57,315 bases of DNA from assembly GCA_030264375.1 (NCBI GenBank), contig JASCQW010000032.1, positions 30,356,095 through 30,413,409 on the forward strand, written 5' to 3'. Source of the DNA: Carcharhinus longimanus. Taxonomy: Eukaryota. Positions 1 to 57,315 of this stretch are shown one piece after another; positions within the stretch are counted from its first letter, which is position 1; every line of letters starts with the position of its first letter. The notes beneath the pieces are model-generated. The model did not search any database and was not told the origin of the DNA. It saw only the letters and a program-made list of their open reading frames with translations. Made by a program: the position numbers and the translations under genes.

Positions 1-103
1 CTACACGAGTGCAGCAGTTCAAGAAGGCACTTCACGACCATCTTCTCAAGGGCAATTAGGAATGGGGAATAAATGCTGGCCTCGCCAGCGATGCCCACAT
101 CCC
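1..103 (+). mobile_element. 3' tail of the APE/RT LINE family also present at 45775-48390 and 52585-55665
   Basis: ttcaagaaggca...cttctcaagggcaattagg...aataaatgctggcc...gatgcccacatccc matches the tails at ~55600-55665 (+) and ~45780-45870 (-). Confidence 0.7.
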
Positions 104-1061
104 ATTAGTTAATTAAAAATACAGCCTCTTGTTATTGTGAAGGAGCCCTGCATCAGAATAGAGCTCCTTCACAGCTGTTCAATGTATGATGGGGAGCCCA
201 GCACACTACTGGAAATGGATGCTCACACAGTATATCACAACAAAACAATACTTTGCTTTAATAGTGTTGAACCAGTGGTTCTGGACAGATGATATCGAAG
301 TGTCTTGTTTAAATGTCCATAATGTAGGCAAAATATTATGTTCCTACCTTTGTTAAGCAGCACTATTATAAAATCTTCGAATTTGACAAATCTGTCTTGG
401 TGGTTTATGTATGCATAACCATACCCACTGGCATGCAATGACAATTAATGTATTGTAGACTTTCAAATCAGTAACCCATCTGTATTTGGCCACTTATGAA
501 AATAACATTTGGTCAATTCCCATAGTACTGCCCTATCTAGATTTCATCTTCTTATCGCATGTTTCTGTGGTTACGGAATACTTTGGCAAAAAACAGACTG
601 AGACAGTCAGAAAGGTGAATGCATATCTTGCATTTCATTGGTCTCTTGTTGCAATTGGTGGGTTTAAAAATACCAGAGTAGATATATAATTTTGCGTATT
701 GGTGGGGGTCTGTAGTTTCTCTGACTTCATAAAGTAGTTTATTGATCCATGTCAGCTATCAGGTAAAACTGAGCAGGATTTGTCAGCTCAATTAAAGAGC
801 AATTTCATGTAGGAATGAAGTGATGGAAGCAAATCACTCAAACAAAATCTCAAATTTTCAGTTCAACATTATAAATGCATTGTAATAAACATTAGGATTG
901 CAAACAATCTATGTTCTGATCGAAGNNNNNNNNNNNNNNNNNNNNNNNNNNNNNNNNNNNNNNNNNNNNNNNNNNNACATATGTCATAAAATTACATTGC
1001 ATTAATCAAAAATTATGGTCGGATTCTCAACAGTTGGGGGGGGCGGGGGGTACCTTTGTAA

Positions 1062-1955
1062 GGTACCCTCCAACCTACAGGACTCTTGAGTCAATAGAAC
1101 TTTGAAAGATGTCTACCAATGCATCCACTATTTCCTTAGGTAGCCTGGGATGTAGATTATCAAGCCCTGGGTATTTATTGGCCTTCAATCCCATCTATTC
1201 CGTCAAGACCATTTCCCTATAATACTGATTTCCTTCAGTTTCTACCTCTCGCTAAACCCTGCGTTCCCTAACATTTCTGGTACGTTATTTGTGTTCTCCC
1301 TTGTGAAGACAACCAATTTATGTAGTTGACTGGTTAGCCATTTGTTCCCCATTATAAACTCCCGATTCTGTCAGGGAACTATATTTGTCTTCACCGATCT
1401 TTTCCTTGTCACATAACTATAGAAGCATTTACAGTCAGTTTTATGTTCCCTGCAAGCTCATACTCATCCTCTAATACTATCCCTAATTTCCCTTGTAAGC
1501 CATGGTTTGGCCACCTTTCCAGTTTTATTTTTTGCACCAGACAGGAACGAATAATTGTTGCAGTGCACCCATGCGCTCTTTGATTGTTTGCCATTGCATT
1601 TTCGCCATCATCCATTTTAGTAATGTTTCCTAATCCATCATAGCCAACTTGGAGCCTCAGACCATCTTAGCTTCCTTTACTTAGAATCAACTATGTCACT
1701 CTCCATCTTGGTGATGAATTCTATCATAATATGGTCACTCATCCCCAAGGGGTCTTGCACAACTAGATCGTCAATTATTCCTTTCTTATTACACATGGAT
1801 AGCCTGTTCTCCAGTTGATTCCTCAACATATTGGTCCAGAAAACCTTCTTGTACAGACTCCAGGATTCCCCCTCTGCAGTATTGTTACTAATTTGATTAG
1901 TTCAGTCTATATGCAGATTAAAGTCACCCATGATGCATCTTAAATTTCCTGATTA
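1062..1955 (-). mobile_element. Degenerate CR1-type LINE ORF2 fragment (endonuclease/linker region)
   Basis: Minus strand has decayed CR1 ORF2 motifs (MGDFNLHID-like near 1910-1930; QPWLT-like ccaaaccatggcttaca near 1495-1512); many stops. Confidence 0.7.
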
Positions 1956-2084
1956 ATGCTGATGATGCTTATCATTGATGTCAAAGTACTAGCAGAAGCT
2001 TAGGTTTACAAAAAGTTAGATAATCAATCAAGTTGGCTAAAAAAATTCACAGGACAACTATCCCAGCTCGCTGTGCTGCTCCTG

Positions 2085-2430
2085 GGGGAGTGGAGGGGGA
2101 CACTGGGGCTTACCTGGAGAGGTCCGGTGGCGGTCAGAGGGGCAGTGATGCAGGGTACGTGGCTGACCAGTAGTTGGAGGGCTGCCAGTGTGCTGCAACA
2201 ATCTTGGCGCTGACAGATCAGTGCATGTGCATTGGCCCACTCAGGGTTATGCTGACAGCCTTGCCATCGGGAATAGGCCCCGCCCCCTGATTTTCAGTGT
2301 GAATCTCGCTAGGGCTGTTTGCAGTGCTCAGAGTGTTGTGAGATTCATTTTGAAAATTCCGCTAAAAAAGAAAATCAGTGGGAATTACTCCAGTTTTCAC
2401 ATAAGATAGGTACTTAGATTTTTTCCATCA
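2085..2430. mobile_element. Remnant of a GC-rich non-autonomous DNA transposon (Harbinger/MITE-like)
   Basis: G-rich blocks and a terminal segment (gccccgcccc...acttagatttttt) resembling the 3' part of the TIR element at 11185-12141. Confidence 0.4.
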
Positions 2431-5349
2431 CTGGAAATCCTCGACTTGCCATTGACTATCTGACAATCAGCACATTCTGGACAAAATCCATAAAGTACAA
2501 AAATTAAGATATCAATATTACAGCACAGAAATGTAGAAATTTAGCTTTGTCATTTTATCTGTAAACACTAAAAATATTGCATCTTAAGTCATGATGTTGG
2601 ATTGGCTTCTTCCAGCAAGAGCAGTACAACATTTAAAATTTACATAATTGCAAGGTGGATTCTATCTACATGCGGAAAAGTGCTCCATCTTTTGGATCTC
2701 CAGGATGAGGCAGATACAAGTTGTCAAGAAGTATATGTTCATCATCCATACACATATCTCAACAATCTAGCTATTTCACTGAGCGAATGCTCTGTCAGTC
2801 CCTATACTTTTCATAATGGCTATCCTTTTCTGAAATGTGGTGTCACATAATCTGTTGTTCCTTTTGTCTGGATGCAGAGATCCACTGTCAAATGTTATTG
2901 CAAGCTCCTGCGACATGTGGGTACTGGTGGTTAGTGAGGTTAGGTATTTCAGTTTTCTATTTTTTTCAAACTACTGAAAAATCCTTAAACAGTAACACTT
3001 AACCTGTGATGTCAGGAACAAATTAACTCAGATACATTGACAGATAGCTTTGTACATAGGAAAATCAGCGAGTCAGATTCAATTGCAGTAAATAAATCAG
3101 TGAAACTTATAAATTTAGCTTTCTCTGTACTGATGCAACAGAATTATTCAAAAAACTTCAATTCAAACAAAGCATTGCATTTTCTACCTTTTCAGATTGT
3201 GTGCCTGCCCAAAAACTCGATAAATGCTTTTCAAAAAGATTGTAATTCAGACCCAATTCAAGTTCAGCTGTAAGAAACGAATATATTTGAAAGTAAAATT
3301 AAGAAAATCATTGTACAGAACTTAAGTCCATTATGGCCAGAGGCACCAGCTTCCATTGATCTGTGACATGCCTTTCACTGCTCTGTGTGGACTTAACAAT
3401 GGGAGATTTGGACCTCAGTTTTCATGGCAACAAGAGCCTCATTCATTTTGGGTGTATAAGCAAATTGGGATAGAAAAGGAGTTCTATTATATTATTTTAA
3501 ACGTTGAATTACTTTGTGCTTTACTGCTACCTCTCATTTCTGGTATTGCTGTAAACACTAGCAGGGGCTGCCTATAAATTAGTCTTTGAGCCAAGATTAT
3601 GCAGCATTCTTGTTGAAGAATAATGCATCTGGGCTTTGCATTTCTCATTCAACATCATGGAACAATTCTTCAAATAAGAGACCGAGTAGTATATAGACTA
3701 ATCTCAATGGTCTAAAATCAAATTAAAATATTAGCTAATACAATGTTTTTTTAAATCTCATCATTATCTTCCAAACTGCAGCTCTTTGCAAATCCAGGCT
3801 ACAAGTTTCATGACTTTTTTTTAAACTACTAAAAGCACTGAATGCAATTTCCTTGCTTTTGCATTACCCATGCCAACTTTTAGTAGAAATTACTTATTTT
3901 AAATACCCAACTCTCTGTTAACTAATGACCAATTTGAGAGACTTTATCACTTGAGCAAATCTGCTATCAAAATCATGCAACACTTGGGGCTACTTTGTTT
4001 TACACACATCGATTGATCAGGCACTTCCAAGTAAAGGCACAATTTTTAAGCCTTGAAAAATGTGAGAGTAAAAATTGATTATCTTTTTAATTAGTTATCT
4101 TTTTAACCAATTCTCTTTCTGATGAAATAATAAATAAATTCTGGCAGAGAAGGAACCAGATTTAGTGCTAAACATTAGTTTTAGGCATAAGGATTTTTAA
4201 AAAAAGTTAAATACCATTAAAACATTTAATCCCAAGTGAAACTCAAAACTCTGTAGAATATTGCTAAAGAGGACAATAGAAATTTTTAAAATCCCTAATA
4301 ATTCTGCATCGGAAAATAAAGCAAAAGAAGGAAAAATATTGACCTAGGACATTGAGACATTGGAAATCATGTCTGCAAGACAATATCCCAGCTGTGAGTG
4401 TAATCGTTGAAGAGCAGAGGAAGTTTGTGGAATAAACAATACCTTTCCAATCCAGCCCACACTTCACAACTGGGCCAAAACGTCCTTTTCTTGCATTTCA
4501 CTCACCATATTCTTTATTTTTCTTGGGTTACATGTCAAATTGCAGCCAATGGAATATTTAAGAACTCATAATGCAAACAATAGTGGAAAAATCACAGCAG
4601 CAGCAAAGAGATATGTTTATAAAGATCTAGGCCAAAGCGTTAAAGATGGAAGCTTATGAAGACAAGGAGTGAATGGGCAAAAGTAGCACAATCAAGCCTT
4701 TACTGAAACCAGAGAGCAGTGCAAAACAAAAAGAATTACAGCTGAAAAGTTCAAAAGGGAAATGGATTTTCCTATTTATTGGGATGATTTAAGTGCCAGT
4801 CAAATAATAGACCTATCCAGCAAATAAGATTTACTGCAAGTTATTTTCATTGAAATTTCCAATAGCAAACCACTTTTGGAAAATTGCTATGTACCACCTC
4901 GTTAAAGTAATCAAGTGTGTATGGAAATATTTGAACAAAGAAAAAGGACACAAAAAAGTTAATAACTCTGGTCAACTAAGTGATCCTGAAATAATTAGGA
5001 ACAATTCAAGTCTTCTTCATGGGAAGAAACATTTGTAGACATTGGATTGGCTGCTTCTTAATAATAACTAGACACAGATAACATGTAATGCTTAGTACAA
5101 GGCAGAAGGAAATGTTTAGACATGAAAAATCAGTTATTTAATTAAAAGAAACTAATTTAAAGATGATTTCAACAGTAAGAACAGCAAGGCAAAGAAATTG
5201 ATGACTGGTAAGAAAGATTTGCTCATGAACGCTCAAAAATGGTGTATTTGAAACACGGGATATATGAAAGAGCTGGAAAACTAACTGAAAGATACAACCG
5301 CATGATTCAAGAAAGGTAAACAGCATTTTGAAAGAACTTCAGGCCATTT

Positions 5350-5570
5350 GCAATAACTTACAATTTATATAGCAACTGTAATGGAGAAGACAATGTCTCA
5401 AGATACTTCAGAGAAGTGTGATTGGATAAAATGTGTCAAGCTAAAGAAGAAAATATTCAACAGCAGTCACCAATAACTTGGTCAAAAGGGTATTTTAAAG
5501 AAGAAAAAGTTTTAGCAGAGAAGAGAAAGGTGGAGAAGCAGAGGGATTTAGGGAAAGTTGGGATTCAGTG
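5350..5570 (-). mobile_element. Old L2-like LINE/SINE 3' end
   Basis: caataacttacaatttatatagca... is the reverse complement of a typical L2-type tail; heavily diverged. Confidence 0.35.
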
Positions 5571-5877
5571 GTGGTTTGTGTGAATCATTGAACTGACTTC
5601 TGTTTGGTTTGATTTATTTATTGTGCAGTGCACAGCAAGTTTTAAAAAATTCAAGATTGTACAACACATTTAGAACTTTGTACATTAATGATGTTATTAT
5701 TGAATCAGTGGAATTTACTGTCGCAAAGTCAGTAATTTTTATTTTAATACGACTTATCCTTAAAATGTTCAATTCTTTGGTACTCTTGCTTTAATTTGCA
5801 AATTACATTATTAATTTCACTAGAAAAAGTCAACAATTTAGCATCTGGATGAATAGTACCTTTCTTTTGGGTGTTAC

Positions 5878-6643
5878 TAGTTGCTCTAAATTTGAGTACA
5901 TCAGTAACGATTTCTTTTAGATTGCAGCATGACCAGTGCACAGGGGACAGCATGATGCCAAAAAGCGAGGGGTTGGAGGGGAAGGAGATGAGGCTTCATT
6001 TCCTTCGGTATTCAGGAAGGAATGAGATGTGTGCACCACACGAAGGATGACCCCACTGAAATCTGCAGTCACAATTTTGACTTAAGAGGTTCAACATGGT
6101 GCTTGCGTCACAAAGCTCTGGTGTAAGTCATGCCAGATGCCATGTTGGTGAGGGCTTCAATGCACACATCGTGAGTCAGCTGAAAAGTATAGAGCAGGCA
6201 GATCACATTTCCAGTCAGTTTTTAGCATTGATTTGACAACAGCATTGCTACTTTGAAGTTCAATGTTCCACTGAATGATGTTGCATAATCACTTACAGCT
6301 GAACACACGTTCACAGCAAGAAGGCTTTCTACTGGCTGTTGCTACAACTGTTCAAGCATTTGGTGCTTTCTAGCTTTCTTGAAAGTTGCTAAAGTCTAGA
6401 GTGGTGTATTAGGTACTGAAGGAGCTAACTCTGACTTGAAGGTTTCTGCATAAATTAGTTGCTCCCAGATATGGGTACACTAGTAACCATTTCTCTTAGA
6501 ATACAGCATGACCAGCAAACAGTGCACAGAGGGAGGGGTAGGAGGACAGATTGCTGCATTTACTATGGTGTTCAGTAAGGAATGAGATGTGTGCACTACA
6601 CCAAAGATGACCCAACTGAAACCTGCAGTCACAATTTTGACTT
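5878..6643 (+). mobile_element. Harbinger-like relic with a diverged direct duplication (5878-6083 and 6456-6643)
   Basis: Both units share tagttgct...cagcatgaccag...aggaatgagatgtgtgcac...ctgcagtcacaattttgactt; resembles the 5' end of shark Harbinger transposase genes (recall). Confidence 0.5.
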
Positions 6644-6914
6644 CAGAGCAAAGTAAATACAATACTGCCAATAGCTATGAAGGCAATCATTGTGATGAAC
6701 TTCAATGCTGGTTCTTCCAGGCTGTAGCTGAAGAATATGCAACGTCTTGCAGTTTTGCCAACAACTGTTGCTCAAGGGAGATCACCGAAATTTGTCATTC
6801 GAAAGGAGCTGACATTTCATGTTCACTTGCCAGAAAGCAACTGGCAGATTTGTCAATGTTGAGAAATATTGCAACCAAAAGAATAGCTCATCCTCATTGT
6901 TCCAAATAAGTCAT

Positions 6915-6995
6915 ATTGGACTCAAAATGTTAACTTTGTTCTCTCTCCATGGATGCTGCCAGACTTGTTGAGGTTTTTGCAGTACTTTCTGATTT
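6915..6995 (+). mobile_element. Penelope-derived short repeat fragment
   Basis: aaatgttaactttgttctctctccatggatgctgccagacttgttgag, similar to the right arm of 17030-17220. Confidence 0.5.
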
Positions 6996-7029
6996 TAATT
7001 CACTCTCTTATCATCTAGCTAGCGTGATC

Positions 7030-7320
7030 ATAGGCAGAAAATTATGCAGGTCAATGCCTGGTTCCTGGCAGCAAGGACAATGGGCAGGGAGAGCCGGTAA
7101 ATCATGGCCATCGATGGGCAGAGCGAGCAGGTAAAGTTGCCTCGAGAGCCGAGACATCAGGATCGTGCCTGATTTTTCGGCTCTCGTGATCTTACTGGCA
7201 CTGGATTTCGGTCAGTTTCTCACCCATTTCCAGCAAGAGGCTGAATAACTTAAATTTATTTAAATCATAATTTACATGTTTAGTGAGCCCAGTGCTTAAT
7301 CATCTGGGCACACTTGCCTT
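7030..7320 (+). mobile_element. Fragment of the same MITE family as 11185-12141
   Basis: Shared blocks ccatcgatgggc, gagagccgaga, gctgaataa and acatgtttag; internal hairpin cgagagccga...tcggctctcg. Confidence 0.6.
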
Positions 7321-7321
7321 T

Positions 7322-7632
7322 TAAAGTAAAAAGTAAAAGTTTATTTGTCACAAATAGATGTATATTCACACTGTAATAAAGTTACTGTGAAAATCCCCTG
7401 GTTGCCACGCTCCAGCACCTGTTCAGGTACACAGAGGGAGAATTTAGCACGGCCAATGCACCTAACCAACACATCTTTTGGACTGTGGGAGGAAACCAGA
7501 GCACCTGGAGGAAACCCATGCAGAAGCAGGGAGAACATGCAGATTCCGCACAGACAGTGACCCAAGCCGGGAATTGAACCTGGGTCCCTGGCGCTGTGAG
7601 GCAGTAGTGCTAACCACTGTGCTTCCATGCCA
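7322..7632 (-). mobile_element. tRNA-derived shark SINE (V-SINE/HE1-like body) with (tttact)n tail
   Basis: Minus strand: gcacagtggttagcact (A box), ggttcaattcc (B box), tgggtttcctccaggtgctctggtttcctcccacagtccaaa core, simple-repeat tail. Confidence 0.85.
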
Positions 7633-7849
7633 CACTTGTATGTGCAATTATCTCTAGTGTTAGAATGTGCCCCTTGTATCTCAGTGGCCAGCAGTGGAGG
7701 CCTAATGGGGCATTGACGGTTTGATCGTAACTTCTTCTGACTCGTTCTACTGTTCTGTCTGTGTAATTAAATGTTTATTTAGTTTTATTGATTGTTTTGT
7801 ATTGATTGAAATGCAGAACATTGGTTCCACATCGCTTCCGACTCTCCCA

Positions 7850-8010
7850 TGACTTCTATTCTTAGCCATTTCAATGACATTTGTGGCGTACCGACATGAT
7901 GCAGTTTCCTTCTGGTGTGCAGCACTTTGCACTCGTCCTCATTAAATTGCATCTATCATTGTTCCGTCCACATATTTTTTCATCCAATTCATTCTATACT
8001 TTTATGAGCT
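7850..8010 (-). mobile_element. Ancient CR1/L2 RT C-terminal relic
   Basis: Minus strand atgcaatttaatgaggacgagtgcaaagtgctgcac = MQFNEDECKVLH, like the CR1 WQMQFNxxKCKVLH motif. Confidence 0.45.
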
Positions 8011-8343
8011 ACTTCATGAATTCAGCTGTCCCTCCCCTTCTTTTGTTGTCACCATAGCCTTAGTGGGGCTGTTAACATCTTCCTTCTTGTCTAGCTTCCT
8101 TCGAGCCTCCCTCCGTCTGCATCTCAATGTCACCCACCCATCTGATCTTTCTTCTTCCTCTTAGGTTTTTGCCCTCATTTTCTCATTCAATTGCTGCCAG
8201 GACAAGGCTGTCAGGCCTTTGTCCGTTCTTGGCTTAACTACCTTTCTGTCTCTTAACTGTACTTAGCAACCTTTTTGATTCCTGAAGTTATACGCTTGAT
8301 TGAATCCACTCATTCGTCTTTCTGTCCATCTAGCCCCTCGTAT

Positions 8344-8418
8344 CATAGAATCATAGAACCCTACAGTGCAGAAAGAGGCCCTTTGGCCCATCGAGTCTGC
8401 ACCGACCACAATCCCACC
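8344..8418 (-). mobile_element. 3' tail of an HE1-like SINE or CR1-type LINE running into a gap
   Basis: catagaatcatagaaccctacagtgcagaaagaggccc... is the same tail as at 50653-50720. Confidence 0.75.
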
Positions 8419-8518
8419 NNNNNNNNNNNNNNNNNNNNNNNNNNNNNNNNNNNNNNNNNNNNNNNNNNNNNNNNNNNNNNNNNNNNNNNNNNNNNNNNNN
8501 NNNNNNNNNNNNNNNNNN

Positions 8519-8633
8519 TGCACTCTCTCGTTTCCTTCTCTATGAATGGTATGCTTTGTACAATGCATGAGAAACAATACTATTCACTGTGTGCTAATAT
8601 ATGTGACAATAATAAATCAAACCAAAACAAAAA
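8519..8633 (+). mobile_element. 3' end of a LINE (Rex-Babar-like tail) emerging from a gap
   Basis: ...ttcactgtgtgctaatatatgtgacaataataaa followed by a tcaaa/caaaa-type tail. Confidence 0.5.
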
Positions 8634-10390
8634 TAAGTTCCTTGAAGAACTTATTGATTATCTGCAATTTTATGATCCTATTCATTGTGATGGATATTAT
8701 TGACCAGCATGTGTACCCTGACACATGTATATTCCATTCAAAGAAGTAGAGATGTGAATGACAGAACAGTGATGTTGGAAGCATCAAAGAATGATCCAGC
8801 CAATACTTAAGTACCCTAATCCCCTCAATATGTTTCTATATGTCCAGGAAGCCCTATGAAGATTTAATTGAGGAGTTGTCTCTTTGCAGACTTGGGTTTA
8901 GAAAGGTACTTCTGAATGAAGTGCACCAGATTCCATTCAACAATTTATAGCCCAGAAAAAGGGCCTATTTGACTTTGCTAGTAATTGTCAACTGTTTTAC
9001 CTTTGGCTCATTCTTGCTGCAAATGGAGCCTTCAGCAAGATCACCTTGGATACTATCCAATTCTACATTCACTCAGAGAACAGGAAAATTGATCCAATTT
9101 GGGGTTACATCATAGCAGCAAAGGCCATTCAACCTTATCCAGGTTTTGGTTCCTTTAAGCTTATGGGGGCAATAGATGACAATCCATTTAACATTGTGGA
9201 TGCTACCATTGATTTCCTGATTAGAAAGGAATTCCTCTCCTGAATTTCCATATTGTTTTTGGCCAGCAGAAATTATTTCTCCATGTCACTGCCATATTTT
9301 TGGACATTTGGCATAATGTTCACGTTATGCGAAACTCTAACCTCTGAGCAATATGCAGAGAAGACAGCCACATGTTGGCATGGATGTTCAGCACAAATTT
9401 GCTATTTAAAAAAAAATGTAAGTGGAATCTGTGAAGGGAGATCCAGCTACTATAGATGTTCAGATATCTGGAACGCAGCATTACGAGGATATTGACTTTG
9501 AGGAGGTTGCCATCCTGACTGCCAAGCAAATTCTTTGGCTTCAGATTAAAAGGGCTCACTTTACTGCATTTTCCCAGTCTTCATGCTGACTTCATTGCTT
9601 CCAAGAAAAATACATCTGACTTTGTATCTTATGACAGACCTGCCACTTCACCCTAACTGCACCTCATAAGATCTAATAAGCTCTGTGAACACCAGAACCC
9701 GTACAAAATGCAACGTTAGTTCTATTGTACCTTCACATAGTTGACATTTAATACAAATTTACATTTCTCACTGCTCTGTTTCTTCTAGGTAGCTATCCAT
9801 TATTTTTCCATTGACTTCTCCTGGTGTTTTTATTTGAATTGTTCTGATCCCTCTGAGGGAAATGTATACCAAAATAAACAAATTTACCAAATGATCCCCA
9901 GATGAAGAATTACCAATAGGTTTCACCTTGTGTTAGCCTTTGTTTTTAACGCAAATCAGAAAAAATACACTTTGCATTTTAATTAATAGACAAATGATAT
10001 TTCAGATTAAAAAGATATATTTCATTTTGAATGTTGCAATACCACAAAGATACATCATTCACCACACAAATATAGCATTATACAGTTACACACCTGTATA
10101 ATATGCTGTTCTTTATTCGTGCAAGTTAAGACAATTCCTAGCCAACAACAGCTTTCATTTTCAAGTTTCAGGTATAATTATCATTGGCAAGACACTTTTT
10201 TGAATCCTCTCTCCCTCAGCTCGCAACAGTTCTGATGGTATAGCTTTCCATAGTTCCTCTTCAATCAACCAACCAATAAACATTTGAGTTCAGTGTTAGG
10301 CCACTTCTGGAAAAACATCTAGTTTTTAGCAACTCTCGGCTGTTCACACAGCTTTCCATGTTTTAGACCTTTTTGGTTAGCTTACACAGT

Positions 10391-10950
10391 GGGCCCGATT
10401 TTTTTTTCCATCATGTTGTGCCCATTTTCAGGCATGAAACCTTGGTAAAGTCAGGTGTGAGGTGAGTAGCACAATCAGCGCCCGCCTCCACGCCAGTTCC
10501 CTCTTTACCAAGGCCTGAAAATGGCCACAATTGGGACATGCATTTAAATTGACTTACTGGGCTGCACGTCCAACTTTACTGGCACCTCCCCCTTTACCAT
10601 CGTGTTCACCCATCCAGAATCAGCATGAAACAGACATGCTCCACAAAAGTCCAATTCAAGTGCTCCAGTTAGTGAGGAGATAAGTGCTGAGAGTGCTGGG
10701 CATCCAACGTTTCTCTGCTTGAGATTGGGAGAGGGGGGGACGAGGAATGGGGATCCACTGCCACTCTGCCTGAGATGAGTGGAGGGAAGGTGGGGGTGGT
10801 CTGCTGCCACTCTGTCTGAGATCAGTGGGGGTAAAGGGGGTGGGGTGGGGCCACGATCGGTCTGGGTGGCAGGAAGATAAAGGGGTCAGTAATGTGAGGG
10901 TGGGGCGTTATCCGGCCCAGGATGGATGTGGTGAGGGAGCAGCATTCTAA
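10391..10950. mobile_element. Non-autonomous Harbinger-like element (GC-rich)
   Basis: Starts with a gggcccgatttt TIR-like end; internal G-rich repeats (gccactctg.ctgagat twice). Confidence 0.5.
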
Positions 10951-11184
10951 TAGAGTCCTTTGAGGTCGTTGAAATTGAATTTTACAGGAAAAGCTGAGTG
11001 GCTTAAAAGAATCCATGGTTTTCTGTAAAGCTGCAGAAGCCAGATGTTTTCCAGAAATTAACAACATTGTTCTTGACAAAATTAACCAGACCAAAAAAAT
11101 TGGAAGCCTTTGCACCCTCAAAAATGGCAATCTATGGTCTTGACTGTACAAAGTCGAATACACTTTCTGATAAAGAAACATACA

Positions 11185-12141
11185 GGGTGGAATTTTACCG
11201 GCTCGCCCCATCCATCGATGGGCGGAATGGGCTGGTAAAATCATGCGAGAGCCGAGAAATCATGATCATGCCCAATTTCTTGACTGTCACAATTTTAGGA
11301 GAGACAGATTTCCAGCATGGTCAGCTTCTCACCGGAAATGGGCGAGAAGCTGAATAATTTTTTTTTAAATATGTTTAAATTTGAATTTGCACATGTTTAG
11401 CGAGACTGGCATTCACTTGGCCGGGTTTTTTTGCCTTTACCGTCTCGCCAGGATATGTTCTCTCCAGTGAGGAAAACAACTTCTCCCCAGGAACAGTCAC
11501 GTTGGCCTCACCAACTGAAGGCCATCTAGCCTCCCGGGGAAGCCGAGGGCTGTGCCAGCCTGTCACCACGGTGCTGCCAGCCTGTCAACTGGGCATTACC
11601 TACTAGGCATCTTGGCACCGCCCACCGCATAGGGGTGGGCATGAAGAGGATGGCCCGGCCGTAGGGGGTCCCACTGCCATTCTGCAATTAGGCTCAGATC
11701 AGAGGAGGGCTGCTGCCATTCTCTAACAACATTGGATCAGGGAAGGGGAGGTGCAATCGGTCTGGAGGGGGTGATATTTTCAGGCTGTGTGGGACATGCG
11801 ATTGGTCGCAGGCCCGTGCAGTTCTGGGGGTGGGGACGGGGACTGTTAAGGCTGGTTGCAGTAGCAGAGGCCTGATCGTTCTCTCTGTCAAGCGTTTGCT
11901 GTTGGAATTACGCATGTGCAGTCACAGAGGTCTGCACATGTGCAATAGCTCCCTCTGCTGACTGATCAGGCTGGCTGGTGATTTAAGCCCCATCCACTGC
12001 CTCTAGTAGCTAGAAACAGTCTAGCCCATTTTTTCATGCACTATGTGCATAAGATCAGGAGTAAAAGCTCACTCAAAAACAGATCTGCAACTTTTTTTCA
12101 CGCTAGCTGGCACTTAGAATTTTTCTCATAAAATTCCACCC
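11185..12141. mobile_element. Non-autonomous Harbinger/PIF-type element with 12-bp terminal inverted repeats
   Basis: gggtggaatttt (11185-11196) and aaaattccaccc (12130-12141) are exact reverse complements; non-coding interior. Confidence 0.75.
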
Positions 12142-12590
12142 AATGTCTTTATTCTGAGTAGTCTGCTATTCTATCTGCACTTGAGCCACAACAGCAAACC
12201 AAATTGTGGCTACTGGTTGACAAGATCTATCTGTTAATGATATGGCCAATGACTCTCGTGCATAATCTACGCAAATATGGGCAGCATGCAAACAACAAAA
12301 TACATGTTGCTACATGAAATGTGATAAAGCAGAACATTGGAATGCTGAAACAAGCTGCCTGGATTGTTCTGAAGGAGCCTTGCTGTACTTCGCAGAACAG
12401 CTGCTGTCAAGAATCATTGTGGTGTGCTGCATGCTGCACAACCACATCATCATGAGGGCACAGCCCTTACCAACAGCGATATGGGAAGAAGCAGCAGGAT
12501 GTGAAAGGAACGAGGAACCTGCAAACCTTCTTTCAATCTGGATGTGTGAGAACAACTCATCTGACTTCAAGTCCAGTATACGCAATCCCA
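12142..12590 (+). pseudogene. Harbinger (HARBI1-like, DDE_Tnp_4) transposase C-terminal relic
   Basis: Decayed WLLVDKxY...NVIKQNIGMLKQ and CLDCSEGALLY...SRIIVVCCMLHNHIIMRAQPLP match the Harbinger transposase C-terminus. Confidence 0.85.
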
Positions 12591-12596
12591 AATCCC

Positions 12597-12718
12597 TGGC
12601 CTGAATTCTCCCACTACCACTGCCCGAGACAAGAGAATTTGGTGCTCAGCCAAATCTCCATTCGCAGCAGCATGGTGGGGGAATGTCAGCTGTGGGGAGG
12701 TTGGAGAATTCTGGTCCC
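12597..12718. mobile_element. ~120-bp MITE nested in the Harbinger relic
   Basis: Imperfect TIRs ggcctgaattctcc / ggagaattctggtcc. Confidence 0.55.
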
Positions 12719-13959
12719 TACTTGCCAAAGGTGGCAAACCTTACCTTCTGTCAGTCACTGATCATTGTAGCGTCTACTCAGTTATAATGCCAAAATAAAA
12801 GCCAGCACAAAATAAACATCCCAAAACAAATTTTGAAATCAATCATTCCCTATTGCATACAGAAGTTAACTAATTACCCTCGTGCACTCTTTTAATATGC
12901 CTTTGGTTTAGCTTTGTCTGTCCTGGTGCACACTGTGCTGGTCCAGTGACAGCAGTGTGGCTGGTGGAAAGCAACTGTCTTTTAAAAGGGAGACTGCAAA
13001 TGACTCTGCAGTACATCCCTCCAGCAGTTCTGACCTCGGATTGCTGGATTGAATGAACGACTTCAGACTGACTGGTTTTCAGGTAACGGCAGGTGAAAGG
13101 TTGAGAGCACAGATAGTGATCCTGAGGGAGGACAGTCGGTTCATGCTCCACAGAGCCACTGCTGCTTTCCCAGGATGGTGCCTTAGCACTCCTCTCAATT
13201 TTTTGGAAGAGATTGCTGGACTGCTGTGACACCCCATAAGCTCCTACCAATACTGGTATCTGCAGACATAATGGCAATAGTCCAAACGTGCATTACAGCG
13301 AGCTATCCTTGCCTGTCAGAGGCCCGAGTTTCCACTGCAGCACTCAGATATTGGGTGGTTTCTGCCTGTATTGCAATGGAAGCTGATTCATTGGCCTTCA
13401 AATGCTGCATCATAGTTGATTCTACCGGAAATGATGGGCGCCAAGCTCTTCACAGAATTGGTGCCAGACTGCTCCACTTTCATTGACATTGCACACAGAC
13501 TTTCTAAAAAGCCTGCCAATTGACCAAGTATTTAATTGTACATACCCATCAACCTTCTTACACATTCTGCCCATTGAAACCTGCATCTGTATCCTCTGCA
13601 GAAATTGTGTGCAGCTTCACCATACTGCAAGCTGGCACCTACACTATCTTTGTCCACTGACTTGGCTGCATGCTAATCATGCCCAATGTTACATCATGTG
13701 TAAATCTCACCTCTAAAATGTCATCTGAAGTGTAGTCTCAGGATTTGGGCTGGTGGGTATGAGGCTGAATGATTGTGTTTGGTCATTATCAACCTCTTTT
13801 TGCTGTTCCACTATCTGTTCTTGCACCATTGCCTGGCTAATTCTTGGTGTCTGAAAGAAAAGCACAAAAATGGGGTTGTGCTGAAGGGAGGGGCTGAAAG
13901 TAAGGGGTCCATGCTTACACTATCTACAAAGATTGTGGGATGAAAGTGAAGTAGGATGA

Positions 13960-14620
13960 GAGGAGGATTAAATATGAGAATACCATCTTCTTTTATTTTA
14001 GCCACACCACTGGCCATTGACTCAACAGTGGCTGCTCCAATGATGGCCAGCACAGTCTCCTCAATGAAGGTAAGGATATGCAGCAGTGCCTGTCCCTTGC
14101 ACTTGCTGTCTCTATTTATGTGCCACCTTGCTCTGAAAGAGAAGAAGCGTGTCTGATTGTGGTGCAATCTGATGGAATGATGTGGCTGTCAGACTCAAAT
14201 AGTTGGCAGTCTATGCAAGCTGTGAGATATCGGTGTAAAAACTGCAGCAGTGCTAAGTGTGCAAGGGTGAGTTGAAGCTATGAATGTTAAGCATTATAGA
14301 GACTGCTGATAAGCAGGTGATTGCAGTGCCTTGGAGGCTAGTGGTGCAGTTAGAATATTACATTTGAAGATACTAACACAGACCACTCACATGAGTTCTT
14401 TTAAGTTTTGAGGTACTGCAACTGGAGCTACATGAACGGCAGAGACTATCACAGCAATCCAGTTGCACTGTTTTCTGAGAGTTTGTCTGAAAGATCTGTG
14501 AATCCAGCTCTTCTCTTCTGCATTCCATTGACCAAGGTTTTCAATACAATGTTGGAAAATCTTGGGAGCCTTCTCCCTCGGGTCGTTCTTCTATCTTTCC
14601 GAGATAAGAATCGGTAATAG
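13960..14620 (-). pseudogene. Harbinger Myb/SANT-like DNA-binding protein relic (two exons), convergent with the transposase
   Basis: RRLPRFSNIVLKTLVNGMQKRR (exon 1); tctctttcag acceptor followed by KVAH...GQALLHILTFIEETVLAIIG (exon 2). Confidence 0.75.
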
Positions 14621-15039
14621 AATGACTTCCAGCACAAGCCAGAATGTACTTCTCCTTTACGGGGCACAGGCTGACTTTAATTAGTGCCAGCCAGCAATCT
14701 TGCATAACTATGGTCCCTTGCTAAGGCATGCAGCCACTCAAAAGTGTGGTTAGCAGGGCTGCGTGCTGTGCTTATGTTAATTAGCTGGCAGCATGAAGTT
14801 GGTGTGCTGCGTGTGTCGACAGCTACAGGCAGACAATTGCCATGCCCAGAAAAAATTTAATCAGAGCTGTGTCATACAGTGAAACTCAACTATGGTAAAT
14901 ACAATGGCCTTGCAAATACTGGGCAAATGTCACATACTCAAATGTAAGATGATTCAGCAACACAGGAGCGGTGTCATGTGATTGAATGCCATGTGATGAA
15001 ATGATCAAAACTCCAGAAATAAATCAAACCAGAATTGGC

Positions 15040-15560
15040 AGCCAATGGAGCACTAGGAGCAGAGTAATGAGATTTTGGGGGTATAGTTGCAGGGGTGGGA
15101 GGGGTTTATAGAAACAAGAAGAAAGGTGACCATGTAGAAATATAAAACAAGGACGGGAATTTTAAATTGAAGACTTGGGGGTTCATAAACCAATGTATGT
15201 CAGCAAGGACTGGGTGATAAGTGAGTGGGTCTTGGTGCAGGGTAGAATGTTGTCAGAGGTTTGGATGGGAGTGTAGTGGTTGGGAAACTAGCTAGAAGAG
15301 AGTTGGAATAGTTGAGTCTGAAAGTTTCAGGACTACGACAGTCAGAGTGGGTGGAAGAAAGCAGTTTTTATAATGGAGAATATAATGTCAGAAACATAGC
15401 AATGGGTTGAATAGAATGCTTAGGTTGCAAATAGTCTGCTTCCACCTGACAGTGACAAGGGAAGCGAATGAAATCAATGATGAGGATATGGAGTTTAGGT
15501 GGGATTCCAAGAGATGACTTTGGTCTTTCCAATTTTTATCTGATAGTTTTCATTATACTG
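15040..15560 (-). mobile_element. Highly degraded L2-like LINE relic
   Basis: Purine-rich plus strand with recalled L2-type blocks (aattttaaattgaag...ccaatgtatgtcagcaag). Confidence 0.4.
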
Positions 15561-16089
15561 AAATCTGTTAGAAAGACTGCACTGTATGAGAAGAATTTAA
15601 TGTCCTCCCTGAGGCAGGTTGGAGTCCCTCTTATCTTCCTGCCTCTGCCCCAAGTAAGTCTGGAGTGGAATAGCTTGTGGGTGACCTTCGCATCACCTGC
15701 CAATTGAGACCCTTAAGCGGGTAATTAATTTAATGTCGTTCTCTGATTAGCTGGCAACTCTGGATCTGTGATCCTGGAGAAGGTATGTCGCTGGCCATCT
15801 AAGTGGTTGATTGGTACTTAATACCACGGGCTATCACCAAAGGCAGCAAGGCAGGGCTCTGAGGCGACTGCACCTGGATTAAATTCTACCACATATACCA
15901 CAATTGTCTGCAAAATAAAAAGATTTATAATTGAGCATTTCTTTGAATCAGATCACACTGATCCATAATAGTTCCATTAGGATCAGCTTAGCAGTGTAAC
16001 AATAACTTAATTATGAAATTTTGATTGAAATATTTTAAATTGAAATAAGGAGTGGAACTGTGGTTTTGAGACTGTGTGTAGTGGTGGCT

Positions 16090-16726
16090 GACTCTGGCAG
16101 TGCCTTTCCTGCTGGCCAGAATGGCAGGATCCCACACCATATTCTGTATTTGAAACTTCATGAAGTATGCACAAGCAAGTTCCCCTCAGAGTCAGCTGGT
16201 GGCCCAGCAGCTGATTACTCTCCCTGCCATCAGCTGATGGCTTTAAAGGTCCTGGCGCCACATTTAAACACCACCCCTGCACTTGTATCACTCTCTTCAG
16301 CCCATCTATCTTCACCAGACTGTGTAGGATGTCAGCAATCCAGATGGCTTGGAGGTAGAGGCAGGAGCTGGTCTTTCCAGCACATCAAGAGCAGTGCAGT
16401 ACTTTGGCAGAGAGGCTTTGTTGCACTTATCTCAAAGGCATACTGAGGACTGCCTTGTATACATCACTCTCATGCAATCCAATTTTAGACCAACATAATT
16501 TCACGCTGGTGTAACACAAGATTGGAGGGCCTCAAAGGATGTTAGTGGGCAGCTATTTTAATGAGCATCCATGAGATGTAAATGGCTTTCCCACCACCAG
16601 ACAGCAGGAAGACTGACCCACCATTGGGAAAATTGTAACAGATTTCTAACTGCATGGCTCCTGCTAAATTTTGTGCTCCCGATTGGCACCAAACCCACTA
16701 TGGGCAGGATGGGAGAATTTCACCCA
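16090..16726. mobile_element. Harbinger-derived non-autonomous remnant
   Basis: Ends in gagaatttcaccc (TIR-like, compare 12130-12141); GC-richer interior. Confidence 0.4.
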
Positions 16727-17029
16727 AGGACTGCAATTAGTTGCAAAGGCAATAAGTATAGCAGATCAATCGAGAGAGACTTAAAACTTAAAATCAATCA
16801 AGTAACATTGATCACAGNNNNNNNNNNTTTAATATTTTAAGAATATGAAGATAACAAGTGGAAAAACTGAATTTGCCAAAATAACCAATGTCAATCCAAT
16901 ATAGCAATTAGAACCATAAAAATACAACCTCAGCAAAATGACGAGAATGAAGGATAATACTGTAATCATATGTTAAAAGATAAGAATAAGTCCAATTGCA
17001 ACAAAAGTAAAATACTACAGATGTTGATA

Positions 17030-17220
17030 AAATCAAAACAAAACGTTGCAAATACTTAGCAGGGCAGGCAGCATCTGTGAAGAGAAACAAAGATAATGTT
17101 TCAGGTTAATGACCTGCCATTCGAACGTATGATGACAGGTCATCAGCTAGAAATGATAACTCTGTTTCACTCTCCACAGTTGCTGCCTCTCCTGCTGCAA
17201 CTTTCCAGCATTTTCTGCTT
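17030..17220. mobile_element. Penelope-derived inverted-repeat (hairpin) element
   Basis: Left arm agcagggcaggcagcatctgtgaagag...tttcaggttaatgacctg mirrors right arm caggtcatcagctagaaa...ctctccacagttgctgcctctcctgct. Confidence 0.65.
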
Positions 17221-18027
17221 CACCTTCAATAATAAAGTTGCAAATCAGAAAGCCAGGATAACAATAGCTTTCCATATCAAGAATCTGAAAAATGAACTAC
17301 AACGTAATGGACAAAATGGAACAGTTCACCTTTTTCCACCCTACATACTCTCACAGACCATCAAGGAAATAATAGTTGCAGGGAGAAAAAAGGAGTCTAA
17401 CAAATATCACTTGAAGAAGACCATATCTAGGGAAGAAAATGTAATGGAACTAACCCTTTTTTTCTCTGTGGNNNNNNNNNNNNNNNNNNNNNNNNNNNNN
17501 NNNNNNNNNNNNNNNNNNNNNNNNNNNNNNNNNNNNNNNNNNNNNNNNNNNNNNNNNNNNNNNNNNNNNNNGAGAAAGAAACCATGTGTAGAACTGGAAA
17601 CAGGATTACATGGAATACCTGATCTGAAATCCACAAAAGAATGTTTCTGCAACAGATACATAAAATTTGGTTACAGATCTGCTCTTTGTTTTTCTGGGAA
17701 ACACGACTGATCTCGGGGGATGGATTATGCTGTTGAAAAGGTGTACAATTTCTGTATGAGAATACTATATAAATGTAAACCACTTCAGTTTACAAATCTG
17801 ATAAACACTAAAGTCTCAGTTGGTGAGATTATACAAAGTTCTGTATCTTAGCTGCAAGTGTCATTCTGTTTCTGAAGTTATTTCTAAGAATTGAAGATAC
17901 AACACAGAAGTGTATGGTGTATTTTGGTGTATTTATATTCAGTCCTAATTGCTATGAGGAGTTTAGAAATGGAGTTCATATAATGAAAGAACTTACCTTT
18001 AAAGAAACAACATTTTGAACAGAATAT

Positions 18028-18033
18028 TTTAAT
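18028..18033 (-). promoter_or_regulatory. Candidate PMS1 polyadenylation signal (ATTAAA)
   Basis: ATTAAA ~160 nt past the stop, followed on the minus strand by a GU/U-rich tract (tgttgtttcttt). Confidence 0.4.
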
Positions 18034-18194
18034 TTTACAATTTGTTGAATTCAAAAATTAAGAAGAAATTGTGCAACAAAGCTTTCACATGGTGTGTTTT
18101 TTGCTTACATTCAAAAATTTTGATCCCTTCATCTCTAGACTGCATTCTCAGTTGTAGCAATTGACATGAGTCAGCTCTGCTGTTCTTTGTGCCG

Positions 18195-18359
18195 TCATTC
18201 AGTTTCTGGTATATTTGCTAAATGATGAAAAAATGGACGGTCATGAATGCAACTGCTGCAGTCTTTTCCCAGCTGTTGCTGCATCCTTAACATTGTATCT
18301 TCCATGTCTTCCCTTGAGAAATGCAGAGGTAACTGTCGAGCCAGACGAACAGCCTCTCC
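18195..18359 (-). CDS. PMS1: PMS1 last coding exon
   Basis: cttttctgaag acceptor; GEAVRLARQLPLHFSREDMEDTMLRMQQQLGKDCSSCIHDRPFFHHLANIPETE*, matching the human C-terminus GEAVRLSRQLP...CVHGRPFFHHL; 165 bp. Confidence 0.95.
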   Translation of the reverse strand, partial: GEAVRLARQLPLHFSREDMEDTMLRMQQQLGKDCSSCIHDRPFFHHLANIPETE

Positions 18360-20149
18360 CTTCAGAAAAGTGTAAACCGATATATTTTAATAAGCATGTG
18401 AAATTATAGTCAATTTATTGTGATCTACAAGCTTTGAGTAGAGTTGTGTTACGCATCAAATACACATTCACAACATTAATATATATACATTTGACCCACA
18501 CATCCTTCTTTCCTTTTCCTCCCTCACAATCTTTAGTCTTTTGCCTCTTATGTGCTGCAACACAATACTTTATGAAGATGTAACAGTCCATGAATAGGAT
18601 TATTAATTCCTCACTCAATTATTTTTTACAAAGCTTCAAACGACTAACTGATGGTACGTAATAAAACAGAATAGATCATGTATTCACCAGGTGAGGGAAC
18701 TGCAGTTACCAACCTGCACCCTATCACTCTGACACATATCAACATGCCAATCATTTTGTCACACAGATTTCCAGTGTAAGGGTCACTTTGCTTGAAAAGC
18801 TGCAGTGTTCCAGACTTGTCAGAAAATAATTTATTTGGCTGTGTCCCAGTCTGATATATTGGTAGGAAATATGGAACTGGAATTAAAACATTTACTTCTT
18901 AGCTTCACCATCACGAAGATGTGCAGAACAAGCAGGTTGTGTACACACTTCATGGACTGTGCTCTTTGCCCTAAGTTCTGGCTCTGTGACTGGCAGGAAC
19001 GATGGGGCAAAGGACAAAGGTCAAGAGCACAAGTACACAAACCAGGCATTCCTGAAACTGGTCTCAGTTTTGAAAACTTGAATACCTTCATAATGGAGTG
19101 TATGGTAAATTGCATAACGAAATACAAAGAATAGATTTAAAAACATTTGGCCATAAACTTTAAAATTAACTTACTGCACCAAGTTTGCATAGCAAAAAAA
19201 ATTAAAAGGAAATATAATTTAAGATATTCAATATTATTTTTAAGAATCAATATATTGACATTCACTTACTGTAGGCAAATGTTTTATTCAGTGAACCATA
19301 ACTCTGCCTTACAAACAGAATCATAAAATTAAATTTAAAATTTGCATATATCATTCCATTGAGACAGTTATCTTTATGTTCCTTTACCCCATTTCTCAAT
19401 TCTAGGTTGCTGACAGTCCTCTACTAATACATTCAATAGGCCATTTCTTCGGATAAATCTGGAACAAAAATATCAGCATACAAGTACCACCAAGTCTGGT
19501 CCAGCTGAAGCCTGACATCCACCCATATAAACTCACTTTCCAGCAAATATCTTTGGAGAATGGAGGTAGGAAATTTGCACAAATTTACCCTTTCGTTTTC
19601 TGATAACTACAGTATCTTTTGTCAATATCCTGGTCGACATCAGTTAACTAATTATATACTAGGGATCAAGTTTGCAGTTACGTTACATAATGGCAAACAT
19701 GATTGATGGACTGCACTAATTACCAGCCTAACCTCATCACCTGTCCATAAAGTAGCCTTCTTGTGCGAAGCCACAATCAGGGATGAGGCAAGAGATGGCA
19801 TGAGAGGAAAAAAAAGTGGAAAAAAAATGTGCCAGGTATGGTAACGGAAATACCTCAGATCACAACAACATATTACTGGTGAGCAGCGGATGCCAATCAG
19901 GCAGAAAGAGACGGCTCAAGGGTTCAGTGACAGCGAAACTGGCCTCCAGCATCTTAGCAGCACTCCAAATGAGTTATGCAGACAAATTTTTATTTCAAGC
20001 CACTTCAGATGCATAGTATTTGAAAATTACCATTTGCAACTTTATACAAAAGCAAATCATACTACAAGGGAGTTTTGTATATGGTTGAAATTTTTAAATG
20101 TCTCTTGTAGATTAAGTAACCTAAAGGTGCTTCAGTAAATGTACCAGCC

Positions 20150-20210
20150 TGGATGTGGACGTGCCGGCGTTGGACTGGGGTAAACACAGTAAACACTGGG
20201 GTAAACACTG
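20150..20210 (-). mobile_element. Penelope terminal fragment with a small tandem duplication
   Basis: gccggcgttggactggggtaaacacagt matches (reverse complement) the ends at ~40910-40945 and ~51485-51520; actggggtaaacac occurs twice. Confidence 0.6.
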
Positions 20211-20702
20211 TGTTGACCCAGCCTGGAGTACCATTGCATTGTACTCAGGTTTGTGTCTGAAACTGATCATATTTCTCAACCTCAGTTTCAGCTATCAATG
20301 ACAGAGTAGAGGCAATGAATTTCCCCCGAGGAAGGAGGCAAAAATAGAGTGAGGAAGACATTCCATTGCTTATGAGCATTCCCTAGCTGCCAAGTTACAT
20401 AGGGCCATGGCTAGGAGCATATCAGAACTCCCTCCCCCGTCTTAAAGAAATGAAGGAACCAACGCAGGAGAAAAAGTTAAACACCACATATACTTTTTTT
20501 TTTGAAATAAGACAACTTTATATCACAAACATCTAATCTTATCTAACGTCAGTGTGAATAAACCAATAAAAGTGGCTTCATAGCTTGAATTTATCCTGTT
20601 CCATTATCATCAGGATTTTCAATCTAAAACATGTTGACTTCCAAGATGATCACCTGTTAACTTGATGTATTACTTTTGGGGTGTTTTCCACAATTATCTT
20701 AC

Positions 20703-20863
20703 CTCCAAATAATTTACAACCTTTAGAGGTCTGCATTGGGATACACTCTGGGCATTTTTATTTAAAATCGCATTCAGAATTTCTCGCAAGTCTGATATAC
20801 CATAGAAAGGTAAACATCCAGCCATTTCTTCAATTTCCAAATGATGCTCTGCTGTTGAAGCAC
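20703..20863 (-). CDS. PMS1: PMS1 penultimate coding exon
   Basis: AG/GT flanks; (G)[53 protein letters not shown]; 161 bp; phases fit neighbouring exons. Confidence 0.95.
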
Positions 20864-23418
20864 CTATCCATTAAAGAGAGAAAGGACAATTTTAAATTTG
20901 ACAGAATTTTTAACATGTATTAAGTATTTGCATGACATGCAAATAAATAATTGAATACACTTTTAAAGTGATTTAAATGCTAAAACTTAAATAGTGTTAA
21001 CTTAAGAAACTTTCCTTCTACACCACAATAAACTGACAAGTACAAATGAGCTCTGTTTTGAAATTGAAGTGCTATAGCTATTTCAGCTTAAGTTAACTAC
21101 AGCTGCAAACCTTTGCAAGGTTTATCAAAAGTTGCCTCAGGCTCTGACTTGCTCCTTTTGTTAACAATTCCCACATGGCCTGAGTGACATTTGGCAACCT
21201 CTCGGGGATGGCAATACTAAGCAGATTTAAACAAGGCAGTGTGTCTTTCCCCAAGAAAAGGAATCAGTTGTCAAATATGTTTAATAACAAATTTCATCCA
21301 GGGTCAGTGCCTGCATCACCCTGCACAAGGAGCAAGCCCCAGTGGAATGTGTGAGTGACGTATTGCTGAATTGCACATATATGTTATAGAAGATCTTCCT
21401 GGCAGGGACACTGAAAAACCATCATCTCAGCAAGAGGAAAATAAATCTTCACATCATGACCTTTCTTGGAAATAACCATTCTGTTTTAAACAGTCTCAAG
21501 TGGAAATGTTCGCTAGTTCCATCCACTGAGAGAATCTACTTCCATTAGTAAGATTTATATTGGGTAACATTTTTCTTTCCCTATTTCTATTTTTTCTGTC
21601 ACAGAAAGGCTCTTTGTATATGAGGCTTATAACAAAATCAAATCATTTGTGCAAAAATTTAATATTGTTCAGTGTCAAAAGATTGCAATTTAACTCAGAA
21701 GTTATGATTCTATGCTGGCAGAAGTCAATTTTTCTTCTTTAATGTTTCCTTCAAAACAGAAACCAGCAAAGGCAATCAGATAATAACTTCTGTCTGTACT
21801 AAAAGAACCAAGTTTAAATAACGTGTCATTTCCTTCGGTATCCCCCCTTTTTATTAACCCATTAAAGAGAGAGAGATGAATACAATCCAATATCAGAACA
21901 TCACCAGTGGATGTGGTCAGTGATATTCCTGGTTAGTCCACCAGCAGGCGCACTTAAATGGTTTCTCTTACTACCCTTTTACTTCAGGTTAGAATTTGTC
22001 AGAATTAACGGAAGTCGGCAACTTAAATTTAAACGGAGCTGATTTGAAAGTTCTGAGTGGTTTAAAAAAAGCTACATTCAATAACTAAATCAAACCTCAA
22101 AATAGGAATTAAAAAACAATGCCAGTGTGGAATCTACATTGTCCAAGGTGCAGTCTTACAAATTATTATGGAGACAAATATTTTTTGTATAACACCAGCT
22201 GAATCTTGGTTTTGTCTTTTGCTGACCGAGTATGTACAAATCATATATCGTTTACCGAACTTTGCTTAAAACATCAACTTCAAAACCACGTGTTAAGATC
22301 ACTAATATCTTCTTCAAAAATGTTAAATATGGTGTGTAGATTATAAGATTCTAAAAGTGAGAAAACTGACAATCTTTCAACATTTGTTACTGGGAGATTA
22401 ATGCAACGCAGTTTCCATAAATGGAAATGTTTGTGCTTGTGCCAAAGGCCAAAATTTAACTTTTTCCCCCAGGTGCACAGCTTTGGTTTGATGTGCTGTC
22501 ACCGCAAATCTGCTGCAAAGGTTAGACCCCTAAAATTTTTTCCATGTGAGGAAGGTGTGCCTGCAAAAAAACTCATGCTCTTTCTTGCACTGACCAGTTA
22601 CTGACACAGCAAATCTGTCAGAGTAATTTATTGCCATTATTGGGTAGAATGCCTTATCTCTGACACATTTTGCATGTTTTATGGATGATTATGTAAAGTA
22701 TAGATTGCTGGTGACCCAAAAACTGCATTTACCAGTAAGAAGGTCATGACAGAGAGTGCCTTTACACCTCATAGCTCGTTTTAGTACATATGGCTTAAAT
22801 ATAGTTTATTAGGCTAAAGTAACCTTCCAGTTCTTACCAGCTGGTGAAAAGTACACAAAAGATTAGGTTCTTATGAAAATAACCAAAAAATGAATCCCAG
22901 CTTTACCATCATGCACACAACTCATAGATGGAGTGCTTTGGTACAAGAGATTTGAACAATGGCTTAATATTACTAACTCATATTGTTTGTGATTCTTTAC
23001 CTTATCTGAAACTTGTAGTTACAATATTGGTTACTTAAAATAATAAATATTTGAGTAGGCAGCTCATTGCATTCAAACACAAAACAAAATGAAATTACTA
23101 CAAAGTTCTCTCTAAAAGGAGATGCTGAAGCTATCCCCCAAAGGATTTTAGGAATTTATCCATCTCATTTCTCCATACAAAAGCCAATCTTTGGATCAAA
23201 TATACAAATTAACCAAAGATTTGTAAAACCTCTAATTGCACAGTTATAAATAGATGCATTGCGCCTATAATTCCAGACATTAAACAAAACAGAATGTTAT
23301 AAAACAATTAAGTCCTTTCATGGAAATAAAAGGATTTATTCTCTGAATTTTATGTTATTGCAATATTTGGTTTATTTTAAGAATGACAACAGAGTTGATC
23401 CTTATGTTTACAACATAC

Positions 23419-23549
23419 CTGGTATTAATTGTATCTTAAATCCATTAAATACAAGTCTGGGATCTGTAAAATAAGTTATCCCATTCAATGTTGTGCATTT
23501 CTGTTGCATTTTACAGAGACCATCAATATACTGGGGTCCACCAAGCAGG
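23419..23549 (-). CDS. PMS1: PMS1 coding exon
   Basis: tttttcag acceptor and gtatgt donor; (S)LLGGPQYIDGLCKMQQKCTTLNGITYFTDPRLVFNGFKIQLIP(G), like human YLSDPRLTANGFKIKLIPG; 131 bp. Confidence 0.95.
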
Positions 23550-24129
23550 CTGAAAAATATTAGACAACTGGTTAGTCATAGCAATAATAAGTAGTCAAAT
23601 GCAGTAGTTAAACTGGTATGATAGTTTTATTAAATTCCTAACATCAGTTTGCAACCATCACTGTTTAAGCATTTTTAATAGATGTAGTTGGAAATGAAAG
23701 AAGCAATGAGAAAGGAAAGACAATGAATTCGGGAAAAAAATCTAAAGCTGATAATATTTCAAAACTATAGCTAAAGTTCAGTGCTGTTTGAATTAACAAT
23801 CACTGTACTAACTTCATAGCAAAATCTTTCCTTATAGGCAAGGAAGTAGTACAGTATTGTTTTGTTGCCCTGTAACACACACAAAGTTTAAATAAACTAA
23901 GCCTGCAATTGTTAAGGGAAGCAGACTCCGAGAGAGTATTTAAAATTTTCTTCAATGCCTTAATTATAGCATATATTGAGCTGAAAATAATCAATGAGAA
24001 TTCAAGAGTTACAAAATTGATAAGTCATTATTTTCAGGGAGAACTAATACCATATTGCACAATTACTAAATTTTCAAAATTATTGATATTAAAATCCTTA
24101 GATTTTAGAAAAGATTACATTTACAATAC

Positions 24130-24606
24130 CTATTAGTTAGAGCTATTGGTGCATCAAGGGTCTCAGTTTGAAAAATGTGATTCTCCATCAGTCTTCTAAA
24201 CAGTAGAGTTTCCTCCACCCGAAATGGATTTAGCAACATCAGTTTACTTTCAGAAGCAACTATCCATCCATTGTAAGAAGTCAAGCAATTAATGAGATGA
24301 AGTCTTTCAGCACCTGAATCATGGCTTTTGGAAAGTTCTTCAAGCCGTTTTTTTAAATGGCTTAAAGAAAATGGAACATCTATTGTCTTACAAGGTGCTT
24401 CCAAGTTGCTTTTTTTATGGATTTGTGACTGGAAAAGTTTATCCAAAATTTGCTGGTTTGAAAGTGGTGCATTGTGGCACTTCTTAATAAATTTTGTTGC
24501 TGGGGCCAATTTTGGTTGTTTCTCTTCTTCACGTGGATTTCCTTCCATTGCTTTTTTTAGCTGCAAGTTGTATCTGTCTAAGTCCTTTGCAGCTTTTTCT
24601 TCATAC
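24130..24606 (-). CDS. PMS1: PMS1 coding exon (end of HMG box, start of C-terminal domain)
   Basis: cctttag acceptor and gtattg donor; YEEKAAKDLDRYNLQLKKA...LLNPFRVEETLLFRRLMENH...PIALTN, like human YEEKATKDLERYN...[20 protein letters not shown]; 477 bp. Confidence 0.95.
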
Positions 24607-25309
24607 CTAAAGGAATATTGTTCAATTTAAATACTTGAATGAAAAATATACAAAGGTTCTATAGGGCCAATTATGCTGCACATTTGGATGCACTCAAAAT
24701 CACTTCTTAGTTGATCCCAAATGCATAGCATAAATTGACTTTTGGCCCAGAGTGCAAGTCCACCCCAATAAATAGGTGTCACACTACTTTGGCTCCAAAT
24801 TGCAGACAGCGTAACAGCAAACATTAAATATTTCTTTTTCAATGTTGTTGAAACCAGTAAATCATTTTCAATGGTGGAAAATTTTAAATCAAGGTTTGAA
24901 TTTTAACTAAGTCAAACAGAACAAAAATTGTTATAATTGTAACAAAACTTGTAATTAACAAGAATCCATTACATTTAACTCAAATTGATTTACTTAGGAT
25001 AAAGAAAACCATGGGATACAAGAGTCGTGCAATTCCCAATAATTGTAATACAAGTTGAGGTGGGAACAGAATTAAGTGTCTTCTGCTAGGGTGGGATGGC
25101 TGGCCATGCATGATCTCGCATTGGACAATTCATTACATACACATGCACAAGTAACCTGGTGAGATGTACAGTGGGGTGAGCAGGACGTTGTTGCCCCTGT
25201 TGTTACCTCAGGGGTTTGAAGGTCTGGGCACCACATTTAAAGGGCACCCAGAGAGGCATTCACTCACTGCAAGGCGGGAACACCAGTCAGGCTGTCATTC
25301 CAGAGGGGG

Positions 25310-25545
25310 AAACCTACTGGAGATAACAAAATGTTGCAGAGCAAAGGAGTGGCCCCATGCTTCAGAGATGTCTTGCTGCAGGTTTTTCTCCAGGCCATTT
25401 GGGAAAGGCAGAAGGTCCTGTTCCCCAGGGATGGCAGCAGGAGGACCTCCATCTGACCAAGGCGGCAGCGCAGGTTAATGCGATGATGCCCACAAACAAA
25501 CCTGGGTGTCGTGTCACAAAGGATGAATGATCTGTTGTGCTCTGC
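25310..25545 (+). pseudogene. Harbinger Myb/SANT-like ORF relic
   Basis: Decayed APxF..., gtcctgttccccagggatggc (VLFPRDG) and aggatgaatgatctg (RMNDL) blocks. Confidence 0.65.
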
Positions 25546-27039
25546 AAAGTTAACTATCACTGTTCAATTACTGCAAAGTAACATTCACAGGAGCATCAGT
25601 CAGTGTAGATCTGGGAGATAGGAAGATTGTGTGCAGGTCTCAGCAGCAGATGTTTAATTGCTATGCAAGCCAAATCCCAGAGGGAAACTTGACTTAATCA
25701 TCATAATCCCTATTTTGTATTTTGAAACAAGTAGAAACCTACTGATGTCAGTAGCATATAATTCCAATGACACATCTGGGAACTTAAAATAAATGTGAGA
25801 GATTTATTAACAAGAGGAAAAGAAAACTTTTGCAGACAAGATTACAATTACACGAAAAAATGTAGTCTTACAAAACATCCCTTATAAAAAAAACTTGGTC
25901 AGATCTGACAAGTAAACATCTTTCTGGCAACACTTTCTTCTAGAATTTTAGCTTTAATAAATCCAGTAATATCACCCAAAGAGAAAACACTGTCACTTTA
26001 GTACAGGTATACCACATGACTTCTCCTTCTCTCTATTTTGGAAATCCAAGAACAATAAAGCAGGACTACTTTCTGCAACAATAAACTTTTCTGGCTTGAC
26101 TGGATGGCTGATGCAAACTTTGCACCTTCAAGCAGAGCTGTTTTGGGAGGTCTTTCCACCACTGCCAATCCAACTCAGCCCAACATCTTTCTTTAAATAT
26201 CCATCTTCCCTTTCATCTTTGACTCCATTTTCCTTAGCACCTCTTTGAACTGAACCTTTTCAAAATATAAAAATCTTTCAATTATTTTTCCTATTGCTTC
26301 CCCTTTCAGGTCAAAAAGCCTTCCATTGCTAACTTATGAAACCGTTGAAAGTTGTAAAAGCCTTTTACTCACCTTTGAAAGTTAACAACTGAAAAATCTT
26401 GATCTTTCTCCTAATGCAAAGTTCTAAACTCTATTTACTTACTTACAAATCCATTTTACCACAGTTTCATTACAAATGCATGCATTTAGCACCTCTATCC
26501 GTTTTAATTGTCAACTTTCCCAGACAAGTTGTCTGCATTAACCTCTCTGTAGCTCAATTAAAAATTTAAATATACACACAAACACAGAGCCATTTTTGTC
26601 AATAACACAATCTTCCCAAAAATACAGTTTTAAAATCTGTTCTCACACCTAAATGTATCAAAGAAGAACTTTTGAAGGCACACGTGTCCAATCATTGTAT
26701 ATGACATGCACTTCTAAATATGTTCAATTGCATCGTGTTTAAGTTTGCTGCATTTTCATTACACTGAGTTGCTGCAATGGGTGCAAGGATTTGCAAAGTG
26801 TTGTACTTTGTTCCCTATCAGATTCCAGTGATATAGTTCTACCAATATGCCATTTACTTTCTCACATCACAGCACTATCATCACTGTGTATCTTGACTTG
26901 AATGTGTTTAAGCCATGGCTATCTTTTGTGAATGTGCAGTCTAGAAACACATCAGGCAACTCAGAAGATATTATTCACCTGATTTTTTGAGACTGTTGAG
27001 AATGCTGTCTGCAGTGTTTACAGCCAAGACATTGCATGT

Positions 27040-27600
27040 TATGCTGGTGTTCTGCTGAGAGTTGTCAGGAGGATGCAGAGGCCACAAGGAGAGTTAGAAC
27101 AAGTACATGACAGATGGAGTATATGGGTCAGAAACCCAAGGACCTCCTTCGTGGTCTGAAGATTGGAAACCAGTCTTTCCTAGATGTTGACAGAATGGTA
27201 AACATGGAAGCCAAATGGACCTGGCTATCCTTGTTCAAAATTAACTGTAAGCTAACATAAAGGTGCAAATGGCAAGGAAGAAGGCAAGTTGCCCTTGCTT
27301 GCAAGAGAGATTGAGTGTAGGATTAAAGAGGTCTGACAGGATTTGACTACAGCCTTGGTTCATCTTCTTACCTAGTGGAGGATAGCCCTCCCATCAAGAG
27401 ATTTACAACCAATATTCAGAATAGGCGCATGAAGGACGTTATCCATGGCTTGGTGTCCAAAACAAGGAGATACGGTTTCAGTGTTAGAGATAAGTCAAAA
27501 ACAGCTGTGTAGGAATTTCAACACCTAAAGGCTGATAAGTGTTGGGAGTCTCCATCCCTAGGGCAATAGGAGGGGTCTGCCATTGAGTATGCTGAACTAG
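27040..27600 (+). mobile_element. Old CR1 3' fragment
   Basis: Decayed WQMEY-like segment and ARxxEYR-like blocks followed by a CR1-like tail. Confidence 0.55.
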
Positions 27601-27659
27601 TAAATCAAATCAATTTGTAGCTAAAGAGCCCGGACCCTCGAGGATATAAACTGGCACAC

Positions 27660-28750
27660 TGTTATGCCCTTCCTCCCAAAAGCTTTGCCTCTTTCTTCTG
27701 TCCCCGTCCCTCTGTTCCTCATCCTCAGCCTCGGTCAACGTTTATGGCAGCTCCCGATCTTGCTAATGATCTCAATGTCAGGAAGCAAACCTGCTGCCGC
27801 CTAGGCTTCACCGTAGAGAACACATGCAAACATGGTTTTCATCCCGTTAACTCACGACTATTAGTGTGCTCACCATTAACTCCACCCACCCAAAACAAAC
27901 TTTCTTCCATTTTGTAGCATCATATTTCCAAAATGACTGTTTTGAACAACACATCTGAAAAATGTTGACCGCCACATTTCCGATCTAGTCCATCACTTTC
28001 TACCGCACTCCCATCATGCATCAACTTCCCCCCATCATCTTTGACCAACCCAACAGAATTATTTTTCTATTCTTACCCTTCAGCCTTCCCCCATTGCCCT
28101 TAAGTCTACAATCATCACCCACAACATGCCTTCTCTCCCTTCTGAACCTACACCCATTACTGTCCCTATGCTCACTAACTCCTCTCATTATCTAGGCTGC
28201 CTGTTTTGTACATTTCCTTCACAACTCTCCCTTTACCCCCCAATCTCAGAGACCATGCACCACCTGACCATGAATATGGACCTGCTACCCTACCACATCC
28301 CACTTCCCCTCTCACTGTGACTGTTCTTTATGCTGCCCAATACCCTCAGTTCAACTCCCAGGACCCCACCAATCCTGACCTTTAGGATCATTTTTCTTCC
28401 ACCATCCCTACACAGCCTCAACACCCAACATGCACTGTTCTTTCCTTCCTCCCAAGGTCCTGCCATTCCCGCCTTGTTTCCCTTTGCGTCTGGATTGTTT
28501 GGCCTCCTTCTCTGGACATGATCCCTGCCCCAGTTAAGTGTGGTTTTCTTTCTGTGGAAACCCTCTTTTTTTGCCTGGCCCTTTTGCCTGGGCCCGATTC
28601 CATTCTTCCCTAATGTCCCTGCCTCCCTTACCTAGCCTATTTCATCCTTGCCCAGTAGACTCTATTATTCCTCTCTTGGTCATCTTCCCTGTACCTCAAA
28701 AAACTGATCCAAACTCAATCATAGCCCATATAGAACACTCCCGAAAAAGG
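27660..28750 (+). mobile_element. Pyrimidine-rich, probable L2-like LINE relic
   Basis: C/T-rich plus strand with no intact ORF; call based on composition only. Confidence 0.3.
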
Positions 28751-28909
28751 GCAAGGTAGCTGCTACTGACTGCAAAGTCCAAGAAGATGACTACCTTACC
28801 TGATGCACTCCACTTACATGCAGCTGTGAATCTGAAAGCACATAATTCTCATTCATAGAAGACTTAATTCAGAGGGCAAACTTAATTCCGGCAATTTAGC
28901 CTTTTAATG

Positions 28910-29039
28910 AGAATGCATGACACGCAAAGGGATGGATAGGGTAGAGGTACAGAGATACTTCCCGCTTAGAAAGGATAGCAGGACTAAAGGGCACAGCCTC
29001 AAGATAAGGGGGGGGCAGTTTAGATTGGAGTTGAGGAGG
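28910..29039 (+). mobile_element. CR1 3' fragment running into a gap
   Basis: KGMDRVEVQRYFPLRKDSRTKGHSLKIRGGQFRLELRR. Confidence 0.8.
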
Positions 29040-29919
29040 NNNNNNNNNNNNNNNNNNNNNNNNNNNNNNNNNNNNNNNNNNNNNNNNNNNNNNNNNNNNN
29101 NNNNNNNNNNNNNNNNNNNNNNNNNNNNNNNNNNNNNNNNNNNNNNNNNNNNNNNNNNNNNNNNNNNNNNNNNNNNNNNNNNNNNNNNNNNNNNNNNNNN
29201 NNNNNNNNNNNNNNNNNNNNNNNNNNNNNNNNNNNNNNNNNNNNNNNNNNNNNNNNNNNNNNNNNNNNNNNNNNNNNNNNNNNNNNNNNNNNNNNNNNNN
29301 NNNNNNNNNNNNNNNNNNNNNNNNNNNNNNNNNNNNNNNNNGGGGGGTAGATCTAAAAGAAATATAGGCAGTGTTTGTAAACAAAATAGGGCAGGACAAC
29401 ATGTGAAAGAATAAAGGCGAGATATTGATAGCAAGGGGATATAGAGTTATATAACAGGAGTATAAAAAGATGGTTAAGCGTAAAATGACACGGAATCCTA
29501 TTAAAGTTAAACCATGTAGAGCAATGAATCAGGTCCATAATAAAACATGAGAGCTGAAGGAGCCAAATATAGTCCAGATTATTGACAAAGCCAAAGGAAA
29601 ATCAAACATGGGAATTAAACACAGCAAGATATAGCATATTTAGAAAAGATAGAGAGGGGAAAGGAGATGGACTAGCATCAGCAAGACAAAACTGGAATGC
29701 ACATGGAGAATGATTAAAACTATAAAGGATCAATCACACTAATGGATGTCGAGAATAGACCACCGAATAAAAGGGAGCAGAGGAAGAAATATGTAAATAA
29801 ATCATGAGTAAAAATAGAACAATGATGGGAAATTTCAATCACCCTGATATTATTTGAATAGAAGGGGATAAGGGCATTGAGTTCCTACAATGTGAAATAA
29901 GTGTTCTTGTTTTTGTTTT

Positions 29920-30290
29920 ATGGCCTTGTGAACCTGCAATGGAACCTTTAGTGATTGGTGCATTTGTACTCCAAAATCTCTTTGTTTCTCTGTCCCACTG
30001 AAATTTGCATCTTCCAATTAATAAGTGATCTCCCTGTTCTTTCTACCAAATTATGCCACCTCATACTCATCTGTGTTGAACTTCATTTGCCAGTTATGCA
30101 AGTTTGTTAATGTCTTCCTGCATTTTGTTGCAGTCATCCTCAATATTGACTTTCCTCCTAATTTAGTGTCAACTGCAGATTTAGAAATTGCATTTCAATT
30201 CTAAAGTCCAAATCATTAATGTAAATTTGTGAACAGTAGTGGTCCCAGCACTGATTCTTGTGAAACACCTTTTTTCAGCTCTTCTTGTGA
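29920..30290 (-). mobile_element. Nested CR1 RT fragment
   Basis: Minus-strand SAGTT/GPLLF-like and KFNTDE-like blocks. Confidence 0.65.
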
Positions 30291-32075
30291 AGCACGCTTT
30301 ACAAAACATTTTCCGGGCGCAACATGTAAGAAGGGCAACAAGGGAAGATTCATTATTTTTTCTAGTAATAGGGAATGAACTTGAGTAGATAAGAGAAAAG
30401 TAGTTGAACATCTAGGAAATAGTAACCATAATATAATGTGCTTTAAGATAGTGATGCAGAAGAAAGTAGATATGATGAAAACCAGATTAACAGATAAAAA
30501 AACAAGCTAAACACTAGTGAATGAATAAAGACAAAGGACCAACTGAGGATTAGGAAAGAGGCATATATCAAGGACATAGACAACAGAAAAACATGAGGAT
30601 TTTCATAGTAACTTCACTGCAGTGTTAGTGTAAGCCTACTTGTGACACTATAAAATAAATTTAACCACATGGTAAGAGGGAATATGAAAAAATTAGGAGA
30701 GATGGCAAAAATAATCAGGAAGTCAAACAGCAACTATGAAATAAATGATCAAGGAGCATAAAACAGAATAGTAAAATACTTCATAAGCACATTAATATAA
30801 AAGGAAGACTACGAAGGGAATAGGATCATTAAACTAGACAGGATATTGCCACTTGTAACGACAGAGATGGCAGAAATATTACTTTGTAATTACTAGGAAG
30901 ACAGAACAGATAGACATGACATTGAATTATGAGATAAGTGCATTTAATATAAAAAATAGGATGTATTGAATAAACAAATTCAAAAGAGAATAAAACACCT
31001 GGTCTGAATGAAGTTCAACTGTCTATTTTAAAATAATCTAAAGGAGATAGCAGAGGCATTACTTCACATATTAGGGAAAAAAGTAGTGCCAGAGGACTGG
31101 TGGATAGCTATGATAGTGATGTTTCTATGGGCCATAACTTCTGAACTCCCATGTGGATTCGGGAGGGTATGCCAAAGATGCAGTGAGGAATTCCTCTCGG
31201 AAGTTCAAAGGTAAAGATTTACTGAGCAAACTTCCTCTGGGTAATTGCTCTGTGCTGGGAACCATACAAGAAAGAAATTTAAACTTTGGATGGCTCTGAC
31301 TGTGTAACACTATAGTTATCCAGAAAAGGTTACACAAATTTTAAAAAACCTCAACTTCTGGGTAACTATTTGTAAAGACATAGGAAGCCACCACATGAGA
31401 CTCTCTCCACCCCCACACCCATCAGAAAGCTCCTGATTATCTCNNNNNNNNNNNNNNNNNNNNNNNNNNNNNNNNNNNNNNNNNNNNNNNNNNNNNNNNN
31501 NNNNNNNNNNNNNNNNNNNNNNNNNNNNNNNNNNNNNNNNNNNNNNNNNNNNNNNNNNNNNNNNNNNNNNNNNNNNNNNNNNNNNNNNNNNNNNNNNNNN
31601 NNNNNNNNNNNNNNNNNNNNNNNNNNNNNNNNNNNNNNNNNNNNNNNNNNNNNNNNNNNNNNNNNNNNNNNNNNNNNNNNNNNNNNNNNNNNNNNNNNNN
31701 NNNNNNNNNNNNNNNNNNNNNNNNNNNNNNNNNNNNNNNNNNNNNNNNNNNNNNNNNNNNNNNNNNNNNNNNNNNNNNNNNNNNNNNNNNNNNNNNNNNN
31801 NNNNNNNNNNNNNNNNNNNNNNNNNNNNNNNNNNNNNNNNNNNNNNNNNNNNNNNNNNNNNNNNNNNNNNNNNNNNNNNNNNNNNNNNNNNNNNNNNNNN
31901 NNNNNNNNNNNNNNNNNNNNNNNNNNNNNNNNNNNNNNNNNNNNNNNNNNNNNNNNNNNNNNNNNNNNNNNNNNNNNNNNNNNNNNNNNNNNNNNNNNNN
32001 NNNNNNNNNNNNNNNNNNNNNNNNNNNNNNNNNNNNNNNNNNNNNNNNNNNNNNNNNNNNNNNNNNNNNNNNNNN

Positions 32076-32150
32076 CCCTAGACACATCCTCATAAAACTC
32101 CAGTAAATTTGTCAGACACGACTTCCCTTTAACGAAACCGTGCTGCGTCT
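32076..32150 (-). mobile_element. Well-preserved CR1 RT fragment entering a gap
   Basis: TQHGFVKGKSCLTNLLEFYEDVSR. Confidence 0.85.
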
Positions 32151-34019
32151 GCAAGTAACAGAGATCTAGATAAATCATAGTTGATGTGATTTATTTAGAT
32201 TCTCAAAAGGCCTTTGATAAGATGTCCCATAACAGATTAATGAATAAGGGGTGAATAAATGTGGAGTCACTGAACAAGGGGCAGAATGGATTGCTGGTTG
32301 CCTTCTAGACAGAAAGTGGAGAGGAGTTATTCAGAGTGGCAGAAGATGAAAAATAGTGTTCCACAAGGATCAGTGCTGGGACCACTGCTGTTTATAATTT
32401 ACATTAAAGATTTGGACTTCGGAATCAAAAACACAATTTCTTAAACTGCAGTTAATTCTGGAGAGAATTTGAGAAGGACTGCAACAAATTACAGGAGAAC
32501 ATTAACAAACTTGCAGAATTGGCAAATAATTGACAAATTAAGTTCAACACAAATGAATCCAAGGTGGTTTATTTTGTTATGAAAAATAAGGAGGTTCATG
32601 TCTAGATGGGGTAGAGAAACAAAGGGATCTTGGAGCAGAAATGCATTGAACACTAAAAATTCCCCTACAGGTTTGCAAGAATAAAAGGAAACCAAGTACT
32701 AGGCTTTATTTTTAGAGGGAAAAAATTGAAAAGTAGCAAAGTTATACTATACCTACACTGAACTTTGGTTAGACCACACTTAGGAGTACTGCATGTAATG
32801 CTAGCTGACATTTTATGAAAAGGATAAAGGGGGTGTTAGAAGAGGTGCAGAGATTTACAAGGATGATACCAGATGTATGGACAAAAAACAACAGGATGGA
32901 TCCTGTTTCTCATGAAAAAAAGGCTGGGGGGTAACCCAATAGAGGTATTTAAAATTGTGAAGGATTTTGATAGACTGGATACAGAGGGAATGTTTCTTTT
33001 TGTGGGGAAGAGCATAATGAGAGGCCAGCAACTAAAATAGTCAAAGAAATTTAAGAGGGAATTCAGATGAAATTTCTTTACCAAAGAGCAGTTAGAATGT
33101 GGAATTGTTTACAACAAGCAAATAAGACAGATACATTTAAGGGGAAGCTAGATATACATGTGAGGAAAATAGTAGACTTTGATTAGGATAGATGGGAGGA
33201 GGCTTGTGTGGAGCATGGACACTAGCATGGACTGCTTGGGCAGAATGGTCTGTTTCTGTGCCATATATGCTATGTGATCATACATGTTTGTGACCTTTCA
33301 AGTCACCATCTTGCAAAATTAAAAATGACATTTGAAGATAGTTACTCAAGTATTGTCTTTTACTTTTAAGTATTTGAGCAATCATTCTGCATATCACAAT
33401 GATCAATCACCACAAAATGTCCATATTCTTTAGAATTCTAAGGTGTAGAATTATCTGGTGTAGAAGTACTAACTGAAAATAATATTTTATCCCACTCGTG
33501 TGATGAGGTGAGATCAGCTGAGGAGATTAAATACGTCGTCATAAAGGAGGGGTTATATTGTAATGACATGGTAGTTTCTGTTTTATGCTATGTTCATTGG
33601 TTCTGAAAATGAGCACAAGAGTCCAGCATTAATGATAAGAAAGCCTAGAATTCATGCACAAAAAATGTCATAAAATAGTAGATTCTTGAATGGAGATTAC
33701 ATTAAATGTTTAGATTTGATTGTAATTTAAAGCTACAATTAGAAAGATTTTAGTGATAATATAGTACAGTATTCCAAACAGCTTGCTATTTCTTCTGCCA
33801 GTTTTACGCTTTAATTCCTGAATGGAATCAGAATAAGTTTTTTTTCTGAAAAACTGAAAATCAAATCAGAAACAAACACAGATTTCTACATTTTTTGGGA
33901 TACAAGCTCATTCATTAAAAGCTTTGAAAATACTGACAATTTCAACATGACATTTTTTTGTATTATTTACAGTGTAAGACGTAAAAAATCACAGTTGTAG
34001 AGCCAGGTTTCCAACCTGG

Positions 34020-34250
34020 GCTGTTAATTTCCTGATTTGAAAATGGATATAATTGTGTTTGAAATAGTTCAGAGAAGATTCACTCAACTCATTCTTGAAA
34101 TGAAAGGCTTATCTTATGGAGAAAGGCTGAAAAGGTTGGGTCTCTACCCACTGGAGGTTGGAAGAGTGAAAGGTGATCTTCCTGAAACATGCAAGATCCT
34201 GAGGATAATTGATAGAATAGATGTTTCCTCTTGCAGGGAAGACTAAAGAC
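34020..34250 (+). mobile_element. CR1 C-terminal fragment
   Basis: EIVQRRFTQLILEMKGLSYGERLKRLGLYPLE..RVKGDLPETCKIL. Confidence 0.85.
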
Positions 34251-35769
34251 TAGGTGTAGGGGTGGAATTCTCCCTTTTAACACTATGTCTCATGTCTCGG
34301 AGAAAACATGAAGCATTTTCCACTGTGAAGGCAGTGTCAGTAGAAGACTGTTAACAGAACATCAACAGCAATAAAACCATCACAGAAATGTAATCAAAAA
34401 ATAACAGAGAGCCTGGCAATGTTGCTTCTTCCATAAGACAACACTAATTGCAAAGTGCAGCTCTCAAGTGATAATGTTTCAGTACAGTAGCTAAATGATG
34501 GAAATCACATTTGGTGATAATTACATCTATAGAGACAATAGCTTCATTGTTGAACCTCTTTAAGTGATCTATAAACACAACTGGAAAGACATTCTCTCAG
34601 TTTTATATTTGATAAGTTATGAAGTATTCACATTTAATTTTAAAACCATACTCTGTTAAAAGCTATATATTCACCACATATTTATAGTTGTATTTTGAAA
34701 CATTAAGTTTGGATTTAGGGTACAGTTTGCTACACTTCCAGTACTAAGCACTGACATTCTCCAATCATTAGACTGAGCCCGCAGAGAACAGTTGTCAAAA
34801 ATCCACAGAAACAGGCTAATGATGGTTGCACCTGGAATTCATTAACCCACCATAAAATTTAGCACCTATATTGTAACTTAAAAAAAACATTACAACACAG
34901 TTACATGCCAAATTTAATTGCAAGAAATTATCTCTCCTATTAAGGAAATATATTTTAGTGTGTACTACAATTTACTGTTTCCTGTTAAGTATTGAGAGAT
35001 AATCACTTTTCATTTGAACATTCAAAGTCAATTAAGTGCAGCTATGGTTAAAGATTTAAAAAATAGATTTTTTTTCTTCAACAGTTGTAACTAATTATGA
35101 TTTACCCAATTCACATATGGTACCTTTATTCAGTTCAACCTATTGAATCTAAGTGGGGTCCTGGGACAAGCAATAAATCATATCCAAGCAGTGGAGAGAC
35201 TGCTTCAACTATAACTGTTGAGATAGAAACCATCTGCTACCTGTACAGCTGGAGGGGAAAAAATCACTTCAACAGAAATTTAATCCTTTAACAGAGTTAC
35301 AGCTTTGACCTGACCACTGAGTTATGTACTGTTACCAATTAAAAACTCTGCTTCATTTTGTATTATGCAAGTCTTTGGTGTGGTCACCTCTAGACCTTGC
35401 ACTAATTATCCCCCAATCTCCATTCATTTCCCTCCACAAGAGGTGCAGCTAAAGGCATGACAGACTCTCCTATAGTCACCATGACAGGCAAAAGGTTGGC
35501 ACTGTAGGATACACTAATTAAGATTCAGCTAAGTGCCTCAAAGAACTAGTCATTTTATTTTAGCACCAAGTTATCTGTGTTCTGCCCTACAGCTCAAAGA
35601 AAACAAATTGCACAATCTGGCATGACACATGGTGGTTTTCTTAATGGAGAAGAATAACATGTAAATAAGGAAAAGTGAAAAAGGCATAAAAGGAGGAAAT
35701 AGAAAAAGGTAAGGATAGATTTAAAAAGAATAAGTAGCATCCTGACAGCTTAACGGATAAAGATCTTGC

Positions 35770-35960
35770 CAATTTAGCAGTAAGCCATACTAACCAGAAA
35801 GTCCTGGATTCCATTCCTGATCCATGTCAAGTTTCCTGATGTCAACTGGTATCCAACAGATCTCCACTTCCTGGGAAGTGGAAACATTAGCCAACCCCAC
35901 GAGAAAATGCTCAAATGTACATCAGGCATGGCCAACATGATGCTTAACTGCAATGTGATC
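35770..35960 (+). mobile_element. Degenerate tRNA-derived SINE (LF-SINE-like)
   Basis: agccatactaaccagaaagtcctggattccattcctg resembles a recalled LF-SINE-type head. Confidence 0.35.
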
Positions 35961-36259
35961 TAATTTTATATCAACCAGGGGAAGGGGTAGAGGATGGCGA
36001 AAGTGTGGAAGTGGAATTTAGCTGTCAAAATAAATATTCCAAACATCTCCAATTGTTCTTGGGATCTTACAACATTGGCAAAGTCGCATTTCTATTGCCC
36101 ATACCTGGCTATCAGAAGAAAATTCTTGTCCTGATGTTAGATTTTTTAAAAATCCAGGATTTTACTTTATCTGAAATCTTTCTTGTTACGTAGTTATTAC
36201 AGCACAAACAGTCCAATGAATTCATGTTGACTCTCTGAAGAGAAAGCCAGTTGATCCCA

Positions 36260-37500
36260 TTCTTCTGCTTTTGGCCTTGTACAGTTATTTCCAAATGTCC
36301 ATGCGCTTATTTTTTGAAATCATTCATCAACCTTTGCTTCCACTGGTCATTATCACTCGATACATACAAAAAGTTCTTCCTAACATCCCTTCTGCATCTT
36401 TTGCCCAAAATCTTAAATTGTGTCTCCTTGTCCTTGCATGATTAGCCAATAGAATTACTTTTCATTGTTCGCATGATCAAAATCATTCATAATCTTATAC
36501 ACCTTTATCAAATCTTCCCATAATCTCCTTTGCTCCAAGTAGAATAACAATCTTCTAGCTAAAATACCTCACCTCTTAAACCATTCTGGTAAATGTCTTC
36601 TGCACCTTCTCAAAGACCTTTGCATCCTTCCTAAAGTGTAAAATTCTAGTCTGGTCTAACCAGAGCTTTGTTGAGGTCCGGCTAATCTTCTCCGTTTTTG
36701 TACTCCATACCTATCTCTATTTATGAAGCCCAAGATCCCATATGCTTTTCTAATTGCACTCTCAATAATGTCCTGCCACTTGAAAAGAACTATGCAAATA
36801 AACTCCCAGATCCTTCTGTTCCTGCACACCCTTCAGACTATTCCATCAAGGTTATATTGCTTCTGTCTATCCCTTCTGTCAAAATGCAATGTCAGAAACA
36901 TCTGTGTTACATTATATCTGTCACTTCTCTGCCCATTCTATTGGTCTAGGTTCTGTTGCAGTGAATTGGCATCATCTATTTTGCTACACCTCTAAGTTTG
37001 GTATCATTGGCAAATTTTGAAATCTGACTCTGTATTTCATTATACAAGTCACTTGAAAATGTCAAAAACATTTTCTAGTGGTCCTAGCATTGACTCTTGG
37101 GACGACCATTGCCCACTATCCCCCAGTCTGAAAAATGGCCATTAATCACAACTCACTGTTGCCTCTCCATATGCCATTTCTTATGCAAACTGACATTTTC
37201 CCTCATATTCCATGAGCCTCAATTTTGTTCACCAGTTTTTTTTTTACATGCTGCATTATCAAATACTTCCTTAAAATCCATTTAGATAGTATCTGCAACA
37301 TTCCCTTTTTCAACCTTCTTGACTATCCCAATTAGATTAGTCGAGCACAATCTACATTTTACAAGTCTGTGTGGGCTTTCTTTAATTAACTCAAACTTCT
37401 ACAAATACCTATTGATTGATGTTTCCAAAATCTTACCCACATTTCATGCTAAGCTGTAGTTACAAGGAACGCCCTTCCCTTTCTTCAGTAAGGATCCCCT
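36260..37500 (-). mobile_element. Decayed CR1 RT-to-tail fragment
   Basis: Minus-strand PQESMLGP-like and YMDFKEVFD-like blocks plus tail. Confidence 0.7.
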
Positions 37501-38079
37501 ATTATATGTCATTTATATAACCGACATTAAAAACCACGTGGGAGAGGTAGGATTAGAAAATTTGGGGATGACACAAAGGACGGATGGTTAACAGCGAGGC
37601 ACTGTGTTTTGGGCTACCAGATGATATAGATGAAATGGTCAAATGGGCAGATAAGTGGCAAACAGAATTTAACCCTGAAAAGTGTGAGGTGATACACTTT
37701 GGAAGGAGTAATTTGACAAGGAAGTACTCAATAAATGGCAGGACCCTAGGAAGTTCAGTGGAGCAAAGGGACCTTGGCATGTTTGTCCAAAGATCTCTGA
37801 AGGGAGAAGGGCATGTTAGTAGGGTGGTGAAAAAGGCATATGGGACACTTGCCTTCATCAATCACGGCACAGATTACAAAAGCAGGGAAGTCATGTTGGA
37901 GTTGTATAAAATTTTTGGTGAGGCCACAGCTAGAGCACTGTGTGCACTTCTGGTCGCCACATTATTGGAAGAATGTGATTGCACTGGAGGGGATGCAGAG
38001 AAGATTCACCAGGATGCTGCCTGGGGTGGAACATTTAAATTATGAACAGAGGTTGGGTAGGCCTGGGTTGTTTTTGTTG

Positions 38080-38328
38080 GAAGTCTCACAACACCAGGTT
38101 AACGTCCAACCAGTTTATTTGATAGTAAACCCACAAGCTTTCGGAAACGGTGTTCCTTCGTCAGGTATGTGGAAGGTTCTGATCAGAGAAAAGCATATAA
38201 AGACACACACAGTTTACAGGATACTGATTAGAATGCAAGTCTTTACAGCTAACCTGCTCTTCAAGTCTTAAAGACGCAGACAATGTGAGTGGAAAGAGGG
38301 TTAAGCACAGGTTAAAGAAATGTGTATT
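38080..38328 (-). mobile_element. Penelope-like element terminal (pLTR) fragment
   Basis: gaagtctcacaacaccaggtt...tttgatagtaaac...aagctttcgg shared with 40812-40948 and 51328-51523. Confidence 0.75.
38131..38172 (-). ncRNA. Minimal type I hammerhead ribozyme motif (Penelope-associated)
   Basis: Minus strand ccacatac-CTGACGA-aggaac-acc-gtttcc-GAAA-gctt-gtgg: both core boxes, stem II, and palindromic AAGCTT in place of helix III. Confidence 0.7.
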
Positions 38329-40811
38329 NNNNNNNNNNNNNNNNNNNNNNNNNNNNNNNNNNNNNNNNNNNNNNNNNNNNNNNNNNNNNNNNNNNNNNNN
38401 NNNNNNNNNNNNNNNNNNNNNNNNNNNNTCTTATTGAATGGCGGGGCAGGCTCGAAGGGCTAGATGGCCTACTCCTGCTCCTATTTCTTATGTTCTTATG
38501 ACATTATGGGGTCAACTTTACAAGTTAGCGTTCCTGGCTCAGAGCTCTGTAGGTCTTAATTTTAATGACCAGAAAATCATTTGTTGCACTAACTTCCAGC
38601 ATTCGCAGTATTTTGCTTTGACTTTAGCCTCTAATTCCGTGGCCATCTTTGCAGCTTGTCCTTTTGTTGCGCAAGGCTTTGAACTTGAATGAATAATTTG
38701 TAAAATGTGTCCACATGCAACATATACATGCAGGTAATCAATAACATATATGTAATAACAAATGTAGAAGCCCTCCAGATCATACATAAATTTTCTTAGT
38801 CCATACGAATTGCTTTGTTATAAATTAAACACTCATCTTTGATATTCAGTTGTGTTTTGAGTGGATAACTTGCAACTGATGAAAATCACATGCACTTTTT
38901 CATTGCACTTACACAGCTGAAATGCTGAAAGGGCAAATCATTGGGCGCCACTTTGAAAAGTTGGGCTTGTGGCCAAGATCAGTGAATTGATTGCAAGTGC
39001 TTTACTCTGCTTTTCCTATTTAACTAAATGTTTTAAGAGAACTTAAAACTGGCTTCTTGGACACACATTTGGGCATATGCCAATAGGGACATTCTTGGAT
39101 GCAGGCTGGAATTGGGGAATGGTGGCCGAAAATGAGATACATTGAGCAGTAAAAGGAGTGTACAAGCACTTGAATAGGCAGAAATGGGAGCAGGAGGATG
39201 GAGGTAAAGAGAACGACACAGAAATTTTATAAAATAGTTCCTCAGTTGCAAATTCAGAGAAAATAGAATCGTAGAAATTTATTACACAGGAACCCATTTG
39301 GTACATCATCTCCATGCCATCTAAATGCTAAGTAACACATCCTACTTTCCAACTGTGGTCTATAGCCTTATAGATTTCACCACTTCAAGTGCATATTCAA
39401 GTAAATGTGATGAAGCATTCTACCTCCTTTCAAGCAACAAGTTCCAGATCCTTACTATCTCCTGGGTGAAAGTTTCCTCATTTCCAGTTGAATGCTTCCA
39501 TTACTTTAAATCTACACTCCCAGTTATCGACCTTTCTGCTAAGAGAAATAGATCCTTCCTACCCAGGCTCTCCGTAATTTTATACATCTTGATGAAATCT
39601 CATCTTAATCTCCATTATTCCAAAGAAAACAATCCCAGCCTGTCCTATTCTTCCTCAAAGTTAAAACTCTCCAGTCTTGACAACATCTTCATAAATCTCC
39701 TCTGTACCCACTCTAGTGTGATCACATAATGCAATAACCAGAACAGTCTGCAGTAATCTGTGATCTAACTAGTATTTTATACAATTATGGCATCGCCTCC
39801 CTGCTCTTGTATTTTATGCCTCAGCTAAAAGGGAAGTATCCTGCAGGCCTTCTTAAGCAACTTATATACCTATCCTGCTAGCTTCAGGGATTTATGGACA
39901 TGTAATATTCCTCTACATGTCTCTGTAATCTAAAATTTATTGTGTATTTCCTTGGTTGCTTGCCATCATCAAATGTATTATCTTACATTTGCTATCTTTC
40001 TGCTCACTTGATCAGTTCATTGCCATCCTGCAGTCTTGTTCACTATTAACATGACAGCCAATCTTGTATCATCAGCAAACTTCTTAATTAAACTGTCTAC
40101 TTAAGTCCAAATCATTGTTATATGCCACGAAAAACAAGGGGCTTGGTACTGTGCTCAGCCAAAGCCACCAGAAACAGCTTTTGAATTACAAAAATACATA
40201 TCAACCACTCGTCTTTGTTTTCTGTCCCAGAGCCAATTTTAGACCTAATCTGCTTGCTACTTTACCGCTGCTCCCATTTACTTTGCTGACCAGTATGCCA
40301 CGTGGGACCTTATCATAGGCCCTGATAAAATCCATATATACATCAAATGTGCTTCCCTTATTAATACTGCTTGTTACCGCCTCAAAAAATTAATTCAAAT
40401 CTCAACAAATCTCAACATGTGGATTGTCCTTGATTAATCCATGCATTTTAAATGACGAAAATACTGTCCTTCAGAACGATAACTTGTTAATATTTCATCT
40501 ATTCCTTTTTCCCTATTTAAACAATGGTACAATGTTAGCAATACTCTGATGCCACACCCCCCTGCAACCAAAGATTGGAAAATTATGATTATAGACTCCA
40601 CTAATTTCTCCTTTACTTCTCTTAATAGTAGACTGTGTCTGGGCCTGGTGGGTTACCTACTTTCAAAGATAGTAAACGCCTTATTATTTTCTCTTCTGTG
40701 TTGATCCCATCCAATATTAAATTTAATTCTAGTTTGGGAGCTGAATGGGAGGTGCAATGGCTAGTGGGTGGGCTGGAGGTCAACCTCCTTATCCTGGCCT
40801 GTCTGGCCCTA

Positions 40812-40948
40812 GTAAACACAGTAAGAAGTCTCATAACGTTTCAGAAAGCTTGTGGGATTACTATCAAATAAACTGGTTGGACTTTAACCTGGTGTTGAGA
40901 GACTTCTTACTGTGTTTACCCCAGTCCAACACCAGCATCTCTACATCT
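40812..40948 (+). mobile_element. Penelope terminal fragment with a short inverted end
   Basis: gtaaacacagtaagaagtctc ... gagacttcttactgtgtttac inverted pair; retains the gaaagcttgtg half of the hammerhead. Confidence 0.7.
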
Positions 40949-40949
40949 T

Positions 40950-41345
40950 GTTTTTGTTGGAGCAGAGAAGACTGTGGGGGCAATCTGATCAAGATTTAGA
41001 AGAGTGTGAGGGAGAATGTGGACAGAGTGGATAAGGAGCAGCTGTTCCCCTTAGTTGAAGGGTCAGTCACAAAGGGACATAGGTTTAAGGTGAGGGGCAG
41101 GAAGTTTGGGGGGGGATGTAAGGAAAGAAGAAGGTGGTGATAGGTCTGGAATGCACTGCCTGGGAGGGTGGTAGAGGCGAGTCACCTTGCATCCTTTAAA
41201 ATGTACCTGGATGACCACTTGGCACGTCATAACATTCAAGGCTATGGACCAAATTCTAGTAGATGGAATTAGGTGAGAGTTAAGGTGTTTCTCACATGTT
41301 GCTGCAGACTCAATGGGCCTCTTCTGCACTCCTGTGATTCTATGA
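40950..41345 (+). mobile_element. CR1 3' fragment
   Basis: LEQRRLWGNLIKI...VTKGHRFKVRG...WNALPGRVVEA; ends in a gattctatga tail. Confidence 0.8.
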
Positions 41346-43409
41346 AGGGGTTCACGTGCTCCTGTCTAATCGATTATCTCTTTTCTATGGAAAGTTGGAA
41401 GATTATGGCGAGCTGTTCCATTATCTCTGTCCCCACTTCCTTTTGTAACCTGGGATGTAAGCCATCAGTACCAGGTGATTTATCCACTCTAACCTGACTT
41501 TCTAGTATACCGTTTATCAATTTTAACACTATCCGTTGCCTTTACCATCTGTTTCTACTAAAATTTTGTCAGTTTCCCCTTTTCTTATTAAACACTGATG
41601 TAAAGTATTCTAGTCGTACCTTGTGAATCTAAGCATATTTGCCCTCAACAGGACCCATCACGCCTCATTGTCCATTTACTATTTACATGCTGGCAGAAGA
41701 ATTTCAGGTTCCCTTTTATGTTAATTGCCTTCCTATTATCATATTATTTTCTTTGTTAGTTTCATCTTCCTCTTCACTTACCTTTCCAATCTATTGTATT
41801 GGCCTGGTTCTTGCTTGAAGAATGCATCTGACATGCAATACACCCTCTTTTTTTCATTTCATTATATCCCCTATTGTCCTTTTGTTATCCAGGGAGCCCT
41901 GGCTTTGGTTTCCCTACCATTTCTCCTGTTGGAATGCGCCTTATCCGCACTTGAAACCATTTTATCCTTAAAGATCTTCCACTGTTCTATACAGTTTTTC
42001 CTGTTAATCTTTGGTTCCATTTTACTCTGGCTAGATCCCCTCTCATTCCACTCAAGTTAACATTCTTCCGATTACGAAGTGCTGTACTCTTCTCCATTAG
42101 CAATCTAAATCTTATGATACAATAATCGCTTTTACCTACGTGTTTCAGACTCCCAGATACTTGGTCCATTTGGCTATTTGTGTTACGATAAAAGTCACCA
42201 TGTCCCCCCAACCCCGCTTTCCAAACATGCTTGAAACAAAATTAGCCATACTAGTTTTCTTTGAAATATTTCTATATTGCAGAACAACTTTGGTTGAAGG
42301 TAAGTCTGCTTTGTAATGAAGCTGTTGGTACATTGAAAATTTCCCTGTTTGTACAGTGGGATACATTTCAGAGTAGCTGTGCATCAGAAAAATAAACAGA
42401 CAAAAAAGCAAATATTTAGAAATTATGATCACGTTTTTCTAATTGCAGCAAAGTTCATACATGTCATACTGGGTCCTGTATCATTTGATGCTCTGCGCAT
42501 TGAGTGTAGGGTTGGGGAGAATGGAGGGAGTGGCTGTGGTGTGTTTCATTGTATAACCTTGAGTAACAAACCATCTCCCCCCTCAAAAATAATCAAAGGC
42601 CTCACAAGAATGTTAACCCTCACAGCTTTAATATTTCTACATCACACAGAAATCCTTCAGACTCACTCTTCTTTGCATACAATAGTGCCTCAGTATCCCT
42701 TCCCAAGCCCCAGGTGCTATTGCCCATAACCTGTTGGGGCTGACCCCCCCCCAAGTATTGCTGTCTTCAACTATATGCCATATGACAGAATAAAGCAGAA
42801 GAATAAGAAAAATAAGAAGAGACAAGAAAGGGGAAAAGTGAGAGAAAAAAACAATACATAAAAGACAAACAAATGCAAGTGACAGAGAAGTGAGGCAAAA
42901 AAGACAGAGAAATGAAAGTGACATATCCTAAAATTCAAGCAAAATGGAGTTGAAAATTATATTGATTTATGATTCAGGATTGATTTAACCACACAAATCT
43001 CCCTTGATAGTTATGACATATTAATCAGGCCCACAGCTTCAAGTATTTACATTCAGCCCAAGCTGTCCATACCAGCATTAATGCTCCATTAAGCCTCCTC
43101 CTACCTTACTTCAATGCCACTGTCTTCCACGAGGTGGCTTGTCTTAAACATCCAACTTAAATTAACGGATACAATTGACAAAGAATCTGCCTTAAATTTG
43201 TAGCATTTACCATTATTTCTAATACATTTCCATTAGTTTTTCAGAGATAGGAGTATAACTTTTAATTGAACAACAAATTATGTTATTACTCAGTGTACTC
43301 CTGCTCCTATTTCTTATGTTCTTATGTTATGATCACTATATTATGCGTGCATAATTCACACATAGCCCTTCCTTCCAATTTCTTCAACTGAGAAACAGCA
43401 AGTATTGTG

Positions 43410-43650
43410 TCATGTTAAAGAACAAAGAACAAAATCAGCCCGGGAAACAGGCCCTTCGGCCCAACGAGCCCNNNNNNNNNNNNNNNNNNNNNNNNNNNNN
43501 NNNNNNNNNNNNNNNNNNNNNNNNNNNNNNNNNNNNNNNNNNNNNNNNNNNNNNNNNNNNNNNNNNNNNNNGCTTTAATCTTCTGTACCAACCTACCATG
43601 AGGGACTTTGTCAAACGCCTTACTGAAATCCATATAGACGACATCAACAG
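43410..43650 (-). mobile_element. CR1 copy spanning a gap
   Basis: VDVVYMDFSKAFDKVPHGRLVQKIK on one side of the gap; (ttctttg)n tail on the other. Confidence 0.85.
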
Positions 43651-44574
43651 GAGGCCACTGAGAATCAAAAACCCAAGCAGTGCATGACATTCGGAGTAGC
43701 AGCATAATGGCCACCTAACTGAAGGTCTACAATTAGAATAAATAATTCTTGCATCATCTAATGGTAGCAGGAAATATAACATTCAGAAAATATTGGGAGG
43801 GTGGTTGGTGCTGTAAGATAATGTGCTATGTTTATTGTAGTAAATTAAAGTATCAATTATGTATTCTTTCATGCTTATACAACAGTAATCACATTTAGAC
43901 AATGTTAAATAAAATGCATGTCTGCACGTACGTACGTTCACAAGTTAAATGGATGAAAGCCATCTTGTGGAAGATGACAGTATTGCAAATATTTGCTATT
44001 CACAAACTCATAAACACAAGGCTTATCTAGCTCCATGAATTAACAATTAGAGACATGTATATGGTTGAGATACTGGCAGGGTACATCAGCTGTAGATCCA
44101 AATTTGTCATAACACTTGAGAGCATGACTCAGTCAAAGGAGGAACAAACTTTTCCTGCACATGGACCAATTTTCTTTGCAGGAAATCCCCATGATGCGTT
44201 GTAACCACTGTAAATCACTAAAAAAAAAATGATTTTTTAACCGTACAGTGCAGGTCTGCAGCCTCTCAATTTATCCAGGAACAGAAAAAGATACAATTGA
44301 ATTTTTCAATCCTCTTACTGGCAAAACTCTACATCACAGATTTGCCAATGCACTGTAGAATTGAACATGGGCAGACAAAACCCAAGGCTAATTTTAAATG
44401 AAATGGAGTAAGAGGGCAACGATAAATAGATCAGGATGCAAAAACACAACTCGGTCCCAATTTTGAAATTGTACATGTATTCTCTCCTCGTATTTTGACT
44501 TGAGTTACAGTCTTTATAGCTTAATAGCAAAGTTTCTAGAAAAGTTGGTGTAAAGGAATAAAGAGTTAAACAAG

Positions 44575-45760
44575 TAACATACTGTGAATATTGGAAGTTT
44601 GAAATAAAAACAGAAAATGTTGGAAGTACTCAACAGGTTTGGAGAGAAAAACAGTTAATATTTCAGGCTGATAACTATCAGAAAACAAAACTGAGATCCA
44701 ACAGATTTTAAGCAATTACAGAGACAGGGAAAGTTGAGGGGGAAGAACTGTAATTGGGTGAAAGGCAGTGACTCAAAGGATGATGGCAAAAGACGACAGT
44801 AATGGGATAACTAAAAAGAAACAAAAATGGTCTTAGAGGAGGCGTAAATGGAATTAGCAGAATCATCATGGGCAGCTGCTGTTCAGGAAAAAACATTCTG
44901 GACAGAGATTATTGTCTGAAATTGTTGAACTCAATGTTGAGTCTGGAAGGCTGAAAAGTATCTAAATTAAAGATGAAATCCTGTTTTGAGCTTACATTGA
45001 GCTTCAATGGAACAGTGTAAGAGACAGAGTAATAATGTAGATGATCAGGAATTAATGACAAACTTAGTGTTGCAATTGCAGACAGAACAAAGGTATTCAG
45101 CAAAACCATCGCACAACAAGCATGCAATTTCCTCAACATGCAAGAGTGAGTGATGAGTGCAGTATATTAAATGGAGTAAAGTACACACAAATCAATATTT
45201 CACCAGGAAACAAGTGTTCACACATTGGATGGTGTGAATTGAAGAAATAAAAGTGCGCTGGGCTACATCACCTGCTTTTGGAATGCTACGGGAAGGTGTG
45301 TGGATGTAGGGGACAATTGAGAAGTGGAGCAGGCAATCTATAATTTAGGACATAAAGTTTAATTGGAATAAAAGATGGCTGAAAATAACTTTTCAGAAAG
45401 TATCTCTGAGAATCATTGGAATCCATTACATTTTGATAAGTTTACCTGGAAATGGGTACACACTCTAATTCAGGAAGTCAAGTGAGACAAACAGGAAGGA
45501 TGCACACATTTAAGATTTTTATGGCATTATTCGTTCAGAATGCTGAAAGGGGAGGGAGGGGAATATGTATTTGGTGATAGTGTTGAGTAAGAGGTGGTGA
45601 AAATAACAGAAGATAATTCATTGAAAGTGGAGACTGGTGGGGTGAAAGATGAGGAGGTTATTCTGGCAGGTAGTGACAGCACAAGTATAGGAACCAGAAC
45701 AGGAATGGTTGAGGCTTCCACCAACTGTAATGAAAGGGGATCATTGATTATTGAATATTT
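44575..45760 (-). mobile_element. Decayed Penelope-like element (thumb/GIY-YIG C-terminus plus terminal repeat)
   Basis: FIFNLDTFQPSRLNIEFNNFR resembles the PLE C-terminal LIFRLGTLQPxGLNIEFNNF; FHPTSL-like block near 45630-45650. Confidence 0.75.
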
Positions 45761-45774
45761 AAAATATATTAATT

Positions 45775-48390
45775 TGAGAGATGTGGGCATTGCTGGCTGG
45801 GCCGGTGTTATTGCCCATCCCTAGTTTCCCTGAAAAAGGTGCTGACAAGTTGTCTTCTTGGACCATTGCTGTCCATGTGTTGCAGGTACAGCTGCTGTAC
45901 TGTTAGGGAGTTCCAGGATCGTTCACCAGCTACAGTGGAGGAACAGTTCCAAGTCAGGATGATGTGTGACTTGAAGGGAACTTCCAGGCGGTGATTTTCC
46001 CACGTGTGTGCTGCCATTGTCCTTCTGGACACTAGCACTCGTGGATTTAGAAGGTGCTGTCTGAGGAACATCGCTGAGTTCCTGCAGTGAATCTTGCAAA
46101 TGGTACACACAGCTGCCAATTTGTCAGTAGGTGGAGAGATTGAATGTTTATGGATGGGGTACCAATCAAGTGGATGGATTGTCTTGGATGATGTTAAACT
46201 TCCTGGTGTTGTTGTAGGCAAGTGGAGAGTATTCCATCACACTCACGACTGTGCTTTGTCGATGTGGACAGGCTTTGAGGAGTCAGGAAGTGAGGCACTC
46301 ATCACAGGATTCCTAGCCTCTGACCTCCTCTTGTGGCCGTAGTATTTATTTGACTAGTTCAGTTGAGGTTCTAGTCAATGGCAAAATCCAGGATATTGAT
46401 AGTGGGTAAGGTCATTGAATGTCAAAGGGCAATGGTTAAATTCTCTCTTGTTGAAGATGGTCCTTTCCTGGCACTTGTTTTGCATGAATGTTACTTGCCA
46501 TTTGTCAGCTCAAGCCTGAATATTACCCAGGTCTTGATGCATTTGGACATGGACTGCTTCAATATCTGAGAAGTCACAAATGGTTCTAAACATTGTGTAA
46601 TTACCTCCACTTCTGACTTCCACTGATGAAGCAGCTACAGATGGTTAGGCCGAGGACACTACCCCGAGGAGTTCCTGCATGTCCTGGGGACTGAGGTGAT
46701 TGACCTCCAACAACCACAACCATCTTCCTTTGTGTTAAGTAGACTCCAACCAGTAGAGATCCTTCCCCTGATTTCAATTGACTCCAGTTTTTTTAAGGAT
46801 CCTTGGTGCTATACTCAGCTAAATGCAGCCTGATATCACGTGGAGTGAATTGATTTGGTTGAAGACTGGCACTTTGCTGCTGTGCACCAGTGAAGGAGGC
46901 CGATATGCTTTATTCACTTGGCACTTCAGGCTGAAGATAGTTGGAATGCTTCAGCCTTACCTTTTGCACTGATGTCAGCGAGAATGGGAATATTTGTGGA
47001 GGTTCCTCTTCCAGTAAGTTGTTCAATTATCTACCATCATTAATGGCTAGACTACAGAGTTCAGGTGTTGCTTGTGGACTCGCTAAGCTCTGTCTGTGAC
47101 TTGTTGCTGATGCAGTTTGGCATGCAATTAGTCCTGTGTTGCAGCTTCACCAGTTTGACACCCCATTGTTAGGTACTGCTCCTGGCATGACCACCTGCAC
47201 TCTCCATTGAACCAGGACTGATCCCCTGGCTTGGTGTTCATAATAGAGTGGGGGACATGCCAAGTCATGAGGTTATAAATTGTGGTTGAATACAATTCTG
47301 CTGCTTGCTGAAGGCCCACAGTAGCTAATGGATGCCCAGTTTTAAAGGTGCTAGATCTGTTTGAAGTCTGTCCCATTTACCATGGTAGTAGTGCCAAAAA
47401 CACAATGGTTGATATCCTCAATGTGAAGACAAGACTTTACCCCCCATAAGAACTGTGTGGTGATCTCTCCTAAAGATACTGTCATGGACAGATGCATCAG
47501 TGACACACAGCTGGTGAGGATGAGGTTTGATGTGCTTTTACCTCTTTTTGATTCCCTCATCACCTGCCACAGACCCAGTCTAACAGCTATGTCCTTTAGG
47601 ACCCCACCAGCTCAGTCAGCAGTGATGCTACCAAATCAATCTTGGTAATAGACATTGAAGTCCTCCACCCAAAGTACATTCTGGGTCCCTGTCACCCTTC
47701 AAGCTTCCTCCAAGCAGAGTTCAATGTGGAGGAATACTGATTCATCAGCTGGGGGGACTAGTACTTGGTAATCAGCAAGAGGTTTCCTTGTTTGACCTGA
47801 TGGGTCCAAAGTCTATGTTGAGGATTCCCAGGGCAACTCCCTCCTGACTGTATACCACTGTGCCACCATCTCTGCTGAGTCTGTCCTGTTGGTGGGATAG
47901 GTCATGTTGATGGTGGTGCCTGGGACATTATATGAAGGTATGATGCCAACAGTATTGTCATACTTGACTAGGCTGTGGGATAACTCTCTCAATTTTGGCA
48001 CAAGGCCACAGATATTAGTAAAGGAGGACTTTACAAGGTCAACAGGGCTGAGTGTGACATTGCTGTTTCTGGCATCTAGGTAGATGCTAGCTGATCTGTC
48101 TGATTTTATTTCTTACAGACTTTCTAGTGACTGGGATAACACTGACTGCTGGGCCATTTCAGAGTCAACCATATTGCTATGGGTCTGAAATATGGGCCAG
48201 GTCTGGTAAGGATGGCAAACGTTCTTCCCTTAAGGACACTGGTGAACCAGACGAGTTCAACAATGGTTTCACAGTCATTAGACTTCTAATTGCAGATTTC
48301 ATTCAAATCCCACCACCTGCCATGGTGGGTTTCAAACCCAAGCCCCTGGAGCATTATCCTGGTCTTTGGAATACTAGTCCAGTAACAATA
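45775..48390 (-). mobile_element. APE/RT LINE with a tRNA-SINE-like 5' head; part of RT deleted
   Basis: B-box-like gggtttgaaaccc at 48327-48339, then APE (PKLRELSHSLVK...), KPGDQSWFN, partial RT and tail. Confidence 0.8.
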
Positions 48391-48667
48391 TTGTCTCTCC
48401 CTATGTCATCATTTGTCCTCAATTGAGAATTCACCTCCACTGTTGGTGACAGAGCTCTCAACTACGAACGTTCTATTTCACAATATATTCCTGCCAGTTC
48501 ACTATCTCAGTATCCAGTTTCCTTTCATCACTCCAGCAGTCTAACTACGATTTATCTAGCTCTTTCTCTGATTGCTCGCTCAAGACTCCATATTCCCCGA
48601 ACTTCAGAGTCCGTTAAGTAAAAAACTTCAATAAATCATTGAGACACATACAATAATTCAATGGATC

Positions 48668-49000
48668 CAAAAGAAAGACTTGCACTGAAATAGCATTTTT
48701 CAGTACAACCAGATGTTTCAAAGCGATTTACAGCAATGAAGTACTTTTGAAATGTGATATTGTAGCAAACACAGCAGATAATTTACTCAGTGCAAACTCC
48801 CACAAACAGCAATGTGATAATCTGTTTTTTGTGATTTCAATTGAGGGATAAATATTGGCCAGGACATCATAGGATCTTTCATGTCCATGTGAAAGGACAT
48901 ATGGGACCTCTGTTTAACATCTCATCTGGAAGATGGCATCCCTGACAGTGCCACACTCCATTAGCAATGCACTGAAGTGCCAGCCTTGATTTTTGTTCTC
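48668..49000 (-). mobile_element. DeuSINE-type (SacSINE1/AmnSINE1-related) SINE
   Basis: cctctgtttaacatctcatctggaagatggcatccctgacagtgc resembles the recalled Deu domain (reverse strand); L2-like tail. Confidence 0.7.
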
Positions 49001-49195
49001 AGAAGTAACCTCCGATCATGCAAGTTTTATCGTTTTGGTTCACAAGCTTCACACTTGCACTTGATTAGCTGAAGACTTACTTTCATAACGAACCAACAAA
49101 TCACAAATGAGAGGATACATTCAATGAACAAGTTGCAAATGGCAAAGACAACTACCACCACGAACCAGAAGTCCACAAATCATTATCAATGGTAA

Positions 49196-49399
49196 TTTTT
49201 TTTTTTGCTTTTATTCCATTTCAATCCAATCAAGTCCTATTCAGAGTCTCAACAAGTTGAGACATTCCCGATCCAAGCTGACAAGACAGGGCTCTCACCT
49301 CTGTCTTGCGCTTGATCTACATGATCCAAACTGATTGGAGTAGGTATAGCTCATCCACCAAGGCTTGATCCCATCTGCATCTTAGCCAAAAGGCCGAGA
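49196..49399 (-). mobile_element. U2 snRNA-derived polyadenylated retroposon (SINEU-like)
   Basis: TCTCGGCCTTTTGGCTAAGAT is an exact match to U2 nt 7-27; two 48-nt GATCAAGC...TTGGATC hairpin modules; AATAAA and A11 tail. Confidence 0.75.
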
Positions 49400-49479
49400 T
49401 ACTGCTTTAAAAAATGGCTTCAAATGAAGCAGAAATGAAACATAATGACTTCAACCAAGTGCAGTAAATATGGCAGATA

Positions 49480-49785
49480 AGTGGAACGGCAAATTGTGCG
49501 GAGGGTGTGGAAAGTCTGCAGAGGGATCTAGATAGGCTGAGCGAGTGGGCGAGGACCTGGCAGATNNNNNNNNNNNNNNNNNNNNNNNNNNNNNNNNNNN
49601 NNNNNNNNNNNNNNNNNNNNNNNNNNNNNNNNNNNNNNNNNNNNNNNNNNNNNNNNNNNNNNNNNGGGGAGAAAGCGGGAAAGTGGAACTGAGCCACTTC
49701 AGATCAGCCATGATCTTGTTGAATGGCGGGGCAGGCTCGAAGATTTAGATGGCCTACTCCTGCTCCTATTTCTTATGTTCTTATA
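49480..49785 (+). mobile_element. CR1 3' copy spanning a gap
   Basis: ESLQRDLDRLSEWARTWQ; tail ctcctgctcctatttcttatgttcttat. Confidence 0.85.
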
Positions 49786-50652
49786 ACCAATACCAGTTCT
49801 GAACGCTTTTTGAGAAGTTTTGGTCACTATCTTGTTTGATCAAAAGCAATGGAACATAACATTTCAAGATTAAATCTAAACTTGTCTATGTCCCCTTGAA
49901 AGTGCATTGAAATAAGTCATGTACCCCCAAAAGTGTAACAGGAGTCTGATGCTTGGTTCACCCTCAATATTTTCCTGGTTTTTGCACTTACATGACGTGT
50001 GAAATGTTGCTATTTGTTTAATGTTTACAAATTTTTGAATATGTAAATCAATATTAGTGTAGCTATATTGCTTATCTGCATGCATATCTGAAAGGAACAA
50101 AGGGCAAACTATATTATTTAGAAGTTTCCTAAAATTGGAAAGTCCTAAAATTTAAACATGTTCAGTGAAGCAGGCTACACTTACATACATGCATGAAAAC
50201 CAAAGATAGATACCAAATCTCAAATTTTACACTCGAGTTTTGACTTTAAAAAGTACAGAACCATTTGACTGTTTGACGGCCACTGAAATCCTACAAAGTT
50301 CTTGTCAAAAAAACTTTTGAAACTAAATATTACAATTTGTATAATTGTAATCAAAACAATATATTTTATAACTCAAACAATAAAATAAACTCAGTAGAAG
50401 CTATTTGCCAGGGAACCAGAAATCTGTTCATTTAGTGCTCTGGTCAGCAGTGTTAGCTTGGCCTGAATGAAATAATCTTAGCAGCTAAATATCAAGGAAA
50501 AAGGAGAAAGAGAAAAAAGCAGAGAGGGCTTAGGGCTGCTGAACAAAAGACACAAAAATTTAGAGAACTGCATTGCACCGCAGCCTCTGCAGCTCACCTT
50601 ATTAAAAAAAAATTGACTTTGTTCTCTTTGCCCAGCTCCATTCTCTCCACTT

Positions 50653-50960
50653 ATAGAATCCCTACAGTGCAGCAGGAGGCCGTTCGGCCCATTGAGTCTG
50701 CACTGACCACAATCCCACCCAGGCCTATTCCTGTAACCCCTCATATTTACCCTGCTAATTCCTCGACACTAGGGTCAATTTAGCATGGCCAATCAACCTA
50801 ACCTGCACATCTTTGGACTATGGGAGGAAACCGAAGCACCCAGAGGAAACCCATGCAGACACGGGGAAAATGTGCAAACTTCACAGAGACAGTCATCCAA
50901 AGCCAGAATTAAACCTGGGTCCCTGGTGTTGTGAGGTAGCAGCACTAACCACTGTAGCTG
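50653..50960 (-). mobile_element. HE1-like tRNA SINE with CR1-type tail
   Basis: cagtggttagtgct head, gggtttcctctgggtgcttcggtttcctccca core, gggccgaacggcctcctgctgcactgtagggattctat tail. Confidence 0.85.
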
Positions 50961-51044
50961 GCCCACACCTATGAGTAGTGTCACAAGAAATAACTTCACT
51001 GTTGTGAAGCATCATTGGACAGCAAAGTATTCACAAAGTAAAGG

Positions 51045-51642
51045 AAATTTTATTTAGTCACAAGTAAGGCTTACACTAACACTGCAATGAAGTTACTGTG
51101 AAATTCCCCTAGTTGCCACACTCTGGTGCCTGTTCNNNNNNNNNNNNNNNNNNNNNNNNNNNNNNNNNNNNNNNNNNNNNNNNNNNNNNNNNNNNNNNNN
51201 NNNNNNNNNNNNNNNNNNNNNNNNNNNNNNNNNNNTAGTTGCCACACTCTGGTGCCTGTTCGGATCAATGAACCCAACCAGCATGTCTTTCAGAATGTGG
51301 GAGGAAACTGGAACACTGCAGGAAACCACACAGTAAGAAGTCTGTCAACACCAGGTTTAAGTCCAACCGATCTATTTGATAGTAAACTCGCAAGCTTTCG
51401 GGGTTTGCCCCTTCCCCGGAACCTTGCAAGTTTACTATCAAATAAATCAGTTGGACTTCAACCTGGTGTTGTCAGACTTCTTACTGTGTTTACCCCAGTC
51501 CAATGCCGGCATCTCCACAGCATGGAAACCACACAGACATGGGTAGAACATGCAAACTCTGCAGAGTCACCCAAGCCGGGAATTGAACCCATGTCCCTGG
51601 CGCTGTGAAGCAGCGGTGCTAACCAATGTGCTACCATGCCGC
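51045..51642 (-). mobile_element. tRNA SINE of the 7322-7632 family, split by a Penelope hairpin insertion and a false gap
   Basis: Head ggcggcatggtagcacattggttagcaccg...gggttcaattcc; tail ttcacagtaacttcattgcagtg...cttgtgac. Confidence 0.85.
51328..51523. mobile_element. Penelope inverted-pLTR hairpin insertion with a 13-bp flanking direct repeat
   Basis: ~75-bp inverted arms within 51328-51489; ggaaaccacacag at 51321-51333 and 51524-51536. Confidence 0.8.
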
Positions 51643-51779
51643 CCCCTTTTACCTGCATTCCATGTTTTACCCACTCATATACCATTTGCCTTGTGTATCA
51701 CTGGCTCATTACGGTCACATGTAATTCATAAGATCATGAAGAGGAACGCCATTGGATTCTTTTTATTGAATTAAATTGG

Positions 51780-52550
51780 ATGGATCCTTTTATCCTATCT
51801 TTGTAGATAGTAGAGGCCAGGGGTTTAGGAGCTGCCGTAAAAGGGTCTTGGTGACTTGCTGAGCTGTATGCTGTCTATGGTATTCAATGCAGCCACTGTA
51901 TGCTGGCTGCCCAGGAAGCAATTGTTTGAAATGGGGATGGGGCGTCAATCAAGCGGGTTGTCTTGTCCCAGATGGTGTTGAACTTCTTGAGCATTTTGGC
52001 AGCTGCAAATATCAAGGCTAGTGAAGAATATTCTACCACAATCCTAAAGTGTGCTTTGTAGATGGTAGACAGGTATTGGGGAGCCAGGAGGCGAGACACT
52101 CGCTGCAGAATTCCCAGGCTCTAACCTAATTTTACTCTGGCATTTATGGATTTATGCTGGTGGTCCAGGTGGGAACTTGCTGACAGGAATACCATTTAAT
52201 GTAAAGGGAAGCTGATTAGTCTCTCCCTCTCTTGTTGAAGATGGTCACTGTCTGGCACAACTGGTACTTGCCACTTTACAACCCAACCATGGTCTGGGCA
52301 ACCGTGAATGGAGATAAACACTGTTCAATTATCAACTAGCAGCTTTATTTCTGATCTTATGAAGAAGCGGAAGATAGCTGAGCCTAACTGTCCAGAGGAA
52401 CTCCTGCTGTAAGATCCTGGGGCTGAGAAAAGCGACTTCTAACAACCATAACCATTTTCCTTTGAGTAAGATATGACCCTAGCCACTGGTGAGCTTTTCC
52501 CCTAATTCCACTGACTTCAGTTTAATAGGGACTCTTGGTGCCACACACAA
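51780..52550 (-). mobile_element. 3' fragment of the 45775-48390 LINE family
   Basis: LSTIYKAHFRIVVEYSSLA...TRLI. Confidence 0.7.
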
Positions 52551-52584
52551 TTGGAAATTGTCAGGCCTTGCTGGAAGAGAGGTT

Positions 52585-55500
52585 GGGGCATTGTGGTATA
52601 ATCACTGAACTGGTAATCAAGAGACACAGGGTAATGCTCTGGGCAGATGGTGGAATTTTAATTCAATAAAAAAAATCTGGAATTAAAAGCTTTAATGAAG
52701 ACTATTGTCAACTGGCATAAAAACCCATCTGGTTCACTACTGTCCTCTAGGGCAGGAAAACCTGCCATCCTTATCTGATCTTGCCTACATGTGACTTCAG
52801 ATCCACAGCAATGTGGATGACTCTTAAATGCTCTCTGAAATAGCCTAAGCAACTAAGTTGTACCAAATTGCTATGAAGTCTATAAAGAGTGAAACTGGAC
52901 AGATCATTCAGCATTGTTCTGGGCACCAGAAACAATGGCAAACTCAATTCTGATAACCCTGCAGGGTCTTCTTTATTAACAACTGGGGGGGGGTGGCGGT
53001 TTGCGCCATAATTAGGAGAGCTGTCTCATGGACTAGTCTAGCCTGACACAGTCATACTGGCAGAATCATACCTTACAGACAATGCCCCAGAAACCACCAT
53101 CCATATGTCCTGTCCCACTGGCAGGACAGATACAGCAGAAGTGGCAGGCGGCACAATAGTATACAGTCAGGAGAAAGTTGCCCTGGGAGTGCTAAATATC
53201 AACTCCGGACCCCATGAAATTTCATTTCATCAGGTTAAGTCTCATGTCAAGGAAACCTCCTGCTGATTACCACATTCACCCCCACCCACTGAATCAGCAC
53301 TCCTCCATATTGAACACCACTTGAAGAAAGCACTGAGGATGGCAAGGGTGCAGAATTTACTCTGGGTGAGGAACTTCCATGTCCATCACCAAGAGTGGCT
53401 TCGTGGCACCACTACTGACCGAGCTGGTCGAGTCCTAAAGGATATAGCTGCCTGACTGGATCTGCAGAAGTTGGTGAGGAAACTAACAGGGGAGAACATA
53501 TTTGACATAATCCTCACCAACCTCCTGTCACAAATGCATCGTGACAGTATTGGTAGGAGTGACCATTGCACAGTACTTGTGGAGACAAAGTCTTGTTTTC
53601 ACACTGAGAATATCCAAGATCATGCTGTGTGGCATTACCATTGTACTGAAGATTTCGAACAGATCCAGCAACTCAAGACTGGGCAACCATGAGGCGCTGT
53701 GGGCTATCACAGTACCAGAACTACTCAATCACAATCTGTAACTTCATAACCCAGCAATTTACATAGATGATTTGGAGTTGGGGAACAAATGTGGTGTGTC
53801 AAAATTCATAGATGACACTAAGATGAGTGGCAAAGTATGCAAAGGATGCTGAAAGTCTGCAAAGGGATACAGATAGTTTAAGTGAGTGGGTGAGGGTTCT
53901 GCAAATGGACTACAATGTTGGTAAATGTGAGGTCATCCATTTTGGTAAGTATACCAGCAAAATGGGCTATTATTTAAATAGTAAAAAATTGCAACATGCT
54001 GCTGTGCAGAGAGATCTGGGTGTCCTTGTGCAGGAATCTCATGGAGTTGGTTTGCAGGTGCATCAGAATTAAGGCGGCAAATGGAATTTTGTCCTTTATT
54101 GCTAGAGGGATGGAGTTTAAAAACAGTGAGGTTATGTTGCAGCTGTATAAGGNNNNNNNNNNNNNNNNNNNNNNNNNNNNNNNNNNNNNNNNNNNNNNNN
54201 NNNNNNNNNNNNNNNNNNNNNNNNNNNNNNNNNNNNNNNNNNNNNNNNNNNNNNNNNNNNNNNNNNNNNNNNNNNNNNNNNNNNNNNNNNNNNNNNNNNN
54301 NNNNNNNNNNNNNNNNNNNNNNNNNNNNNNNNNNNNNNNNNNNNNNNNNNNNNNNNNNNNNNNNNNNNNNNNNNNNNNNNNNNNNNNNNNNNNNNNNNNN
54401 NNNNNNNNNNNNNNNNNNNNNNNNNNNNNNNNNNNNNNNNNNNNNNNNNNNNNNNNNNNNNNNNNNNNNNNNNNNNNNNNNNNNNNNNNNNNNNNNNNNN
54501 NCCCTGCCCGGTGAAGCAGTTGAGGCTACCTCATTTTAAGTCAAGGATAGATACATTTGTGAACGGTTAAGATATTAAGATAGTGGGGGGTAAGTGGATC
54601 TGAGTCCATGAGAAGATCAGCCATGATCTTATTGAATGGCGGAGCAGCCTCGAGGGGCCAGATGGCCTACTCCTGCTCCTAGTTCTTATGTCTTTATATT
54701 CCCCGACTCCAGCCTTACCACCAAGCCATGGGATCAATCCTAATTCAATGAAAGGTGCAGGAGGGAATGCCAAGAGCAGAAGCACACATACCTAAAAATG
54801 AGTTGTCGACCTGCTGATTGTACAGCAAGGACTACTTGCGTGCCAAACTACATAAGCAGCAATTTATAGACAGGGGTTAGCAATCTCACAATCAAAAGAT
54901 CAGATCTAAACTCTGCAGTCTTGCCACATATAGGTGCTGGTGGACAATTAAGCAACTCATTGCAGAAGGACGCTCCATAAATATTCCATCCTCAACGATG
55001 GGGGAGCCTAGCAGAACAGTGCACAAAATAAGGATAAGCCACAAGTGCCGAATGGATGATCCATCTCAGCTTCCTCTGAGGATCCCCAGCATCATAGATG
55101 CCAGCCTTCAGACCAGGTCAGAAGCTAGGAATCCTGTGGTGAGCAGCTCACTTCCTGACTCCTCAAAGCCTCTCCACAATCTACAAGGCACAAGTTAGGA
55201 GTGCGATAGAATACTCTTTCCTTGCCTGGGGAAGTGCCGCTCCAACAACACCAGAAGCTTGACATCATTCAGAACAAAGCGGACTGCTTGACTGGCATCC
55301 CTTCCACAAACATTCAATGCCTCCACCATCAATATACAATAGCAGCAGTGTGATCTATCTACAAGATGCACTCCAGGAATTTATCAAGGGTCTTTAGACA
55401 GCACCTTCCAAACCCATGACCACTACTATCTAGAAGGACCAGGCCAGCAAATGCATGGGACCACCAGTTCCCCTGCAAGCCACTCATCATCTTGACTTGG

Positions 55501-55665
55501 AAATTTATCGCCATCCCTTCACTGTCATTGGGTCAAATTCTGGAACTCCCTTCCTAACACCACTGTGGATGCTCTATCTACTGCTCCTGGACTGCATGGT
55601 TTAAGAAGACAGCTCACTAGCATCTTATTAAGTGCAATTAGGGATGGGTAATAAGTGCTGGCTTA
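52585..55665 (+). mobile_element. APE/RT-family LINE with a SINE-like head, RT core deleted, CR1 inserted at 53755-54692
   Basis: Head, then APE (VILAESYLTD...HVHHQEWL...DIILTN...IGRSDHCTVLV), a KPWDQ block, a jump to LSTIYKAQVRS, and tail. Confidence 0.8.
53755..54692 (+). mobile_element. 5'-truncated CR1 nested in a LINE
   Basis: YIDDL...SKFIDDTK...WVRVLQMDYNVGKCEVIHFG; host sequence resumes after the cttatgtc tail. Confidence 0.85.
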
Positions 55666-57199
55666 AACAGCAATGAATGAAGAACAAAAAACTGCCTTTG
55701 ATATAATTAAATATACTAGATGCCAAACAGATGTGACAGTTGGTTGTTTGGTACTGTAACAAAGAAATGAAAGAGTTTGCCAAGTGGGGGGGTGATGGGG
55801 GTTATACAAGGCCAAGAAGGAGGACAAGAGTTTCAAAATCAATTTGCTGATCAGCGCAGTGGTGAAAGGGAATATGACAAGATGCAGGCAATAGAATTTT
55901 GGACAAATTGCAATAAAAGAGTGGGATTTGTGAACCAGGCAAAAAGTAATCAAGTCAGAAGTGGCAATAAGGGTTTCATTGGCAACAGACGTGAAGCAGC
56001 AGAGAAAGAGATACATTAACAGCAATTAAGAGTGGGACAGGAGTACAGCAAGAAGCAGACGGACAAAGTGCAACAGATAGAAGATGAAAGCTGTGGGGGA
56101 TGGGAGAAAAAGGGAGAGAGATACACAGTTAAGGTACATGCAAGCATGTCTGCATTTTTGTCTGAGTAATGTAATTAAAAATCAAGGTTTATAATTATCT
56201 TATTACTATTTAATACACTGTGTATTCCTATTACAAAAGGGCATGTCCTCTGACTCACTACCAATAATGTTATGGGAGATGTTACTCATACAAGTAAATA
56301 TTTAACTTACCTAAGCCTCACAAGTGGGATGAGGAACAATTTCATTATAAGGGATGTCATATCCTCCAGGCAATTTTGACAAATACATTAGCTAATGTAG
56401 GATTCAGCCATATTGAATAAGAACATGTTCAATGCAGTAAGCATTGGTGAGGAGATTGCAAATGTTGAGCCATTACAATTAACCTCAGTGCCCTGGGTCA
56501 ACAGAGGTGGTGGGGGACAGCAGAAGAGAAAAACTGCTACTGATCACTGAACAGTGATTCCTAAGAGAAATTTCACATATGGATCTCAAATGAGGATGGA
56601 CTAATGGTCATCTGCGATGTTTCCCATTACCAAATCAGCTGTCAACAGGAGAAGCTAATGGAGCAAGTTACTAGAGGCAACTGATGTGAATGGATGGATG
56701 TCCCAATATGAGATAGGGTCTTCAGAAGGGTGAAGAAAACTGACGGAGGGAAAAGTTGTCACAAACAACGTTAATAAAAAATGGGATGTTGCACCAGGCA
56801 ATAAGTTTCTACACACAAGATGTTAGATTTCAAACTACAGGAGGTAACAGATAACTATCAAAGTGGAGTGGTGGAGCTAGTGGGCTTGGGTGTGAGGGGT
56901 TGTGGGGATGCCATGGATAACCTCCAGTGGGAGGTAAGCCAATTTTGCCAGAACTCAGTCAAAATTGACTACGAATATCAATTAACTTGTAAATTCTTGA
57001 TCATGATGGTGTTGCAATTTTGAGTCTGACATAAAAGCAACATGTCGTTGGAGGACATTGTCGTGGCTGTGCTAAATCAGTTAATTCTGGCATTCAACAT
57101 CCCTCATCATTGTTGCACATAATCAGCATAACCAAAAAGTTCCAGCCAAATGAGCACTGGTATTCCCCATTAACTTAGCACATATGGAAATGATTGAGC

Positions 57200-57315
57200 T
57201 GTCAATTTCCACATGGCTTGTCTTCGCAGAATATTACACATCAGATGGCAAGACAAAGTATCAGACACTGAAGTTCTCTCTAGAGCAAGTCTACCATCAG
57301 TCCACACACTGCTGA
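57200..57315 (+). mobile_element. RTE-clade LINE C-terminal fragment (runs off the window)
   Basis: NFHMACLRRILHIRWQDKVSDTEVLSRASLPSVHTLL, the typical RTE post-RT CLRxILxIxWxDxVxxxEVL motif. Confidence 0.8.

Follow-up and report, generated by a model that had tools for sequence, protein, structure and literature searches.

A 210-nt element in shark DNA joins an exact U2 snRNA head to two tandem 48-nt modules and a 3′ A tail. The branch-pairing region, stem IIa and the Sm site of U2 are lost, and the element has no ORF. We consider it, with a probability of about 0.5, to be a single retroposed copy of a short, composite, non-splicing RNA that arose from U2 by rearrangement, is SINEU-like and would probably represent an undescribed shark family. 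The element is real and unusual, and in its workings it is most like SINEU; membership of SINEU would require many copies with one structure. The window, by which we mean the whole 57,315-nt stretch of DNA that was analyzed, holds this one copy and no second.

Layout of the element

The features are given below with the evidence for each in brackets.

49405-49196, minus strand: whole element, 210 nt
49406-49414, minus strand: T6/A3 stretch that adjoins the 5′ end; a candidate target site of L1 type, in which at most three A's are duplicated (sequence)
49400-49405, minus strand: six bases in place of U2 nt 1-6 (1/6 identical), three of which lengthen stem I (pairing counts, pair probabilities)
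49379-49399, minus strand: head, exact U2 snRNA nt 7-27, stem-loop I, including T4 (Rfam and 21-mer matches)
49371-49378, minus strand: 8-nt spacer; with the next four bases, a weak likeness to the module closer (sequence)
49323-49370, minus strand: module 1, 48 nt; outer 8-bp stem common to both modules, 7/12 inner pairs in the module 2 register (folds, alignment)
49318-49322, minus strand: 5-nt linker; the repeat period is 53 nt (sequence)
49270-49317, minus strand: module 2, 48 nt; hairpin of 20 pairs with a GAGA tetraloop (folds)
49246-49263, minus strand: 7-bp hairpin with a CUUG loop; candidate counterpart of stem IIb or stem III in U2, or of stem-loop 3 in U1 (alignments, the last by eye)
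49207-49245, minus strand: 3′ single-stranded, purine-rich region with AATAAA at 49215-49210 and no Sm site; can pair with the start of module 1 (motif scan, duplex test)
49196-49206, minus strand: A11 tail (A-run count)
18198-24623, minus strand: PMS1, last four coding exons, approximately residues 609-925 (protein matches)

The head, modules, small hairpin, AATAAA and A11 had been picked out by the first-pass annotation, and the sequence agrees at these minus-strand coordinates. The element contains no N run, and no ORF of at least 100 aa overlaps it in any frame. At gathering score, Rfam gave 0 matches across the whole window. By E-value, the U2 head alone was matched, and the head-less body gave three chance matches. 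A covariance model of the two modules (R1), scanned over the window, returned these two modules alone below an E-value of 0.4. The predicted fold of the whole element beats 200 of 200 shuffles (z -3.73). The body without the head has a fold z of -2.2, and at least 6 of 131 window stretches rank above it.

Elsewhere in the window, stretches at about 40801-40972, 10401-10572 and 11201-11372 have fold z-scores of -5.4, -5.3 and -3.9, respectively (12 shuffles each). The first of them overlaps a short repeat that has inverted copies near 38080 and at 51330-51520.

The U2 head and the 5′ end

The head (49399-49379) is identical to U2 nt 7-27 at 21 of 21 positions, and the chance expectation for any U2 21-mer in the window is 4e-6. 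Reference loci were obtained by scanning a contig collection with the head 21-mer, which yielded 52 occurrences in 49 loci of contaminant eukaryotes. Rfam classified 14 of 20 such loci as full-length U2 (119-184 bits), five as partial and one as below threshold. The exact head that had been claimed is thus borne out, both by the identity itself and by full-length U2s that carry the same 21-mer. The U2 covariance model, which the first-pass annotation had proposed as a check, recognizes the head (19.5 bits, U2 7-26, below the RF00004 gathering score of 46) and nothing in the body. As an observation on the collection, the 49 eukaryotic U2 stretches sit in bacterial MAG records, so these records hold eukaryotic contaminant contigs.

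The six bases that precede the head share one position with U2 nt 1-6. A U2-type nt 1-6 is kept in 51 of the 52 fetched heads, the exception being locus L026, the sole occurrence in which the head starts at nt 7; a C follows nt 27 in all 52. The new bases lengthen stem I. Three of them pair with the bases after the head, giving 3/3 pairs in the element as against 0/3 at the same U2 positions, with predicted pair probabilities of 0.98-0.99. Stem I of spliceosomal U2 must unwind for U6 pairing (PMC8516221), so an RNA with this lengthened stem probably could not act as U2.

The T6/A3 stretch ends exactly six bases ahead of U2 nt 7, and the 5′ end of the element therefore likely coincides with U2 +1. 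The stretch fits, on the opposite strand, the L1 consensus target site 5′-TTTT/A (PMC4476161). Of 22052 random points, 344 have TTTTAA within the 20 nt upstream of them. The lack of a clear target-site duplication (TSD), already noted at first annotation, holds: the best flank match in the TSD search is 6 nt long and falls inside the element, and nothing was found beyond the possible three A's.

Two other readings of this region were rejected. In one, the tail pairs with the flank (49442-49432) in an 11-bp helix and the 5′ end would shift upstream, but shuffled flanks do as well (695/3000 and 257/400); the boundary is likely rather than proven. The spacer as a third module closer is weak (p ~0.05): with the next four bases it reaches 83%, and its 5/8 matches are reached by 10080 of 200000 random 8-mers. 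Just upstream of the element on the minus strand lie an 11-nt direct repeat (49454-49444 and 49423-49413, 31 nt apart) and a 5-bp hairpin (49430-49417).

Twin modules and folding

The description of two tandem 48-nt modules with near-identical ends stands. Modules 1 (49370-49323) and 2 (49317-49270) are identical at 25 of 48 positions, and the identity is concentrated at their ends, where the first 8 nt are identical and the last 12 nt agree at 11, making 19 of 20 terminal bases. The inner 28 nt share 6. No other such pair exists in the window at a spacing of 40-70 nt.

The first-pass annotation also had each module fold on itself. This is borne out for module 2; module 1, taken alone, does not stand out from its shuffles. 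Module 2 is predicted to fold at -24.3 kcal/mol (z -4.85, 0/200 shuffles equal), and it carries much of the fold strength of the whole element. Module 1 reaches -9.1 kcal/mol (z 0.0), which 86 of 200 shuffles equal, and does so in a register of its own; in the module 2 register it falls to -4.7 kcal/mol. In that register 7 of 12 inner pairs are kept, 5 of them by changes on both sides. Such both-side changes arose in 14 of 500 cases in one test; among 20000 shuffles they were equalled in 180 when Watson-Crick pairs were counted and in 1602 when G-U was allowed. With two sequences to compare, these changes give hints of a conserved module structure. In the whole-element prediction module 1 opens, and its 5′ arm pairs with the tail at a probability of about 0.6. 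The duplex between the tail and the start of module 1 is predicted at -10.7 kcal/mol, and 33 of 5000 shuffles equal it.

The 3′ tail

A11 (49206-49196) is the longest of eight A runs of at least 9 on either strand of the window, and AATAAA with at least 7 A's inside the next 25 nt occurs in this case alone. The pairing of AATAAA with an A11 tail, recorded at first annotation, is therefore the sole one in the window. A tail of the retroposition type is supported. AATAAA ends 3 nt before the A tail. This is too near for normal processing under the spacing rule of cleavage and polyadenylation, so the tail was probably templated.

As a lead only, the 16 nt that precede the A tail agree at 13 positions with the 5′ arm of stem III in the human U2 sequence given by PMC3089480; the differences are three G-to-A changes, two of which create AATAAA. 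The match was made by eye and post hoc in a purine-rich sequence.

U2 functions lost and identities rejected

The branch-pairing hexamer (branch-point recognition sequence) is absent from the element, as is any Sm motif. The equivalents of stem IIa keep 3/6 and 4/6 pairs. An equivalent of stem IIc with 8/9 pairs was rejected, 831 of 5000 shuffles being equal.

The element is not a simple truncated U2 processed pseudogene, in agreement with the first-pass annotation, for about 170 nt of body non-contiguous with U2 lies between head and tail. The same annotation had named a U2-targeting Keno or Utopia junction as the identity that would overturn it. The anatomy differs: the head ends at nt 27, and there is neither an ORF nor a downstream U2 half. 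The body was compared with the 49 fetched loci, and the best E-value was 0.31.

H/ACA RNAs have a hairpin-H box-hairpin-ACA layout with pseudouridylation pockets. An H/ACA or scaRNA identity was rejected: the only ACA lies inside the module 2 stem, the stem has no pocket, and there is no Rfam match. UGAG occurs near both module apices; a C/D RNA reading was also rejected. The element does not appear to be a tRNA-headed SINE; no tRNA was found in it. Against the A and B box consensus of Pol III promoters, A-box-like motifs lie at 49388 and 49360 (minus strand). A B-like motif at 49370 is perfect but lies 7 nt after the first A-like motif, which is too close, and another at 49317 (minus strand) has one mismatch. 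T4 precedes these boxes. The motifs are absent from 15 true U2s, and A-like motifs occur 114 times in the window. Imperfect in spacing or match, the boxes are a lead on how such an element might be transcribed. Searches of plasmid and phage collections stayed at chance level (best E-values 2 and 0.7 among the matches listed).

Origin of the body

It had been proposed that the whole body tracks U2 and not just the head. This is only partly supported by sequence comparison. The unanchored tests do not favour it. With local alignment of the body to U2, 38-624 of 1000 shuffles were equal (four scorings, five references), and with profile HMMs 109-557 of 2000. A local pair-HMM gave 15-64 of 500, and two of 13 decoys, 5S and SRP, gave 8 and 9. 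Covariance models, including the Rfam U2 model and our own model of U2 from nt 25 (R3), found nothing in the body. The tail alone is at chance level against U2 (60-1460 of 2000).

The module ends, and module 2 with the tail when anchored, are what remains of the proposal. Anchored tests reach p values of about 0.001-0.05 under most scorings; the outcome shifts with the scoring, from 0 to 191 of 2000 among shuffles and from 9 to 604 of 2000 among background stretches, and all anchors were picked after looking. Both shared module ends are U2 7-mers that occur in order near the head, which 1040 of 2,000,000 simulated hairpin modules match. When a pair-HMM set module 2 and the tail against U2 starting at nt 25, its score was equalled by 0-2 of 1000 shuffles and by none of 1000 background stretches. 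Once the heptamer is removed the counts are 11 and 18 of 1000, and the reverse-strand control, at 16 and 97, comes close to this on shuffles.

MAFFT aligns module 2 plus tail with U2 25-127 with few gaps. Against the U2 of locus L039 this alignment has 52 of 97 positions identical, with 27 transitions and 18 transversions, a transition excess. Its combined score without the heptamer, which is the best of four statistics, was equalled by one shuffle in 250 and by none of 250 background stretches; the other three statistics gave 9, 9 and 18 of 250. The reverse strand is at null, and ten decoy RNA stretches in the same test gave 14-97 of 100. The A tail starts where this alignment stops, in the tetraloop of stem III.

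Two finer placements made at first annotation were not upheld. The small hairpin, assigned to the position of stem IIb, is ambiguous, as it falls on U2 stem IIb in one alignment, on U2 stem III in another and, by eye, on U1 stem-loop 3. The 3′ stretch had been likened to the sequence just before the Sm site; the 5′ arm of stem III fits the last 16 nt at least as well.

The body may instead be U1, or a U1/U2 mosaic, joined to a U2 head through a common heptamer, a variant of our preferred explanation that overlaps it and that we hold unlikely. The heptamer that opens the modules is common to U2 25-31 and U1 loop I, and there is a 7/8 match to the U1 5′ end at 49347. The R1 model picked U1 in L014-type loci (E 0.47), although it also picked U2 nt 21-51 (E 0.76). 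In two of the five scorings tried, none of 2000 shuffles equalled the local match to L014 U1, but L014 was itself selected by search. In the MAFFT test U1 35-140 gave 0 of 200, which puts it level with U2, and locus L011 alone 1 of 100. A mixture of U1 and U2 has precedent in SINEU-1C/H and SINEU-2 as described in PMC4494074. Against a U1 body, the sole vertebrate-type U1 (L003, first 121 nt) is at null, module 1 does not fit U1 in the module register (489/600), and our own U1 covariance model (R2) found nothing in the body. The U1 signal depends on two non-vertebrate-type sequences. U1 and U2 have no mutual likeness in the MAFFT test (66-75 of 100).

On these comparisons, made with a single copy, U2 is favoured over U1 for the body. 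We lean slightly towards U2 as the source. An unrelated body appears a good deal less probable, and a U1 or mosaic body a little less probable again.

How the element may have arisen

The preferred explanation, a retroposed copy of a rearranged U2 derivative, can be put as four steps. A source gene elsewhere would have derived from U2 with stem-loop I retained; the stretch after stem-loop I (approximately nt 25-61) would have been duplicated, and a self-complementary insert would have replaced the branch-pairing region in each copy. The RNA would start at U2 +1, probably from an upstream Pol II promoter of snRNA type or in the flank. Since T4 lies only 15 nt in, a Pol II promoter is probable. 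A protein of the L1/Tx1 clade would then pick up the A-tailed RNA in trans and insert it by target priming at T6/A3. The present copy, whose upstream region was set by eye beside those of five U2 genes, would be promoterless, probably inert, and carried in the PMS1 pre-mRNA. The perfect head, perfect module 2 stem and intact tail suggest a young copy near its source, so that the remodelling would have occurred in the source lineage. No partner LINE for the element was identified.

An unlikely competitor is a one-off chimera. While copying another A-tailed RNA rich in hairpins, either the 3′ end of a LINE or a cellular RNA, the reverse transcriptase would have switched to U2 and appended nt 7-27, and the body likeness would be chance. 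Unanchored tests do leave the body without significance, L026 offers the one parallel for a head that begins at nt 7, and snRNA/LINE template-switch chimeras are documented (PMC4476161). In the same account, however, template switching in human is nearly confined to U6 and U6atac. The near-universal retention of U2-type nt 1-6 in the fetched heads, the three extra stem I pairs, which join bases flanking both sides of the head, and the anchored colinearity with U2 also speak against a chimera.

Rather doubtful is the reading of the element as a retrocopy of a functional shark ncRNA, a U2 paralogue that may be under structural selection, with stem I shut and two equivalent protein-binding hairpins. 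The modules have the same length and 5 both-side pair changes, though their inner 28 nt share 6; the 5′ end lies on U2 +1, and the stem I extension would be expected to block use in splicing. On the other hand, only two sequences can be compared, module 1 prefers another register and opens in the whole-element fold, the pair changes are equalled by more shuffles once G-U is allowed, and SINE masters keep structure too. In its fullest form, which we think equally doubtful, a shark U2 paralogue would have left the spliceosome, with stem I shut, the branch region turned into two covarying 48-nt hairpins and Sm maturation exchanged for an A tail, as an ncRNA that seeds retroposons as 7SL seeded Alu.

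We find it improbable that the element is a non-autonomous Keno-like Tx1 with an internal deletion, in which the head would come from the target, the modules from the LINE 5′ UTR and the tail from the 3′ end. The module inserts are located between nt 31 and 40 of U2, and an AATAAA directly before an A tail is L1/Tx1-like. Keno and Utopia target U2 nt 38/39 (PMC4640811), and some crocodilian Tx1-Mar carry U1 or U2 heads (PMC4494074). Yet the fetched junctions nearly all keep the head from nt 1, pass nt 27 and enter an ORF, and the body is unmatched among the 49 loci. A product of chance or assembly can be dismissed: the window has 11 N runs, one of them 160 nt upstream of the element, but the minute expectation for the head, the unique module pair, the unique tail and the absence of N's inside the element leave it next to no credence.

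Genomic context and other loci

The exon at 24623-24132 (minus strand) matches PMS1 (PDB 2cs1). Its closest proteins all belong to sharks, namely Mustelus asterias (90%), Scyliorhinus canicula (89%) and Carcharodon carcharias (87%), which identifies the host as a shark. Six assembly gaps separate the PMS1 exons from the element, 24.6 kb upstream of them. The first-pass annotation had placed it sense to a PMS1 intron. The common minus strand agrees with this, and the element is probably intronic, a position deduced from the exons found. No exons for PMS1 residues 1-608 were found in the 32.7 kb upstream of the first exon located (24624-57315); either the intron is very long or the exons were lost in assembly gaps.

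Two further observations concern the surroundings. An exon-like stretch followed by GTAAGT (49081-49180, minus strand) lies about 115 nt downstream of the A tail; the stretch, which ends at 49081, has no match in three shark PMS1 proteins. A repeat at 53829-53895, which we take to be CR1-like, recurs from about 80 nt upstream of the element.

The fetched loci also hold structures of their own. L040:595-784 (plus strand) holds a U2-like gene of full length (150.8 bits) that is non-canonical in its branch-pairing stretch and in stem IIa, as also in L004, L026 and L029. Beside the L040 gene, U2 5′ parts with the same change lead into a zinc-finger-like ORF, and some heads are duplicated. L040-type loci resemble insertions of the Utopia type in a lineage whose own U2 is a variant. 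In L033:3-551 (minus strand) the 5′ part of U2, which carries a small internal deletion, is followed by a T-rich UTR and then by an ORF that matches Pfam PF23057 (RBD_ZCCHC3_1st, E 3e-17); the locus is likely a Keno-like Tx1 5′ junction. Similar U2-then-ORF junctions, at differing U2 positions, occur in L005, L010 and L017; these three and L040 were read from ORF lists only. A tandem unit with 5S rRNA, U2 and U1 genes is present in L014:1-1221 and its sister loci, with a spacing of about 2081 nt. L003 and L011 link U1 with U2, and L028 links U2, U4, U5, U6 and tRNA.

Comparison with known systems

Among the papers listed in full-text literature searches, no snRNA-headed SINE from a shark or ray appeared; within this scope, the earlier remark that no shark equivalent has been described holds. 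If the element is what we propose, it would be a second, independent case, in sharks, and the route from spliceosomal RNA to retroposon would be repeatable. A family whose 5′ end lies at U2 +1, if true, would make the promoter question testable through the source locus. The twin modules, with inner sequence replaced and length kept, would offer a covariation test of recognition by an L1/Tx1 or host protein. If this copy is the only one, the element is a curiosity.

Spliceosomal U2 (RF00004) has in common with the element stem-loop I and possibly the order of parts to about nt 127; the element lacks the branch-pairing sequence, stem IIa, the Sm site and stem IV. Processed snRNA pseudogenes and chimeras of the U6/L1 type share an L1-type T/A site, an A tail and a 5′ snRNA (PMC4476161). 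Those pseudogenes, as that source describes them, are contiguous recognizable snRNA, and poly(A)-tailed U2 copies make up 0% of its human set. Duplicated remodelled modules are not among the snRNA pseudogenes and chimeras as far as its description extends. Keno (Tx1 clade) and Utopia also join a U2 5′ fragment to non-U2 sequence, but both are lodged within U2 genes, at nt 38/39, and code for proteins according to PMC4640811. In the element the head ends at nt 27 and lacks nt 1-6, the A tail follows about 170 nt on, and there is no ORF.

SINEU is the closest likeness. In the description by Kojima (2015, PMC4494074), SINEU is reported from crocodilians alone and its transcription is left open. 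The account includes U2 heads, partial duplications, an internal deletion, internal oligo-T and poly(A), and a TSD accompanies some insertions but not others; SINEU-2 insertions show duplication, deletion or neither, and SINEU-3 is an internally rearranged U2 (PMC4494074). Like SINEU-1, -2 and -3 as described there, the element has an snRNA head, a length below 500 nt, poly(A), internal oligo-T, partial duplications and no evident promoter. Of the traits of SINEU, the element has the U2-derived 5′ head, the 3′ poly(A) and the short, non-coding sequence. SINEU is mobilized by Tx1 (Tx1-Mar) with a target preference, and the site of the shark element looks L1-type. Set beside SINEU by its published description, the element differs in its shark host, in the bases that stand in place of U2 nt 1-6 and in a longer stem I. 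Beyond the 21-nt head its snRNA likeness is faint, at about 50% identity, and recast as twin 48-nt hairpins.
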